From NCBI GenBank assembly GCA_963717505.1, contig OY970342.1:736001-800000 (forward strand): DNA of 64,000 nt, read 5' to 3'. Position 1 is the stretch's first letter; every line of letters starts with the position of its first letter. The position numbers and the translations under genes are program-made. This document shows positions 1 through 64,000 of this stretch, piece by piece. The notes beneath the pieces are model-generated. The model was not told where the DNA came from, ran no database searches, and worked only from the letters and a program-made list of their open reading frames with translations. The stretch is from Candidatus Eiseniibacteriota bacterium (GTDB lineage: Bacteria > Eisenbacteria > RBG-16-71-46).

Positions 1-443
1 ACTTCGTCGTCGAACCAGGAGTCGTGCCGGAACTCCATCGCCAGGCGTACCGAAGCCGGAACCTGGGCCAGGAAGGCTCCGAGCTTGGCCACGTCCTTCT
101 TGAAGTTGGGAGGTAGTTGGAACAACAAGGGACCCAGCCGATCCCCGAGCGTCAACGCCGAATTGAGGAAGAAGATGAGCGACTCCGCGATGTCGCCCAA
201 CCTGCGGTCGTGCGTGATCCGCTTGGGCGCCTTGAGGACGAACTGGAAGTGGGTGGGAACCTGTGCGGCCCAGCCTGCGATCACGGCGGCCGTCGGCATG
301 CGGTAGAACGTGTTGTTGATCTCGACGGTGTCGAAGCGGGCCGCGTAGTAGCCCAGCATTTCGGCCGGCTTCATCTTCTCGGGATAGAACGTCCCCTTCC
401 ATGCGGGGTACGAATAGCCACTGGTGCCCACCCTCAGCTTCAT
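1..443 (-). CDS. DUF72 (YecE-like) domain protein, runs off the left edge
   Basis: Not in the ORF track. Manual translation from ATG at 443 gives MKLRVGTSGYSYPAWKGTFYPEKMKPAEMLGYYAARFDTVEINNTFYRMP, the typical DUF72 N-terminus (GTSG, VEINxTFY). Confidence 0.9.
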   Translation of the reverse strand, partial: MKLRVGTSGYSYPAWKGTFYPEKMKPAEMLGYYAARFDTVEINNTFYRMPTAAVIAGWAAQVPTHFQFVLKAPKRITHDRRLGDIAESLIFFLNSALTLGDRLGPLLFQLPPNFKKDVAKLGAFLAQVPASVRLAMEFRHDSWFDDE

Positions 444-489
444 CGGCTGCACCAGACTTCGCCTTCAGCCACAACGCGCTCCCCCAGGG

Positions 490-1207
490 TCACGACAATC
501 GCCCCACCCACGACGCGATCGTCTCGGCCAGTTCGTCGAGCACCTCGGGGTCGGTGCGTCCCGAGCGCTTGAGAACGTGGAAGGAGTGATCGCCACCGTC
601 GACGACGTGCAGTGTCGCGCGTGGACCGAGTCGCTCGCAAACTCCGCGCATCAGGTCGAGATCCGCGAGCGTATCGCGGGTGCCCTGCAGGAACAGCGTC
701 GGGACCGGCACGCGCATCAGGTGATCGGCGCGCGCCGTGTTCGGCGCCTGACCCATACCGTGCAGCGGAAACCCGACGAGCACGATCCCGCGCACGCCAT
801 CGATCGGCGTCTCGGCCGCCGCCAGCGTCGTCATGCGGCCGCCCATCGACTTGCCGCCGGCGATCAACAAGGTGCCCGGAGCCAGACGGCGGGCCGCTTC
901 GGCGGCCGCGCGCACCGTGGCGAGCAGGACCGGCTGCGGATCGGGGCGGCGCGAACCGTTCTCCATGTAGAGGAACTGATAGCGGAGCGTCCCGATGCTG
1001 TGCTTCGCCAGGCATTCCGACAGGGCGCCCATGAATGGATGGCGCATCCCGGCTCCCGCGCCGTGAGCGAAGACGAATAGCGCGCGCGGCGAATCGGGCA
1101 TCGACAACAGGGCCGACACCTGGGCGTCGGCCCGGGACCGGCACCTGGATCTCGCGCGCCGAAGAGGGCGGGCTGGCCGCGACGGCCCGTGCTTTCGCCT
1201 TCGGCAC
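490..1207 (-). CDS. Alpha/beta hydrolase (KANL3/Tex30 or dienelactone-hydrolase-like), probable frameshift near 1133
   Basis: ORF 490..1119 has [16 protein letters not shown] nucleophile elbow, QGTRD and GGDHSF. The N-terminus (GTG 1207, ...EIQVPVP) joins ADAQVSALL through an indel in a CCCGGG run. Confidence 0.85.
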
Positions 1208-1213
1208 TTGGCG

Positions 1214-4192
1214 CTAGTCCGTGAGCGTGAGATCGATCCGGACTTTTCCGTTCTCGACCTTGCCCGGCTCGGGGTCCATCAGATAGATGCGGGCGTCGTC
1301 GACGCCCTGGGTCACCAACTGATCCTTGATCGTGAGGCCGCGCGCGTTGGCCAGCGACAGGAGATCGGCTTCGTCCACCGGCTGGAGCGCGGTCAGCGTG
1401 TCCTGGATCGCCGTATAGAGCCGCGGACTGTCGATCACCAGCTTCTTCGAGCCTTCCTTGAACTGAGGATGCTTGGGGTCGAGCTCGCCGGCCGGCATCT
1501 CGAACTTCTTCTTGAACTCGGCGAGCCCCTGCTTTTCGAAGCGCTCGGCGTAAAGGTCTTCGAGCAGGCGTGGAGAGTAGCCGACGCCCCCGCCGTACTT
1601 CTTGGGATCGGAGGCCAGCTTCTCCCCGGCCAGCGCCTCGAACTTCGCGTGCCGGATCGCGACTGCGTCCGCCTCGGCGTCCGAGCGTCCGCGCACTTCG
1701 AGGCTGAGCTGCGGGCGCTTGCCGAGGGCTTCCGCCAGCTTGGTCATCGACTCCTTCTGGTCTTCCGGCATCGCGCTGGCGCCGACCGGGAAGTCCACAT
1801 GACTCAGCTCGTCGGCGTCGCCCCCGCCGAACAGGCTGCCGAGCAGCGCGAACGGCGCGGTCGCGACCTTCTTGAGGAGACTCATGATGAAGTCCCAGAT
1901 CACCTTCCAGATGCCGAACTTGGGATCATCGAGGTCGCCCTCGACCGGCATGTCCAGGTTGATCTGACCGTTGCCATCTTTGAGGATTGCGAGCGCGAGT
2001 CCTACCGGCAGCTTGGTGGCCTCGGGACTCTCGACCTTCTCGCCCAGCTCGAATTGGTCGAGCAGGATCTTGTTCTCGCCGACCAGGTGCCGGCCCTCGA
2101 GCCGGTAGTTGAGATCGAGCGTCATCTTGCCCTTGTCGACTTCGCGGCCGAGGAACTGGCCGGTGTAGGGCGTCAGCACCGGCATGTTGAAACCGCTGAA
2201 GTCGACATCGAGATCGACGAACGTCCGCTCCGCGAGCGGATTGATCTCTCCGCGCACGCTGGCAGTACCGCTCGGCTGCATCTTGCCGTCGAGGACCACA
2301 CTGGCGCGCGACGCCGAGTCCGACGACAGCCCCTTCGCCGACCCCGCGATCTGCTCGATCCGGGCCGCGAAGGGCAGGATGAGCGAGAAATCGGCAAAGT
2401 CAGCCGAACCCTCGACGACGTCGATCGTGCCGATGCGGACCGGGATCGCCGAGGACTCGGTTGCGCTCTTGCGCATGGCGGCCAGCGCCTCGGACGGCTT
2501 CTGCGCGGCGACCACCGTGTCGGCCTGCAGCCCGAAGATCTCCTGGATGTTGGTGGTGCGATCCTTGTGGATCAGGATCTTGGCGTAGGGCTGGCTAAGT
2601 CGAACGCCGCCGACTCGAACGCGAGTCGGCGCGTAGTCGATCCCGCTCGCCGTCACCGACTTCCACGCCAGGAACCGGTCGTCGACGATGCGATCGCGCG
2701 CCAGGAACCCGCGGGATTCGACGACACCCTGGTAGCGCAGGTCCGGCTGATCCTTGCGCGCACCCTCCCGGAACTGGACTTTGCCTTTGGCGCCCAGCGT
2801 GCCGCTGACCAGTTGCAGCTTGGCAACCGGGTTCACGTAAGGCTGGAAGATCTTGAGCGGCAGATCCGACAGCATGACCTGGAGGTCGGCTGACGGCGGT
2901 TGCGCCACGGCTTTCCCCGTGGCTTCGAACTTCCCGGTTCCGGCGATGGTCACGTCGGTGGCCAGGTCGATGGAGGCACCCGGCTCGGAGCTGAGGTTGC
3001 GAAGCGTGGCGTTGGCCGGCGCCACCATGACCGCGAACGGCGGCGACACCGTACGATCCTCGAACGCGACTCCGAGATCGCGAACCGAGAATTCCTTCAG
3101 CTCGACCGTCCACGGCGCCACCGGCGCCACGCTGTCCGGGGGCGCGGCGGGCGCCGTTCCACTCGCAGGCGCCGCGGCCGACGCGGGCTTGGTCATCAGC
3201 GCCTGCCAATTGAGCGTCGTATCGGGCTCGAGCCAGGCGACCACGCGCGTTCCCGCCAGCAGCACGCGTTCGATGTTCACCGTCTGCTCCGGGTAGCGGA
3301 CCTGAATTCCGGTGACCCGCAGCGAATCGATGTGCAGAAGATCCGGCTCCTTCCCCGGGGCGCGCATCGTGAAACCGGTGAGGCTGAATCGGGCGTCGTT
3401 GATCCGCGACACGATGCTGTCCCCGCGCACGTCGGTTGCGTAGTCGATCCTGCAATCGGTGATGCCGTCCGTGACCTCGAAACCAAAGCGGCGCTTCGCG
3501 ATCTCCCAGAACTTCCGCAGCCCCGAATCGCTGACCTCGAGCACACCGGCCGAGTGCAAGGGATCGAAGGTCAGGTCCCCGTTCCACTGCCAGCGGCCGC
3601 CGCTGGGATCGGTGGCGACGATGCCGTAGCGACCTTCCTTGTCCGGGATCGTGGTGAAGTTCCTGAGCATGAGATCGATCGGCTCGAGCGTGCCGTCCTC
3701 GGGCTCGGCCGGCATCAGGTTGGTGACGCGCACGGACCCACGCGCGATCTCGAATTTGCCAAGGATCAGGCGCGGTGGCTTCGAGGGCGGCTGGCTGGCC
3801 GCGTAGTCGATCATGTCCGCAAAGTTGGGCCGGCCATCGGGCATCAGCCGAATGTGGGTCCTCGGACCCTCCAGCCGGAATTCCCGGAACGTCAGCGCCC
3901 AGCGCACCAGGCTCGAGAGTTGAAAGTCCGCGTGCATGCGATCGAACGCAACGAACGACGTGCCGTCGGCGTCCTCGAGGTCGAAACCCTCGAGCGTGAG
4001 CGACAGGAACAGCGGGTTGACGCGAACGCGGTCGAGCCGGACCTCGCGCTTGAGGGTCTCGCGAACCCCCTTGATGATCTGGCCGCGCACGATCCCGGGG
4101 AGCGCCAGGAATCCGAACAGCGAATAGACGACCAAGACCGCGAGCGGAATCCACACGCGCTTGCGGCGCAGCTGTTCGAGAACCGGGTTCAC
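1214..4192 (-). CDS. DUF748 / AsmA-like membrane-anchored protein (~992 aa)
   Basis: Likely start is GTG at 4192, 5 bp after the upstream stop. N-terminal TM helix (WIPLAVLVVYSLFGFLALP), repeated beta-rich segments, C-terminal LPVGLALAILKD..GQINLDMPVEGDLDDPKF plus OmpA-like tail (LANARG). Confidence 0.85.
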   Translation of the reverse strand: MNPVLEQLRRKRVWIPLAVLVVYSLFGFLALPGIVRGQIIKGVRETLKREVRLDRVRVNPLFLSLTLEGFDLEDADGTSFVAFDRMHADFQLSSLVRWALTFREFRLEGPRTHIRLMPDGRPNFADMIDYAASQPPSKPPRLILGKFEIARGSVRVTNLMPAEPEDGTLEPIDLMLRNFTTIPDKEGRYGIVATDPSGGRWQWNGDLTFDPLHSAGVLEVSDSGLRKFWEIAKRRFGFEVTDGITDCRIDYATDVRGDSIVSRINDARFSLTGFTMRAPGKEPDLLHIDSLRVTGIQVRYPEQTVNIERVLLAGTRVVAWLEPDTTLNWQALMTKPASAAAPASGTAPAAPPDSVAPVAPWTVELKEFSVRDLGVAFEDRTVSPPFAVMVAPANATLRNLSSEPGASIDLATDVTIAGTGKFEATGKAVAQPPSADLQVMLSDLPLKIFQPYVNPVAKLQLVSGTLGAKGKVQFREGARKDQPDLRYQGVVESRGFLARDRIVDDRFLAWKSVTASGIDYAPTRVRVGGVRLSQPYAKILIHKDRTTNIQEIFGLQADTVVAAQKPSEALAAMRKSATESSAIPVRIGTIDVVEGSADFADFSLILPFAARIEQIAGSAKGLSSDSASRASVVLDGKMQPSGTASVRGEINPLAERTFVDLDVDFSGFNMPVLTPYTGQFLGREVDKGKMTLDLNYRLEGRHLVGENKILLDQFELGEKVESPEATKLPVGLALAILKDGNGQINLDMPVEGDLDDPKFGIWKVIWDFIMSLLKKVATAPFALLGSLFGGGDADELSHVDFPVGASAMPEDQKESMTKLAEALGKRPQLSLEVRGRSDAEADAVAIRHAKFEALAGEKLASDPKKYGGGVGYSPRLLEDLYAERFEKQGLAEFKKKFEMPAGELDPKHPQFKEGSKKLVIDSPRLYTAIQDTLTALQPVDEADLLSLANARGLTIKDQLVTQGVDDARIYLMDPEPGKVENGKVRIDLTLTD

Positions 4193-4197
4193 GACTC

Positions 4198-7100
4198 TTA
4201 CTCCGCGACGATCTGAACCAATGCCGGCGGGGAGATCCCTTGTTGTTGGGCCGCCTTCGCCACCTTGACCGGGACGATTTTGGCGAATGCCTCGTGAAAG
4301 CGCCAGCGCTTCCACTCGCCCTCGAGCCGGACGGTCACATGCTCGCCCTCGATCCGAATCGGGAGCCCGCGGCGGAGGGCCTCGGCGGCGACGAACGGGC
4401 CCAGGTCCCGCGTCCACTCCTCGGGGGTGATCGCCGACAGGACATTGCCCGCGTATTGCGCGGGATCGAGCCGAACCAGGGGATCGAACACGAACACGCG
4501 GCCGGCCGCCGCCCCGGACATGAAGAACTTTCCGGAATAGGGCCGCGGCTTGAGCGAAAGCTCGCCGCGGCCGTCGGGCTTGCGCAGGCCCATGACCACG
4601 TGCAGCGAGTTGTCGCCGCCCGCCATCAGGTACTCGAACGCGTACTCGTTGGGCGTGCCGAAGTGGATCGACTTGAAGCCGGGCGCCGGCGTGCGCCCGT
4701 CCTCGAGCAGGACCTTGTTCTGCCCGGCCACTGCGAACCGCGAGCCCGAATCCCAGACGTTGATCGTTCCGCCGTGCGCGGCGTACATGCAGGTGTTGAG
4801 CGAGTCCTGGAGCACGAACAGGTAGCCGGAATCGGCCTTGAAGCCGAGATGGCTCTGACCCTGGCCGAACACATAGACGCGCGCGCCTTCGAGCAGGGCG
4901 CCGATGAAGTCGCCGAATTCGCGGCCGTACAGTTCGAGCGTGACCCCGCGCGCGGCCGTGCCGTCGGGCTGTGCCAGGTTGGTGCCGACGTAGCGCGGAC
5001 CGCCGATGAATCCGTACCCGACGATATTGCGCCACCCCAGTCGCACGGCCTCCGACGTGATGCGCGACGCCGAGTCGAGCCAGAACGACTCGCTGCGAAA
5101 GCCGGCATAGTCGACGACCAGGACATCGCGCAGCGGATCGCGGGGCGCGGCCAGGTCGTCTCGGGTTTCGAGCGTGAGCCGCGCCCACCGGCCGGTCGGC
5201 GACGGCGCCGCCAACGCTTCGTGAATCGGCGCGACCTGATCGAGCAGCCGCACGACGCCGCCTTCAGGCGAGCGGTCGCCGGCACGACCGCCGTCGGTCA
5301 GGTACTCCATGCTCGACAGCGACTTGCCACCGAGGTCGGTGAGCGCGAGCCGCGTGCGGAGTGTGGCGAGCACGCGCAGGACCAACGCCGTGCTCGTGTC
5401 GGAACCTTGCGCCCACTCCGGCAGCGCGTGCTCGACCAGATAGCGGTAGTCCTCGAAATTCAGCGTGCGCTGGCGATCGAGGGTACCGATCACCAGATCG
5501 CGCGCAGCACCGGTCAGCTCCTGATCGGGCCCCCAGGGCCGCGACGCCGGTGCCGCACCCGATTCGACCGCACGCACCTCGGCGGTCATACCCTCGAGCC
5601 AGCGCAGGACCAGGCTCTTCCACTCCGCCGACGCGCGGCCGACCGCCTGCTCGAGCACCACTTCGAAATCCACCTTGGCGCCGCCGCGCTCGACCTCGAT
5701 CGGCTCCCCGAACCGGTTGGTCAGGTCCATGCCCTGGGATCCCGGAGCCGTGAACGCCTCGAACACGCCGCCGAAGTCGCGTCGCTTGGGCGTGCCGCCG
5801 GGACGCATGTTGAAGCGCAGGTCGTGGCCACCGTCGTGGAGCACACCCTGGGCGTGCAGCGTGCGCAGCATGGCGTCGGCGATCTTGGCTTCGCTGCCGT
5901 TGGCCACGGCGTGGACTCCGCCCGGCGTGGTGTCGCGACTGACCACGATCTCGTGCGGGCGCAGGAACTTGATGTCCATGTTCTCGCGGAAGCCGACGAC
6001 CCGGAGCGGCCCGGACGCGGTCCAGCGCCGGCGCGACTCGACGATCGTGAACTTGTACGGGCCGGTCGGCGTCAGCTGGACGTAGTTGGTCATCAGCAGC
6101 GTGAACTTGCGCCGTCGTTCATCGTCCATGTTGGCCAGATCGAAGCCGGTGATCGGCGAAATGATCTGGCTCGCCTCTTCGGTCGACAGACCCAGCACGC
6201 GCCGCGTGAAGTCCACGAGATAGGCGGCGTACTCGGTGTCGGTCAGCGCCTTGCGCTCGTACACCGAGTCGCCGTGGTAGTCGGCGTGGCCCTCGCCCAT
6301 CGTCGGGTCGGCGTGGACGTAGCCGAACTCCATGAGGAACGGGGCGGTCGAGTCGACGGCCACCTGCTCGCCGTTGTGCATGAGCAGGACGTTGTACGCC
6401 TTGAACGGATGGGCGCCCGCGGGATTCCCGCGGCCTTCGGCGTCGATCGCCGGCGAGTTGGTCGGATAGCGGTGGTGCATACCCCAGACGTGCGCGTGGA
6501 GCGCCGGCGTGCGGGACGTTCGCCCTTTGAGCGTGACCGGCAGGCCGCCGGGCGCACCCGGGTATGCGATCCAGAAGCGGTCGAAGTCGAAGTACTCGGG
6601 AATCGTGTGCGTCCAGCCCGAGATCTTGATCGCGCCGAGATCCTCGCCCATCGAGACCACGAAGCCCCGGCGTTTGGCGGCGTACTTGCCCGCCGGTGGA
6701 TGCGATCCCGCCGGCGCGTGGGTCCGGTAGTAGCGCGAGTCCAGCAGGTGCGCGAGTGCGGTGAAGTACTCCTCGCGCACGTCAGCGACGAACCGATCCA
6801 GGCGCTCGAGATTGGCGTCCCCGGGGGGCGCCGGCCGGTCCGGATGGTCGAGCGCATGGGCGAGCGCGAAGTCGGAGAGATCCCCGTAGAGCGTCCGACG
6901 CTGGAGCCAGTGCTCGCTCGCGATCAATTGCCGGCCGTAACGCTGGAGCACCTCGAGCCGAAGCTCGACGAACAGTAGATGGAAGTCGCCCGGGTTCTCG
7001 CGCAGCTCGGCCAGACGCCAGCCGTCGTCCTTCTGGTACTGCGGCCGCACCGGCACCTTGAATTCCGGCAGACGCGCCAGGACCTGATCGAGCGGCAGCT

Positions 7101-10100
7101 CGGCGCCTGCGGCGTCGAAGAACCGGCAACCGGCGAAATGCCCGACCATCTGGCGGATGGTGTCCGCGCGATCGGGTCCGATGGTGTTGACGATCACGCA
7201 GGTCTTCTCGCGCACCGGTTCCGGCGCGAAGCCTGCGAAATCGATGCCGCCGCCGCGGTTGTTGCCGCCATTGAAGCTGAGCCGCGCCGACTCCCAGATC
7301 GCGTGCACGGTCACCGGCTCGGACACCGCCAGCGACCCGACGCGGCACGAATCCCGCTCGACCGTGACCGGGTCCACGGCCGGAGCCGGGCGCGACATCC
7401 GGGCCGGCACGCCGTCGGCGGCCGCGGCGTCGAGCGCACGCAGCGAACCTGCCGGTCCCGCGTGCTTCGGCATCACCAGCAGGTCGGTGCGGCCGCGCAG
7501 TTTGCGAATGTCGTCCAGCAGGCGGTCGGCGTGAACCACCCGGCCCTGCGCGTCGAGCGCGCCGCTCTCACGATTGAACGCGTCGAGCAGCACCGCCAGC
7601 TTGACCAGGTTCATCACCGTCCAATTGCGGAACCGCCGGCGCATCAGATCGCGGTCGTTCTGGATCGTCAGCTCGGGCTTGGTCGTGATGCCGCCGCGCG
7701 GGCAGTCGAGGTGACAATTGCCGCACTGATTGCAGCCGAAGGCCACGGCCTTGCCGATGCTGGCTTCGACCAGCGCGTCGGCGCCGGCGATCAGCACCTT
7801 GATCATGTCCAGCTCGCCGCGCAGCCCGCCCGACGCCAGGAGCCGCGTGCCACCGCCCGCGCCGAACGGAACGCCATTCAGGTCGCGGATCGACTTCAGC
7901 TCGCCGCTGCCGGCCAGGTCGACCTTCTCGCCGACCAGGGCATGATGCGTGTGCAGGATGGTGCGGAAGATGTCGGGCCACCCGACGTGTGAGCTGTCGG
8001 CGTGGTAGTTGCCGGAACCGCCGAGCCCGGAGTCGACCAGCAGGTAGTCGACCACGAAGTTGGACCACATGCCGGCGGCGACGTAGCGCGTGTAGTTGGA
8101 GCCGGTGATCTTGATGCCGCAATGGTTGTGGTAGAGCAGCCACAACCAGACTTCGGCCGGCATGTCCTCGATCGAATAGATGTCGTGCTTGGGATCGGGC
8201 GAGAGCGCGTCGGTGCCGATCGGAATGTTGCGCGCCTTGCTCACCGTGCTGGTGACTTTGGCTCCGGACAGACGCCCGCCCTTGCCCGGCTTGGCGCCCT
8301 GATTGATCTTGATCTCGACGTCGCGCACGCGGCGCAAGTCGGCGGCGTGCATGCCGAAGTGTCCGCTCGCCGCCTGCATGCTCTCCCAGGCCATCGCTTC
8401 GGGCGCGAGCCGAATCGGTCCGCCTTCGCCCGACGAGGTCATGGTCAGTCCGGTGTTGCCCTCGATGCGCGCGATCAGGAAATCCTCGGACGCCGCCCCC
8501 AGCGAAATGCTGGCGTGACACACCGGGCCGTGCCAGATGGGCTCTCGGAAGCCGAAGCCGGAGAGCACCAGGCCGCCGCGCGGCTCGCGCCGCAGCGTGA
8601 CCAACCCGTCCTTCGAGGCGCGCGCGACCGTGACCCCGTGCCCGCCGTGCCCGCGCGCCGAAAGTTCCGTCGAGCGCTCGGCGCCCTCGACATCGCGGGC
8701 GATCATCCATAGCGATTCGCCGCCGTTCAGCACGTTTTCGAGCGCATGGCCCGCCGCGATCTGGACTTCAAAACCTCCGGTGCGATCGGCGGTGAAACTC
8801 AGCAGAGCCGGACCGTCGGCGCGGCCCCGCAACTCGACCGTGGCGCCGGAGGCCACGGCTCCCGGCCGCTGGAATCCACGCGGCACCGCCATCGACACGT
8901 AATCGAGCAGCTTGGGATCGCGCGCCAGACGCGCCAGCGACCACTCGAGCGATTCGCGGGACAGCTTGATGCCGATCCCGTCGAGCGACATCGCGCCCAT
9001 GTCGCTGTCGATCAGGAAGTCGCCGGCCTCGGGCATCTGGCCGGCGGCCATGCGGTAGATGACCTCGAGGAAGTCCGCGCTCAGATTGCGATTCGTGTTC
9101 TCCAAATGGAAGTTGGCGTTGTCGTGGGCCAGGATCTTCGCGGCGGCGACCAGCGGCAGATCCGGGCGGCGCTCGCCGAGTAACGACGAGACTTTGAACC
9201 GCTCTCGCATGGCACTCGGCACCGGCTCGGCGGCGATGCGTGCCGCGTTCAACCCGGCGTTCAGGCCTCCGAACTCGGGCGTCGCCAGGGCGTCGACTTC
9301 GCGAATCCAGTCCTCGGTCATGGTGATCGCCATGGTGTTGCCGGAGGTCTTCTGGATGTCGTCGATCCCCATGCACGACAGGAAGTCGAGGATGCTGTGT
9401 TGCCAGCAAGTCAGCGTGTTAACCGCCAGCTCGCGCAGCTCGGGCAGACCGACCCCGCGCAAGGCGGTGCGCGCCACTTCGAGATTCGCGCCGTGGTGAA
9501 CCTCGATCAGCTCGGGCAGGAGCGCGATCTCGGCGACGTGGGTCATGGCCCCGCCGTTGGCGCCAAGCAGGACCGCCTCGTACACCGTGGCCGCCGAAGC
9601 CTGGGTGTCGGTATCGCCACCGGCCGATACCAGCTGGACGCGCGCCCTGAGAAACCGGGCCTTGAGGAACGCGTCGATGCGCGGGATCAGCCGATACGAC
9701 TTCTCGCGCCCCGAGTGAATGTGCAGCATGGCCACACCGTCCAGGCGCGCCGTGGTCTCGAGCGCCGGCCAGAATTCGGGATTCGCCGCGTCGTAACGCA
9801 TGAAGACCGACACCAGGAGTCCGGCATTCCGCTCGATCAGGGCGGCGACGTGGCGGGCGACGTCCTTGCTCCACGCGATCTCGACGATGCGCGACGCGGT
9901 CACCCATTCGCGCAGGGTTGCCGCCGCCTCCCCCGAGCCCGAGCTCAGTGCGTCCACGTGTCGCGGCTCGAGGCGAGGCATGACGTGCGTGGCATTCGGG
10001 CGCAGGGCTGCCGCGTGCTCCACGCAGCGGTCCGCCTCGATCACGACCAGCGAGCGTGTCTGCAGATCCGCCGCCGGGTTCGCGGCGGCGATCGCCTCGA

Positions 10101-10719
10101 GATAACCGCGCTCGAGCGAGATGTCGACCTTGAACGGCAGCGGTCCGACGATCATCGGCATGTCCAGACGAATCGCACGAACCGGAATGCTCGTCCGACC
10201 CTTGGCCGTGCGGAACAGGACCGCCGGATGCCGACGGGCGATGTCCCACGCGGTCGAGAATTCCTCGCGTAGACCGTCGTTCGCGGGGTGGGTGATCGCC
10301 GCGTGCGAGAAGTACGAGCGCCAGAAGCCATGGTGCCAGGCGGCGCCAATCGTCAGCGGCTCGTGACGGTGGCGTTCCTTGAGCACCTTGTCGAGATCGA
10401 ACGCGGTGATCTCGAGCTGCGGGATCTCGCGCGAGACCCGGGAGAAGTGCGAAAGGAAGAGCCGGCCGCGCCGGCCGCGCCCCAGACGCCAGAACGAGGC
10501 TTCGTCGACCCCGGCTCGCTCGAGCAGGAACGACAGCATGCGCCGCCCGCGATCGCGATCGCGCACGGCCGCGCTGTCAGGATCGACCACCAGCGTGAGC
10601 AGGTCCTCCCACATCGCGATCTGCCGGTGGAACGAACCCGGACGATCCGCCGGATCGGTCGACGGTGCCGGCCCGTGCGACGGTGCTCCGGGCGCGGGGC
10701 GTTCGAGGGTCGCGCTCAT
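4198..10719 (-). CDS. Domain-permuted glutamate synthase large-subunit-like protein (~2173 aa): degenerate barrel, FMN barrel with Fe-S, internal class II glutamine amidotransferase, GXGXG domain
   Basis: ATG at 10719 overlaps the upstream TGA (ATGA). FMN motifs SLGAAS, SGEGG, QAASGHFG, EIKINQGAKPGKGG, SPDPKHDIYSIED; Cys cluster CNQCGNCHLDCP; GATase motifs ERDSCRVG, HHRYPTNS, AHPF, HNGE, TDTE; C-terminal GltB_C-like repeats (GDFIGALLEG, YAAHGG, EYLMAGG). Confidence 0.88.
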   Translation of the reverse strand: MSATLERPAPGAPSHGPAPSTDPADRPGSFHRQIAMWEDLLTLVVDPDSAAVRDRDRGRRMLSFLLERAGVDEASFWRLGRGRRGRLFLSHFSRVSREIPQLEITAFDLDKVLKERHRHEPLTIGAAWHHGFWRSYFSHAAITHPANDGLREEFSTAWDIARRHPAVLFRTAKGRTSIPVRAIRLDMPMIVGPLPFKVDISLERGYLEAIAAANPAADLQTRSLVVIEADRCVEHAAALRPNATHVMPRLEPRHVDALSSGSGEAAATLREWVTASRIVEIAWSKDVARHVAALIERNAGLLVSVFMRYDAANPEFWPALETTARLDGVAMLHIHSGREKSYRLIPRIDAFLKARFLRARVQLVSAGGDTDTQASAATVYEAVLLGANGGAMTHVAEIALLPELIEVHHGANLEVARTALRGVGLPELRELAVNTLTCWQHSILDFLSCMGIDDIQKTSGNTMAITMTEDWIREVDALATPEFGGLNAGLNAARIAAEPVPSAMRERFKVSSLLGERRPDLPLVAAAKILAHDNANFHLENTNRNLSADFLEVIYRMAAGQMPEAGDFLIDSDMGAMSLDGIGIKLSRESLEWSLARLARDPKLLDYVSMAVPRGFQRPGAVASGATVELRGRADGPALLSFTADRTGGFEVQIAAGHALENVLNGGESLWMIARDVEGAERSTELSARGHGGHGVTVARASKDGLVTLRREPRGGLVLSGFGFREPIWHGPVCHASISLGAASEDFLIARIEGNTGLTMTSSGEGGPIRLAPEAMAWESMQAASGHFGMHAADLRRVRDVEIKINQGAKPGKGGRLSGAKVTSTVSKARNIPIGTDALSPDPKHDIYSIEDMPAEVWLWLLYHNHCGIKITGSNYTRYVAAGMWSNFVVDYLLVDSGLGGSGNYHADSSHVGWPDIFRTILHTHHALVGEKVDLAGSGELKSIRDLNGVPFGAGGGTRLLASGGLRGELDMIKVLIAGADALVEASIGKAVAFGCNQCGNCHLDCPRGGITTKPELTIQNDRDLMRRRFRNWTVMNLVKLAVLLDAFNRESGALDAQGRVVHADRLLDDIRKLRGRTDLLVMPKHAGPAGSLRALDAAAADGVPARMSRPAPAVDPVTVERDSCRVGSLAVSEPVTVHAIWESARLSFNGGNNRGGGIDFAGFAPEPVREKTCVIVNTIGPDRADTIRQMVGHFAGCRFFDAAGAELPLDQVLARLPEFKVPVRPQYQKDDGWRLAELRENPGDFHLLFVELRLEVLQRYGRQLIASEHWLQRRTLYGDLSDFALAHALDHPDRPAPPGDANLERLDRFVADVREEYFTALAHLLDSRYYRTHAPAGSHPPAGKYAAKRRGFVVSMGEDLGAIKISGWTHTIPEYFDFDRFWIAYPGAPGGLPVTLKGRTSRTPALHAHVWGMHHRYPTNSPAIDAEGRGNPAGAHPFKAYNVLLMHNGEQVAVDSTAPFLMEFGYVHADPTMGEGHADYHGDSVYERKALTDTEYAAYLVDFTRRVLGLSTEEASQIISPITGFDLANMDDERRRKFTLLMTNYVQLTPTGPYKFTIVESRRRWTASGPLRVVGFRENMDIKFLRPHEIVVSRDTTPGGVHAVANGSEAKIADAMLRTLHAQGVLHDGGHDLRFNMRPGGTPKRRDFGGVFEAFTAPGSQGMDLTNRFGEPIEVERGGAKVDFEVVLEQAVGRASAEWKSLVLRWLEGMTAEVRAVESGAAPASRPWGPDQELTGAARDLVIGTLDRQRTLNFEDYRYLVEHALPEWAQGSDTSTALVLRVLATLRTRLALTDLGGKSLSSMEYLTDGGRAGDRSPEGGVVRLLDQVAPIHEALAAPSPTGRWARLTLETRDDLAAPRDPLRDVLVVDYAGFRSESFWLDSASRITSEAVRLGWRNIVGYGFIGGPRYVGTNLAQPDGTAARGVTLELYGREFGDFIGALLEGARVYVFGQGQSHLGFKADSGYLFVLQDSLNTCMYAAHGGTINVWDSGSRFAVAGQNKVLLEDGRTPAPGFKSIHFGTPNEYAFEYLMAGGDNSLHVVMGLRKPDGRGELSLKPRPYSGKFFMSGAAAGRVFVFDPLVRLDPAQYAGNVLSAITPEEWTRDLGPFVAAEALRRGLPIRIEGEHVTVRLEGEWKRWRFHEAFAKIVPVKVAKAAQQQGISPPALVQIVAE

Positions 10720-13406
10720 CGCCGCTCCGCCGTCTCGAACGAATCGAGCGCCACGAACCAGGCCGGTGTCGGCGCTTCCATGACGCGCAGCGTCCGCCCG
10801 CCGTTCTGGTGGTTGTTCGGGCAAACCTCGACGCACGACCCGCAGCCAATGCACCGTTCCTGAGCGGTCTGGATCCACCGAGGATCCGCGCCCTCGAACT
10901 CGCGATTGGCGCTGGTGGGACAGACGGCGACACAAGCGCCGCAGTGGATGCAGGTGTCGGCCGGGCCGGCGTCGTTCTCGGAGCGCAAGACCAGGAAGCG
11001 CGGCACCCCCGGGAGTGCTGCCGGACTCCGTTTGATGTAGCCGCCCGGGCGCACGCCCAGGAAGTCGCGCGTGTATCCGGCCGAGCCCCGCACTGCCGCG
11101 ACCACGGCCGCGTGCCGGTTGCGGTCGTACGGACGCACGCGATTCGAAGCTGCTTGCATCTGGTCGTACATCGGCAGATGCGGAATGCCCGCCTGGCAGA
11201 CTTGCTCGCAATTGCCGCAGCGCATGCACAGGTCGAGCAGCGTGCTGCCGGTCGCCGGCACCGCGACGCCGCCGCGCATGGCTTCGCCGATGTGCGTGAG
11301 CATCTGGGGCAGGCGGATCTTCGATTCGTGGAAGATCGGGCAGACTGTGTTGCACTCGCCGCAGTTGACGCAGTGCAGCGCTCGATCCTCGGGCGTCTGG
11401 GCCGGTGATCCGGCCGGTGCGCCCGGGGCGATCGACAACAGCAGTGACTTCCCGCCACCTCCGGCCATCGGCGCCGGCGCGCGGAAGTCGGCGCCAACTA
11501 CCGCGGGTCCGCCACGCCCGCGGGCCGGGCCCGGGAGCACGCTCATTAGTCCGCGCACCGATTTCACCAGCCCGGAGAGCGCGGACTGAGCGTAGATCGC
11601 GCGCAGCAAGGAAACGCCGGGCGAGAAGGTCGATGCGACGACGGCGCCCAACGGCCCTTTGAGGCTCATGTCGACCAGCACGCCGCGATTCACGATGGCG
11701 TGGGGGTCGAGCGATCGCTTCGCCGCGCGGATCAATGCCGCGGGTCCGCGCCCGACCTTGGCGTCGAGCCACGCAGCCTGCCAGCGACCGAGCACGTACG
11801 GCTTGCCCTGGTGATGGTGCATCGCGAGGTCGACCAGCGTCGGCGCGATCATCAGGTCGGCGCCAAATGCACCCGAGCGATGGTCGGTGAGGTAGCCGGC
11901 GATGACCAGCGTCGATCCGTCGTGGACGTAGTAGACCTCGGCGTCCACCTCGCGTCCGACGTTGCGCGCGAGTTGGGCGGCGCGCGGAAGAAAACGCGGC
12001 ACCTCCGCCGCCGGCATCAGGATCTCCGCTGCGAGCAAACCGGGGCCGAGCCGCTTGGTCTGCATCGGCTTGAATCGCTCGGCGGCGAACCGAACGCTCT
12101 CTTCGCCGAGCAGCGCCGGCTGCCCTGGGCATGTCGGCAGCGCCGCGCCGAACGCCCGCGCCGCGGCTTGGTCCATGAAGTCGACGAACAAGTAAGCGCC
12201 GGCGTGATCGAGATCCGGGGCGGTCGCAGGCCCCAGCTCGCGCGGGCCGGTGATCGAGCGCCACGGCAACGACGCATCGCCCGAGAGAGCACCCAGGTGC
12301 TGGCGCCAGGTGCGCGCGTCCTCGTCGGCCCATACCGCACGCACGTGGTGCATGTGCGATCCGCTGAAGAACTTGATGTTGGCCGGTTTCTCCCCGGGCA
12401 ATTGGGTCACCCACTCCGCGGCGGCGAGGGCGTCTTGCTCACGCGCGAACGACAGGAGGAATGGATAGAGCGCCGGCCGCGGCTCGATGCGTACGGTGAG
12501 TCTCAGCAGCACGCCGTAGATGCCTTCACTGCCCGCGAGATCGTCGAGCGTCATGGGCTCGCAGCCTCGGTCGCGGAACCACGCGGCGACTTCGTGCCCG
12601 GCGAGAGTCCGGTGCGAGTGGCCTTCGACTACGTCGAATCGGCCGTCGTCGTGGAAGCGAACCTGGTCGCCCGAAGGCAGCAGCAGGTCAGCAGCGCGAA
12701 CGCTGTCCAGCGCGCGCCCACGCCCGTAGGCGTTGAGCCCGACACCGCCGGTCAGGAACCAGCCCGCGAGCGTGCCCCCCAGGTTCGAGGGATAGACGCC
12801 GAGCGCGAATCCCTGCTCGCCGAGTTGCTTGTGGATCGTGCGCATGCGCGCGCCGGCTCCGATGATGCAAACGCCAGCGGACGGATTGACCTCGATCCCG
12901 TCGAGACGCGACAGGTCGAGCGTCAGTCCTCCGTCGCTCGGCACCGAGCCGCCCATCGCGGTCGAAGCCGCTCCGCGCAGGGTGACCGGCACGCCCAGGT
13001 TGCGCGCCCAGCGCAGTGCCGCCTGGGTCTCGGGCGTGGTCACCGGCTGGAAGATCAGGTCCGGGACCGCGCGCGTCAGGCGTCGCGTGAACAGTCCCCC
13101 GAGGTAGACGTTCTGATCGCGGTCCGCCTCGCCACGCAGGAGTCCGTCAGTGACGATCCGCTCGCGCAGGGTTCTTGCTGATCCCGCGGCATCGGGCAGG
13201 TCGGCCAGGGCCTCGTGCAGCAGGCGCGCCAGCTCGCGCGTGCGCAGCGGCTCGGTGCGGTCGGCGTACGCCCGACCCTCGTCGAAGAAGAAGTTGAGGT
13301 CGGGGATCGAAGCGCGGACGACGGGGGCGCGCTGCTCGGGCGGAAGCGCGGCAAACGCCTCCGGCGACTGCCCTAAATGTCGATCGAGGAACGAGGCTTC
13401 GGACAT
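10716..13406 (-). CDS. FAD-binding (GlcD / D-lactate dehydrogenase-like) oxidoreductase fused to four 4Fe-4S motifs (~896 aa)
   Basis: FAD_binding_4 motifs (VTLRGAASTAMGGSVP, AGSEGIYG, DPHAIVNRG), then CVNCGECNTVCP, CMRCGNCEQVC, CIHCGACVAVCP, CIGCGSCVEVCP. Start taken at MSEASF (ATG 13406). Confidence 0.88.
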   Translation of the reverse strand: MSEASFLDRHLGQSPEAFAALPPEQRAPVVRASIPDLNFFFDEGRAYADRTEPLRTRELARLLHEALADLPDAAGSARTLRERIVTDGLLRGEADRDQNVYLGGLFTRRLTRAVPDLIFQPVTTPETQAALRWARNLGVPVTLRGAASTAMGGSVPSDGGLTLDLSRLDGIEVNPSAGVCIIGAGARMRTIHKQLGEQGFALGVYPSNLGGTLAGWFLTGGVGLNAYGRGRALDSVRAADLLLPSGDQVRFHDDGRFDVVEGHSHRTLAGHEVAAWFRDRGCEPMTLDDLAGSEGIYGVLLRLTVRIEPRPALYPFLLSFAREQDALAAAEWVTQLPGEKPANIKFFSGSHMHHVRAVWADEDARTWRQHLGALSGDASLPWRSITGPRELGPATAPDLDHAGAYLFVDFMDQAAARAFGAALPTCPGQPALLGEESVRFAAERFKPMQTKRLGPGLLAAEILMPAAEVPRFLPRAAQLARNVGREVDAEVYYVHDGSTLVIAGYLTDHRSGAFGADLMIAPTLVDLAMHHHQGKPYVLGRWQAAWLDAKVGRGPAALIRAAKRSLDPHAIVNRGVLVDMSLKGPLGAVVASTFSPGVSLLRAIYAQSALSGLVKSVRGLMSVLPGPARGRGGPAVVGADFRAPAPMAGGGGKSLLLSIAPGAPAGSPAQTPEDRALHCVNCGECNTVCPIFHESKIRLPQMLTHIGEAMRGGVAVPATGSTLLDLCMRCGNCEQVCQAGIPHLPMYDQMQAASNRVRPYDRNRHAAVVAAVRGSAGYTRDFLGVRPGGYIKRSPAALPGVPRFLVLRSENDAGPADTCIHCGACVAVCPTSANREFEGADPRWIQTAQERCIGCGSCVEVCPNNHQNGGRTLRVMEAPTPAWFVALDSFETAERR

Positions 13407-13548
13407 CCCGCGCGTGGGGAATGCGTGCAGCGCTCGGCGGCGTCGGGCCCCGCTCGCGCTGCCCGCGGACCATGGCACTGCCCGCGTAAAGCGGGACTAT
13501 AGCAGAGGGTTCGGCAGCCGGTCACGGCGGCCAAGCGAGGACAGCGGC

Positions 13549-15474
13549 TCAGCGCAGCTCGGGCAAGCCCGCGTTCACCGAGCCACGCAGCCGGGTGAAG
13601 AACCGTACGCTCTCGAGCGCCAGGCGGGCCCCATCCAGGGGCAAGACCGGGATGTCCTTCGAGGCAAACGGCGGCGCGAACCCGACCGCGGATTGGGCTG
13701 CCGCCAGCGCGCGATCGTGAAAGCCGTGGCGGGCTTCGTACTGGCTGCGCAGGACCAGGCTCTGGCCGTAGAGAAGATGATGGGTCGCCACGTAGAGGTC
13801 CGCCCTGCCCCGCCACGGCCGCAGCCGAAGCGCGGGGTCCGCACAGGCGACGTAGCCACTGTCTGCGCGGAACTCGACGGCCAGGCCACATGGCGTGGCG
13901 ACAAAGCCGCGCAGCGGGGCCAAGTCGACTTCGCAGGTGGCGAAGATCCCGCGCGTCGGCGCGGCGTGACGAATGATGCCGGCCACCAGGCCGTCGTACG
14001 CCGCCCCCACTCCGGTGCCGCTCCGAGTCGCACGTTCGTGGCCTTCGGCTTCGGTGCGGACCAGCGCCATGAGTTCGGGATCGCGGCGCGCCAGTTCGCG
14101 GACGTACCACGGATGACGCAGCAGCTCGGTGCTGATCACGGTGACGTCAGGGCGTAGCCCTTCGACGATCTGCATGTACAAGGACGGCGAGATGACGTGG
14201 TCCCACAACGACGAGAAGACCACGGATCGCTCGGGCAGCGGCTCGAGCAGATCGCGGACCAGACCCTCGGAGAGCGTCAGGTCGCGTTCGTTGCAGCTTC
14301 GAAAGTGGAGCGCTCCATTGACCACGATCAAGGCGCCGGCCACCGCCAAGGTCACCCGCGCCCCGAACCGTTGGTGCAAGGCCGCCCAGCCCGCGGCGAC
14401 CAGGAGCCCCAACCCCATCAATGCAGGAAGCGCGTAGGGATCGACGTCGCGAATCCCGTACCCAACGAGATAGACCAGGCTGGTAGCCACGATCAGGCAT
14501 GCGAAGACCATCGCGCCGCGATCCCGGCGTGCGAGGAACGTTCCGCCGACGATGGCCACGGCCGCTCCCGCGAACGCGAGATCCCACGGTAGTCGAGAGA
14601 ACGCATACGCGGCTTGCAGCCGGGCATCCTCGGCGCTCGAGAACATCCACAGCTGATACTGCTTGCCGGTGACGTGCGCCATGAGCCGCCCGAAGTCGTG
14701 AGGATCTCCCCAGGACAATCGAGGCTCGGCCGAGGCTCGAAGAAGCAGCCAGACATAGGGCAGCAGACCCACGAGGAGCGCGGGAGCAACCGGCCAGAGA
14801 ATCCGCGCCAGACCCGGTCGCAGTCCGAAGCGAACGAACCACGCCGCCAGGAATGCCGGCGCCAGCACGACAACGGTGAGGTGGTTGGTGAAGGTGAGCC
14901 CGAGAATCAGGCCGAAAAGCATTCCCGACACGATCGTCGGTCGCTCGAGGTCGCGGAGCAGAGCCAGGCCGAGCACCGGCAGCAGGAACAACTGAAACGA
15001 GTACACCTCGAAGCCGTTGGCCTGTTGCCACACGGTCACGCTGGTCGCGATCAGGAGCGACGCGCAGCCGGCGTAGATCGCGCGCATGCTCTCCGACAGG
15101 GTGGAGCGCGAACCCGCGGGTGCTTTTTTGCGCGCGGCCGCCTTGGAATTTGGGCGAGCCCAAGTCGAGCCACCCAAACTCTCGAGAAAACGGTAGGCCA
15201 ACAGGACCAGCAGCGCCGCGCCGAGGGCGACCAGCACCGCGGCCAAGCCGTTCAGCACAACGATCGGCCGGCCGGGGACCACCGCCTGCACCGCATGGGC
15301 GAGAAGGATCAGGGTCGGGTAACCCGTGGGGTGCGCGATGCCCATCGTGCACGCCGCCGCCGCCAGCTCGCCGCGGTCGATGAAGCTGACGCTGCGCGAC
15401 ATCGTGCACAGATACAGCGTCGCGCAGATCGCGAAGACTCCCGCGGCGACCAGCACGCGAGCAGGAAATCGCAC
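13549..15474 (-). CDS. DUF2723 / TMEM260-like GT-C membrane glycosyltransferase
   Basis: DRGELAAAACTMGIAHPTGYP signature, EVYS motif, about 10 TM helices; GGAGGA RBS before the GTG. Confidence 0.85.
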   Translation of the reverse strand: MRFPARVLVAAGVFAICATLYLCTMSRSVSFIDRGELAAAACTMGIAHPTGYPTLILLAHAVQAVVPGRPIVVLNGLAAVLVALGAALLVLLAYRFLESLGGSTWARPNSKAAARKKAPAGSRSTLSESMRAIYAGCASLLIATSVTVWQQANGFEVYSFQLFLLPVLGLALLRDLERPTIVSGMLFGLILGLTFTNHLTVVVLAPAFLAAWFVRFGLRPGLARILWPVAPALLVGLLPYVWLLLRASAEPRLSWGDPHDFGRLMAHVTGKQYQLWMFSSAEDARLQAAYAFSRLPWDLAFAGAAVAIVGGTFLARRDRGAMVFACLIVATSLVYLVGYGIRDVDPYALPALMGLGLLVAAGWAALHQRFGARVTLAVAGALIVVNGALHFRSCNERDLTLSEGLVRDLLEPLPERSVVFSSLWDHVISPSLYMQIVEGLRPDVTVISTELLRHPWYVRELARRDPELMALVRTEAEGHERATRSGTGVGAAYDGLVAGIIRHAAPTRGIFATCEVDLAPLRGFVATPCGLAVEFRADSGYVACADPALRLRPWRGRADLYVATHHLLYGQSLVLRSQYEARHGFHDRALAAAQSAVGFAPPFASKDIPVLPLDGARLALESVRFFTRLRGSVNAGLPELR

Positions 15475-15483
15475 GCGTCCTCC

Positions 15484-16341
15484 CTAGCGCCCGAGCAGCA
15501 TCCCGGTCACCCGCACGAACGAGAGAACGAATCCCACCACGGTCGTTGCGAGCAACACCAGCGCCAGAACCTGAACCCATAGGCTCTCTCGCCGTTCATG
15601 GCTCAGCGGCATGAACTGGGCGACCACCCATCCTGATGCGAATCCCCCGCCATGAGCCCAGTTGTCGACGCCTCTCATGAAGAAGCCGAACGCGAACAGG
15701 ATCAGCGCCCAGGTCCAGAGTTGGGTGGTCAGCATCTGCGAACCGGTCCGCCGGCCGTAGACGATGAGCGCCGCGAGCAGGCCGAAGATGCTGCCCGAAG
15801 CCCCGACCGAGCTCGATGCCAATACTCCCGGGCCCGTCATGAGATCCCCCGCGATGTTCGACACCAGGAAGCCGAATGCGCCGGCGAGCGAAAAGATGAC
15901 GAAGCCGCGCGCCGGGCCGAACGCTTCGTCGACTTGCGGCCCGAGATTCCGGATCCACATGACGTTGAAGAAGATGTGCAGAATGCCGCCGTGCAGGTAG
16001 ATGGCGGTGAGCAGCGTCCACCACCAGCCGAGCTCCCAGGCGATTCCCCCGGTCATCCCGAGCTGGTAGAGCGCGCGCGAGCCCGGCGAAAGGATCGAGA
16101 ACATCCCCGACGTCTGGAGAATCGCTTCGGGCTGGAGGATCAGGGCCGCGACGTAGAGGACGATGCACGTCATCACGATCAGCGGAACCATGTCGAGCCG
16201 GTTTCCGAACAGCTTCTGGATCGCGGGCGCGTAGCCGTAGAGCCCGGGGCGCCACGCGCCGCAAAACGGGCACTGCTCCTCGCTGACGCTGATCAGCTTC
16301 CCGCAGTTGGGGCAGATCATCGAGCCTTGGGTCTGGCGCAT
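15484..16341 (-). CDS. Rhomboid intramembrane serine protease with N-terminal zinc ribbon
   Basis: CPNC...CPFC, HGGILHIFFN, VGASG (catalytic Ser), NWAHGGG (catalytic His). Confidence 0.92.
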   Translation of the reverse strand: MRQTQGSMICPNCGKLISVSEEQCPFCGAWRPGLYGYAPAIQKLFGNRLDMVPLIVMTCIVLYVAALILQPEAILQTSGMFSILSPGSRALYQLGMTGGIAWELGWWWTLLTAIYLHGGILHIFFNVMWIRNLGPQVDEAFGPARGFVIFSLAGAFGFLVSNIAGDLMTGPGVLASSSVGASGSIFGLLAALIVYGRRTGSQMLTTQLWTWALILFAFGFFMRGVDNWAHGGGFASGWVVAQFMPLSHERRESLWVQVLALVLLATTVVGFVLSFVRVTGMLLGR

Positions 16342-16429
16342 CGGGGAAAGATACGCCAGGAGGCAGGTGGAGACGATCGGAGCCCCAGGTCTACGTCTAG
16401 CCGACATCCCCGTTAGCCGCGCCTAACGC

Positions 16430-16449
16430 AACTGTCCGCGAGGACAGTT
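16430..16449. repeat. Solo 20-bp palindrome AACTGTCC-GCGA-GGACAGTT (REP-like; possibly a terminator)
   Basis: Perfect 8-bp inverted repeat in the intergenic gap. Same architecture as the palindromes inside the HNH gene at 40079 and 40177. Confidence 0.6.
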
Positions 16450-16472
16450 CCTGTGGATGACCTCGGGGAAGA

Positions 16473-19250
16473 TCACCTCATGATCGCGACGCTCTTTTGA
16501 ACCACGACGTCACCCTGTGACAACCGGACGACGAATACTCCAGGCTTCCAGTCCGTGCCGGCTTGGATTCTCGCCGTGTGTTGTCCGATCGTCGTGCCGG
16601 TCGCCCTTCTGTCTCGACGACGCCCCTGAACATCGAACACCTCGATGACTCCAGGTCCTGCTTTCGGCAGGACGTAGTTCAGGGTCGCCCAACCACCGGT
16701 CATTGGATTCGGCTGGATGGACTCGATTGACAGTCGAATCAAGGCCACCTCGACGAACACCTCGGTCGTCCAGCGGTCTACTCCGTCATCGTCGGCATAC
16801 CGAAGCCGGAAAGCGTGGACACCGGGATGGAGATTCCCCTCCTCGAAGTGGATGAACCCAGTTCCATTCACCGTCGGTGCGCCCACAGTTCGCCAGTTGT
16901 CGTCGATCAGCCTCTCTACATTGCCAGAACTCATGCCACCAGCACCGGCATACCAGGTGATCCTCGCTATTCCGTCTTCGCCAGTCGCTTCGACCAGCGA
17001 AATCGCAACGGGCGTCGCTCGGTCAGTCCGATTCATCAACAAGAAGACGGTGCCTCTGGTGGTCGCCACGGCGACGTCCGGCCAAGAGTCGCGATCCGAG
17101 TCCACGATGATGGGTCTCGAGATCAGGCCGCCGAACGCGAAGAAGCGCCTGTCGATCGTGAACCCACCAGCGCCATTCCCCACGTAGACTGCGAGGAAGC
17201 TCGACTGGTATTGCTCTTCCCAACTTGGCGAACCGCCATGCGTCGCGACGGCATCTCTATCTCCGTCTCCATCCAGATCGGCCACCGCGATGTGGTGGGC
17301 ATTGGGCATTCCCGGTGAGTTGATCTCGGCGGAAAACGACCCGTCACCCGCTCCCCGCATCACGCTCAGTCCCTGTCCCGTACCGCCCACAACATCCAAT
17401 GCACCGTCGTTGTCGGCATCCGCCAAGGTCATTGCCCAGAAGCTGTTCGCAATCGGGCTCACGATTGGAGCGCCAAAGGTTCCGTCCCCGAGCGATCGCT
17501 TCACGTAGAGCTGCCGGCTGATGAAGCAAATGCAGTAGCCAGCATGGTCGTAGCCGCAGCATTGCCCCCGCACGTTGATGACCAGGTCATCGAGCCCATC
17601 CTGGTCGACGTCGCCGGCAGCAGCAGCAACGACGCGTTGCTCGTGCAAGACCGGGGTTTCAAATGTTCCGTCCCCTATTCCCCTGGCGGTGAATGCTCGC
17701 TGCGGCCCATGGAGTAGCAAGTCGGGGTGGTCGTCGTTGTCGAAGCGAGCAATTTCGACCGCTTCGACGTTGGCGTGAATCGGAAACGACGGCAGCCTGA
17801 TGAATCCACCCACCACACCGCGAAGTACGCTGACGGAACCGACGCCGTACGGAATCTGATTCAACACGACCAGATCCCCGATTCCGTCCCCGTCGAGGTC
17901 GCCGGCTGCCAGCTCCACCGAGGCTCCATCGGTTGGGTAGTGGACACCCGGTGCATACCCGCCCTCGGGAAGCGCACCGAGAACCGTGGCCGTGCTCACG
18001 ACGCGATTCGCGGTAGCCAGGTCGATGAGTTTGTCGCCGTCCAGATCAGCCGCGGCCACTGCCCGCGGGTCACTTCCACTGCCCACTGGGTACTCGTTTC
18101 GCCTGCCGAAGCCTCCTGAACCGTCACCCGGAAGTACAGCGAGCGTTCCGGTCGTCGACCCGATGGTGAGGAGATCCGGATTCCCGTCCCCCGTCACCTC
18201 GGATATGGCAACCGCCAGGGGCTGCGAAGGCACATAGTGGTCCGAGGGAGGCTCGACCATACCGAATCCTCGGCCCTTGAAGACCAGGATCCGATCCGAA
18301 AAATAAGCTGCGATCGCCACGTCGCCATAGCCGTCGCCATTGACGTCCTCGATATCCACTGAGAACGGATAGGTTGGCGAAGGCAGCGTCATCACTTGGG
18401 CAAAGTTTCCGTCTCCTACACCCCGCAGCGTGGTCATCGTATGGTCGCGCTGATTCGCGGTCGCTATGTCTGGATAGGGATCCCCATCCAGATCGCCAAT
18501 GGCAAAGGCAAGCACCCCCGGCCCAGCCGGAGACACCCGCGCCGGGAGAAGTGTGCCGTCTCCTCTCCCGAGCAGGACCGCAACACCGTCTCTGGCAAGA
18601 CTGGCCGTGAGCACGTCGACATTCCCATCTCCATTCACGTCACCCGCCGCCATGCTGAACGCGCCGGGGGCCGTGGCGAACTTGGACAGAGAGCCGAACC
18701 CACCGTCACCGGCACCGAGCAGCACTGAGACGCTGTCAGGTCCGTAGTTGACGGCGACCAGGTCGCGATTGCCGTCGTTGTTGAGGTCGACGATCTCGAC
18801 GAAGTGTGGGCTGGCACCGCATTCGAGAAGAACCTGAGGTTGGAACGCGTTGCCAGGCATCCCCAGGAAAAGCGACAGAGTCCCGGAACCGTGGTTCGCG
18901 ACCACGATGTCGCCAACGCCGTCGTTGTTGACGTCGCCGGCCGCTGCGCCAACTGGATTCGCCCCGACATTCATCTGCGCGACGATCTGGAACCCGCCGT
19001 CGGCGTCCCCTGAGAGGACCGTTACCGAGCCGGGTGCATTGACGACAATCGCGTCGTCGTAACCGTCCCCGTTGAGATCATGTAGGCGGAAGGACCTCGG
19101 GATATTTCCCGCTCGGTAGAGGTCGTACATGCCCTCGAGGTTGGGCGTCGCCGCGGCGATCGTCGCAAGTGCGGCCAGGGCTGTGCCGATGAGAGCGCAT
19201 GGCAACCAGCGGGCGACCGAAACGGGATCGAAACCTGGGCGAGAAGTCAT
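16473..19250 (-). CDS. Secreted FG-GAP/VCBS repeat protein with C-terminal FlgD/T9SS-like domain
   Basis: Signal peptide, more than 10 DxNxDGxxD repeats, C-terminal PNP...EVFDVQGRR...PGVFVVRL. Confidence 0.9.
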   Translation of the reverse strand: MTSRPGFDPVSVARWLPCALIGTALAALATIAAATPNLEGMYDLYRAGNIPRSFRLHDLNGDGYDDAIVVNAPGSVTVLSGDADGGFQIVAQMNVGANPVGAAAGDVNNDGVGDIVVANHGSGTLSLFLGMPGNAFQPQVLLECGASPHFVEIVDLNNDGNRDLVAVNYGPDSVSVLLGAGDGGFGSLSKFATAPGAFSMAAGDVNGDGNVDVLTASLARDGVAVLLGRGDGTLLPARVSPAGPGVLAFAIGDLDGDPYPDIATANQRDHTMTTLRGVGDGNFAQVMTLPSPTYPFSVDIEDVNGDGYGDVAIAAYFSDRILVFKGRGFGMVEPPSDHYVPSQPLAVAISEVTGDGNPDLLTIGSTTGTLAVLPGDGSGGFGRRNEYPVGSGSDPRAVAAADLDGDKLIDLATANRVVSTATVLGALPEGGYAPGVHYPTDGASVELAAGDLDGDGIGDLVVLNQIPYGVGSVSVLRGVVGGFIRLPSFPIHANVEAVEIARFDNDDHPDLLLHGPQRAFTARGIGDGTFETPVLHEQRVVAAAAGDVDQDGLDDLVINVRGQCCGYDHAGYCICFISRQLYVKRSLGDGTFGAPIVSPIANSFWAMTLADADNDGALDVVGGTGQGLSVMRGAGDGSFSAEINSPGMPNAHHIAVADLDGDGDRDAVATHGGSPSWEEQYQSSFLAVYVGNGAGGFTIDRRFFAFGGLISRPIIVDSDRDSWPDVAVATTRGTVFLLMNRTDRATPVAISLVEATGEDGIARITWYAGAGGMSSGNVERLIDDNWRTVGAPTVNGTGFIHFEEGNLHPGVHAFRLRYADDDGVDRWTTEVFVEVALIRLSIESIQPNPMTGGWATLNYVLPKAGPGVIEVFDVQGRRRDRRATGTTIGQHTARIQAGTDWKPGVFVVRLSQGDVVVQKSVAIMR

Positions 19251-19426
19251 CGCGGCACCTCCGAGGCTCCTGAGAGACGGGGGTTCCCAGGTCCCACAGG
19301 GATGACAACCATGCGCCTATTGCGCACCAATAGCGACCAGGCCCGTTGATTCAGCTCGGTTCCAACCGCGAGCGGGGTGCGACTATCCTACTTCACGAAC
19401 GGTCGCGGTTTCCCTGGAGGATTCGA

Positions 19427-20683
19427 ATGCACAGCTCTTGGCTCCTGGCTATCTTGAGTCTGAGTCTTGTCTCCATCTTCTCACTCCCCGCGAGCGCCAT
19501 TATCCGGCGTCACGATCGACCCGATTCTCTGTACCTCGCCGACGGCGCCGAGCGCACCGCCGTCTGCCGGCTCGGCTCGGGACATGGAACGCTGGTCGGA
19601 CCAAAGTGGGTCTTGACCGCGGCGCACGTCGCGCAGGAACTGACTCCCGGCTTCGACAAGTGCCACTTCGACGGCGCCAGCTACGCGATCAAGGCGCGCT
19701 ACATGCACCCGACCTGGGCCGGCAACCTCGGGCCTGGGCATGCCGAACCCGAATGGGTCGACATGGCGTTGGTCGAGCTCGAGGAACCAGTCCAGGGGAT
19801 CGCGCCGCTCCCGATCCATCGCCAGAAGAACGAAGTCGGCAAGCGCGTGCGATTCGTCGGCAGCGGCAAGACCGGCGACGGCATCCAGGGCATCGGCCTG
19901 GCCGACGGCGAATGGCGCGGCGCGTACAACGTGGTCGAGAAGACTTCAGCGCACAACCTGGTGTTTCTGTTCGACGCGCCGCCCGCCGGCGAAGACCTGG
20001 AGGGCATTGCCGGTCCCGCCGACAGCGGCAGCCCCGCGTTGCTGCGCACCAGCAAAGGCTGGGCGGTGATCGGTGTCGCTTCGTACAACGACGGCCCGAA
20101 CATCGGCATGACCGAATGCATCTACGGCACGCGCGAGGTCTATCCACGCACCTCGCATGTGACGTCGTGGTTCGACAGCGTGCTCGCGGGCAATGGCGCC
20201 GCGTGGGCCGAAACCAATGTCCACACCGGGCCCAAGTCCAAGACCGCCGGGGCGGTCGGGGACTCGACCGTGTTCGATCCGGAGCGCTATCTCGCCGTTG
20301 CTCGCGAGTTCGTTCGCAGCGTGAACGCCGACGACATGGAGTCCTACCGCAGACTGTTCACCGACGCCGGCTGGGCCGAGGTCATCGATTGGTTCCACAA
20401 CGCCTTCGCGAACCAGCGCCGGCGTTACGGCCCGATCGTCAGAGCCTATCCTCCGCAGAAGGAACCGGTGCGCATGGGCAAGTTCGGGTGGCAGGGAAGC
20501 TGGGAACAGGGCGCGAATTTCGTCGTGATCTTCGAGAAGAGCGTTGGCGGGGCGCTGAACATCCAGCTCGACGAGCAGGGCCTGATCGCGCACGCTGACG
20601 TGTTCATCAAGGAGGAGATGTTGCAGTACGAAGAGACGGCGCCGAGCAAGCCGTTCTTCGGCGAACCGCCGGCCCAGGAGTGA
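19427..20683 (+). CDS. Secreted trypsin-like (S1) serine protease with an extra C-terminal domain
   Basis: GGAGG RBS, signal peptide, triad motifs LTAAH, DMAL and ADSGSP. Confidence 0.85.
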   Translation: MHSSWLLAILSLSLVSIFSLPASAIIRRHDRPDSLYLADGAERTAVCRLGSGHGTLVGPKWVLTAAHVAQELTPGFDKCHFDGASYAIKARYMHPTWAGNLGPGHAEPEWVDMALVELEEPVQGIAPLPIHRQKNEVGKRVRFVGSGKTGDGIQGIGLADGEWRGAYNVVEKTSAHNLVFLFDAPPAGEDLEGIAGPADSGSPALLRTSKGWAVIGVASYNDGPNIGMTECIYGTREVYPRTSHVTSWFDSVLAGNGAAWAETNVHTGPKSKTAGAVGDSTVFDPERYLAVAREFVRSVNADDMESYRRLFTDAGWAEVIDWFHNAFANQRRRYGPIVRAYPPQKEPVRMGKFGWQGSWEQGANFVVIFEKSVGGALNIQLDEQGLIAHADVFIKEEMLQYEETAPSKPFFGEPPAQE

Positions 20684-20690
20684 CCGGCTC

Positions 20691-21377
20691 CTAGGGATTG
20701 GTCTCGCGTTCGATTTTCGCGAGCAGCACGCTGGCAGCGTCCACCAGGGCGGCGGACCACTCGTGGCCGCCCTCGAACACCAGCTTTTGCGCATCCGGGC
20801 GGCGCGTGAGTACGAACGCCATGTCCTCCTCCAGCCGCGCCGGAGTGTAGTGCGCATCGCCGGCGCCGGTGACGGCCAGGACCCGCGGCCACGCCCGCGT
20901 CTCGACACTCTTGAGCTCGGGCGGGACGTCGCCGCCCGCCGCAATGATCGCGTCGCACGTCCGTCGCCCCAGCAGCCCCGCGCGGTACGCCATGGCCACG
21001 CCTTGCGAGAATCCTGCATACACGATGGCACGCGGAGCGCCGAATTCGGACTCGAGCTGATCCATCACCGCGTCGACGTAGGCAACGTTGTCGGCGATCG
21101 CGTGCTCGCGATCCTGGCGGGTCATCCAGTTCGCGACCACCTCGTTGGACCGACCGGCGTAGAAGGGATGGAGCGCCTGCACCGACACGATCGCCCATTT
21201 CGAACTGCGCGGTACGCGGGCCAGCGGCTCGAGAAAGGCCTCGGCAGACTGCGCGTAGCCGTGGAAGCCGACGAGCCAGAGAGTGGGCGTCGCCGAGCGT
21301 GGTGGCTGGACGAGGTAGCGGCCGTGCACGGTCGCCGTCGCATGGCGAAGCAGGGGACCAACAGATGGCTCCGACAT
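20691..21377 (-). CDS. Phospholipase/carboxylesterase family alpha/beta hydrolase
   Basis: GFHGYAQ, NWMTRQDRE, GFSQG nucleophile motif, FEGGHEW. Confidence 0.85.
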   Translation of the reverse strand: MSEPSVGPLLRHATATVHGRYLVQPPRSATPTLWLVGFHGYAQSAEAFLEPLARVPRSSKWAIVSVQALHPFYAGRSNEVVANWMTRQDREHAIADNVAYVDAVMDQLESEFGAPRAIVYAGFSQGVAMAYRAGLLGRRTCDAIIAAGGDVPPELKSVETRAWPRVLAVTGAGDAHYTPARLEEDMAFVLTRRPDAQKLVFEGGHEWSAALVDAASVLLAKIERETNP

Positions 21378-21391
21378 TCGGGATGGCGAGC

Positions 21392-24093
21392 CTACCGCCT
21401 CGCCCTCACCTTCTCCGCCAACCGATTCGCCCAACCGATCGAAACCGCGATCTCGCGACGCTCGGCCACGCCCTTGGGTGGACGACTGAACAGGAATCGA
21501 TCGCTCACCGGATCGTAGTCGTAGTCGCGGAATGAAGTCTCGGTCGGCGAGGGCGGCACCTCGAACAGCTGCTCGGGTTGACCGGGGGAAAGTTCGTCGT
21601 TTCGCACTGCGATCGGCACGCGCACGAGACTCTCACCCGTGACGAAGAACAGTTCCCGGCTGTCGCGCCCCCAGCGGACACCGCCGCCACCGCCGGTCGA
21701 TACCTGCCAGCTTCCCCCTCCCGCCAGCGGCCGGATGCAGATCTCCTCGCGTCGGGTCTTATTCGTTACGTAGGCGATCCAGCGGCCGTCGGGCGACACC
21801 ACACCCGCCTGCTCGTAGCCGTCGCCCTCGACCGGGAGCGCACGCGGCGGCTCGTCGCCGTTCACCGAGGCCAGGTGGATCTGGCCGGTGCGGTGGCCGT
21901 AGTCGCTGAAGACTACTGCCTTGCCGTCCGGCGTGACGTCCGTGACTTGCAGCGGATTGTGCGCTCGATAGACTTCTTGCGTCCCGCCGGCGCCGTCCAG
22001 ACGACGGACGACGACAGCCTCCGTCCCTGCGATGTTTGTTGGGTAGGCAATCCGAGTCTCCCCGAGCAGCCATATGCCCGCACCCGACTTGTTCTCGTGC
22101 GTCAGTCGGTTCATCGAGCCCGAGCGAAGATCGGCCAACCAGAGGTCGGCCGCACCGCCCCCGGGCCCGGCCGCCACCAGGGCCCTCGTGCCGTCGGCCG
22201 AGAGTCTCATTTGGAGGTAGGGGCCCGGCGCCACCGGGATCGGCGTCCATCTCCCCGAGCGATCGAGCCACCCGATCTCGCGGGTCTTCTCAGGCTCCCC
22301 ACCCGGGATCCACGCCAGAGTGCCGTCGTCCGCAAGGCTGAAGTAGCACGTTCCACTCGACTCATCACCACTGACATCGGCGAGCACCGGTACTGGATCC
22401 TGCGTGATGCGGGGATTGCGTGGATCGATGGGTACGGCATAGAGGTCACTGCCTCTCGCCAAAACGAGAAATCCCCCCGGCACCCAGGCCGCGCGGCGCG
22501 CACCTTTGAACAAATGACGACGCTCTCCCGTCTTCACCGAGACCGCGTCGATGCTCGCGTCGTCGTAGCCGCCCGGGCTGTCCACGGTCTGGACGGTGAA
22601 CACCACCCATGGCCCGCCATCGAGCGCGCTGGGGAAGCGGTGCGTGCGTTCCCGCTTGGTGGTATCGAGCGTGGTGATCGCGACCGGCGTGCCTCCGGAT
22701 TCGGGGATTCGAAACAGCGGCTCGGTGACTTCGCGCGTGAACACGATCGTGCCATCGTCGAGCCACGTGCCGAGTCTATCCTGTAACGCGTCGGCCAGCG
22801 CCACCGGTGTGCCGCCGCGCACCGACACTTTGTTCATCTTGCGGGTGTCGAAGAATCCGATCCATTCGCCGTCCCGCGAGAAGAAGAGGTTGCGCGCACC
22901 GTCGGCGCCGGCAATCTCGACGTCCTCACGCGTGTCCAGGCGTCGCAGTCGCAGCTTGAGCACGCCGCCCACCCGAACCGTGTACGCGATCGCTCGACCG
23001 TCCGGCGAAATCGCCATCGGGTGGTAGCTGATGTCCTCACCGATCCGCTGCCCGCCCGCGGGCACGACGCTGAGTTCGGTTGCCGTCGGTTGTGCGGGTG
23101 GCCTGCGCCACAGCAGCCCGCCAACCACGGCCAGCGCGACGATTCCGGCCCAGGCGATCGTCCAGAACTTGAGCGCCGGCGAGCGCGGAGCGGTCCCGGG
23201 CGCGGTCTCGGCCACCTCTTCCGCGGGATTCGCCGATAGGTCCTCGAGCGCGACTCGTGCCTCGCCGATCGCCTGCAGTCGCCGTCGAGGATCCTTGACC
23301 ACGCATCGCTCGAGCAGATGGCGCCAGCGCGAAGACAGCCCAGAGGGCAGCGCCGACCAGTCCGGCTCGTCGCGCATCACCGCCGCCATGGTCTCGGAGA
23401 TGGTCTCACCGGCGAACGCGCGCCGGCCGGTGAGCATCTCGTAGAGCACAGCGCCAAACGAGAAGATGTCGGACCTGCGTTCGGCCTCACGCCCGCGCGC
23501 CTGCTCGGGCGACATGTAGGCGGCGGTGCCCAGAATGACACCCGCCTGGGTCATCCGTTGCGTGAGCGTCGGGGACTGGGTGAGGTCCGCGCTCGAACCG
23601 GCGCCTTCGGCTGCGAGCGCACGCGCCAGATCCGAAAGTCGAGCACTTTGACCGTGCCGTCGGGCCTCAGCTTGATGTTCGCAGGTTTGAGATCACGGTG
23701 AATGATGCCGCGGTCGTGGGCGTACTCGAGCGCCTCGGCGAGTTGCCGCCCGATGCGCAGGCACTCGTCGACCTCGATCGGGCCGCTCGCAATTCGCTCG
23801 GCAAGGGTGGGCCCCTCGACCAGCTCCATCACCAGGGCGGTGGCCCCCCCGGCATCCTCGACGCCGTAGATCGCGGCGATGCCCGAGTGACTGAGTGCCG
23901 CGAGCAACCGGGCCTCGCGCTCGAAGCGCGCCAGCCGATCGACGTCGCCGGACAGAAGATCGGGCAGCACCTTGATCGCGACGTCACGCCCGAGCCGCGT
24001 GTCGCGCGCGCGATAGACCTCGCCCATGCCGCCGGCACCGAGCGGCGACAGAATCTCGTAGGGGCCGAGGCGGGTACCGGGACCGAGGCTCAT
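21392..24093 (-). CDS. Ser/Thr protein kinase with TM helix and TolB/PD40 beta-propeller; frameshift at the DFG motif (~23630)
   Basis: LGAGGMGEVY, VAIK, HRDLKPAN in one frame; GTAAYMSPEQ and SDIFSFG in the next. Two extra bases in GACTTTCGGATCTG break DFGL. Confidence 0.88.
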
Positions 24094-26807
24094 CGAGCCT
24101 TCAGCGTCTGCGTCCAGTGGGTGACCACGACGAGCGGAGCCTGCCGGTCCGTGGTGGCCGCGTTGACCAGGAAGCGATCGCCATCGCGAGTGACGTCGTA
24201 GGTCGGGATGAGGCCGCGCTGGAAAGCCTGGAAGAGCGGGCGATCGCTCAGGATGCGGAACTGATCGCCGCGGCCATCCACCGAGACGGCAACCATCGTG
24301 TCGTCGGGCCGCTTGTAGAACAGTTCGCGCCCATCGCCGCTCCAGCGCGGACACGCGCCCCCTTCAGCCGACACCTGCCAGCGGCCGGCCGGAGTATCTG
24401 CGGCCGACGAGTCGGCCGACGAACCCGGTCGTGGCATGGGCGCGACATAGATCTCGGGACGCCCCGAGATCCGAGAGTCGAAGGCCAGCCACCTACCATC
24501 CTGCGTCACTTGGGCGTTAGTACATCCGGTGGAGGCCGGGACCAGGAGTCGCGGACGGCCACCCTCGAGGGGATGCCACCACAGAGGATTGTCCGCCCCG
24601 GTCTGGAAGTCCCCGCGACCCAGCAGCAGCGCGCGCTCGCTCGCCAGCCACTGCAATACCCACACGTCCTCGCTCGGTTCTTCGACCAGGGTGCGAGGTG
24701 CCGCCGAACCATCCGCGCGGACGGCATCCACACGGTAGTGCAGTCCGTTCCGCCGTGTGGCAAATGCGATCTGCGTGCCGTCGGGCGACCACACCGGCTG
24801 GGAATCGTCTTCGGGGTGAGCTGCCAGACGCGTGCCCGCGCCCGAGGAGACGTCGTAGACCCACAGATCGGCGTTCGGAGTGTGTTGCGTCTCCACCACG
24901 GCACGGTTGCCGTCGGGCGAGATCGAGACCGTAAAGTGATTGGCTGGACGCCCGAGCGTCCCTAGACGCTGCCCAGACCGGTCGAACCACGAAACGCGGA
25001 ATGCACCCGAGTTTCCGCCAGGGCCGTAGACCAGCGTGCCGCCTTGTGAGGCCGCCAACATCGTCCGCCAGGTCGTGGGGTCGAACTGGACGACCTCCTG
25101 CGTGGGCTGTGGCACACCGCTCAGCCGCCCGCTCGTCGGGTCAAAACGCTGCGCGAGCAGCGTGCTGTCGCGCACGAACAGCAGCCAACCCGAGGCAAAC
25201 TCGGCGTTGCTCGGGCTGGACATGATTCGCCTGCGAACGCGTCCATCGAGCGAGGCGAACCACAGCGTCGCCGACGATTCGGGGGCGTCGTGCTTGGCGG
25301 CGAGGTATACGACATGCTTTCCGTCCGGCATGAAGACCGGCCAGCGGTGGGTGGTTTCACGGGTGCTGTCGAGCGTCGTGAACGGTTGAGGTTCTCCACC
25401 CGAAGCCGAGACGCGGGAAAGCGGAGAGATCCAGTTGGGTGCAAACGCGATCACTCCCTCCCGCGACCAGGTGCCACCCCGCCCGTTCGAAGCCGGGCAC
25501 ACGTTGAGCACCGCGCCGCCTGCGAGATCGATGCGTTTGAGGTGGCCGCGAGCAAAGAAACCCAGCGAGCGAGCGTCGGGTGACCAGAATGGATAGGCCC
25601 CGTTTTCGGTTCCAGGCAGGGGCCGCACCGAAAGATCGTCGAGCGATCGCAGCCACAGGCGCTGGCCGCTGCCCCGTCCCAGCGCACCAAAGACCAGCAT
25701 CCGGCCGTCGGGCGAGAGGGCCGGCGGGCCCGAGTCGTCCCCGGTGATGCTGAGCGCCACATCAGGTGGAACCGTGAGCGCCGCACGCAACACCGGTTGC
25801 TCGCCCGAGCGCTCGCGCAGCAGCAACAGGGCGAGGACTACCGCAACCGCGGCGATCGCCCCAGCCACACCCCAGGCAACGGCGTCGAACCGAGCACGAC
25901 GCGTTGGAGCCGGCGCCCGAACCCCGGATACGGAACTCGCGCCGGCCAGGCTCAACAACTCCCGCCGAAGATCGCCGGCGCTCTGGCGTCGATCATCGGG
26001 ATCCTTGGCGAGACATTCGCCTACCAGTCGATCCAGCTCGGGGGAAGCGCCCGGCTGCAGTCGCGAGATCGGCGTCGGCTCGGCGTTCATGATCGCTCCG
26101 ATCAGGCTCGCCTGGCTCTTGCCTTCGAATGCGCGCTTGCCGGTCGCCATTTCGTACAGCACGCAGCCCAGCGCCCAAATGTCGCTGCGCGCGTCGGCCT
26201 CCTTCCCCTCCAGCTGCTCCGGCGACATGTACTGGAACGTGCCGACGATCGTCCCCTCGGCGGTTAGCGGTGCCGCCACGGTTGGCGATTGGGTCATTGC
26301 CAGCGTCACACTCCCCGCCGGTCCACCCAGTCCGGTCGCCCGCGCCAGGCCAAAGTCCATCAGCTTGGCTCCCGACTTGGTCAGCATCACGTTCCCAGGC
26401 TTGAGATCGCGATGGATCACCCCGGCGCGGTGCGCGCGATCCAGCGCGTCGGCGATCTGCGCTCCGATCCGGAGCACCTCCGCCGTCGGCAGCGCGCCTT
26501 TCGTCAGCCGCGACGCGAGCGTCTCACCCTCGACCAGCTCCATCACCAGGAAGTCGGTGTCGCCCTCCCTCCCCACGTCGTGCAGCACGCAGATGTTCGG
26601 GTGGTTGAGCGACGAAACGGTCTTCGCCTCGCGCTCGAAGCGAGTGCGCAGCTCTGGATTTCCCGACAGGCTCGCCGGCAGGACCTTGATCGCGACGTCG
26701 CGCCCGAGCCGCGTGTCGCGCGCCCGATAGACCTCGCCCATGCCGCCGGCGCCGAGCGGCGACAGAATCTCGTAGGGTCCGAGGCGAGTGCCTGGCGTGA
26801 GGCTCAC
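24090..26807 (-). CDS. Ser/Thr protein kinase with TM helix and TolB/PD40 beta-propeller
   Basis: LGAGGMGEVY, HRDLKPGN, DFGLA, GTFQYMSPEQ, then WSPDG/ISPDG repeats. TGA overlaps the next ATG. Confidence 0.95.
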   Translation of the reverse strand: MSLTPGTRLGPYEILSPLGAGGMGEVYRARDTRLGRDVAIKVLPASLSGNPELRTRFEREAKTVSSLNHPNICVLHDVGREGDTDFLVMELVEGETLASRLTKGALPTAEVLRIGAQIADALDRAHRAGVIHRDLKPGNVMLTKSGAKLMDFGLARATGLGGPAGSVTLAMTQSPTVAAPLTAEGTIVGTFQYMSPEQLEGKEADARSDIWALGCVLYEMATGKRAFEGKSQASLIGAIMNAEPTPISRLQPGASPELDRLVGECLAKDPDDRRQSAGDLRRELLSLAGASSVSGVRAPAPTRRARFDAVAWGVAGAIAAVAVVLALLLLRERSGEQPVLRAALTVPPDVALSITGDDSGPPALSPDGRMLVFGALGRGSGQRLWLRSLDDLSVRPLPGTENGAYPFWSPDARSLGFFARGHLKRIDLAGGAVLNVCPASNGRGGTWSREGVIAFAPNWISPLSRVSASGGEPQPFTTLDSTRETTHRWPVFMPDGKHVVYLAAKHDAPESSATLWFASLDGRVRRRIMSSPSNAEFASGWLLFVRDSTLLAQRFDPTSGRLSGVPQPTQEVVQFDPTTWRTMLAASQGGTLVYGPGGNSGAFRVSWFDRSGQRLGTLGRPANHFTVSISPDGNRAVVETQHTPNADLWVYDVSSGAGTRLAAHPEDDSQPVWSPDGTQIAFATRRNGLHYRVDAVRADGSAAPRTLVEEPSEDVWVLQWLASERALLLGRGDFQTGADNPLWWHPLEGGRPRLLVPASTGCTNAQVTQDGRWLAFDSRISGRPEIYVAPMPRPGSSADSSAADTPAGRWQVSAEGGACPRWSGDGRELFYKRPDDTMVAVSVDGRGDQFRILSDRPLFQAFQRGLIPTYDVTRDGDRFLVNAATTDRQAPLVVVTHWTQTLKAR

Positions 26808-26835
26808 GAGTGCGGCGCGGAGGACAATGTCGACT

Positions 26836-27300
26836 TCAACCGGTCAGGGGCCGGTTGAGCTGCGTGCGCCACTTGGCCGGATCCGGGCTCGACTCCGGCC
26901 CCGCGAGGTAGCTCTCCCACATGTCCGTGGCCGGCGTATGCCCTCGAGTGGTGATCCATGCGCCGAATTCGGCCCACGCCGCGCCCAGGCCTTCGTAGGA
27001 GCCGTGGAAAACGGTGCGCGCAACCCTTGCCGAGGGCAGTGTGCCGGCGATCACGCGGCCCGTGGCGGCGACTGCCGTGCGAACCGGCACGCCGACCTCG
27101 AAGTCGAAGACCTTGGGGTCCATCCGGAAGTGGTGCGAGAACACCGGACCAGCCGGGCCAATCCCCTGGGCCGTGACCGCCGCGATCACTTCGCCAATTG
27201 CAGGGCCCATTGCGTTCCGGATCTCTTCGCGCGGAATGGTCAGCCGGATGACGGCGGCGAGCTGAGTGTCGCTCTGAACGACTTCGGGTGTGTCGATCAC
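26836..27300 (-). CDS. GyrI-like small-molecule-binding protein
   Basis: DFEVGVPV, HGSYEGLGAAW, WESYLAGPE..PDPAKWRTQL. Confidence 0.88.
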   Translation of the reverse strand: MIDTPEVVQSDTQLAAVIRLTIPREEIRNAMGPAIGEVIAAVTAQGIGPAGPVFSHHFRMDPKVFDFEVGVPVRTAVAATGRVIAGTLPSARVARTVFHGSYEGLGAAWAEFGAWITTRGHTPATDMWESYLAGPESSPDPAKWRTQLNRPLTG

Positions 27301-27343
27301 CAGAGGATCCTCGTTTGCGCAGGCCGCGGCTCGCGGCGCGAGC

Positions 27344-28729
27344 CTAGACCGCGTCGCTCAAGCTCGAGAACGTGAAGTTGGCCGCCTTGATCGCCGGCAC
27401 CAGGCTGTTGCCGGTGCGCAACGCAGGCGACATGCCTTCGATGTTCTGCAGCACGACCGCCGGGCTTTCGTTGAACCGGAAATTCGTGACGGGGCCCACG
27501 ATCTTGCCCTTCTCGATCAGCCACAGTCCGTCGCGCGTCAATCCGGTGAGCTGGAGGGACTGGGGATTCACGGTCCGGATGTACCAGAAGTTGGTCACCA
27601 GCAGCCCCCGCTCGGTCGAGGCGATCAGCGATTCCATCGTCTCCTTGCCGCCCTCGACGATCAACGAGGCCGGCGCCGGCGTCGGCGCGCGTTCGGCCTT
27701 CTTCGCCCAGTAGCGGTCGTACCAGAGATTCTCGAGGACGCCGTTCTTCACCCAGACGATCGGCTTGGCCGCGATGCCGAAGTCCGCGCCGCCGCCGAAT
27801 CCGAATCCGCCGCCACCTCCGCCACCACCACCGCCTCCGCCGCCACCACCCCACGGTGCCGCCGGACGCCGCGCGTCGGACGGGTCGCTCTTGAGCGTCA
27901 CCGACTCGTGGAACACCTTCTCGCCGATGCGCGTGCCGCCGCCCTTCTTCGAGAAATACGAACGCCCTTCCTCGGCCGCTCGCGCGGATAGCGCCTGGGC
28001 ACCGAACGCGCCCCCACCCATGATGCCCGCGACCGCGGCCGGCTCGAGGATCACCGTGTAGTCGCCGGGCTCGAGCGGCTTCGGCTGGCGCGAGTCGCGC
28101 GCCTTGCCGAGCGCGCGGGTGGCGAGGGCCGCCGCGTCGACGTCACCTGCACGCCAGGCGCTGTCTTCCGCCCAACCCGAACCGGTGCCGTCGGCGGTGC
28201 GCACCGTGCTGCTGAACGAGCAATCGGTCGACCGGTGCCAGCCGAAGTTTCCGGCCTTGTTGGCGATGCACTGCACCCGACCGGTGTTGGTGAAGAAGCC
28301 CGAGGCAATCAACGATTCCTTCGCCGCGGGCTCGACCACGGCGCGCACGCCCGGCAGGCGCGCCGCGGCGTCGAGCTTGGAGGTGGCCTCATCCCAGGCG
28401 GCGATCTTCAGGTACTGCTGGGGCTCGAGCGGACCGACGTATTCCGGATCCGGCGGCACGACCCCGGCGATCGCCTCGGCTCGCAACATCGCGCGCTCGA
28501 ACGCCTCGCGCGAGGTCTCGTTGAGCGACACGCGGCCGGTGCGGCCCTCCTTGGTCAACGCCAGCACCACGCTGACCGACTCGGTCGAGCCCGAGGTGGT
28601 GATCTCGTTGTTGGCGAATCGCGTGTTGCCCGAGTGGACGAACGTGAACGACACCGACGCGTCGGCGAACTTGGTGTTCGACAGCGCCCGCTCGGCGAGC
28701 TTCTGGCACTCTTTCTCGGTCGGCAGCAT
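27344..28729 (-). CDS. TldD/PmbA family protein (TldE-like subunit) with a poly-Gly insertion
   Basis: TRFANNEIT, LEPGDYTVILEP, LTGLTRDG, NFRFNESP, FTFSSLSDAV; no HExxxH. Confidence 0.9.
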   Translation of the reverse strand: MLPTEKECQKLAERALSNTKFADASVSFTFVHSGNTRFANNEITTSGSTESVSVVLALTKEGRTGRVSLNETSREAFERAMLRAEAIAGVVPPDPEYVGPLEPQQYLKIAAWDEATSKLDAAARLPGVRAVVEPAAKESLIASGFFTNTGRVQCIANKAGNFGWHRSTDCSFSSTVRTADGTGSGWAEDSAWRAGDVDAAALATRALGKARDSRQPKPLEPGDYTVILEPAAVAGIMGGGAFGAQALSARAAEEGRSYFSKKGGGTRIGEKVFHESVTLKSDPSDARRPAAPWGGGGGGGGGGGGGGGFGFGGGADFGIAAKPIVWVKNGVLENLWYDRYWAKKAERAPTPAPASLIVEGGKETMESLIASTERGLLVTNFWYIRTVNPQSLQLTGLTRDGLWLIEKGKIVGPVTNFRFNESPAVVLQNIEGMSPALRTGNSLVPAIKAANFTFSSLSDAV

Positions 28730-28732
28730 GGG

Positions 28733-30346
28733 CTACTCCGTACGCAGGACGTTGATGCGGCGGAACAAGCTCGGCGCGCAGCCATGGCTCATGGCGTTGA
28801 CCTGGCTCGGCTGCCCCTTGCCGTCGTTGGACAATCCGACGTTTTCCCAATGGCGCTGGTCGGCGATCGCGGCGCACGCGTTCCAGAAGTCCTGGGTCCG
28901 GCTCTGGTAGGCGACGTCGGCGAGCATGCGACCCTTCTTGCCGTTCTTGATCTCCCAGAACGCGTCGCCGCCGAACTGGAAGTTGTAGCGCTGCTGATCG
29001 ATCGAGTAAGAGCCGCGCCCGTCGATCAGGATTCCGTCCTCGACCTGGCCGATCAGGTCGTCGAGGCTCGTACCCTCGGCGCCGGCCTCGAGCCAGACGT
29101 TGGGCATGCGCTGGAACGGAATGCTGTCGAAGCTGTCGGCGTAGCAGCAGCCGCGCGATTCCTTCTCGTCTACCAGGTGCGCCTGGTCACGAATCGTCTG
29201 GTAGGCCATGAACACGCCACCCTTGACGATGTGCCAGCGTGTGGCTTTCACGCCGTCGTCGTCGTAGCCGACGGTCGACATCGCTCCCGGCAGCGTGCGG
29301 TCGCCGATCACGTTGACGACCGGGGAGCCGAACTGGAACTTGCCCATCTTGTCGGCGGGCGGCGCGAGGAACGACGTGCCGGCGTAGTTGGCCTCGTAGC
29401 CGAGCGCGCGGTCCAGCTCGGTCGAGTGCCCGATGCTCTCGTGGATGGTGAGCGCCAGGTGCGACGGCATCAGGATCAGGTCCTTCGGGCCCGGCTCGAC
29501 CGAGGGCGCCGACAGATGCTCGACCGCCTCGCTCCCGAGCCGCTCGGCATTCTGCAGCATGCCGGACGACGTGATGTGCTCGTAGCCGCCGGTGACCGGC
29601 GCCACCTGGAAGTTCCGCGACTTGCTCTTGCGCGTGGCGAAATCGACCGCGGTCGCGGTGAAGGTCGGCGCGGTTTGCATGATCAACTGCTGGATCGACG
29701 AGCCATCGGTCGAGGCGAAGTACTTGTCCTCGGTGCGGAACACCATGCCCGAGTTCACCGTCATCACACCCTTGACCTTGCGCGCGGCGTCGTGGACGCC
29801 TTGTAAGAATGCGATCTGGTCCTGGATCGAGACCTCGAAGGGGTCCTGCTTGTGCGGCGTCACGTACTTGTCCTTGTACGGGGGCACCGGCGCGAGCTGC
29901 ACCGGCCGCTTCTGGAGCGCGGCGTTCGCCTTGGCGATCGCCACCGCGTCGGCCGTGGCGCGCGCGATTGCGTCCGTGGTGACGTCGGGGCTCGCGGCGA
30001 ATCCCCACGACCCCGAGTGGATGACGCGCACTCCGAATCCGAAGCTCCCGGTCTCGACCACGCCTGGAACGTGATTCACCTTGTCCTGTGAGCCTCGCTC
30101 GGGACTGGTGCGCAGCGACACCGATCGGTTGCGGTAGCGATTGATGCGGATGTCGGCGTAGGTGGCGCCGAGTTCTTTGGCGCGCTTGAGTGCCGCGCCG
30201 GCCAGACTCTCCAGCTCGGCAAGGCTGAGCGGGGCGGCCTCGACGGACTCGATCAGCCAGAACGGACCGTCGATCAGGTCGACGACCGCCGCGGCCCCGG
30301 CAGTGATGCCGACGCTCCTCAGGAAATCTCGACGCGAGAGCTGCAA
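28733..30346 (-). CDS. tldD: TldD metalloprotease subunit with Tat signal peptide
   Basis: SRRDFL twin-arginine motif, HESIGH zinc motif, QRMPN, GKGQPSQ...SHGC. Confidence 0.9.
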   Translation of the reverse strand: MQLSRRDFLRSVGITAGAAAVVDLIDGPFWLIESVEAAPLSLAELESLAGAALKRAKELGATYADIRINRYRNRSVSLRTSPERGSQDKVNHVPGVVETGSFGFGVRVIHSGSWGFAASPDVTTDAIARATADAVAIAKANAALQKRPVQLAPVPPYKDKYVTPHKQDPFEVSIQDQIAFLQGVHDAARKVKGVMTVNSGMVFRTEDKYFASTDGSSIQQLIMQTAPTFTATAVDFATRKSKSRNFQVAPVTGGYEHITSSGMLQNAERLGSEAVEHLSAPSVEPGPKDLILMPSHLALTIHESIGHSTELDRALGYEANYAGTSFLAPPADKMGKFQFGSPVVNVIGDRTLPGAMSTVGYDDDGVKATRWHIVKGGVFMAYQTIRDQAHLVDEKESRGCCYADSFDSIPFQRMPNVWLEAGAEGTSLDDLIGQVEDGILIDGRGSYSIDQQRYNFQFGGDAFWEIKNGKKGRMLADVAYQSRTQDFWNACAAIADQRHWENVGLSNDGKGQPSQVNAMSHGCAPSLFRRINVLRTE

Positions 30347-30501
30347 GGGAGCCTCCGCGATTCAAAGGTTGGTGGCAGGACGAGCGGGAAATCTACAGCG
30401 AAAGGAGCGCTTCGCGCCACAGTTTCTCGCGCGATGCCTTCGACTACTGGGACGCGGCCCGACCTTGCCCCTCCCCCTGGTACGGGCGCACAATTGATGG
30501 C

Positions 30502-31908
30502 ATGAAATCTCGCTGGTCGATCGTCGCGTCGCTGTTGCTTCTGGTCCTCGGCGCCACCGAACCCCGCGCGGCAGGCATCAACCTGTCGTGGGATGACTGC
30601 GGGTCCGGCGGCGTGTTGCTCAAGGAATTCGCTTGCGCCGAGAACGAAGGCGATCCGTTCACTCTGGTTGCCTCGTTCGTGCCGCCCGCGGGCGTCACCA
30701 ACATGGAGCAACTGGTCGCCGAGATTTGGATAGATGAAACAGCCACCGAGTATCCAGACTGGTGGAAATTCGGCAGCATCTGTCGATCTGCTGCCGATCT
30801 CGCCGCAAGCCTCGACTATCTGTCGACCCCGGTATCCTGTGAGACCAGTCCCGCCAGCTATGCAGTCGTGTCTCAGACCTACTTCTATCAACCAGGAGGA
30901 AGGTTTTCCGACGCCCATAGTGAGCTGGGAGTCGTCGTTTCGTACACCGAGGCCACGCACGGTGTGTCGGTGAGTCCGGATGTCGAGTACTTCGCATTCA
31001 AGGTGCATCTGGCCAGGAGCAAGTCCACGGGAGCGGGGAGCTGCATTGGCTGCCCGTCGCCGATGAGCATCGAGCTTCAGAAGGTGACGCTCGTCCAGTC
31101 CCCGTTGCTCGGTTTCAGTCCCCAACTCACGACGGCTCAGGATCGCAAAGTCGCCTATTGGCAAGCCAAACCTCTAGCGATCTCCCCGAGCCTCGGCGGC
31201 GCCGGCACGCTGGTAACGTTGACGGGTGAAGGTTTGACGGGTGCGACCGCGGTCACGTTCAGCGGTCAGAACGCGCCCTATTCGGTGGTGTCCGATGCGG
31301 TCATCACGACCGAGGTGCCGCCGGCAGCCCGCTCCGGAAACATTCGGGTCGAAGCCCCGGGTGGTCCCAGCCTCTCACCGACTTTCACTTGTCCGCCGGT
31401 GGTACAGCGGATTTCACCTATGGGCGGCCCCGTCGGATCATTTGTTCGGTTCGATGGGTACAACTTCAATTCATTGTATGAGGTGATCTTCACCGAAGGA
31501 GCGGCGGCCACCCCATTTGGGAACTACAGCGATTCCATGTGGGCACAGGTGCCCTATGGCGCCACGACCGGACCGATCATCGTCGGCAACACCGCCGGCT
31601 TGGACACGACCGAAGTCTTTGTCGTAACGACCACGGATGTTCAGAGCTCGAACACTCCGACCCTCGAGCTCCGGTCCATCGCGTGGAGCCAATCAGAGAT
31701 CGTAGCAATGGTTTGGCTACCCTCGGAGCAGCCGTTTGTTTTCGAGGTGTTCGACCCGGTGGGGCGGCGATGGTTGTCGAGAGAGCTTGCCGGCTCTGCA
31801 GGGGAGCATCGGGTCGTGGTTTCGGCAATGCTCCCCACCGGAGCCTACTTTGGCCGCGTCCGACAGGGCGGTTCTACCGTGAAACGGTCGTTCTTCGTGA
31901 TTCGGTGA
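30502..31908 (+). CDS. Secreted protein: Cys-containing N-terminal domain, two IPT/TIG domains, FlgD/T9SS-like C-terminus
   Basis: Signal peptide, GINLSWDDC, GTLVTLTGEGLTGATAVTF and VPYGATTGPI (IPT), EVFDPVGRR...TGAYFGRV. Confidence 0.8.
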   Translation: MKSRWSIVASLLLLVLGATEPRAAGINLSWDDCGSGGVLLKEFACAENEGDPFTLVASFVPPAGVTNMEQLVAEIWIDETATEYPDWWKFGSICRSAADLAASLDYLSTPVSCETSPASYAVVSQTYFYQPGGRFSDAHSELGVVVSYTEATHGVSVSPDVEYFAFKVHLARSKSTGAGSCIGCPSPMSIELQKVTLVQSPLLGFSPQLTTAQDRKVAYWQAKPLAISPSLGGAGTLVTLTGEGLTGATAVTFSGQNAPYSVVSDAVITTEVPPAARSGNIRVEAPGGPSLSPTFTCPPVVQRISPMGGPVGSFVRFDGYNFNSLYEVIFTEGAAATPFGNYSDSMWAQVPYGATTGPIIVGNTAGLDTTEVFVVTTTDVQSSNTPTLELRSIAWSQSEIVAMVWLPSEQPFVFEVFDPVGRRWLSRELAGSAGEHRVVVSAMLPTGAYFGRVRQGGSTVKRSFFVIR

Positions 31909-31924
31909 CGACGGGCATTCCCCG

Positions 31925-33157
31925 TTACTGGCCGCCTCGTTCCTCCGGCGGCCGAATCCCGCGGAACGCCCGGTAGAGCGCCACGTCATAGATGATCTTG
32001 AGCCCGGCGCCGATGAATAACGGGGTCGAAAACGCCGCGCGCTCCATGAGCACGCCGGCGAACGCCGGGGCGATCGCCCAGGCGCCGGAACGCACCAGCC
32101 CGGTGACCGCCGACGCCCACAGGCGTTCCGCCGGGCGAACCACGGCCATGACGTAGGACTGGCGAGTCGGCACGTCCATTTCGACCAGGGCTTCGCGCAA
32201 CAAGAAGAGCACGGCGGCCGATCCGAACCCGGGTGCGAAGGCAACTGCGATCAACAGGAGGCTCGCGGGAATGTGGGTGAACACCATGGTGTTCACCAGG
32301 CCGATCCGCCCGGCGAGCCACGCGGCCACCAGATGCGACAGCGCGTTGGCGGCGCGGGCGCCGAAGAACAGCACACCGATCAGCGCCTCCCCGGCGCCGA
32401 AGCGCTCGAAGAAGAAGTACGACAGGAGTGCGGTGGTCAGGAATCCGCTGCCCAGGCTATCGAGTGTGAACAGCGCGCTGATCCGGAGGACGATCCGCCG
32501 CGATTCCGGCGACACCGGTGTTGCGGAGGCACCCGCAGACAATGACGCCAGCTCCTTCGAAAGCCTCAGATAAAGTGGCACGGTGATCAGCATCAACGCC
32601 GCGAACAGAACGAGCGGCACGCGCGTCGAATCGAGCCAGCCCATCGCGGTGGCTTGACGCAGCAGCTCGGGCAGCCCCGCAAGCAAGCTGCCCACCGCAT
32701 GTCCGGCATCCTGCAGCACGTTGTACCAGGCGATGACCCGCGTGCGTTCCTTGTCGCTGGCGGTCGCCGGCAGGATCGCTTGCTCGATCGCAAGTGCGGC
32801 GCCGCGATCGCGCCCCATGCCGTTCAACATGCCGAGGAAGGCCGTGCCGGCGAGCAGCAGAGTCTTGGCATTGGGGCTCGAGGTCCACGCGGCCAGGACG
32901 GCGGTCGCGATGGCCCCGAGTGCCCCGAGCAGAGCGAGCGTCACCAGCAGCCGGCGGCGGCCTATGCGCTCGCCCCACACCGCGGCGATCCCGGTCGCGG
33001 CGGCGGCGCCGGCAAGTCCGGCGGCGATCACGTAGCCGATGCGGGAAGGATCGAGACCGGCCGAAGCCAGGAACAATCCGAAGATGACGCCGATCATCCC
33101 GGTGGCGACTGCGCGGATGAAGGCGGCGGAGTAGAGCAGCGCGCGGTCGCGGTTCAT
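31925..33157 (-). CDS. MFS transporter
   Basis: About 12 TM helices, ERIGRRR motif A, MDVPTRQSYV, GLKIIYD. Confidence 0.9.
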   Translation of the reverse strand: MNRDRALLYSAAFIRAVATGMIGVIFGLFLASAGLDPSRIGYVIAAGLAGAAAATGIAAVWGERIGRRRLLVTLALLGALGAIATAVLAAWTSSPNAKTLLLAGTAFLGMLNGMGRDRGAALAIEQAILPATASDKERTRVIAWYNVLQDAGHAVGSLLAGLPELLRQATAMGWLDSTRVPLVLFAALMLITVPLYLRLSKELASLSAGASATPVSPESRRIVLRISALFTLDSLGSGFLTTALLSYFFFERFGAGEALIGVLFFGARAANALSHLVAAWLAGRIGLVNTMVFTHIPASLLLIAVAFAPGFGSAAVLFLLREALVEMDVPTRQSYVMAVVRPAERLWASAVTGLVRSGAWAIAPAFAGVLMERAAFSTPLFIGAGLKIIYDVALYRAFRGIRPPEERGGQ

Positions 33158-33215
33158 GCGACTCCGCGGCGCGGCACATGCCGGCGACTCGAGAGCACTG
33201 CCGCCGGTTGAAGCA

Positions 33216-34037
33216 CTAGCTCCCCAGCGGGCCCAGCATCACGACCGGCCCGCTCGGAGCCGACTTGTTCGGCGAGCCACCGCGCGGCTCGACCGACACC
33301 GCGAACGCCGAGATCGCTTCGGCGGCGCCGACTCCTTCGAGCCGCATCGCGACACGGCCCTGGTCGTCCGTAGCCATCACGCCCAGGCTCACCGGCGCTC
33401 CACCGCGGATCACCCACAACTCGTAGTCGCGTTCGACCTGGGGCAGAAGGCTCTCGGCCATGACCACCGCGCGGCCGGAGCCCGGGTCGTAGACCACGCG
33501 CGCCCGCAATCCGGGATCGCCATCGGTGGTCGGCGCCAACACGGCAACTCGCGAATACGCGGAGGTCAGGATGCGTTCCCACTCGCGGTCCGCGGCCGCC
33601 TGCTGCTCGAGTTCCGCGATGCGCGCGCGCGTCGCCGCGAGTTCGCCGGACTGACGCGCCGCCTGCATCCACAGAAGTGCGCTCACCAATACGAACGCCG
33701 CCGCGGCCGCCACCGGCACCCAGGTCCATGGCGAGAAGCGCCGATGCGCCGACTCCAGCTCGGTCGGGCGGCGAACGATCACCGCGCGCTCGGCGCGCGG
33801 CTCGTCGGCTCCGGTCGCCGCCGCCAGCACGCGCCCGCGCAACGACGAGCTGGGCAACGCCGCCGGCGCCGACGCCGCCAGCGCCACGGTGGCCACCGAG
33901 AACTCGGCGAGCGCGCGCTCGCACTCGGCACAGCCGGTCTTGAGGTGCGCTTCGAGTCGGCGGCGATCCGCGTCGTCGAGCGCGTCCAGCGCCCAGCCGG
34001 CGCACAGGTCCAGGTACTCGGGGCGATGCAGGTTCAC
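33216..34037 (-). CDS. Anti-sigma factor, RskA family
   Basis: ZAS motif HLKTGCAEC, one TM helix, DYELWVI, FAVSVEPRGGS. GTG start overlaps the sigma TGA. Confidence 0.9.
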   Translation of the reverse strand: MNLHRPEYLDLCAGWALDALDDADRRRLEAHLKTGCAECERALAEFSVATVALAASAPAALPSSSLRGRVLAAATGADEPRAERAVIVRRPTELESAHRRFSPWTWVPVAAAAAFVLVSALLWMQAARQSGELAATRARIAELEQQAAADREWERILTSAYSRVAVLAPTTDGDPGLRARVVYDPGSGRAVVMAESLLPQVERDYELWVIRGGAPVSLGVMATDDQGRVAMRLEGVGAAEAISAFAVSVEPRGGSPNKSAPSGPVVMLGPLGS

Positions 34038-34609
34038 ATCCAATCTCCCTGCGGCAGCAGCTCGCGCAAGCGCGAGAGACCCTGCCGCGTCCACGACTTC
34101 ACCGTTCCGAGCGGCGCTTTCAGGCGCGCGGCGACCTCGCTCTGGGCCAGTCCCTCGAAGTAGGCGATCTCGATCGCCTGGCGCTGCTGCGGCGCCAGCG
34201 TCGCCAGCGCCTCACGAGCCTTGGCACCCAGCTGTGAACGCACCGCCGACGCCGGCAGATCCGCTGGGCGTTGCACCGGCTCCGGGTCGACGTGCGACTC
34301 GGCGCGCGAGCGCGACGCGCGGCTTCGGTAGCGATCGAGCGATCGCGTGCGCACCACGGTCAGCAACCACGCGGCCACGGCGCCGCGGCGCGAATCGTAG
34401 GCGGCGGCGCGCCGCCAGACCTGCAGCCAGGTGTCCTGGATCGCGTCCTCGGCGTCGGCCGCTGTGCGGAGGATGCGCAATGCCACGGGATAGAGCAGGG
34501 GCGTATGGCGATCATAGAGCTCAGCGAGTGCCCGAGCCTCCCCGGTCTGGGCCCGTTTCAGGGTCTGGACGTCCTGCTCCTGCTGGGTCAAAGCTCGCGG
34601 ACCTCGCAA
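34034..34609 (-). CDS. ECF sigma-70 factor (SigK-like)
   Basis: LYDRH, AEDAIQD, AWLLTVVR, AYFEGL, PLGTVKSW. Start could be TTG at 34591. Confidence 0.92.
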   Translation of the reverse strand: MRGPRALTQQEQDVQTLKRAQTGEARALAELYDRHTPLLYPVALRILRTAADAEDAIQDTWLQVWRRAAAYDSRRGAVAAWLLTVVRTRSLDRYRSRASRSRAESHVDPEPVQRPADLPASAVRSQLGAKAREALATLAPQQRQAIEIAYFEGLAQSEVAARLKAPLGTVKSWTRQGLSRLRELLPQGDWM

Positions 34610-34669
34610 TACGTCACGTTCACCTCTACCACGGGCCCGGCGCCATTCGGACGCGGGTCGAAGCCCAAC

Positions 34670-35365
34670 TCAGAAGAAGAGGTTGAGGGTCAGGTTGGGC
34701 GCCCAGATGGTTTCCACGCCGGTCGCCCACTCGTCCTGCAGGTTCAGGCCCAGATCCAGCACCGTGTGCCCGTACGGGAACGCCAACTCGCAACCGATCG
34801 CGTAGATGGCGCGACTCCACGACTCCCGGCGGCTGTCCCAGAAGAACTCGGCAGTCCCGTACGGGGTCAGATTCTGCCCCAACCACTGGATGTTGTCCTC
34901 CAATCGCGAACGGTTGCGGTAGCGCCAGGAGAGATCCCGGCCCTCGACGTCGCGCAGCTCGAAACGGTTGCGATTGAAGAAGTACAACGGACGCTCCACG
35001 GGATGAAACCGCGCCTGGAACTGGCCGACGTATCGATGCTCGTCGACTACGCTCTCGGTGCCATCGTCGACATTGCGCAGGTAGCCGACGCGAATATCCA
35101 ACCGCGAGTTCTTCGCGGCATCGGGCGTGAAGTGCGCCAGGGGACGGTGCTGCAGAGCCAGGAAGTCCACGTAGCCCGCGACTGCGTAGTCGGTGCGCGA
35201 CTGGGTCTTGGGTTCGCGAGTCGCGCCGTAGATGAACAACAGCCGCAGGTCTTTGCGGACGCTCCAATACACGTCGACTTCGGGCCAAAACTGCCACTCT
35301 TCCGCGTGGGCGGTGAGTGGGGCGAGAAATCCCAAGCACAGGAGCAAGCTGAATCGAAGTCGCAT
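34670..35365 (-). CDS. Outer-membrane beta-barrel protein, DUF2490-like
   Basis: Signal peptide, EHR, RNRFELR, WRYRNR motifs, terminal aromatic residue (NLFF). Confidence 0.75.
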   Translation of the reverse strand: MRLRFSLLLCLGFLAPLTAHAEEWQFWPEVDVYWSVRKDLRLLFIYGATREPKTQSRTDYAVAGYVDFLALQHRPLAHFTPDAAKNSRLDIRVGYLRNVDDGTESVVDEHRYVGQFQARFHPVERPLYFFNRNRFELRDVEGRDLSWRYRNRSRLEDNIQWLGQNLTPYGTAEFFWDSRRESWSRAIYAIGCELAFPYGHTVLDLGLNLQDEWATGVETIWAPNLTLNLFF

Positions 35366-35450
35366 GAGGCGGGAAGACTACACGGTGGCCGCGTCGCTTG
35401 CAGTCGATCCGCGGCGCAGGCATCCTGCGTAGGTCCGCATCAGCGGGCGC

Positions 35451-35541
35451 GTCGTTAGGGGTGGCCGGCGAGAACCACGCCGCCGGCCTGAGAGAACACC
35501 CTTCGAACCTGAACTGGTTGATACCAGCGTAGGGAAACGGC
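35451..35541 (+). ncRNA. TPP (thiamine pyrophosphate) riboswitch
   Basis: AGGGGTG...CTGAGA..ACCC..GAACCTGA.CTGGTTGATACCAGCGTAGGGA consensus; P1 GTCGTT/AACGGC; lies 4 nt before the ATG of a transporter. Confidence 0.95.
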
Positions 35542-35545
35542 TCGA

Positions 35546-36950
35546 ATGTTCAGCACACATCCTCTCGACTGGGGCGTGATCGCCATCTACGTGGCGTTCC
35601 TCGCCGCCGTCTGGCTGCGCGACCGCCGCACGCCGTCGCCGGTGATCGACTACCTGGTGGCAGGCCGACGCCTGACGCTGCCGGCGTTCGTCGCGACGCT
35701 GGTCGCCACCTGGTACGGCGGCATCCTCGGCATCGGCGAGTACACCTGGCGCCACGGGGTCTCGAACTGGCTGGTGTTCGGCGTGCCCTACTACGTCGGC
35801 GCGTTCTTGTTCGCGATGCTGTTCGCACGGCGCGCTCGCGAGTCGAGGCTGTTCACCATCCCCGACTTGCTCGCCGAGCGCAGCGGGCGCGCGCCGGCAC
35901 TGCTCGGCGCCTTGCTCGTGTTCCTGACCTCGATTCCCGCCGCCTACGTGCTGATGCTCGGCACCCTGTTCGCCGCCATGACCGGGGCGCCGCTGATTCC
36001 CTGCGTGCTGGTCGCCGGGGCGCTCTCGCTCTTCTACGTGGATCGCGGCGGCCTGCGCACGGTCGTGCTCACCGATCAGGTGCAGTTCGTGCTCATGTAC
36101 CTCGGGTTCGGCATGTTGTTCGCGTTCCTGGTGTTTGGCTATGGGGCGCGGCCGCTCGAGCCGGGCGTGCTGCCGCCGACCCATTTCACCTGGCACGGCG
36201 GCAATCCGCCGCAGGCGATCTGGGTCTGGTACTTCATTGCGCTTTCGGCGCTGGTCGACCCCGGTTTCTGGCAGCGCGCCTACGCGGCTCGTAGTCCCGA
36301 GGTCGCGCGTGAGGGCGTGCTGTGGTCGATCGCGTTCTGGATCGTCTTCGACCTGATGACCACCACCGCCGGCCTCTACGCGCGCGCGTTGCTCCCGGAT
36401 CTCGCCGATCCGGTGCAGGCGTTCCCGCAGCTCGGACGCCTGGTGCTGCCGCCGCTGGCACTCGGCGTCTTCTACTTGGGCATGATCGCGACGGTGATGA
36501 GCACGATCGACTCCTACGGCTTCATCGCCGCGAGCACCGTCGGCCGCGACGTCGTTTGGCGGTTGCGGAGGCGAAGTCGGCGAGGAACGCATTCCGTTCT
36601 ACACCCGTCTCGGACTGGCGGTCGCGTTCGTGGCTGCGGTCGTGCTCGCGCTGGCGCGTCCAAGCGTGGTCGCCCTGTGGCACGACATCGGCTCGGTCAC
36701 GACTCCGGCGTTGCTGCTCCCGGTCGGCGCGGCGCTGCTCGGCCGCGGGACCACCAACCCTCGCTGGGTGACGATCACGATGGCCGTGCCGTTCGTGGTG
36801 TCGCTCGCGTGGGTGATCGCCAGGATTGCTTCGCCTGCCGGTCGTTATCCCTGGTCGCTCGAACCCATCTATCCCGGACTCGCCGTGTCGGCGCTGTTGT
36901 TTGCGATCGGCTGGGTGGTCTCACGAAAGGCATCGCATGCGCGTGCATAG
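35546..36950 (+). CDS. Sodium:solute symporter (probable thiamine or precursor transporter); frameshift near 36568
   Basis: DYLVAGRRL, ATWYGG, GGLRTVVLTDQVQ, WQRAYAA, MSTIDS. The C-terminal TMs continue in another frame (ERIPFYTRLG...HARA*). Confidence 0.88.
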
Positions 36951-36975
36951 AAGAACGAATTCCAGCCATTTCGCG

Positions 36976-39279
36976 ATGAGGTTCTCGAGTTTCGGCTGCG
37001 CCATCTTGGGGCTCGTGCTTCTGCCACCTCCCCTGATCGCTGCCGACGCTCCGGACACTCTGTCGCGCGTGGTCACGCTCCCAGAGCACGAGGTCAGCAC
37101 CACGCGCCTCGGCGAACGCGCCCCGGTCGCACGCTCGACGCTGACCCGGGAACAGGTGCGCGAGCGCAACTGGGGTCAGGACACACCGATGGCGCTGGCC
37201 ACGCTGCCCGGCGCCTACGCCTACTCCGACGCCGGGAACGGCATCGGCTACTCGTATCTATCGATCCGCGGCTTCCCGCAGCGGCGGATCAGCGTGCTGA
37301 TCAATGGCGTACCGCTCAACGACCCGGAGTCGCACGAAGTCTATTGGATCGACCATCCCGACCTACTCGCCTCGACCGCGGAAGCCCAGATGCAGCGCGG
37401 CGTCGGCTCGGCGCTCTACGGCGCCGCCTCGCTCGGCGGCAGCGTCAATCTCGAGACTGGTCCGTTTACCGAGGCTGGCGCCGCGTCGGCGACGGTCGGC
37501 TACGGCTCGTACGACACCAAGCGCTTCAGCGTCGAGGCCGGCTCGGGCCGGTTGCCCGGCGACTGGAATCTCCATGGGCGCTACTCGCGCATCGAGACGC
37601 TCGGCTATCGCGACCAGTCGTTCTCCAAGTTGTGGTCGTATGCGCTGTCGGCGCGTAAGCTCGCGGGCGACCATTCGTTCCGCGCCAACTTCTACGGCGG
37701 ACCCGAAGAGACTCACCTCGCCTACCTCGGCGTGCCGCGCGGCGTGCTCGACGGCGGCCTGACCGGCGACGCCGACCAGGATCGCCGCTACAACCCGATC
37801 ACCTACGCCAACGAGCGCGATCACTTCTTCGAGCCCCACTACGAGCTGATCCACTCGTGGGCGCCGGGCGGTGCCCTGAGCGCGACCCAAACGCTGTTCT
37901 GGTTCGACGGCAAGGGCTACTACGACGAACAGCGTTTCGGGCGCGAGCTGTCGGACTATCGAATGTCGCCGTGGACCACCACCGATCCCACGCTGTTCCC
38001 GGCCGCGTACTACCGAGACACCACCGGCGACGGGTTGCCCGACGCCGACGCGTCGGGCAACTACACGGTCGAACGTGCCGACATCGTGCGGCGGCGCACC
38101 GTGGTCAATCGTCACTACGGATGGATTCCGCGGGCACGGCTCGCCCACGCGAGCGGCGCGCTGACCGTCGGCGGTGAGTTGCGCGCGCACGACGGGCGGC
38201 ATTTCGGCGAGGTGATCTCGGGCAGCGGACTCCCGCCGGGAACCGAGCCCAATCACGCGTACTACGACTACCACCCGCGCACGCTCTCGGCCGGCCTCTA
38301 CGCGCGCGAGGAGTGGCAGGCGCTCTCGACTGTGCTGGTGACCGCCGACCTCGCCTGGCGGCACCAGGACTACTTCATGCGCGGCGACCAGTTCGACGGC
38401 GTCGAGTTCGACCAGAGCTACGACTTCCTGAATCCGCGCCTGGGTCTGAGCTGGACGCCGCGTACCTTCGTCTTGCGTTTGCGTCGTGGGCGTACGCGTC
38501 GCGCGAGCCGGCGTTTCGCGATCTCTACGACGCCGAGGGCCCCGGCAGCGTGCCGCTCTACGCGATTCGCGATCCCGCCAACAACGTGTACGAGGATCCG
38601 CTGATCGACCCCGAGCACGTCAGCGATCTCGAGCTTGGGGTTCGACGTGGCGTCGTCGAACTCGCAACGCCAGCCTGAATCTCTTCCGCATGGACTTCCG
38701 GACGAACTGGTCTACGCGGGACAGTTCAACACCGACCTCGGCTACCCGATCCTGGGGAACGCCGCGCGTTCCGTGCACCAAGGGGTCGAGCTGGCGGCGC
38801 GCGTCGAGCGCCGCGTGCAGGACGGTATTTCGACCGCGCTCGACGCCAACGCCACGTTCTCCGACAACCACTTCGTCGAGTACCGCGAGCAGTACGGGCC
38901 GACTCCGGCCGACGAGGTGGTCTACGACGGCAACGCGATCCCGGCGTTCCCGTCGGTGATCGCGAACATTGGGGGTCAGGCGTCGTGGGCCGGGGCGCGG
39001 CTGGGGGCGGCCGTGCGCTACGTCGGCCGGATCTACGTGGATGCCACCGAGAGCCAGGCGTCGAGCATCGACCCGCACACGGTGCTCGACCTGTTCGGCG
39101 GCTACGCGTTTCCGGCAGGCGCGTCACGGGTCCACCTGGGAATTCGCGTGTTTAACGCGTTCGACGCGCACTACGAAACCGCCGGGTACCTGGACTACGA
39201 CAGCGGCGGCAACCTGGTGCCGCACCTGGTGCCGGCGGCGACCCGGAATGTGCTGTTCGAGGTGAAAGTGGACTGGTGA
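36976..39279 (+). CDS. TonB-dependent receptor (thiamine-regulated); frameshifts near 38470, 38640 and 38699
   Basis: Signal peptide, plug motif SIRGF...VLINGVPLNDPE, QRGVGS, NAARSVHQGVEL, NAFDAHY, terminal W. Pieces lie in successive frames. Confidence 0.88.
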
Positions 39280-39295
39280 GCGAGCGGCGCACGAT

Positions 39296-39374
39296 TGTGC
39301 CCGGCCTAGACCATGCGCTTGGCTGTAACCCATGTCCCCGGTCTGATCTGTTACCACTGTGCCCGGTCTGACCA
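39296..39374 (+). mobile_element. Solo IS481-like terminal repeat array (two tandem 25-bp imperfect repeats plus a partial third)
   Basis: TGTAACCCATGTCCCCGGTCTGATC (39324-39348), TGTTACCACTGTGCCCGGTCTGACC (39349-39373) and TGTGCCCGGCCTAGACC (39296-39312). Resembles, from recall, IS481-family right ends. No transposase in the window. Confidence 0.55.
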
Positions 39375-39633
39375 ATATTTGACTTGACGCGTTTTCGAGG
39401 CCCGCCAACGAAATCTCGGCGAGCGTTTGCGGATTCGCTCTGAAGCGCAACCCTCTGGCGCAGAGCCTCGTTCCTCCCCAAGAGCACCCGCGAACGCAAA
39501 ACACACCGCGTTTTGCACGCTCCGCGCAAATGCGAGCGCCGAGAACTGGCGTGATAGAAATGCTTCGCCCTCGCGTCCGCCTGATCATCGATCAGGCAAG
39601 TGATCTGCGCGCCCCCGAAGAAAGCGATTCCCA

Positions 39634-40938
39634 ATGCGCGCGTTCCGGTTCGATCACCTCGACGACACGCAGCTGCTCCGCCTTCTGGCCAACCTAATTG
39701 CCGAGAGTCGCCAGAACACCGCCAGGACCATCGCCGTCATCGCCGAGGTCGACCGGCGCCGGCTCTACCTGCCGGCTGGATACACGTCGATGAAGGCCTA
39801 TTGCATCGAGGCGCTCGGCCTGTCCGAGGACGCTGCCTTCAAGCGGTTTCAGGTGGCACGGGTCATTGATGAATTCCCCGCCCTGCTGGAGATGCTGGCG
39901 GATGGCCGTCTGCACCTGACCGGGGCCCGGATGGTCGCCCCTCATCTCACTCCCGAGAACGCCGGCGAGCTGCTCGCTGCGGCTACCCACAAGACCTGCT
40001 TCGAAATCCAGCGACTGCTGGCGGAGTGCTTCCCGGAATCGGACCTGCTGGCCGTTCCCCAACCCACTGGCCCGTCCGAACCTGCCTCGCGGCAGGTTGA
40101 AGTCACCGAGGTAGGCGTGGTCGTCGATGGCGACCTGCCGTCGTTACTGGCGCCAGAGGCAGCCGCCGACCAAGGCCAACTTGCCTCGCGGCAGGTTGCA
40201 TCCGGTCCAACCAAGAACCTGGCGCCCCGGCGGATTCCCCTCAGCCTGCTTCCGGAGACCCACGACAAGATTCGCTATGCGAAGGAGTTGCTGGGCCATG
40301 AGCTGCCGTCCGGAGACGACGCACTCGTCGTGGAACGGGCGATGGCTGAAATGATCCAGAGAGCCGAAAAGCGGGAGCTCCGGTCCACCCGATCGCCGCA
40401 AGATCGCCAGTGCAGGTCGTCGACCAACCGGCGGCACATTCCGAAACGAGTGAAGCGCGCGGTCTGGGAACGCGACGGAGGACAGTGCACGTTCGTCGGC
40501 AACAACGGACACCGTTGCGGAGCCAGAAAGTTCGTCGAGTTCGACCATATTGAGCCGGTGGCGAAGGGCGGTGCGTCAACGCCCGAAAACTTGAGGTTGC
40601 GTTGCCGTGCACACAACCAGTTCGAGGCGGAGCGCGCGTTCGGTGCTGGTTTCATGTCTCGCAAGCGAGAAGCGGTTCGACACGACACAGTAGCGGCGCG
40701 TAGCAGAATGGTCGCGAGCGACACCGAAGACGCCAAGGCGGATCAGGAGACCCAAGACATTCTCAACGGGCTCCGTGAGCTCGGATTCCGCGCCGGCGAA
40801 TCGCGTCGCGCGGCCGAGTTTTCAGCGACGCTTCCAAACGCAGCCCTCGAGCAGCGAATGCGGGCAGCTCTGAACTTCCTGCGTCCAAAGATTCGACATC
40901 ATGCCGCTGAGCCTCCGTCCGTTAGTACTTTGAGCTAA
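39634..40938 (+). CDS. HNH endonuclease domain protein (DUF222-like N-terminus, RuvA-C-like tail)
   Basis: RHIPKRVKRAVWERDGGQC...C...EFDHIEPVAKGG...NLRLRCRAHN; N-terminal IAEVDRRRLY..GYTSM..YC; C-terminal LRELGFRAGESRRA. Confidence 0.9.
   Translation: MRAFRFDHLDDTQLLRLLANLIAESRQNTARTIAVIAEVDRRRLYLPAGYTSMKAYCIEALGLSEDAAFKRFQVARVIDEFPALLEMLADGRLHLTGARMVAPHLTPENAGELLAAATHKTCFEIQRLLAECFPESDLLAVPQPTGPSEPASRQVEVTEVGVVVDGDLPSLLAPEAAADQGQLASRQVASGPTKNLAPRRIPLSLLPETHDKIRYAKELLGHELPSGDDALVVERAMAEMIQRAEKRELRSTRSPQDRQCRSSTNRRHIPKRVKRAVWERDGGQCTFVGNNGHRCGARKFVEFDHIEPVAKGGASTPENLRLRCRAHNQFEAERAFGAGFMSRKREAVRHDTVAARSRMVASDTEDAKADQETQDILNGLRELGFRAGESRRAAEFSATLPNAALEQRMRAALNFLRPKIRHHAAEPPSVSTLS
40079..40198. 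repeat. Two in-frame palindromic repeats inside the HNH gene linker
   Basis: AACCTGCC-TCGC-GGCAGGTT (40079-40098, perfect) and CAACTTGCC-TCGC-GGCAGGTTG (40177-40198, one mismatch), 99 bp apart, both encoding ASRQV. Confidence 0.85.
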
Positions 40939-41047
40939 GACCGGAGGGATGCTACCGACGTCCCCAGGACCATCATGCCGGCCCTGGACCATCTTTCCGA
41001 TTGACGGGCCGCGCTCCGAAGGTGGAGGCTCGTGGGCCGGAGGGACC

Positions 41048-42829
41048 ATGCATCGCGCCACGAAGCTCGCCGTCCTGCCCCTGCTCCTGTCGTGCGCCCT
41101 CGCGACCCATGGTGTCGCGGGAACTTCGTTCACCCTCCTGCCGGCCACCCTGACTCCCCTGTTTGGCGGCTCGGTCGACTGGGGTGACTTCGACGGCGAC
41201 GACGACCTGGACGTGCTGATCACCGGGCGCCAGGGAACGAACGGCTTGGTGCGGCTCTACCGAAACGCCGGAGGCGGCACCTTCACCTTGGTGACCTCCG
41301 GGCTGACCTGCGGCCTCGGCTCTTCCGCGGAATGGGGCGACTACGACAACGACGGCGACCTCGACATCCTGATCGTGAGCCAGGACGCCGGCGCGCTCTA
41401 TCGCAACGACGGCGGGAGCTTCGCCACCTCGTTCCCCACCGAGTGGGCCATCTTCGGAGACGCCGCGTGGGGCGACTACACCAATGATGGCGACCTCGAT
41501 TTCGCGATCACCGGATATGGACCGGGCAACATCCAGCGAACCACGATCTTCGACAATCAAGGCGGCGGGACGTTTACCAACGCCGCCGCGGGGCTAACGC
41601 CGCTGTTCACCTCGGCACTCGCGTGGGGTGATTTCGATAACGACCGCGATCTCGATCTGGTCACCGCCGGCGAGACGGTCCCCGGCGCCGCCACCGGTAT
41701 CGTTTATCGGAATTCGAACGGCAACTTCACCAACATCGGGGCCACACTGGCCAACGTCACCGAGTCCTCGGTGGCCTGGGGCGACTACGACGCCGACGGC
41801 GACCTCGATCTGGCGATGTCCGGTTACGCGTATTCCCTGCCTCACGAAACCGCGACGATCTACCGCAACGACGCCGGAACATTCACGTCGTTCGCCGCAG
41901 GGATGACCGGCGTGTACGCCGGATCGCTCGCGTGGGGTGACTTCGACAACGACGGCCTGCTCGACATTCTTTCCACGGGCTCGTCGGCGCCCCAAGTGCC
42001 CGCCGCGCAACTTCTGCGGAACACCGGTGGCGCCTTCGTCAATCAGGGCGCGGTCATCGCACCGGTGTTCTCCTCTTCCGTCCAATGGGGCGACTACGAC
42101 AACGACGGCGACCTCGACATCCTGATGAATGGGGCCGACGGCGTGAATGCGTTTTCGCGGATCTACCGGAACGATTCGCCGGCGGCGGCAAATCAGCGGC
42201 CGGCAGCCCCCAGCGGATTGAGCGCGGTCGGCAGCTCGAACACGCAAACCACCTTCAGCTGGAACGCCGCCACTGACACCGAGACTCCGGCCGCCGGCCT
42301 CACCTACAACCTACGGGTCGGCACCACGCCGGGGGGCAACCAGGTGATGTCAGCTATGGCATCGCCTGGCGGCTTCCGGCACGTGCCGCGCATGGGCAAC
42401 GCCAATCACAACCTGAGCTGGACTCTGACGCTGCCCGCGGGCACATACTACTGGAGCGTGCAGGCCACTGACGCTGCGTTCGCGGGCTCGGAGTTCGCAC
42501 CCGAGCAGGTGCACGTCGCCACCACTGGCGTCGACCAGCCCCGATCAACGGCAAGCGTCGCATTGCGCGCTCAACCCAACCCGTTCGCAAGCCGGACGAC
42601 GATCGAGTTCGAATTGCCGCGCGCCGGCAGCGTTTCACTCCGCATCCACGACATCAGTGGACGGCAGGTGCGCTCGCTGGTCGAAAACGTGTCGTGGCCC
42701 GCAGGCCGCCATCAACTGGCGTGGGACGGGCTTGCGGAGGACGGCCGCCCCGCGCCGAGCGGCGTCTACGTAGCTTCGCTGGAGGTCGACGGCGTTCGGG
42801 ACCAGCGCCATATAGTGCGTCTGCGTTAG
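41048..42829 (+). CDS. Secreted FG-GAP repeat protein with FN3-like and FlgD Ig-like C-terminal domains
   Basis: GGAGGG RBS, signal peptide, seven WGD(Y/F)DNDGDLD-type repeats, YYWSVQA, PNPF...DISGRQVR...WDG...SGVY. Confidence 0.92.
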   Translation: MHRATKLAVLPLLLSCALATHGVAGTSFTLLPATLTPLFGGSVDWGDFDGDDDLDVLITGRQGTNGLVRLYRNAGGGTFTLVTSGLTCGLGSSAEWGDYDNDGDLDILIVSQDAGALYRNDGGSFATSFPTEWAIFGDAAWGDYTNDGDLDFAITGYGPGNIQRTTIFDNQGGGTFTNAAAGLTPLFTSALAWGDFDNDRDLDLVTAGETVPGAATGIVYRNSNGNFTNIGATLANVTESSVAWGDYDADGDLDLAMSGYAYSLPHETATIYRNDAGTFTSFAAGMTGVYAGSLAWGDFDNDGLLDILSTGSSAPQVPAAQLLRNTGGAFVNQGAVIAPVFSSSVQWGDYDNDGDLDILMNGADGVNAFSRIYRNDSPAAANQRPAAPSGLSAVGSSNTQTTFSWNAATDTETPAAGLTYNLRVGTTPGGNQVMSAMASPGGFRHVPRMGNANHNLSWTLTLPAGTYYWSVQATDAAFAGSEFAPEQVHVATTGVDQPRSTASVALRAQPNPFASRTTIEFELPRAGSVSLRIHDISGRQVRSLVENVSWPAGRHQLAWDGLAEDGRPAPSGVYVASLEVDGVRDQRHIVRLR

Positions 42830-42835
42830 CCGCCC

Positions 42836-44113
42836 TCAGTCTCCGAGTAGCGCAACGCGACGCGAGGCCGACGCCTGGTCGGTTTCCAGTCGCAGCCAGT
42901 AGATGCCGGGTGGGATCGCGGTCGCCGACCAGCGCGCCATGCTTGTCGCGCCGTCGCCGACACCTGCGCCGAGGGTCGCAACCCGCCGGCCGCCGAGGTC
43001 CAACAGGAACGCGCGCCAGCGCGTCCCCGCCGGTAGTGTGAACGTCGCAACCATCTCGCCCCGCGCCGGGTTGGGCCACACCGCGAGCGACACGCTCTCC
43101 ATGTGTGGAGCGGGCACGCCGACGTTGTGGTTCACGAACCACGGCTCGGTGGTCGGCTCGGACTTGAAGAACGCCAACAGACTGTCGGCTACCTTCACGC
43201 GGCCACTGTTCGAAGGATGCGTGCCGTCGTTCGCGGCGAAATCCGAGCACGCCCAGGTGAGTCCGTCGCTCCGGCCCTCGAGGCCATCGGCCCACAGGTA
43301 GGGCCCCCACGACAGCCACGGCGCTTCGACCGGCCCGGAATCAGGATCGAAGTTCAGGCTGTCCTCGCCCGCGATCTGCGCTTCGATGAGCCAGCGCACG
43401 GCGAAGCCCGATTCGTAGGCATACGGCTCGGGGTTTAGCGACGTGCTGGCGTAGCCGGCGTAGATGCGGCTCGTGAAGTAGGCGAGCCGCACGTTGGGCA
43501 GCTTGTCCTTGAGAATGCGCACGATCGTGCCCAGGTCGTTGCTCAGGCTCTCGGCCGAGGCGGGGAACGGCTCGGTGGGCCCGATTCGCGCTTGCTTGAT
43601 CCACACGACTTGCACCTGAGCCGGCGACGAGCCGCGACCGCGCAGGCGCGTGGCGACCGTGTCCCAATACGCGGCGCCGGGGTGGCGGATGAGCTGTGTT
43701 GCCTGGCCGCCACGCGCGCAATCGATCACGCGAACCCGCGGGTTCCTGAAAGGATCCGCGTTCGCTCTCGGGACGAACGCGCTGAACTCCTGGGTGGCGT
43801 TGCTCATGCCGATCGAGATCAGCACGGTCGCACCATTGGGGTCTGGATTCCCGAGCGTGTCGAGCGGCGCCAGCGCGTTGGCGATGGCCTGGCCCGCGGC
43901 GTCGTGAGCGGCCGGCCGCTGGTTGGACCCGCCGCCGTAGAGGCCCCCGGTGAATCCCTGATAGGTGCCGGCCCCGAGATCGATGAGCGGGATGAGTCCG
44001 GTCGAGTCGCGGTCGCAATTGGCCGCGAACACGCGCGAAGGGCCGGTGAACACGGCCAGTGCCAGGACGATAGTCGCGACGGCCGAGGCGTAGACCCGCC
44101 GAGTGGAAGTCAT
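42836..44113 (-). CDS. Secreted SGNH-hydrolase-like protein with FlgD/T9SS-like C-terminus
   Basis: Signal peptide, SIGMSNATQEF (block I-like), DGTHP (block V), PNP...DLGGRRV...PGIYWLRL. Confidence 0.7.
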   Translation of the reverse strand: MTSTRRVYASAVATIVLALAVFTGPSRVFAANCDRDSTGLIPLIDLGAGTYQGFTGGLYGGGSNQRPAAHDAAGQAIANALAPLDTLGNPDPNGATVLISIGMSNATQEFSAFVPRANADPFRNPRVRVIDCARGGQATQLIRHPGAAYWDTVATRLRGRGSSPAQVQVVWIKQARIGPTEPFPASAESLSNDLGTIVRILKDKLPNVRLAYFTSRIYAGYASTSLNPEPYAYESGFAVRWLIEAQIAGEDSLNFDPDSGPVEAPWLSWGPYLWADGLEGRSDGLTWACSDFAANDGTHPSNSGRVKVADSLLAFFKSEPTTEPWFVNHNVGVPAPHMESVSLAVWPNPARGEMVATFTLPAGTRWRAFLLDLGGRRVATLGAGVGDGATSMARWSATAIPPGIYWLRLETDQASASRRVALLGD

Positions 44114-44241
44114 GGAACCTCCAACACTTTGTCAGGAACCGGGCGCATCGAGAGTATCCCTGGCCGCGGCGCTCTGCTAGCGTTCGTTCCCTCGCGGACA
44201 CAGGGTGTGTCCGGCGGGCCAGGCCGAATCAGGAGACAACA

Positions 44242-44844
44242 ATGAAGAAGATCGCACTGCTTGCGGCGGCCACGATGGCCGTCGCCCTAGGCGGAATCGC
44301 GACTGCCGAAGCCGGTGGTTTCAAGGTGTACGGCATGGTCGCCATGGTTTCGCCGCTCAGCGAATCCGACCAGGACGTTGGTGGCGTCACGGACGCGGTC
44401 AAGGCGTCGTCGGAGTTCGGCTACAACTTCGGCATCGAGTTCAAGGCCGGGTCCATGCTCGGGATCGAGCTGGACTACCTGTACGCCAAGGAAGAGATCG
44501 AGCACGACACTGCCGGACTCCTGGGCGAGACCACGTTCCAGCCGATCAGCGGAACCCTGAATTTCCACCTTCCCATGGGCATGCTCGACCTCTATGGCGG
44601 CCCCACGGCGTCGTACGTCAACTGGGGCGACCTGGAAGTGCCTTCGGGCGGCGCCGACATCGAGCTCGACCCGCAGTTCACGTACGGGATCTCGGCGGGC
44701 CTGGACGTCGGCATCACCAAGAACCTGGCGGCGACCGGCGGCCTGCGCTGGCTCAGCGTCCAGGCGAAGCCGGCCGAAGGGGGCGGCGACGAACTGGACG
44801 TGAACCCGTTGTTTGCCCGGTTCGGAATCGCGGCGCGTTTCTAG
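44242..44844 (+). CDS. Outer-membrane beta-barrel protein (OmpW/OmpA-TM-like)
   Basis: AGGAG RBS, signal peptide, alternating beta strands, C-terminal GIAARF. Confidence 0.8.
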   Translation: MKKIALLAAATMAVALGGIATAEAGGFKVYGMVAMVSPLSESDQDVGGVTDAVKASSEFGYNFGIEFKAGSMLGIELDYLYAKEEIEHDTAGLLGETTFQPISGTLNFHLPMGMLDLYGGPTASYVNWGDLEVPSGGADIELDPQFTYGISAGLDVGITKNLAATGGLRWLSVQAKPAEGGGDELDVNPLFARFGIAARF

Positions 44845-44864
44845 CCTTCCCGACACAAAGACGT

Positions 44865-44895
44865 ACGCCGGGCGCCCTCCCTGGGTGCCCGGCGT
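44865..44895. terminator. Hairpin between convergent OMP genes, probable bidirectional terminator
   Basis: ACGCCGGGCGCCC-TCCCT-GGGTGCCCGGCGT, 13-bp stem, flanked by AAAG and TGCGTTT. Confidence 0.7.
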
Positions 44896-44918
44896 TGCGT
44901 TTACAGCAGACTGCGGTG

Positions 44919-45566
44919 TTACTTGCTCGGCATGTAGAACGCCAGGCCGGCGCGCGCCATGAAGCCCGAGTAATCCGTCTCGGTCTCCGGGTCGGTCGAC
45001 TGGTCGTCGAACTGCGTGTCACCAACGTTGGCGATCCGGTAGCCGGCGCCGCCGGTGACGGCGAAGCCAGGGCTCACGGTCCACTCGGCAAGGCCCATGA
45101 AGTGGAAGCCAACCGAGCTGCCACTCACGTCGACCGAGGGCAAGCCAGTGCTTTCGGCTTCGCCGCCGACCATGTAGTAGCCGAGGCCAGCGCCGAATCC
45201 GTACTTGGCGTTGCTGGACGCGGGGAAGAAGTACGCGCCCGTGATGGTGAACGCGTTGGCGTCCAGGCTCAACTTGTCACCGCTCACTCCGTCTTCGGTG
45301 TTGAGGAAGAGCGGCTCCCAGCCGGCCGAGAACATCCAGTTCGGCGTCGCCCACATCCGCAGGTCGAGACCGCCAGTGATTCCGTTCTCGACGTTCTCGA
45401 TGTCAGCACCAGCCTGGTTGGACGCATCGATCGACTCGTTCCACTGCTCCATCGTGTGGGTGTTGAACGCGCCGTAGACCTCTCCGCCCCAAGTCGCCGC
45501 ATAAGCAGCGGTGCTCGTCAGGGCGAGGGCCATGGCCAGAACCGATGGGACGATCAGCTTACGCAT
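44919..45566 (-). CDS. Outer-membrane beta-barrel protein
   Basis: AGGAGG RBS before ATG 45566 (MRKLIVPSVL), signal peptide, YGFGAGLGYY, C-terminal ARAGLAFY. Confidence 0.8.
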   Translation of the reverse strand: MRKLIVPSVLAMALALTSTAAYAATWGGEVYGAFNTHTMEQWNESIDASNQAGADIENVENGITGGLDLRMWATPNWMFSAGWEPLFLNTEDGVSGDKLSLDANAFTITGAYFFPASSNAKYGFGAGLGYYMVGGEAESTGLPSVDVSGSSVGFHFMGLAEWTVSPGFAVTGGAGYRIANVGDTQFDDQSTDPETETDYSGFMARAGLAFYMPSK

Positions 45567-45648
45567 TCTGTTCCTCCTGTTGCCGGTTGAGTGCGGCCCG
45601 GGAGTCCAGCCTGGACCGGATCCGGAGCACCCGGATCGACAGGGAAAG

Positions 45649-47142
45649 TCATCGTCCCCCGGGGACCCGGGCTTTAGCGTCACGTTCAGTCCAGAAAGAG
45701 GCGACGGCCGCGGCCGGAGCCACCCACGCTCCGGAGGCGGCAAGCCATTGCAGGGTTTCGACATAGGCATGCCACCATCCGGGAAACTGTCGTTCCGCCG
45801 CAGCATTGGGGTGCCACAATAGCACCGCAAGCCCGCCGCACGCAGCGACCCGCTCGAGGTGGGATCGCGTGCGCGCTGCAGCGCCTGGGCCATCCAGCCC
45901 AAGGCTCCGGAACAGGGTTCCGTCCATCAGGGTCAGGGGCAGCTCGAGCAGATCGTGGGCGGAACGCGTCTCGGGATTCCAAGGTCGGAAGGGCGCCGCG
46001 ATGCCCGACCGGAATCCGACCGCCTCGTTGTAGCCCAGGGTCGAATCGTACGTGAGACCCGCCGCCCTCTGGGCCGACCACGTGCGGCGGACGTCGAAGC
46101 GCAGGAAGTGCTGGCGACCGCCCGAAATTGGCGATCGCGACGCGCCCTCGACCGAGCGCCGCTGGCGCGCCAGCTCGGCCGCGTCGCCGTGGCTCAGGTA
46201 GCTGCCATGGAGTCCGATCTCGTACCCGCGCGCATCGAGCCGTTCCATCATTCCGGCCACGGTCGTCCTGCGGCCGTCGAACGACACCGGATCGTTCCAG
46301 CCGTAGGTCGGGTCCAACTCGTGCCGGCGCGACGAGTAGAGCGGGACGAAGTACCAGGAGGACCGGAATCCATGCTGCTCCTCGGCCGAGGTCCATTGGT
46401 AGAAGTTGTCGTAGGGATCGGGCGAGCGGTCTCCGGCCATGCGGCGCAGCGACGCGGCCGCCGAGCGCGCGGCGGCGCGCAGGCCGTCGCGCACCGCGAA
46501 CGACCCAAGGCTGCGAGCACACGCGAGCCGCCGAGCCGCGCCCGCCATCGACCACAATGCGACGTCGTCGACGTCGTGGGTGAGCGCCACCGCGAAACGC
46601 GCGCCGTCGGGCCAGCGCGGGATCCGCTCGGGCTCGCGGCCGCGCGCCGCGTGCCAGGCGCGAATGCGCGACTCGAGTTGAGCAGCGCACAGGTTCACCA
46701 GTGGCGCATCGAGCACCCCCAGCTCGTGCATGCGCGACCACGTGCCCTTGAAGCAACCCCACTCGTCGCGCCGGTCGTCGAGGAACTCCTCCTCGCGCGC
46801 GAGCTGGAAGCCGAGGCTGCGCAGCCACTCGGCGGGCAGCACGCGGTCGGTCCACGGCGCGGCGACGCCACCCGGGCAGGGAACCGGCACACCGTCGACG
46901 TCGGCGAGCCGCAAACTCTCGGGTTCCCAGCGCGGCCATAGATCGCAAGCCAGAACCTGCGCCATGGCTGCGGGCGCGTTCGCGATCGGGCCGACGAACA
47001 CCGGGGCCTCGTCGTCGCCGAGTCGTTCGCCGAGCCGCATCGTGCGCCAACGCATCTCGAGCAGCGTGGCAACCGTTTCGACCGTCCAGCGGGCGAGCGG
47101 CAACTCCCACGCAACCGGATCGAAGACGAAGGCGACGCTCAA
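45649..47142 (-). CDS. Polysaccharide deacetylase family protein
   Basis: LTHDVD, EIGLHGSY, RQHFLRF, YDSTLGY, ELPLTLMD, LLWHPN. Confidence 0.88.
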   Translation of the reverse strand: MSVAFVFDPVAWELPLARWTVETVATLLEMRWRTMRLGERLGDDEAPVFVGPIANAPAAMAQVLACDLWPRWEPESLRLADVDGVPVPCPGGVAAPWTDRVLPAEWLRSLGFQLAREEEFLDDRRDEWGCFKGTWSRMHELGVLDAPLVNLCAAQLESRIRAWHAARGREPERIPRWPDGARFAVALTHDVDDVALWSMAGAARRLACARSLGSFAVRDGLRAAARSAAASLRRMAGDRSPDPYDNFYQWTSAEEQHGFRSSWYFVPLYSSRRHELDPTYGWNDPVSFDGRRTTVAGMMERLDARGYEIGLHGSYLSHGDAAELARQRRSVEGASRSPISGGRQHFLRFDVRRTWSAQRAAGLTYDSTLGYNEAVGFRSGIAAPFRPWNPETRSAHDLLELPLTLMDGTLFRSLGLDGPGAAARTRSHLERVAACGGLAVLLWHPNAAAERQFPGWWHAYVETLQWLAASGAWVAPAAAVASFWTERDAKARVPGGR

Positions 47143-48225
47143 GCGCCCGGCTCCAGCAGTCGCTGGTACTCGGTGAGTAGAGTGCCGGCGACCGCGCGGG
47201 CGTCATGGCGCGAGCGCACGAACTCCGGCCCCCGTGCGCCGAACGCAGCGCGCCTTGCCGGATCGCGAATCAGGTTGCGCAGGACGTCTTGAATGGTCGC
47301 GGGCTCGGCGCTGACCACCGGCACGTCGGGGTGCGCGCGAAAGAAGTCATCGCGCAGGTAGGCGATCACCGGTTTGCCCTCGGCCATTCCTTCGATCGCG
47401 AGCAACCCGTACCAGCCCATCATGAGCTGGTCGACCAGGATGTCGCACTCGGCGAGGAACGCCGGCATCTCGGCCCAGGGCCGCTTCTCGATCAGACGCA
47501 GCTCGAGCTTCGGGAACTCGGAACGCAGGCGTTCGACGGCGGCCACCACGTGGTCCGTGCCCTTGATCAGCCGGTTGGTCGGCGCATGGGCGACGACCAC
47601 CGGACCGTGGACGCCGTCGCGGCGGTCGGGGAACGGCAGCGCGTGGTCGCGACCGGCCGCGATCCAGCGATCGCTCTCGATCGCGAGCGGCAGGTTCACG
47701 CCGTGCGGCACCGACTCGGCGAGGTCCAGGGTCGAGAAGAACTGGGCGTCGGCGTGACGCGCCGCGTCGGCGAGCAGCCTCTTCTGCTGGCTCGGAATGC
47801 AGAACGGGGCGCACTCGGTGCAGGTCGCGAGCCGATGGTGGGTGATCATGTGCGCGCGATTGCGCACCTCGCAGCCGTGAAAGTGGTAGACGACGACCTT
47901 GCCCATGGCATGCAGCAGCGGCACGTCGAGCCGGCGCGGCAGGAACGAAGTGCCGAAGTGCAGGTGGAACACGTCGAAGAACGACGCCCATCGGCTGAAA
48001 GCCGCCCCCATCAGCAGCCGCCCGGCCCGGCAGCCCAAAGGCACGCTCCAGGTCGACGACGATGTCGCTCACCCTCCCGTCCCAATCGACCCTGTACGAG
48101 AACGAGCGGGCATCGACCCCGAGTGAGGCGAGCCCGCGCGCTAGCACCAGGCCCTGGCCGGCGACCTCGTACATTCCATGCAGCACGCGCATCGGACGAT
48201 TTCGAAACAGCGGCGTCTCGCTCAT
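47139..48225 (-). CDS. Glycosyltransferase (GT4-like); frameshift near 48020
   Basis: N-terminus MRVLHGMYEVAGQG in one frame; FDVFHLHF, HAPTNRLIKGT, DQLMMGWYGLLAIEGMAEGKPV in the next. Confidence 0.82.
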
Positions 48226-48944
48226 GCGCGTCCGAATCGCCCGGGATCGAGAAGGCGAATGGCGGCGCCGCGCGCCAGGCTCACGCCCAACGAAAAGCTG
48301 GGCTGGCGCACGAACTTGACCGCCTGACTGCGCCACTCGTTCCAGATCGACGGACGACGCGTGACGAACTTGCGTGGCGACTCGAGCAGGGCCCGGCGGA
48401 TCCCGGCGTCGTCGCGCGGCCGGTCGCCCTCGAACTCGATGCGCGCCAGCATCAGCTCGCCGACCCGATGGGCGTCGGGGCCGACGACCTGCGGCCGACC
48501 GTGCTCGCGCGCCAACACCTCGGCCTGCCCGTTGTCCCACGCCGTGCACCGTGCGTTGTACACCTCGATCAGGTCTACGCGCTCGAGCAGCTCATTTGTG
48601 AGGCGATGCCATTTATAAGGATGCGGTAGCGATACCAAACCGCCCTGGGCGTGCACGGCGTCGCAGAATGCGAGCGCATTGGTCTCGGTCACGTCGCTGC
48701 TCAACAGCATGCCGATCAAATCCCCTTGATCGGTGAGCCTCTCGGTCGCCAGCACGACGTGCAGGTCGAGCTTCTCGGCGGCCGCAGCGGCGCGGGCGTC
48801 GACCGAGCCCTGCCAGGTGTCGTGGTCGGTGACCACCAGCACGTGAACGCCTTCTTTGGCCGCGTGACGCACCAAGGCGACTGGATCCGCCATCGAATCG
48901 AACGAGTGCCGCGTGTGGACGTGCTGCACCAGCGTCCAGGTCAT
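48222..48944 (-). CDS. PHP domain phosphoesterase
   Basis: HVHTRHSFD, VTDHD, PHPY, EVYNAR, DAH. ATG overlaps the upstream TGA. Confidence 0.88.
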   Translation of the reverse strand: MTWTLVQHVHTRHSFDSMADPVALVRHAAKEGVHVLVVTDHDTWQGSVDARAAAAAEKLDLHVVLATERLTDQGDLIGMLLSSDVTETNALAFCDAVHAQGGLVSLPHPYKWHRLTNELLERVDLIEVYNARCTAWDNGQAEVLAREHGRPQVVGPDAHRVGELMLARIEFEGDRPRDDAGIRRALLESPRKFVTRRPSIWNEWRSQAVKFVRQPSFSLGVSLARGAAIRLLDPGRFGRA

Positions 48945-50110
48945 TTCGTGTCCCGTTGCTCGCGAAAGGCACCAGGCGCCGAGCGCGCCCACTGGATGAA
49001 CTCGCGCCAGGTCGGCCCGGGATCGTCGCGGCGCCAGGTGTGCGCGACCTTGGACGACAGGGCGTCGGCGAGCACTGAGCCCAGCGCGCGGGGCCGAAAC
49101 AAGCCGTGCCACAGGTCGCCGCCCAGCGGCCACGACATACGCACCGCACGCACCGGCGCCTGCGGCGGCAGCGATCGGCCCTCGAGCATCGCCGCCAGAT
49201 CCCCCGGGAAGTCGACGCCCGCGGCCAGTGCCAGGTCGTGTGAGCCCCAGAACTTGGCGTTGATCTCCACGAGCGCCAGCGTACCGCGCTCGGGATCGCC
49301 CTTGAACTCGACCATCGCGACGCCGTGCCAGCGCAGGGCATCGAGGAGCTGCGTGCCGAAGCGCGCGATCACCGGCTGAACGGGCACCGACTCGGCGCAC
49401 GCGCTGGTGCCGCCGGTGGGCGGCCACTCGCGCACCCGCCTATGCATGAACGAACGAAGCCGAGTTCCATTCCAATACAACGCCGAAAAGCCCCAGCCGT
49501 CGCCGGCGATGAACTCCTGCGCCAGCACCGCGCCCGACGAGCCCTGCTGCACGGCCGCGAATGCCGCGTCCAGCTCGCGTTCGGCGCGCACGTAGCGCAG
49601 CACCTTGCGCCCCTCCTCCGACGCCGACTTGAGCACCAGCGGCAGGCCGAGGTCGGCGAGTGCCGCGCGCGCCGCACCGGCATCGGCCACTTGGCGCTCG
49701 CGCGGCGCGCGCAGGCCCAGCGAGCGGGCCAGGTCGCCGCTCCGCCGTTTGTCGTTGGCGACCTCGAGGGACTCGCGCGGCGGCAGCGCGCAGCGCACGC
49801 CGGGCGGAAGCGAGTCGCGCAACCGATGCGCCGCGGCCACCCCGCCGGTGCCGACCGGAATCAGGCTCACCGGGGCCAGCTCGGCTGCGATCGCCGCCAG
49901 CCGGAGGTCGTACCCAGGCTCCGACGGCCAGGGTGCGGCGTGCCAGGCGCGGGTGAAGCGAGAATGGACGGAAGGCGCCTTGGCCGAGCGCGCGACCACG
50001 TGCACCTCGTGCTTGCGCGCGGCGAGTGCCCGCACGATCCCGAGCGTGTGCTTGAACTCGCCGTCGGTGACCAACACGCGGCCGGGCGTCATCTGGGTTT
50101 CTTGCGTCAT
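48941..50110 (-). CDS. ATP-grasp carboxylate-amine ligase (polysaccharide-modification type)
   Basis: VLVTDG, PLVLK, QEFIAG, HRRVREWPPTGGTS, AMVEFK, EINAKFWGS. Confidence 0.88.
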   Translation of the reverse strand: MTQETQMTPGRVLVTDGEFKHTLGIVRALAARKHEVHVVARSAKAPSVHSRFTRAWHAAPWPSEPGYDLRLAAIAAELAPVSLIPVGTGGVAAAHRLRDSLPPGVRCALPPRESLEVANDKRRSGDLARSLGLRAPRERQVADAGAARAALADLGLPLVLKSASEEGRKVLRYVRAERELDAAFAAVQQGSSGAVLAQEFIAGDGWGFSALYWNGTRLRSFMHRRVREWPPTGGTSACAESVPVQPVIARFGTQLLDALRWHGVAMVEFKGDPERGTLALVEINAKFWGSHDLALAAGVDFPGDLAAMLEGRSLPPQAPVRAVRMSWPLGGDLWHGLFRPRALGSVLADALSSKVAHTWRRDDPGPTWREFIQWARSAPGAFREQRDTK

Positions 50111-50120
50111 CCGGCGCAGT

Positions 50121-51287
50121 CTACCGGTCGCGGGCGTCGCCGCGCTTGCTCGCGGCACACGCGCCGCCATTCCTGGCCGTGGCGCCGGCGGACCGCATCA
50201 GCTTACGCGCGATGCCGGTGAGCGCCACGCCGGGGCGATCAGGATTCACCCAGCGAATTCCGGCCCCGCGCGTCCTGCGTTCATGGCCACGATCGACCTG
50301 CGGGGCGGCAGCGGGAACGGCTCCTGTCCAGGGCGCGACCACGATGTCGCGATGGGTGATCCGATGACGCAAGCGAAGGTGGGTGTCGGTCAGGGGTACC
50401 CGAATGCCGAGTGCGCCGAGCACGCGCGTGAGTCGTCGGCCCACGGCTCGTGGATCGGCGGATCCATCGACCTCGACGAACGGCGGTTCCCACATGCCGT
50501 CGAGCAGCGTGCCCCTGCGGCGCGTGACCAGGATGCGAGTCCCCCGACGCACGACCGCCGCAGCCCAGTGCACGCGCTCTGTCGCTTTGCGCTTCGCCGC
50601 CGGCGGGTAACGGCTCACGACACCGCGCGCGTGAGCAACACAAAGGCTCCTGACCGGGCACTCGTCGCAGCGTGGTGCTCGCGGCGTGCAGATCCGCGCG
50701 CCCAGCTCCATCAGCGCCTGATTCCACTCGCCCGCGCCGCGTCGCGGCACCAGCCGCTCCGCCAGCTCCCAGAGCGCCTTGGCGCCGCGCGGGTCGCGCA
50801 CTGACCACGGTCGTGCCGCGAGCCGCGCCAGAACCCGCGCGACGTTGCCGTCAAGCACCGGCAGTGCCCGGTCGAAAGCTATGGAGAGGACTGCCCCGCG
50901 GGTGTAGCGGCCCACGCCGGGCAAGCCTCCGAACGCGTCCTCGTCGGACGGCACCTGACCCGCGTGGTCGCGCACCACCGTGCGCGCCGCGGCCAGCAGG
51001 TGACGCGCACGACGGTAGTAGCCGAGGCCCGACCAAGCGGCGAGCACATCGGCTTCGCGGGCGCGGGCGAGACGCTCGACCGTCGGGAATCGCTCGAGAA
51101 AGCTCTGATAGAATGGCAACGCCGTGGCGACCTGGGTCTGCTGCAGCATGACTTCGGAAACCCAGATTCGGTAGGGATCGCGGGTCCGTCGCCAGGGCAG
51201 GTCGCGGCGATGCCTCCGGTACCATCGCTCGAGATCGCGGTGCAACGCGGCCGGGATGCCGGGATCCGCGAGGGCCGCGGAAGGCAC
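50121..51287 (-). CDS. mutY: A/G-specific adenine glycosylase MutY
   Basis: RDLPWR, WVSEVMLQQTQV, WSGLGYY, LPGVGRYT, DGNVARV, NQALMELGARIC...C..CP....C. Start estimated at GTG 51287. Confidence 0.95.
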   Translation of the reverse strand: MPSAALADPGIPAALHRDLERWYRRHRRDLPWRRTRDPYRIWVSEVMLQQTQVATALPFYQSFLERFPTVERLARAREADVLAAWSGLGYYRRARHLLAAARTVVRDHAGQVPSDEDAFGGLPGVGRYTRGAVLSIAFDRALPVLDGNVARVLARLAARPWSVRDPRGAKALWELAERLVPRRGAGEWNQALMELGARICTPRAPRCDECPVRSLCVAHARGVVSRYPPAAKRKATERVHWAAAVVRRGTRILVTRRRGTLLDGMWEPPFVEVDGSADPRAVGRRLTRVLGALGIRVPLTDTHLRLRHRITHRDIVVAPWTGAVPAAAPQVDRGHERRTRGAGIRWVNPDRPGVALTGIARKLMRSAGATARNGGACAASKRGDARDR

Positions 51288-51294
51288 GTTCGAA

Positions 51295-52125
51295 ATGACC
51301 GACATCCGCTCCGACTTCGTTCGCATGGTCGAGGGTCCCGAGGACTCGATCGAGCTGGCGCGCGCCGCCCTGCTGGTCGCCGCCGAATCCGATCCCAACA
51401 TGGATGTCGACACCGAGCTCCGCCAGCTCGACCGCTGGGCCGTCGAGCTGGTCGCGCGCATGGATCCGAGCTGGAACAACCTGCAGAAACTCGCCCGCTT
51501 GCGCTCGTTCGTGTTCGAGGATCTCGGATTCCGTGGCGACCGGAAACACTACTACAACCCCAGCAACTCGCTGCTTCACGAGGTGTTCCGGCGGCGGCTC
51601 GGGATTCCACTCACGCTCGGCATCATCATGATGGAGCTGGGTTGGCGCGTCGGCATCCCCTTCGAGGGCGTCGGCTTTCCCGGCCACTTCCTGGTGCGAT
51701 TGTCGGGCGAAGCGCAGGACCTGATTCTCGATCCCTACGCGCGAGGCATGTCGGTCCACGAGGAAGACTGTCGGCGCATGCTGCAGGAGGCGACCGGCGG
51801 ACGGCTCGAGTTCGACGAGGACCTGCTGGTGTCGATCGGCAAGCGGGCGATGCTCATGCGACTGCTGTCGAACCTCAAAGGCGCCTACCTGCGAGCCGGG
51901 CAGGACGAACTCGCGCTGGCCTCGGTGGATCGACTGCTGGTGCTGCAACCCGGCGATCCCGACGAGATGCGCGATCGCGGGCTCTTGCTCTACCGGCTGC
52001 GCCGCTACTGGCCGGCGCTCGAGATCCTGAAAGCGTGGTTGGAGAATCAGCCCGATGCTCCCGATCGCGAGTTGATCGAGAAGCACGTGGTGGCGCTCCG
52101 ACACCTGGTGTCGAGCCTGAACTGA
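51295..52125 (+). CDS. SirB1/YchA family protein (transglutaminase-like plus TPR)
   Basis: GFRGDRKHYYNPSNSLL, GIPLTL, GVGFPGHFLVR, RLLSNLK, RDRGLL. Confidence 0.9.
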   Translation: MTDIRSDFVRMVEGPEDSIELARAALLVAAESDPNMDVDTELRQLDRWAVELVARMDPSWNNLQKLARLRSFVFEDLGFRGDRKHYYNPSNSLLHEVFRRRLGIPLTLGIIMMELGWRVGIPFEGVGFPGHFLVRLSGEAQDLILDPYARGMSVHEEDCRRMLQEATGGRLEFDEDLLVSIGKRAMLMRLLSNLKGAYLRAGQDELALASVDRLLVLQPGDPDEMRDRGLLLYRLRRYWPALEILKAWLENQPDAPDRELIEKHVVALRHLVSSLN

Positions 52126-52182
52126 TTCGCTGGGATCCGGGGTTCATCTCGGTCCAGCGCAAGCGCCGAAAGCTCGCCCTGG

Positions 52183-53259
52183 CTACGGTGCGTCGCGAGG
52201 ATCCTCGAACACCAGCGAGTGAAACGTGATGCCCGGTGAATCGGGCGAAAGCTTGAGCACACGTTTCGACTTCGATCGGGCGATCGAATAGAGCCGCGGT
52301 CGATCGACCACGACGAAGGCCGCTCCGCGCGGGTCGAAGCCGACGTCGTCACCCGCTTCCTCGCGCGCGAGCCAGTCGTCGTCGGCGAGAATCCAGATCC
52401 GCGACGATCCGGTTTCGGGCGGCGACAACACAGCCCAGGCATGGCCCCCGTCGTAGCGAACCGAGACGTAGTTCGCGGCACCACCGCGCGCCGCGATCAC
52501 GCCGTCGGTTTCCGGCACCCACCGGCCGACCACGTAGGGGACGTAGGCGTCGCCTTCTTCCTGAAAGCGAAACTGGGCGGTGAAGGTCGCGGCCACACCC
52601 GGCGGACGCCCGGCCAGCGGCCCATGCTCGACGCGCGAAACGCCCAGGTGGACCAGACGCTGAACCGGTACGCGCGCCGGGGGTGGCTCGTCGCCGAGCG
52701 GAAGACCGGCCGACGAATCGACCGCCATGATCGCGGCGCGCAATTCGTAGTCGACGCGCCCGAGCGACTCGCCGATGGCCCGAAACAACACGCGCCCCTC
52801 TGGATTCGAAAGCACCACCGCTGGCCGCAGGCCCGGCATGCCCGGCGCTCCCGACACTTCGTAGGAAGGATCGAGCACGATCGGGAATGTCAGACCCAGT
52901 CGCCGGGCGACGCCCGCGGTGACCGAGGTGTCGGCGGCGAATGCGAACGACGGCGCATGGACGCCGATCACACGCACGCCGTACCGCGCGTAGGCGCGGT
53001 GCCAGGCTTCGGCCTCGGGCAGGAGCTCCAGCGATTGCGGCTCGGATTCGGTCCACACGACCAGCGCCACCATGCGGCCGCGCAGTGATTCGGCGGTCAG
53101 CGGCGCCCCGTTCACCCACATTGCTCCCGGTCCGGGGAGCGGAATCGCGGGCCCATCCGCCGTGGCGGTCGCGCGTTGGCCGGAGCGCATGATTCTGAGC
53201 CCCCACCAGGCTCCCGCGGCGATCGCCGCCAGGATCAAAACCACGCCAAATACGCGCAT
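52183..53259 (-). CDS. Membrane-anchored DipZ-like thioredoxin-fold protein lacking CxxC
   Basis: WVNGAPLTAESLRGRM, VIGVHAPSFAF and C-terminal DRPRLY match DipZ; WTESEPQS stands where WTYSCINC is expected. Confidence 0.75.
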   Translation of the reverse strand: MRVFGVVLILAAIAAGAWWGLRIMRSGQRATATADGPAIPLPGPGAMWVNGAPLTAESLRGRMVALVVWTESEPQSLELLPEAEAWHRAYARYGVRVIGVHAPSFAFAADTSVTAGVARRLGLTFPIVLDPSYEVSGAPGMPGLRPAVVLSNPEGRVLFRAIGESLGRVDYELRAAIMAVDSSAGLPLGDEPPPARVPVQRLVHLGVSRVEHGPLAGRPPGVAATFTAQFRFQEEGDAYVPYVVGRWVPETDGVIAARGGAANYVSVRYDGGHAWAVLSPPETGSSRIWILADDDWLAREEAGDDVGFDPRGAAFVVVDRPRLYSIARSKSKRVLKLSPDSPGITFHSLVFEDPRDAP

Positions 53260-53391
53260 CGCGGCAGTATACGCATCATGCTAGACTGCCGGTCCACTTA
53301 GAGCGCGGCCCACCCGAAGCCGGGTCACGGGTTCCACCGCCTCCCGTAGCCACAGTCATCACCCGGTCGGCCACTCAAGGGAGTTCCGAGA

Positions 53392-54531
53392 ATGAAACGC
53401 TACGCCTCCTGGTTCCTGCTCGTCGCGATCGCGGCGTTCGCCGCCGGTTGCTCCGGCTCGCAGTCGAAGGCTCCGGCCGAGGGCGCGACCGCCCAGCACG
53501 TCGAAGGCTTCAAGATCGGAATCATGACCGGCACCGTGTCGCAGAGCGAAGAGGAGTTCCGCTCGGCGCAGCAGCTCATCAAGAAGTACGGCGACCGGAT
53601 CAAGCACGTCACCTACCCCGACAACTTCATGACCGAGCAGGAGACCGTGATCGCCCAGCTCACCGGCCTCGCCGCCGATCCCGCCGTCAAGGTGATCGTC
53701 GCCAGCCAGGCGATCCCAGGCTCGGTCGCCGCCGCGCGCAAGATTCGCGAGCAGCGCCCGGACATCCTGATCGGGTTCTGCGAGCCGCACGAAGATCCGG
53801 CGATCGTCAACGAGGCGGTGGACATCGCGGTCCAGCCGGACCAGCTGGCCCGCGGCCGCACGATCATCCAGGAAGCCGTGGCGATGGGCGCCAAGCACTT
53901 CGTGCACTACTCGTTCCCGCGCCACATGTCGCAGGAGCTACTGGCGCGCCGTCGCGACATCATGAAGGACGAAGCGGCGAAGCAGGGCATCACGTTCGCA
54001 TTCGTGACCGCTCCGGATCCGATGGCCGAAGGCGGGTTGCCGGCGACCCAGCAGTTCGTGCTCGAGGACCAGCCGCGCCAGATCAAGCGCCTGGGCTCGG
54101 AAACCGCGTTCTTCTCGACCAACTGCGGGATGCAGGAACCGCTGATCAAGTCCGTGCTCGAGAGCGGCGGCTACGTCGCCGAACAGTGCTGCCCGAGCCC
54201 GACGCACGGCTACCCGGCCGCCCTCGGCATCGCAATTCCGCCTGACAAGGCCGGCGACATCGACTTCATCAACGCCGAGAACAAGCGAGTGATCGCCGAG
54301 CACAAGATGAGCGGCCACTTCGGCACCTGGATCGCACCCGAGACCATGGTCATCACCCGCTCGGTGGTGAACCTGCTGGTCGATGCGGTCGACGGTAAGG
54401 CCGACTTCAAGGATCCGGAGACGGTCCGCCGCTACCTGGCCGAGGATGCCAAGGCCAACGTCGTGATCAAGAAGTACGACGACAAGGTCGGCAACACGTA
54501 CCTGTTCCTGCTGGACCACATGGTCTACTGA
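53392..54531 (+). CDS. DUF3798 family ABC transporter substrate-binding lipoprotein
   Basis: Lipobox AAGC, KIGIMTGTVSQSEEEFR, TYPDNFM, FVHYSFPRHMS, FFSTNCGMQEP, CCPSPTHGYP. Confidence 0.88.
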   Translation: MKRYASWFLLVAIAAFAAGCSGSQSKAPAEGATAQHVEGFKIGIMTGTVSQSEEEFRSAQQLIKKYGDRIKHVTYPDNFMTEQETVIAQLTGLAADPAVKVIVASQAIPGSVAAARKIREQRPDILIGFCEPHEDPAIVNEAVDIAVQPDQLARGRTIIQEAVAMGAKHFVHYSFPRHMSQELLARRRDIMKDEAAKQGITFAFVTAPDPMAEGGLPATQQFVLEDQPRQIKRLGSETAFFSTNCGMQEPLIKSVLESGGYVAEQCCPSPTHGYPAALGIAIPPDKAGDIDFINAENKRVIAEHKMSGHFGTWIAPETMVITRSVVNLLVDAVDGKADFKDPETVRRYLAEDAKANVVIKKYDDKVGNTYLFLLDHMVY

Positions 54532-54541
54532 TTTTCCACTC

Positions 54542-56044
54542 GTGCGGCCGCGTCTCGCGATTCCGAGGTGCAACGCCGTAGTGCGCGCAGCCCGGCTCTC
54601 TTTGGGAGCAGCCGGGCTGCTCGTGTGTTCGGCGGCAGCAGAGTCGCGCGCAACTGCGTCGCCTCCGCTCGACGACCAGTATCGATCGGCGGCGGCCCGG
54701 CTGATCGGCGCCGCACTGTCGAGCGACCACGCGTGGCTCCGGCTCTCGCAGCTCTGTGACGGCATCGGACATCGCCTGTCCGGCTCGCCTTCACTCGAGC
54801 GGGCGGTGCGCTGGGCGGAATCGGCCATGAAGGAGGACGGTCTCGAGCGGGTTCGCCTACAGCCCGTGCGCGTCCCGGTGTGGGTGCGCGGCGAGGAGCG
54901 GGCCGAGATGATCCTCCCCCGCCGTCAGCCACTGTCGATGTTGGGGCTCGGTCGCAGCATCGGCACGCCGCCCGGCGGCATCGCCGCCGACGTGGTGGTG
55001 GCCGGCAGTTTCGCCGCACTCGCCGCGATGCCTGACAGCGCGATTCACGGCCGGATCGTGCTGTGGGACGTGCCGTTCACCACCTACGGCGAAACCGTGA
55101 CCTATCGCTCGCGCGGCGCCCACGTCGCCGCACGCCGGGGCGCAGTCGTCTCGCTGGTGCGCTCGATCGGCCCGGTGAGCCTGCGCACGCCGCACACCGG
55201 CGCCATGTCGGCGTACCCGGACACGGTGCCGAAGATCCCGGGTGCGGCGGTGACCATTGAAGACGCGACCATGATCCGCCGGCTGCTCGAGCGTGGGGAG
55301 CGGGTTCGCATTCATCTGGCAATGAACGCCCAAACGTTGCCTGACACGATTTCGCACAACGTGATCGGCGAGATCCGCGGGCGTGTGAAGCCCGAGGAAG
55401 TCGTGGTGGTGGGCGGGCACCTGGACTCGTGGGACGTCGGTTCCGGCGCCCACGACGATGGCGGCGGCTGCGTGATCAGCATGGAAGCCCTGCGCCTGAT
55501 CAAGGCAGCCGGGCTCAAGCCACGACGCACGATTCGCTGCGTGCTATGGACCAATGAGGAGAACGGCGCTCGTGGTGGGGCCGCCTATGCTGATTCGCTG
55601 GGCGGGGCCGTGAGCCGGCACGTCGCCGCCGTGGAATCCGACGGAGGTGTCGAGACCCCGGCTGGTTTCGGCTTCCGGGCGTTCCTGCCCGGCACCGAGA
55701 AGACGGATTCGGTGCGCACCAAGCTGGCCACCACCAAGGCGGCGGAGATCGCCCGTCTGCTCGAGGCGGTTGGCGCCAGCCGCGTGCGCGGCGACGGCGG
55801 TGGCGTCGACATCACGCCGCTCATGAAGAAGGGCGTGCTCGGCATCGGACACCAGACGACCATGGCCCACTATTTCGACTGGCACCACACCGAGTCCGAC
55901 ATGCTCGACAAGGTCGACCCGCTCGCGCTGCGCCAGAACGTCGCGGCGATGGCAGTTCTGCTCTACGTGCTCGCCGACATGCCGGAACCCATCGGCGGCC
56001 CGACGCCGGCCGCCGTCACCGAATCGGAGCCCACCGCCCGCTGA
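54542..56044 (+). CDS. M28 family metallopeptidase (carboxypeptidase Q-like) with PA domain
   Basis: GHRLSGS, PHTG, GGHLDSWD, GAHDDGGG, NEENG, ESDGG, YFDWHHTESD. Confidence 0.92.
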   Translation: MRPRLAIPRCNAVVRAARLSLGAAGLLVCSAAAESRATASPPLDDQYRSAAARLIGAALSSDHAWLRLSQLCDGIGHRLSGSPSLERAVRWAESAMKEDGLERVRLQPVRVPVWVRGEERAEMILPRRQPLSMLGLGRSIGTPPGGIAADVVVAGSFAALAAMPDSAIHGRIVLWDVPFTTYGETVTYRSRGAHVAARRGAVVSLVRSIGPVSLRTPHTGAMSAYPDTVPKIPGAAVTIEDATMIRRLLERGERVRIHLAMNAQTLPDTISHNVIGEIRGRVKPEEVVVVGGHLDSWDVGSGAHDDGGGCVISMEALRLIKAAGLKPRRTIRCVLWTNEENGARGGAAYADSLGGAVSRHVAAVESDGGVETPAGFGFRAFLPGTEKTDSVRTKLATTKAAEIARLLEAVGASRVRGDGGGVDITPLMKKGVLGIGHQTTMAHYFDWHHTESDMLDKVDPLALRQNVAAMAVLLYVLADMPEPIGGPTPAAVTESEPTAR

Positions 56045-56072
56045 GCGGGCCGGTGTGGTATTCCTGCGCCCC

Positions 56073-57677
56073 ATGACCACCCCCCCTCCGATGCTCGAAC
56101 TGCGCGACATCGTCAAGGAGTACGAGGGCAATCGCGTGCTGAAGGGCGTATCGCTGGCGGTTCGGCCGGGGACCATCCACGCGATCGTCGGCGAGAACGG
56201 CGCCGGCAAGTCGACGCTGATGAACATCCTGTTCGGCATGCCGGTGATCCACAGCACCGGTGGATTCAAGGGGCAGGTGCGCCTGGCGGGGGCCGACGTG
56301 AAGTTCGCAGGGCCGGTCGACGCCATGGCCGCCGGCATCGGCATGGTCCATCAGGAGTTCATGCTGATCCCGGGTTTCACCGTGGCGGAGAACATCAAAC
56401 TCAACCGCGAGCCGACCCGGCCCAATCTGTTCTCCCGTGTATTCGGACGCAAGCTCGAGACCTTCGACCGAGACCGCGCCGGCAAGGACGCGCGCATCGC
56501 GCTCGACCACGTCCACCTGAACGTCGACGAGTGGCTGCCGGTGGCCGGCATGCCGGTCGGGCACATGCAGTTCATCGAGATCGCGCGCGAGGTCGACAAG
56601 AAGAACGTCAAGCTGATCATCTTCGACGAGCCCACCGCCGTGCTCACCGAGAGCGAGGCGAACAATCTGCTCGGCGTCATGCGCACGCTCGCCAGCGAGG
56701 GGATGAGCATGTTGTTCATCACTCACCGGCTCGACGAAGTGCTCGAGGTCGCGGACGACATCACGGTGCTGCGCGACGGCGAGGTGGTGGGCCAGCCCGA
56801 TCCCAAGACCACGACCACCCTCCGTCTGGCCGAGCTGATGGTCGGTCGCCCCGCGAACGTCGGAAAGCGCGACCGGGCGGTCGCGAGCACCGGGAAGCCA
56901 GCGCTCGAGGTCCGCGACCTCGAAGTCGACATGCCGGGCGAGCGCGTCGAGGGCGTGAGCTTCGCGATCGACAAGGGCGAGATCCTCGGCCTCGCCGGCC
57001 TCGCGGGCCACGGCAAGGTCGGCGTCGCGAACGGACTCATGGGACTCTATCCGGCGCGCGGCACCGTGCTGAAGAACGGCGTGCCGCTGGCACTCAACGA
57101 CACCGCTGCCGCGATTCGCGCCGGCATGGCGTTCGTCTCCGAAGATCGCCGCGGCGTCGGCATCCTGCCCGACGAGAGCATCGAGCTGAACATCGTGCTG
57201 ACCGCGCTGGAGGCGCAGAACCGCTTCCTGAGGCCCGGGCCGATCCCGGCGCTGCGCATGCTCGACGGCCCGGCGGTGCGCCGGCATGCGCGCACGATGA
57301 TTCAGCAGCTCGACGTCCGCTGCACGGGGCCGCGCCAGCACATCCGCCGACTGTCGGGCGGCAACCAGCAGAAGGTCTGCCTGGCGCGCGCCATCACGCT
57401 CGAACCCGATCTGATGCTGGTCTCCGAACCGACGCGCGGCATCGACATCGGCGCCAAGGAGCTGGTGCTCGACATCCTGCGCAAGCTCAACCGCGAGCGA
57501 GGCCTGACGCTGCTCGTGACCTCATCGGAGCTGGCCGAGTTGCGCGCGATTTGTCACCGAATAGCGATCGTCTACCACGGCCGGATCGAGGCGATCCTCG
57601 AGCCCGACGCCAGCGACGCGCAGTTCGGTTTGGCGATGGCCGGCGAACTGCAGACGCACGGGGCCCATCGTGGCTGA
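56073..57677 (+). CDS. Sugar-type (CUT2) ABC transporter ATP-binding protein, two NBDs
   Basis: GENGAGKST, DEPT, LSGGNQQK, EPTRGID. Confidence 0.95.
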   Translation: MTTPPPMLELRDIVKEYEGNRVLKGVSLAVRPGTIHAIVGENGAGKSTLMNILFGMPVIHSTGGFKGQVRLAGADVKFAGPVDAMAAGIGMVHQEFMLIPGFTVAENIKLNREPTRPNLFSRVFGRKLETFDRDRAGKDARIALDHVHLNVDEWLPVAGMPVGHMQFIEIAREVDKKNVKLIIFDEPTAVLTESEANNLLGVMRTLASEGMSMLFITHRLDEVLEVADDITVLRDGEVVGQPDPKTTTTLRLAELMVGRPANVGKRDRAVASTGKPALEVRDLEVDMPGERVEGVSFAIDKGEILGLAGLAGHGKVGVANGLMGLYPARGTVLKNGVPLALNDTAAAIRAGMAFVSEDRRGVGILPDESIELNIVLTALEAQNRFLRPGPIPALRMLDGPAVRRHARTMIQQLDVRCTGPRQHIRRLSGGNQQKVCLARAITLEPDLMLVSEPTRGIDIGAKELVLDILRKLNRERGLTLLVTSSELAELRAICHRIAIVYHGRIEAILEPDASDAQFGLAMAGELQTHGAHRG

Positions 57678-58758
57678 CGCGACGCCGGCCGCCAGAGCGA
57701 CCGAGACCGATCGAACGCCGCTGATCCAGGCGGCTCGCGAATACTTCGCGGAAATCGGCATCGCCCGGGTGCTGATCGCCGTCTTCCTCCTGGCCTTGTT
57801 CGTCGTGGCGGTGATCAAGAAGATGGACGTACCGGGCCTGCTGACCGATTCCTTGCTGCGCGTCGGGCGCAACGGCCTGCTGGTGCTCGCGCTGTTGCCC
57901 GCGGTCCAGGGTGGCGTCGGCCTCAACTTCGGCCTGCCGCTCGGCATCGTGTGCGGACTGGTGGGCTTGGTCACCGTGATGAACGCGTCGTTGACCGGAT
58001 GGACAGGCCTCGCGGCCGCCGCGGGCATCGGCGGCCTGATCGCGGTGCCGGTCGGCCTCGCCTACGGCTGGCTGCTCAACCGCACGCGTGGCCAGGAGAT
58101 GATGGTCGGCACGTATCTGGGCTTTGCCGCGGTATCCGGCATGTCGATCTTCTGGCTGCTCGCTCCGTACCACAATCCGCTGCTGGTGCTGGCGATCGGC
58201 GGCAAGGGCCTGCGCACAACGCTGACGCTGACCAAATACTTCGACCGCATCCTGGATCGCCTGTGGTCGTTCGAGATCGCGGGCGTCACGATACCGACCG
58301 GAACCCTGTTGGTGTTCGCGGCCGCCTGCGTCCTGGTCGGTCTGTTCTTTCGCACGCGAGCGGGCATCACCATTTCCGCCGCGCGCAGCAATCCGCGCTT
58401 CGCGAGCGCTTCGGGCATTTCCGACGAGCAGACCCGGATCCAGGCCACCGTGTTCTCCACCGTGCTCGGCGCGGTCGGAATCGTGCTGTTCGCCCAGTCG
58501 TACGGATTCGTCCAGCTCTACACGGCACCGCTGCTGATGGCGTTCCCCGCGGTCGCATGTCTCTTGATCGGCGGCGCCTCGGTGTCGCGGGCCACGCTCA
58601 CCCACGTCCTGATCGGCACGTTCCTCTTTCAGTCGATTCTGACCGTGGCGCTGCCGGTGACCAGCCAGGTGATCCAGGGCGACATCTCAGAGACCGCGCG
58701 GCTCATCATCCAGAACGGCATGATCCTCTACGCGCTGACGCGCAAGATCGATCGATGA
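57670..58758 (+). CDS. ABC transporter permease
   Basis: Multi-TM protein, GLNFGLPLG, QSYGF, SETARLII; overlaps the ATPase stop. Confidence 0.9.
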   Translation: MADATPAARATETDRTPLIQAAREYFAEIGIARVLIAVFLLALFVVAVIKKMDVPGLLTDSLLRVGRNGLLVLALLPAVQGGVGLNFGLPLGIVCGLVGLVTVMNASLTGWTGLAAAAGIGGLIAVPVGLAYGWLLNRTRGQEMMVGTYLGFAAVSGMSIFWLLAPYHNPLLVLAIGGKGLRTTLTLTKYFDRILDRLWSFEIAGVTIPTGTLLVFAAACVLVGLFFRTRAGITISAARSNPRFASASGISDEQTRIQATVFSTVLGAVGIVLFAQSYGFVQLYTAPLLMAFPAVACLLIGGASVSRATLTHVLIGTFLFQSILTVALPVTSQVIQGDISETARLIIQNGMILYALTRKIDR

Positions 58759-59858
58759 GCGACCGCGCTCCGGCGACACCCGCGCGCGCTACGCCGGCAG
58801 CGGCCACGTGGTCGTTGATCGCCCGGTTCGCCGTGCCGCTGCTGTTCCTGGTGCTGTGCGTGTTCGGAATCTTCGCGGCCCGCATCACCCCCGAGTTCCT
58901 GGTGCGCGAGATGCTCGCTCGCTTCGCGCGCAACAGCCTGCTGGTGCTGTCGCTACTGATCCCGATTCTGGCCGGCCTCGGACTCAACTTCGGCATCGTG
59001 ATCGGGGCGATGGCCGGGCAGATCGGCGCGATCCTCGTCAGCTACTGGGGAATCAAGGGCATTCTGGGATTCGCCGTCGCCTGCCTGGTCGCCGTGCCGT
59101 TCGGCATCGCGTTCGGGTTCGCCACCGGCTGGCTGTTCAATCGCGCCAAAGGCCGCGAGATGGTCACCGGCCTGATCGCGGGGTTCTTCGCCAACGGCCT
59201 CTACCAGCTCGTGTTCCTGTTCGCGATCGGCACGCTGATCCCGTTCGCCAACGAACAGATGGTCTTGCCCCAGGGCTTTGGCCTGCGCAACACCATCGAC
59301 CTGACCGGCATCCAGTACGCGGTCGACGACCTGATCCCGTTCGCGCTCATGGTCGAAGGCTCACGGGTGCGGGTGCCGATCGCCACCATCTTGGTGATCG
59401 CGGCGTTCTGCGCGTTCAACCTGTTCTTCCTGCGCACCAAGCTCGGCCAGGAGCTGCGCGCGATGGGCCAGGACCCGCACGTCGCCGGCACCGCGGGCAT
59501 TCCGGTCGAGCGCAATCGCTTGATCGCGACCGTGTTCTCGACCGTGTTCGCAGCCTGGGGCCAGCTTTTGTTCCTGCAGAACCTGGGCACCTTCAATACC
59601 TACAGCTCGCACGAGCAGGTCGGCATGTTCTCGATCGCGGCCCTGCTGGTGTCGGGGGCGACCGTGTCGCGCGCGACGGTGCCGCAAGCATTGATCGGCA
59701 CCATCTTGTTTCACACGTTGTTCGTGGTGTCGCCGCTCGCCGGCAAGGCGCTGGCCGGCGACGCCCAGATCGGCGAATACTTCCGCGTGTTCGTCGCCTA
59801 CGCGGTGATCACCGTGGCGCTAGTGCTGCACGCTTGGCAGAAGAGCCGGAAGGGTTAG
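58755..59858 (+). CDS. ABC transporter permease
   Basis: True start is ATG 58755 (ATGA overlap). GLGLNFGIVIGAMAGQ, TKLGQ, YSSHEQVGMF, GEYFRVF. Confidence 0.9.
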   Translation: MSDRAPATPARATPAAATWSLIARFAVPLLFLVLCVFGIFAARITPEFLVREMLARFARNSLLVLSLLIPILAGLGLNFGIVIGAMAGQIGAILVSYWGIKGILGFAVACLVAVPFGIAFGFATGWLFNRAKGREMVTGLIAGFFANGLYQLVFLFAIGTLIPFANEQMVLPQGFGLRNTIDLTGIQYAVDDLIPFALMVEGSRVRVPIATILVIAAFCAFNLFFLRTKLGQELRAMGQDPHVAGTAGIPVERNRLIATVFSTVFAAWGQLLFLQNLGTFNTYSSHEQVGMFSIAALLVSGATVSRATVPQALIGTILFHTLFVVSPLAGKALAGDAQIGEYFRVFVAYAVITVALVLHAWQKSRKG

Positions 59859-60114
59859 CATAGCCACAGCCAAGCTACGCGTTGCTCGCCCTACTCCAGC
59901 AGCGTATCTTCGCGGCCGCCTCCGCAATCCCCAACCGCCGGAGTGACCTTATGGGATCGTGTACCGCCCCCGTGTATGCCGACCGCCCGTGAGGAGCGTG
60001 CTCATTTCTCCGGCGGCGCGCTCGCAGCCTATCCGGTCCAGACCGCGTGGCCGGCCAGCCCCCAAACCACATCCATGAGGGACTTTGCCCTCGACAGGAC
60101 TCGCTCGAGATCGG

Positions 60115-60168
60115 ACCTGTGCTGCGCAGCGTATGCAGTACCAGAGTTCCTTCGCATTCTTGTTAGGC
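60115..60168 (+). mobile_element. Putative integron attI-like recombination site (core GTTAGGC at 60162-60168)
   Basis: GTTRRRY core just upstream of the first cassette-like ORF, with no matching RYYYAAC hairpin. GCAGC(G/C)TAT occurs three times upstream (near 59899, 60024, 60126). Confidence 0.45.
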
Positions 60169-60207
60169 AGCAAACACGTTGCGTGTTGCCAAAGAGGGAG
60201 GGTCGCC

Positions 60208-60687
60208 ATGAGCCTGAATTCGAGAGCGTCGTTGCTGGTGCTTTGTTTACTGGGGGCAACGGAAGTCGACGGTCAGGAAGCCGTCACCGCACTTGACCGT
60301 ACTCTTTCGAAGACCCACATGCGACAAGACACCACTTCCGTCGCGATCGCCGACGCGCCAGTGCAAGCATTCCCTCCGACGACGATTCAGTGTGGAAAGC
60401 AGAGTTGCACGGTGAGGGTTGAGGTCTCCAGCCAGTTTGTCAACGTCACTTCCGGGAACGCCGTTAGACTGCATGTCAAAGCGGATGGCGCCCCATTCCC
60501 AGTCACAGGATTTGAAATCGATGGCGGAATCAACAGACCGGTGGCGCATCTCACCACGGTGTCATTACTGAAGAGCGATCTCAGTCCAGGACCACACACC
60601 ATATCGGTGGCCTTTGATATGCGAACGCCGGGTGGCAAAGCGGAGGCGTGCATTCGTACATTGACCATTCAGGTGTTTACACCTTAA
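60208..60687 (+). CDS. Hypothetical secreted beta-rich protein (cassette-like)
   Basis: GAGGGAGG RBS, ATG 60208, hydrophobic N-terminus, visibly lower GC than the flanks. Confidence 0.65.
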   Translation: MSLNSRASLLVLCLLGATEVDGQEAVTALDRTLSKTHMRQDTTSVAIADAPVQAFPPTTIQCGKQSCTVRVEVSSQFVNVTSGNAVRLHVKADGAPFPVTGFEIDGGINRPVAHLTTVSLLKSDLSPGPHTISVAFDMRTPGGKAEACIRTLTIQVFTP

Positions 60688-60717
60688 ACAATCCAGAACT
60701 CGCAGTGGAGCGGATCG

Positions 60718-61341
60718 ATGGACATTCGCGAAAGCTACGACTCGGCCGCGGCGGCGTACGCTGAACACCTATCAGACGAGCTCACGCGCAAGCCACTCGA
60801 CCGGCATCTCTTGAATCGGTTTGCGGAAGAGACTCGTGGCCGCGGTCTCGTCGCCGATCTCGGCTGTGGGCCTGGGCATGTTGCCCGGTATCTGAGCCAG
60901 CAAGGCGTCACGATCCTTGGGATCGACTTTTCCGCGAAGATGGTCGCAGTGGCCCAGAGCCTGAATCCCGATCTCGACTTTCGCGTCGAAGACATGAGAA
61001 GCCTCAACGTGAGAGACGCAAGTCTCGCCGGAGTGGTAATGTTCTATTCCATCGTGCACTTCGACTTGACCGAACTCCCGCCAGTTTTTCGGGAAGCGCG
61101 ACGGGTCCTAATGCCTGGTGGCTTGGCGCTTGTCTCTTTTCATATGGGCGAGCAGATCGTCCACAAGGATGACCTATTCGGCGCTCCGGTCTCACTGGAC
61201 TTTCGGTGTCACACTCCGGAGAACATCGTCGAGGCTCTCCGGTCGGCCAATCTCGCGGTCATCGAGCAGGTTCATCGCGAGCCTTATGACGGAACCGAGT
61301 ATCCAAGCCGCAGGTGCTACCTTGTCGCGCGAGCTGCCTAA
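60718..61341 (+). CDS. Class I SAM-dependent methyltransferase (gene cassette)
   Basis: ADLGCGPG, GIDFS, FYSIVH, LMPGG. The TAA stop lies inside the attC GCCTAAC. Confidence 0.92.
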   Translation: MDIRESYDSAAAAYAEHLSDELTRKPLDRHLLNRFAEETRGRGLVADLGCGPGHVARYLSQQGVTILGIDFSAKMVAVAQSLNPDLDFRVEDMRSLNVRDASLAGVVMFYSIVHFDLTELPPVFREARRVLMPGGLALVSFHMGEQIVHKDDLFGAPVSLDFRCHTPENIVEALRSANLAVIEQVHREPYDGTEYPSRRCYLVARAA

Positions 61342-61395
61342 CAGCAACATGCAGCGGACGACGCTCCGCGCCGCCGGTGATGCTGACCGTTCGGC
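61336..61395 (+). mobile_element. Integron attC site (60 bp)
   Basis: GCCTAAC-AGCAA-CATGCAGC...GGTGATG-CTGACC-GTTCGGC: R'' and R' boxes, L boxes with an extrahelical G, central imperfect hairpin. Confidence 0.82.
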
Positions 61396-61437
61396 GTCCG
61401 TAATGCATATCAACGATCGTAAGAAGGGTCACCAAGG

Positions 61438-62019
61438 ATGCGCAAACTCATCGTCTGCAACATCGTCTCGCTCGACGGCTATTACTCCGGCCCGGGCGGA
61501 GACGTCATGGCCATGCCGTTCGACAACGGCTTCTCCGACTACAACGCGGAACGGCTCCGGGCGGCCGACACGCTGCTACTCGGGCGCAAGTCGTACGAGG
61601 GCTTCCGGTCTTACTGGCCCGCGATCGCCGAGGACGTGAGCCAGCCGGCTGTGGAGCGCGAGATCTCGCGTCTCAACGCCGCCATCGAGAAGGTCGTGGT
61701 CTCGAACAGCCTGAAGCCGGACGAAGTCGAGGGATGGGGCCCGACCCGCGTCGTGCGGCGCGCGGACGCGCACGCCGAGATCGCCGCACTCAAGGAAGGT
61801 CCGGGTCGGGAGATCCTGATGTTCGGCAGTCACGTCCTCTGGAACGACCTGCTCGCCAACAACTTGGTCGACGAGCTGCACTTGATGATCGGTGCCGGCG
61901 TGGTCGGCGAGGGCGTGCGGGCGTTCGAGACGCGGCCACCTGGCTCACTCCGCCTGCTTGACACCCGCTCCTTCGACGGCTCGAGCCTGCTCCTGGCCCG
62001 GTACGCCGTCGAGCGCTGA
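61438..62019 (+). CDS. Dihydrofolate reductase / RibD C-terminal family protein (gene cassette)
   Basis: VSLDGY, LLLGRKSYE, KVVVSNSL, LVDELHL, GEGVRAF. Confidence 0.9.
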   Translation: MRKLIVCNIVSLDGYYSGPGGDVMAMPFDNGFSDYNAERLRAADTLLLGRKSYEGFRSYWPAIAEDVSQPAVEREISRLNAAIEKVVVSNSLKPDEVEGWGPTRVVRRADAHAEIAALKEGPGREILMFGSHVLWNDLLANNLVDELHLMIGAGVVGEGVRAFETRPPGSLRLLDTRSFDGSSLLLARYAVER

Positions 62020-62043
62020 CTGCCGGTGCACGATGAGGCGTAC

Positions 62044-62098
62044 GCCTAACAATTCATTCAAGGCGACGCCCGGCCCGCAGTGTCGAATGTCGTTGGGC
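62044..62098 (+). mobile_element. Degenerate integron attC site (55 bp)
   Basis: GCCTAACAATTCATTCAAG left arm (classic attC start) and GTTGGGC right core; the inner right arm pairs poorly. Confidence 0.7.
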
Positions 62099-62111
62099 GT
62101 GCCCGGCCCCC

Positions 62112-62558
62112 TCAAGCGCCCCGCGTGTAGACGTCCGGGTCCCAGCGCTCCATCCAGCGGTCCGGCTTGGCAATCGCCGTCCAGCCGGTCTTCGCATAGA
62201 GCTCGTGCGCGTCGCGGGTGAGCAGGATCCAGCGCCTGAGCCCCTGTAGATCGGGATGGGCGACGACGCACTCCATGAGCCAGACACTGAGCCCACGACC
62301 TCGGTGCTCGGGGAGTACGAACACGTCGCCGAGATAGGCGACCGTCGCGCGATCCGAGACGACGCGAGCGAAGCCGATCTGCCGGCTCCCGGCGAGCAGG
62401 CTGAACGGGATCGACTGTTCGATCGAACGCCGCACGACGTTACGCGGGATCCCCTTGGCCCAGTAAGACTCGACCAGGAAGCCGTGGACCATGTCGAGGT
62501 CGACACGGTCGGGATCGGTGGTGACGAGGTATTCGCCGCGCTGCCATTCCTGGAGCAT
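62112..62558 (-). CDS. GNAT family N-acetyltransferase
   Basis: SYWAKGI, QIGFARVVSD, DVFVLPEHRGRGLS, TRDAHELY. Start at 62558 or 62570. Confidence 0.92.
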   Translation of the reverse strand: MLQEWQRGEYLVTTDPDRVDLDMVHGFLVESYWAKGIPRNVVRRSIEQSIPFSLLAGSRQIGFARVVSDRATVAYLGDVFVLPEHRGRGLSVWLMECVVAHPDLQGLRRWILLTRDAHELYAKTGWTAIAKPDRWMERWDPDVYTRGA

Positions 62559-62577
62559 GGTCGCGATCATAGCAACG

Positions 62578-62602
62578 GCGGCGGGGAAATCCCCACCGCC
62601 GC
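62578..62602 (-). terminator. GC-rich hairpin, probable terminator after the Spy/CpxP gene
   Basis: GCGGCGGGG-AAAT-CCCCACCGCCGC. Confidence 0.5.
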
Positions 62603-62636
62603 GTCCAGGCCTCGATGAAATCTGAATCCCTTCGAT

Positions 62637-63311
62637 CTACGTGTCGCCGCCCTCGCCTTGCGTCGGGGGCGTCGGGGCGCGCATCTTGCGCGATCCACTG
62701 CTTCTCGCTTCCTTCAACTTCTGCTTCTGCTCCGGCGTCAGGACCGACCGCATCTCGATCCGGCTGCCGACGCGCGACTTCTCGAGGTCGGCGCGCATCC
62801 TCGCCATCCGATCGATCTGGGCGTTGATCTTGGCGACGTCGGCATTGTCCTCGCGCGTCAACGCGCGCAGGTCCATGCGCGCGATGTCGAGATCAGCCTT
62901 GGTCTTGATCGCCTGCCGCTGCTGCCGGTCAGCGATGTCGCGCATCTTGGTGCGCTGGGCTTCCGTCAGGTCGAGGTCCGCGGCCAGCATGCCCATGCGA
63001 TGGGCACGATGGCGCATTCCGCGGAACCCGTGTCCGCGATGCATCATGACGCGCTCGGCGCGGGGCGCCTCCGGCGTGTACGCCAGCACGTCATCGTCGA
63101 GTTCCATGTCGAGCGCCAACGGATCGATCTCCTCCTCCCACACCGGCAAGTCGGCCAACGGCGCGAGAGCGGGAACCGGCGCCACGGCGGGTGTCGCCGG
63201 GGTCCACGACACCGGTGGCGCCGGAGGCGCCGGTGGCGTCGGAGCCTGGGCTCCGACCGCGGCCGCCCCGACGATTGTTGCGGCCACGACTGCGATGGTG
63301 ATGCGCTTCAT
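62637..63311 (-). CDS. Spy/CpxP (LTXXQ) family periplasmic protein
   Basis: Signal peptide MKRITIAVV, Pro-rich linker, His/Met-rich patch, LDLTEAQ and VLTPEQ motifs. Confidence 0.85.
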   Translation of the reverse strand: MKRITIAVVAATIVGAAAVGAQAPTPPAPPAPPVSWTPATPAVAPVPALAPLADLPVWEEEIDPLALDMELDDDVLAYTPEAPRAERVMMHRGHGFRGMRHRAHRMGMLAADLDLTEAQRTKMRDIADRQQRQAIKTKADLDIARMDLRALTREDNADVAKINAQIDRMARMRADLEKSRVGSRIEMRSVLTPEQKQKLKEARSSGSRKMRAPTPPTQGEGGDT

Positions 63312-63393
63312 GGTTTCACCTCGTGTTTCCGGGTACCGCCCGGATGCGGTCGGGACCATCGGGGCCCGCGGTTTGAGCCAGGGATCTCATGGT

Positions 63394-64000
63394 TCAATTA
63401 TCGGCCGGAGCATGGCCAGCCGGGAAGTAGGCGTGACTCGGTCTGCGATAGAGCAGGCGAAACCCCAGGCGCGCCATGTTGCGAAACGATGCATTGGGCT
63501 TCTCGGGCAGGTCGTCCGCGGTCTCGCTGGTCACCCATTCGCACCCGCCCGCCCGGGCGTCGGCGACTCGCCGGGCGATCATCGCCGACTGCCACCCGCG
63601 GCCTCTATGCGTCGCCAGCGTTCCGCCCCAGCCCAACCAGCCCATGCCGTCTTGCGCGAAAAGGGCGCCGATTGCCACCGCGTGTTCGCCGTCGTAACCG
63701 ATGTAGTGGGTCCAGCCGGCGCGGCCCATGGTGCAGACGAACCACGCCCCGATTCCCGGTGGCTCGGTGGAAAAGATCTGCTTCGCCAGGTCGGCGAAGA
63801 CGATGCCCTGCTCCGGTCCCACGGCCTCGATCTGCAGTCGGCCGACGGCTGCGGTCGGTTCATGTGTCTCCCGCACCCAGCGCACCCAGTTGAAGTAGGA
63901 ATGCAGCCCGCGTTCTTCGAGCCATTGGCTCACGCCGTCGGGCTCTGCCGAGGGCACCGGCTGAATGGAAAACGGGACCCGCCGGTCGTAGAGCGCGATC
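63394..64000 (-). CDS. GNAT family N-acetyltransferase, 5' end beyond the right edge
   Basis: TLATHRGRGWQSAMI, SFRNMARLGF; the frame stays open to the window end. Confidence 0.85.
   Translation of the reverse strand, partial: IALYDRRVPFSIQPVPSAEPDGVSQWLEERGLHSYFNWVRWVRETHEPTAAVGRLQIEAVGPEQGIVFADLAKQIFSTEPPGIGAWFVCTMGRAGWTHYIGYDGEHAVAIGALFAQDGMGWLGWGGTLATHRGRGWQSAMIARRVADARAGGCEWVTSETADDLPEKPNASFRNMARLGFRLLYRRPSHAYFPAGHAPADN

Follow-up and report, generated by a model that had tools for sequence, protein, structure and literature searches.

The window, i.e., the entire stretch of 64,000 nucleotides analyzed here, carries on its minus strand a module of two adjoining genes, referred to as A and B, for which the following features were annotated:

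10716..13406, minus strand: gene A, 896 aa, first gene of the module, flavoprotein with FAD and four predicted [4Fe-4S] clusters (open reading frame, translation, Pfam)
12654..13064, minus strand: FAD_binding_4 domain (PCMH/VAO-type), gene A residues 115-251 (Pfam E 1.5e-24)
11682..12452, minus strand: cap (substrate) domain, gene A residues ~319-575 (weak FAD-oxidase_C match; fold like D-lactate dehydrogenase)
11184..11381, minus strand: first 2x[4Fe-4S] domain, Fer4_8/Fer4_17 type, gene A residues 676-741 (Cys motifs at 679 and 727)
10812..10958, minus strand: second 2x[4Fe-4S] ferredoxin domain, gene A residues 817-865 (Cys motifs at 819 and 852)
10716..10719, minus strand: ATGA stop/start overlap of genes A and B (sequence)
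4198..10719, minus strand: gene B, 2173 aa, domain-permuted glutamate-synthase-like protein
9355..10344, minus strand: divergent second Glu_synthase-like TIM barrel, gene B residues ~126-455 (profile search)
7666..8529, minus strand: FMN (synthase) TIM barrel, gene B residues ~731-1018 (Glu_synthase, PF01645, Pfam E 3.4e-45)
7699..7734, minus strand: 4Fe-4S motif C996-x2-C999-x2-C1002-x3-C1006-P of gene B (motif scan; invariant in the alignment)
5650..7347, minus strand: class II (Ntn) glutamine amidotransferase fold starting from the internal Cys1125 of gene B (AlphaFold2 model and VIA-align)
4243..5187, minus strand: C-terminal beta-helix (GXGXG-like), gene B residues ~1845-2159 (weak Pfam GXGXG match, E 0.02)

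Translation of gene A from the ATG at 13406 yields the 896-aa product. An in-frame GTG at 13478 represents a possible alternative start, but since M1 is an invariant column in an alignment of 16 sequences, the start at 13406 is favored. The original prediction, made from the nucleotide sequence, had described gene A as a GlcD-type FAD domain followed by four CxxCxxCxxxC motifs, and both elements were recovered: in a comparison with solved structures, the FAD_binding_4 domain was most similar in sequence to LctD (7qh2_C, E 5.4e-21), and a motif scan located exactly four such motifs, at residues 679, 727, 819, and 852. Of the remaining domains, Fer4_8 was assigned by Pfam with an E-value of 1.4e-16, and FAD-oxidase_C scored 20.5 bits on residues 319-575, which is below its cut-off of 21.2. 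The AlphaFold2 monomer model of A has a mean pLDDT of 83.2, with low confidence for the second ferredoxin domain (pLDDT 30-64). The predicted lack of CCG domains and of a recognizable NAD(P)H-binding motif was likewise borne out, as neither CCG nor NAD(P)-binding families were among the 19 Pfam families matching at E<=0.01, Pfam and NCBIfam reported no Pyr_redox or other nucleotide-binding family, Fer4_20 was absent from the Pfam families of A, and the motif scan found no GxGxxG. The sequence GKPYVLG, said to stand where GlcD has GEHG, is located at residues 534-540; in an HMMER alignment, which is weak at that stretch, SGEHG of LctD lies opposite LGRWQ of A. Homology searches with gene A returned 273 matches, and the 120 matches listed are 55-66% identical, the window's own copy excepted. 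All 16 cluster cysteines as well as the motif PYVLGRW are invariant in 35/35 aligned sequences. Given these homologs and invariant residues, the features of gene A are not a product of chance. In databases, members of the family are named only "FAD-binding protein," "glycolate oxidase," "glutamate synthase-related protein," or "hypothetical protein," and a literature search found no published work on the A/B family.

With respect to its fold, gene A was found by Foldseek to resemble mouse LDHD (8jdb; TM-score of 0.82 on the target, 539 columns), and alignments to the 455-residue LDHD comprised 530-540 columns with TM-scores of 0.8-0.82. The Foldseek matches listed are LDHD, D2HGDH, AGPS, and LctD. 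The oxidation of a 2-hydroxy acid at this FAD in the manner of GlcD, as originally proposed, found no support, as the Mn-binding His/His/Glu residues and the substrate motifs are missing; according to a motif scan, HxGDGNxH and GEHG are absent from gene A and from its distant fused relatives. D2HGDH relies on the same metal triad as LDHD. D-2-hydroxyglutarate as donor, which would allow a redox-neutral conversion of 2-hydroxyglutarate and glutamine into two glutamates, was set aside, since this triad is missing in A. For mouse LDHD, the available part of the source lists His398, His405, Glu442, Arg347, and His443 as Mn2+/substrate residues (PMC10589216), and equivalents of these are lacking in A. 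A lacks the metal and substrate residues of its nearest structural relatives, and its donor may be NAD(P)H or else an organic compound reacting by some route other than the classical GlcD metal mechanism. MurB, a flavoprotein of the FAD superfamily to which A belongs, accepts NADPH although it has no Rossmann motif, and by analogy A may use NAD(P)H despite lacking such a motif.

Gene B is coupled to gene A by the ATGA overlap that had been predicted (10716-10719), with a GGAG located 8 nt upstream of the gene B ATG. Its homologs from 56 loci are 51-75% identical. According to Pfam, AlphaFold2, and profile and structure searches, the domain order of B is TIM barrel, FMN domain, amidotransferase, helical domain (seen in the AlphaFold2 model), and beta-helix, and the GltB model was the only one reported for B by NCBIfam. 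For the N-terminal 725 aa, Pfam yielded nothing even at E<=10, and hhalign comparisons with the FMN domain of B and with canonical GltB were not significant (E 0.16-0.29). A word-based homolog search with this region gave 48 matches, nearly all of them fragments of the same family, and an ESM Atlas feature search gave weak leads only (score 0.81). It was the full profile search alone that established the identity of this barrel: the profile of the 725 aa matched archaeal-type Fer4+Glu_synthase proteins of 450-480 aa, whose family was confirmed by Pfam, with P0258 matching positions 126-451 at E 1.3e-11.

The second, FMN-binding barrel of B was recognized readily, matching residues 859-1037 of GltS (2vdc/1ea0) with E 1.9e-23 in a profile search of the PDB and canonical GltB with a probability of 99.2% in hhalign, and its QGAKPGKGGRLSGAKV motif is invariant across the family. 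The hhalign alignment shows the synthase loop to read PGKGGRLSG in B vs. PGEGGELPG in canonical GltB, a difference of two positions. It also places C996, C1002, and C1006 of B opposite the three conserved cysteines (CxxxxxCxxxxxC) of canonical GltB, which we take to be the [3Fe-4S] ligands, with C999 being extra. Judged from this alignment, the fourth cysteine, C999, would complete a 4Fe-4S motif at the [3Fe-4S] site of GltS, so that the predicted cluster type is [4Fe-4S].

The amidotransferase part of B was revealed by a fold search after sequence methods had failed: Pfam gave no match within residues 1090-1700, and no part of this region was aligned by hhalign to any of three canonical GltB sequences. 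VIA-align matched the model to Fd-GltS (1ofe_A; Z 17.8, rmsd 3.8, 517 aligned residues), PurF (1ecb_A; Z 10.5), and GlmS (3ooj_D; Z 10.0), with the aligned range starting at model residue 13, i.e., Cys1125, vs. residue 1 of the structures. The motif DSCRVGS is invariant in 35/35 sequences. For the beta-helix, hhalign gave an E-value of 0.011, and the structural alignment to GltS continues to chain residue 1503. The central domain of GltB (PF04898) was found neither in gene B nor elsewhere in its genome.

The original prediction had suggested examining whether the pair is conserved across genomes, and this turned out to be the case. Of the 61 loci, 56 have B downstream of A in the same orientation, and the remaining five end inside A, so that adjacency was observed in 56/56 testable loci. 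These come from metagenome-assembled genomes labeled Eisenbacteria, Planctomycetota, Actinomycetota, and Latescibacterota, i.e., from at least four phyla, and in the 18 loci checked the flanking genes were not conserved. The obligate linkage is accompanied by fused and split forms. A protein of 3016 aa (P0255) contains FAD_binding_4, FAD-oxidase_C, Fer4, TIM barrel, Glu_synthase, GATase_6, and GXGXG in a single chain and was matched by BLASTP to A over residues 43-843 (E 3e-38) and to B over residues 730-2102 (E 6e-76); a protein of 2508 aa (P0284) has the same layout. Conversely, the system is distributed over four genes in G074 and G113 and over three in G137, with the order kept and the FAD/Fe-S gene first. 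In these split operons, the second ferredoxin domain resides in the next gene, fused to the TIM barrel, which suggests that the natural junction of A and B lies between the last ferredoxin domain of A and the N-terminal TIM barrel of B. A complex prediction with residues 700-1124 of B and 655-896 of A returned a score of 0.00 ("no answer") and counts as evidence for neither side. In 6/56 loci, a gene for a type III glutamine synthetase (GSIII) is inserted between A and B, which is complete with GSIII_N, Gln-synt_C, and Gln-synt_C-ter domains.

The genome containing the window consists of a single 4.16-Mb contig, and its only Fer4_20 (GltD-type) match, at 598454-598765, lies some 140 kb from the window, in agreement with the statement that the window lacks gltD. 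The corresponding protein of 452 aa (Fer4_20 and Pyr_redox_2) is encoded by the sole GltD-like gene of the genome, whose coupled neighbor is a class III aminotransferase gene. A genome-wide search for a canonical gltB, proposed earlier as a check, came back empty, as both matches to Glu_synthase (PF01645) fall within gene B, the only gene of this genome with a glutamate-synthase FMN domain. Scored by its central domain, canonical GltB is present in 0/1 (own genome) and 3/30 (pair genomes) cases and is thus missing from 27/30 pair genomes. In the three exceptions, all Thermoleophilia, a canonical GltB gene adjoins glnA; because it is present in addition, the pair cannot be viewed as a mere substitute for GltB there. 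GltD-like genes occur in 25/30 pair genomes, and 5/30, including all three Planctomycetota, contain no Fer4_20. Within a sample of 121 genomes of the phylum, PF04898 was detected in two genomes, both times marginally, and complementarity with canonical GltB is therefore uninformative as a test within the phylum.

The same 121 genomes revealed a link to glutamine synthetase, which to our knowledge is near-universal in free-living bacteria. The own genome has no match to PF00120 (Pfam), and tblastn with a GSIII protein gave nothing better than E 1.2. Glutamine synthetase is absent from 18/121 genomes, and 17 of these 18 contain the A/B system (15 as two-gene pair, two in the split version, G074 and G137), compared with 4/103 of those possessing the enzyme. 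The four carriers that keep it (G069, G070, G105, and G113) all encode type III, in two cases inside the operon. Counted from gene A, 15/18 carriers of the phylum lack glutamine synthetase. Four families (f1, f2, f12, and f17) show this pattern, and at least seven changes between presence and absence of glutamine synthetase are required on the tree of B; the nearest relatives of the window's system, L005 and L037, retain a GSIII gene in the operon. As at least four genes for glutamine-dependent class I amidotransferases are kept in the own genome, glutamine must be needed. Phylum relatives that do not carry the pair possess glutamine synthetase and no GOGAT, meaning that the pair would replace the glutamine supplier. 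Outside the Eisenbacteria clade, glutamine synthetase is present in 13/14 pair genomes.

Taken together, A and B very probably form one electron-wired enzyme. The originally predicted substitution of A for GltD as redox partner of a GltB-like protein is supported by the adjacency in 56/56 loci, the fusions, the split operons, the glutamine synthetase insertions, and the missing canonical GltB. Our main reading, to which we assign a probability of roughly one half, is that A serves a two-gene glutamate-synthase-type enzyme as its dedicated redox subunit, corresponding in its role to GltD in NADPH-GOGAT. The FAD of A would exchange two electrons with a donor or acceptor, and four [4Fe-4S] clusters in A, if occupied as the motifs predict, would pass them on singly to the [4Fe-4S] cluster of B and from there to the FMN, at which 2-iminoglutarate would be reduced to glutamate. 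The iminoglutarate would arise from 2-oxoglutarate and ammonia, the latter being freed from glutamine at the amidotransferase domain. Because the catalytic Cys1125 is internal, B would be required to cleave itself between Ser1124 and Cys1125, which would turn Cys1125 into an N-terminal nucleophile. Chances are about even that the physiological reaction is the conversion of glutamine and 2-oxoglutarate into two glutamates.

In favor of a GOGAT are the A-B linkage, the fusions, the GltS-like nature of B, the GSIII in the operon, the scarcity of canonical GltB, and the glutamine synthetase found in the 13 pair genomes outside Eisenbacteria, as needed for a GS-GOGAT cycle. On the other side, the own genome, like most gene A carriers of the phylum, has no glutamine synthetase, so that a glutamine-consuming GOGAT would lack an endogenous supplier here, and GOGAT is missing altogether from most members of the phylum. 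Moreover, Pfam sees no amidotransferase in B, whose catalytic cysteine is internal and depends on a cleavage that is predicted only, the metal/substrate residues are gone from A, the synthase loop is altered at two positions, and the three Thermoleophilia genomes hold the pair plus a canonical GltB.

That A and B are mere neighbors, with B drawing its electrons from free ferredoxin or from the GltD-like protein whose gene lies 140 kb away, is scarcely credible. It would fit the GltD-like genes of the own genome and of 25/30 pair genomes; however, the own one is coupled to the aminotransferase gene and not to B, the five pair genomes without Fer4_20 include all three Planctomycetota, and A-like and B-like parts, adjacent in every testable locus, are even fused in P0255 and P0284. 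It is considered unlikely that the enzyme is an ordinary pyridine-nucleotide GOGAT whose small subunit is non-homologous. In this case, NAD(P)H would reduce the PCMH-type FAD of A directly, comparable to MurB or the FAD domain of xanthine dehydrogenase, and the D-lactate-dehydrogenase-like cap would have been rebuilt as a nucleotide site. PCMH flavoproteins using NAD(P)H without a Rossmann motif do exist, the strong conservation of FAD domain and cap despite the loss of the 2-hydroxy-acid dehydrogenase residues is in line with such a rebuilding, and the invariant basic cap residues K451, R452, and R541 could bind phosphates. Yet neither MurB nor xanthine dehydrogenase is among the Foldseek matches listed, Pfam and NCBIfam found no nucleotide-binding family in A, and no nicotinamide site is recognizable in its sequence. 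We regard it as decidedly improbable that the enzyme acts on other substrates, i.e., another gamma-glutamyl amide, 2-oxo acid, or amine, in a way similar to MgsABC/GmaS. The operon ligase is a full type III glutamine synthetase, NCBIfam gives the GltB model alone for B, and the 54 flanking genes scanned include no methylamine or N-methylglutamate dehydrogenase genes; in favor are the two altered positions of the synthase loop, the extra TIM barrel and helical domain of B, and the precedent of mgsABC-gmaS, for which the available part of the source describes GOGAT-like proteins and a GS-like ligase in one operon (PMC6237917).

The glutamine synthetase pattern could also be explained if the enzyme ran oxidatively, converting two glutamates into glutamine and 2-oxoglutarate as an ATP-independent stand-in for glutamine synthetase. 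One glutamate would be oxidized at the FMN, and the ammonia set free would be taken up by another glutamate at the Cys1125 site, with electrons leaving via the FMN of B, five clusters, and the FAD of A to a high-potential acceptor such as quinone or O2. This is what the 17/18 vs. 4/103 distribution over four families, the repeated changes on the B tree with GSIII retained in L005 and L037, the continued need for glutamine in the own genome, and the replacement of a glutamine supplier rather than of a GOGAT would suggest, and by a rough hand estimate the reaction is favorable with an acceptor above about -110 mV. Running in reverse had been offered as an alternative in the original prediction, there as an amino-acid oxidation module, and it gains indirect support from the repeated loss of glutamine synthetase in carriers. 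Nevertheless, we judge glutamine formation by this route quite unlikely. Making an amide with no ATP input is thermodynamically unfavorable and lacks chemical coupling to the redox step, and we know of no GltS reported to make glutamine. Furthermore, 13/14 pair genomes outside Eisenbacteria keep glutamine synthetase as in ordinary GS-GOGAT, and a GSIII in the operon suits this cycle better than two glutamine-forming enzymes side by side. The related genomes are also non-independent observations, the losses could be accounted for by an unrecognized non-homologous glutamine-forming enzyme or by glutamine uptake, and metagenome-assembled genomes can be incomplete, even if the own genome consists of one contig.

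Known glutamate synthases receive their electrons from NADPH via GltD, from NADH in the fused eukaryotic form, or from ferredoxin. With A as redox subunit of a two-gene glutamate synthase, A/B would add a fourth input, namely a GlcD-like flavoprotein with four clusters, together with a permuted large subunit whose catalytic cysteine would have to be liberated by cleavage of the 2173-aa chain into two parts. A/B is the only glutamate-synthase-type enzyme in most carrier genomes, which belong to several uncultured soil and sediment phyla, and it marks almost exactly those genomes of the phylum that lack glutamine synthetase. Either these carriers depend on outside glutamine or A/B changes how glutamine is obtained; oxidative running, if true, would explain why glutamine synthetase was lost repeatedly in carriers and almost never in their relatives.

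Among known systems, A/B comes close to the NADPH-glutamate synthase GltB/GltD of Azospirillum brasilense (1ea0, 2vdc, and 6s6s) and to Fd-GltS of Synechocystis (1ofd and 1ofe). B shares with GltS the FMN barrel, a predicted cluster at the place of the [3Fe-4S], the Ntn fold of the amidotransferase, and the beta-helix at the C-terminus. Unlike in GltB, where the order is amidotransferase, central domain, FMN domain, and beta-helix, the amidotransferase of B follows the FMN domain, its catalytic cysteine is internal, an extra divergent TIM barrel is present, no central domain is detected by Pfam, and CxxCxxCxxxCP stands in place of the three-Cys [3Fe-4S] site. No homology exists between A and GltD: where GltD has Fer4_20 and adrenodoxin-reductase-like FAD/NADPH Rossmann domains, A has an FAD domain of the PCMH/GlcD type, and it carries motifs for four clusters vs. 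two. A second group of related systems consists of FAD-linked D-2-hydroxy-acid dehydrogenases and their Fe-S partners, namely mouse LDHD (8jdb), D2HGDH (6lpn), LctD of Ldh-EtfAB (7qh2), and glycolate oxidase GlcD/GlcF; the FAD and cap fold of A agrees with that of these dehydrogenases (TM-score of 0.8 on LDHD). Its first dicluster domain, being of the Fer4_8 type, presumably resembles that of GlcF-like subunits; unlike in GlcF, LutA, or HdrD-type subunits, no CCG domains follow, and unlike in quinone- or ETF-linked relatives, a second ferredoxin domain would wire A to a GltS-like partner. What A and GltD have in common, as far as the available part of the source describes the cofactors and electron path of canonical GltS, is one FAD and a [4Fe-4S] chain on a separate polypeptide whose gene adjoins that of the large subunit (PMC8097209). 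MgsABC-GmaS is similar in combining amidotransferase, GXGXG, and FMN domains with a GS-family ligase in an operon; according to the available part of its description, it has no FAD/Fe-S subunit, and its ligase of ~430 aa is not a GSIII (PMC6237917). Similar in organization to the split forms G074, G113, and G137, set beside them here by description, are split archaeal- or clostridial-type glutamate synthase clusters such as Clo1313_2030-2036 of Clostridium thermocellum, which in the available part of the source likewise has no GltD and in which an Fe-S protein gene is accompanied by genes for distinct amidotransferase and FMN subunits (PMC4676874). Going by the same description, the clostridial system employs a ferredoxin subunit, whereas A/B always starts with a GlcD-like FAD protein and possesses a second, divergent TIM barrel.

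Translation of the window gave the following features for the pair of genes, here called gene A and gene B:

10716–13406, minus strand: gene A, FAD and Fe-S protein, from ATG 13406 to the stop at 10716, 896 aa
gene A, residues 115–251: FAD_binding_4 (Pfam, E 1.5e-24)
gene A, residues 319–575: FAD-oxidase_C (Pfam, 20.5 bits, sub-threshold at a cut-off of 21.2)
gene A, residues 676–741 and 817–865: two dicluster ferredoxin domains (Pfam)
4198–10719, minus strand: gene B, GltB-like protein, ORF of 2173 aa

An alternative start of gene A, GTG 13478, lies upstream, but ATG 13406 is favoured since M1 is an invariant column in an alignment of 16 sequences. The stop of gene A and the start of gene B share ATGA, with a GGAG 8 nt 5′ of the latter start. 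A motif script located exactly four CxxCxxCxxxC motifs in gene A (residues 679, 727, 819, and 852) as well as GKPYVLG (residues 534–540), and found no GxGxxG. Neither a CCG domain nor an NAD(P)-binding family was among the 19 Pfam families reported at E ≤ 0.01. The original prediction of a GlcD-type FAD protein with these motifs and lacking these domains, encoded by a gene coupled to a GltB-like gene through ATGA, is thus borne out.

The gene A family is large and well conserved. A search yielded 273 matches, and the 120 listed share 55–66% identity, except for the window's own copy, with lengths of about 810–1000 aa in nearly all of them. Where names are given, these are only “FAD-binding protein,” “FAD/FMN-containing dehydrogenase/ferredoxin,” or “glycolate oxidase”/“glycolate dehydrogenase.” When members of 46–54% identity are included in an alignment of 35 sequences, all of the 16 cluster cysteines and PYVLGRW are still invariant. 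Names of gene A/B family members in databases are generic, and a full-text literature search found no paper on the family.

In Foldseek, the AlphaFold2 model of gene A (mean pLDDT 83.2; last ferredoxin domain poorly defined) matched mouse D-lactate dehydrogenase (LDHD) with a TM-score of 0.80–0.82 on the target over ~530–540 columns; further matches were D-2-hydroxyglutarate dehydrogenase, alkyl-DHAP synthase, and LctD, the last also being the best solved relative by sequence (E 5.4e-21). The mouse LDHD study (PMC10589216) describes Mn2+ as bound by His398, His405, and Glu442 and the substrate by Arg347 and His443, with every alanine mutant of these five residues inactive. A motif scan found neither HxGDGNxH nor GEHG in gene A or its distant relatives, and SGEHG of LctD aligns opposite the invariant LGRWQ of gene A in a weak stretch of the HMMER alignment. 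As these two motifs carry the Mn2+ and substrate residues, gene A has kept the D-2-hydroxy-acid dehydrogenase fold without the chemistry of that family, and the earlier proposal of a 2-hydroxy acid as donor at the FAD is not supported.

Scanning one genome per species yielded 61 loci with gene A. In 56 of these, gene A is followed by a co-oriented gene B homologue, and the other five stop within gene A, so that the pairing proposed for the window is conserved across genomes. According to their MAG labels, the carriers belong to Eisenbacteria (the majority), Planctomycetota, Thermoleophilia/Actinomycetes, Latescibacterota, and Krumholzibacteriia. Three loci labeled Udaeobacter, Saccharimonadaceae, and Limnocylindria (L008, L017, and L020) have B sequences that nest within the Eisenbacteria clade, and these labels probably reflect mistakes in binning or classification, not gene transfer. 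The genes flanking the pair vary between lineages (54 flanking ORFs at 18 loci).

In the window, the module is closely preceded by a rhomboid protease gene (15484–16407, minus strand), with a TMEM260-like gene separating the two. The Eisenbacteria loci L009, L017, L025, and L037 likewise have a rhomboid protease gene just upstream, which was not seen in other phyla; this synteny is lineage-level. Directly downstream of gene B lies a very large DUF748/AsmA-like gene (1214–5188, minus strand; Pfam DUF748, E 2e-239). The longest ORF of this gene runs into the end of gene B, so its true start must be below 4198. At locus L006, a 306-aa ORF with a ClpP-like SDH-type serine protease/NfeD domain (8028–8948, plus strand) stands between the A and B homologues, where other loci have type III glutamine synthetase (GSIII) or nothing.

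The modules of the pair also occur in other gene arrangements. Protein P0255, which came up in a profile search, is a natural fusion of 3016 aa comprising FAD_binding_4, FAD-oxidase_C, Fer4, a TIM barrel, Glu_synthase, GATase_6, and GXGXG, which matches residues 43–843 of gene A (E 3e-38) and 730–2102 of gene B (E 6e-76); P0284 (2508 aa, partial) is similar. Two Chloroflexota proteins of ~1200 aa (P0288 and P0290) combine an A-like region, in which four Cys motifs occur, with the divergent TIM barrel. Split operons of four genes (genomes G074 and G113) or three (G137) keep the same order, namely FAD+Fer4_8, Fer4+TIM, Fer4+Glu_synthase, and amidotransferase+GXGXG. Since fusions and split operons keep the module order, the A/B boundary is one of several places at which a single modular enzyme is split into genes. 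Directly upstream of the three-gene split system of G137, on the same strand, lies a glutamine-dependent NAD synthetase gene (CN_hydrolase + NAD_synthase; L073:17721–18962, minus strand); no glutamine synthetase was found in this genome.

Of gene B, only the FMN domain can be readily recognized from sequence (Pfam Glu_synthase, E 3.4e-45), and several sequence-only searches remained blank. A PDB profile search returned GltS large chains only (E 1.9e-23), and hhalign against three canonical Thermoleophilia GltB gave 99.2% probability, with C996, C1002, and C1006 opposite the three conserved cysteines (CxxxxxCxxxxxC) of canonical GltB, which we take to be [3Fe-4S] ligands. Since a fourth cysteine, C999, completes CxxCxxCxxxCP in gene B, a [4Fe-4S] cluster is likely. 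Five GltS large subunits were the only Foldseek matches (E ≤ 0.001) of a model of residues 1113–2173 (pLDDT 78.2). VIA-align superposed model residues 13–1045 on residues 1–1503 of Synechocystis Fd-GltS (Z 17.8, rmsd 3.8, 517 aligned) and also matched PurF (1ecb_A; Z 10.5) and GlmS (3ooj_D; Z 10.0). All three alignments begin at model residue 13 and chain residue 1. As this model residue is Cys1125, within a DSCRVGS motif invariant in 35/35 sequences, gene B is predicted to contain an Ntn amidotransferase domain with an internal nucleophile, followed by a helical domain and a beta-helix. Since an Ntn cysteine requires a free amino group, gene B is inferred to cleave itself at Ser1124/Cys1125. 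Split relatives have the amidotransferase/beta-helix protein as its own chain with ~8–35 residues ahead of the equivalent GGCGV motif, which would make leader removal a trait of the whole family. When 1.84 billion representatives were searched with a profile of the first 725 residues of gene B, the matches beyond family fragments were archaeal-type Fer4+Glu_synthase proteins of 450–480 aa (e.g., P0258, E 1.3e-11, profile positions 126–451), so that a second, divergent TIM barrel stands at the start of gene B.

The window's own genome (one contig, 4.16 Mb, marker completeness 86.7%) contains no Glu_synthase domain beyond gene B, hence no canonical gltB, and no GATase_2 match; glutamine synthetase was found neither with Pfam nor by tblastn with GSIII. 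At least four class I amidotransferase genes and an intact GDH of 426 aa (1725584–1726300) are present. A second ELFV-type dehydrogenase match outside the window (2707903–2708533) is broken over two open frames (192 + 279 aa), which suggests a frameshifted or degraded copy. The absence of gltD stated for the window stands; on the genome scale there is one GltD-like gene, but it is coupled to a class III aminotransferase ~140 kb from the window. This gene (597488–600221; L004:7489–10222; Fer4_20 + Pyr_redox_2, 452 aa), the genome's single Fer4_20 match, overlaps the aminotransferase gene, and no GltB or PreA-type partner was seen near it. Among 30 pair genomes, Fer4_20 occurs in 25, never at the pair's locus, the canonical GltB central domain in three (all Thermoleophilia, beside glnA), and glutamine synthetase in 19, including 13 of the 14 outside the Eisenbacteria clade.

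Glutamine synthetase was also surveyed across the window's phylum in 121 evenly sampled genomes, some of which are among the 30 pair genomes. Gene A matches at E ≤ 1e-20 were found in 20, comprising 18 full homologues and two partial matches (G103 and G113; 33–39% identity); canonical GltB is essentially absent (two marginal matches). Glutamine synthetase is present in 103 genomes, including one unpublished genome (G045) on which no claim rests. The 18 genomes lacking it contain the pair in 15 cases, the split system in two (G074 and G137), and neither in one (G119, 2.2 Mb). Only 4/103 glutamine-synthetase genomes carry the system (G069, G070, G105, and G113); the enzyme is type III in all four and lies within the operon in two. 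Four families (f1, f2, f12, and f17) show the association. In a FastTree of the C-terminal half of gene B (35 rows), phyla separate cleanly, GSIII-containing operons branch off early within the Eisenbacteria clade, GSIII is retained in L005 and L037, which are closest to the window, and glutamine synthetase state changes at least seven times.

The conventional reading, a glutamine-dependent glutamate synthase with electrons entering at the FAD of gene A, has in our estimate a probability of about 0.5. A full GSIII lies between A and B at six of the 56 loci (L005, L021, L022, L023, L037, and L056), most carriers lack canonical GltB, and genomes outside Eisenbacteria have no GS/GOGAT set other than glutamine synthetase plus the system. 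At odds with this reading, glutamine synthetase has been lost repeatedly, and in carriers specifically; the relatives of these carriers have glutamine synthetase and lack GOGAT. Such losses suggest that carriers either rely on external glutamine or run the reaction in reverse to form it, although the latter, which would be driven by a high-potential acceptor, seems unlikely. Other substrates for a GOGAT-like enzyme are possible as well, by analogy with MgsABC/GmaS (PMC6237917). With regard to the glutamate synthase reading, NAD(P)H is as likely a donor at the FAD as an organic compound. MurB uses NAD(P)H at its PCMH flavin.

Electrons would run along a wire with a flavin at either end, from FAD and four [4Fe-4S] clusters in A to one [4Fe-4S] cluster and FMN in B. 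This would be analogous to the chain of NADPH-GltS, given in section 6.1 of PMC8097209 as FAD, two [4Fe-4S], [3Fe-4S], and FMN. Gene A has neither Fer4_20 nor an NADPH domain and is not a GltD; it lacks the CCG domain of GlcF and is not a GlcF; and, with the metal site missing, it is not a functional GlcD/LDHD. GltS-like gene B departs from the GltS family in its domain order, central domain, and N-terminal Cys. In C. thermocellum, split GltS clusters that lack GltD and include ferredoxin subunits are known from annotations and expression data (PMC4676874).
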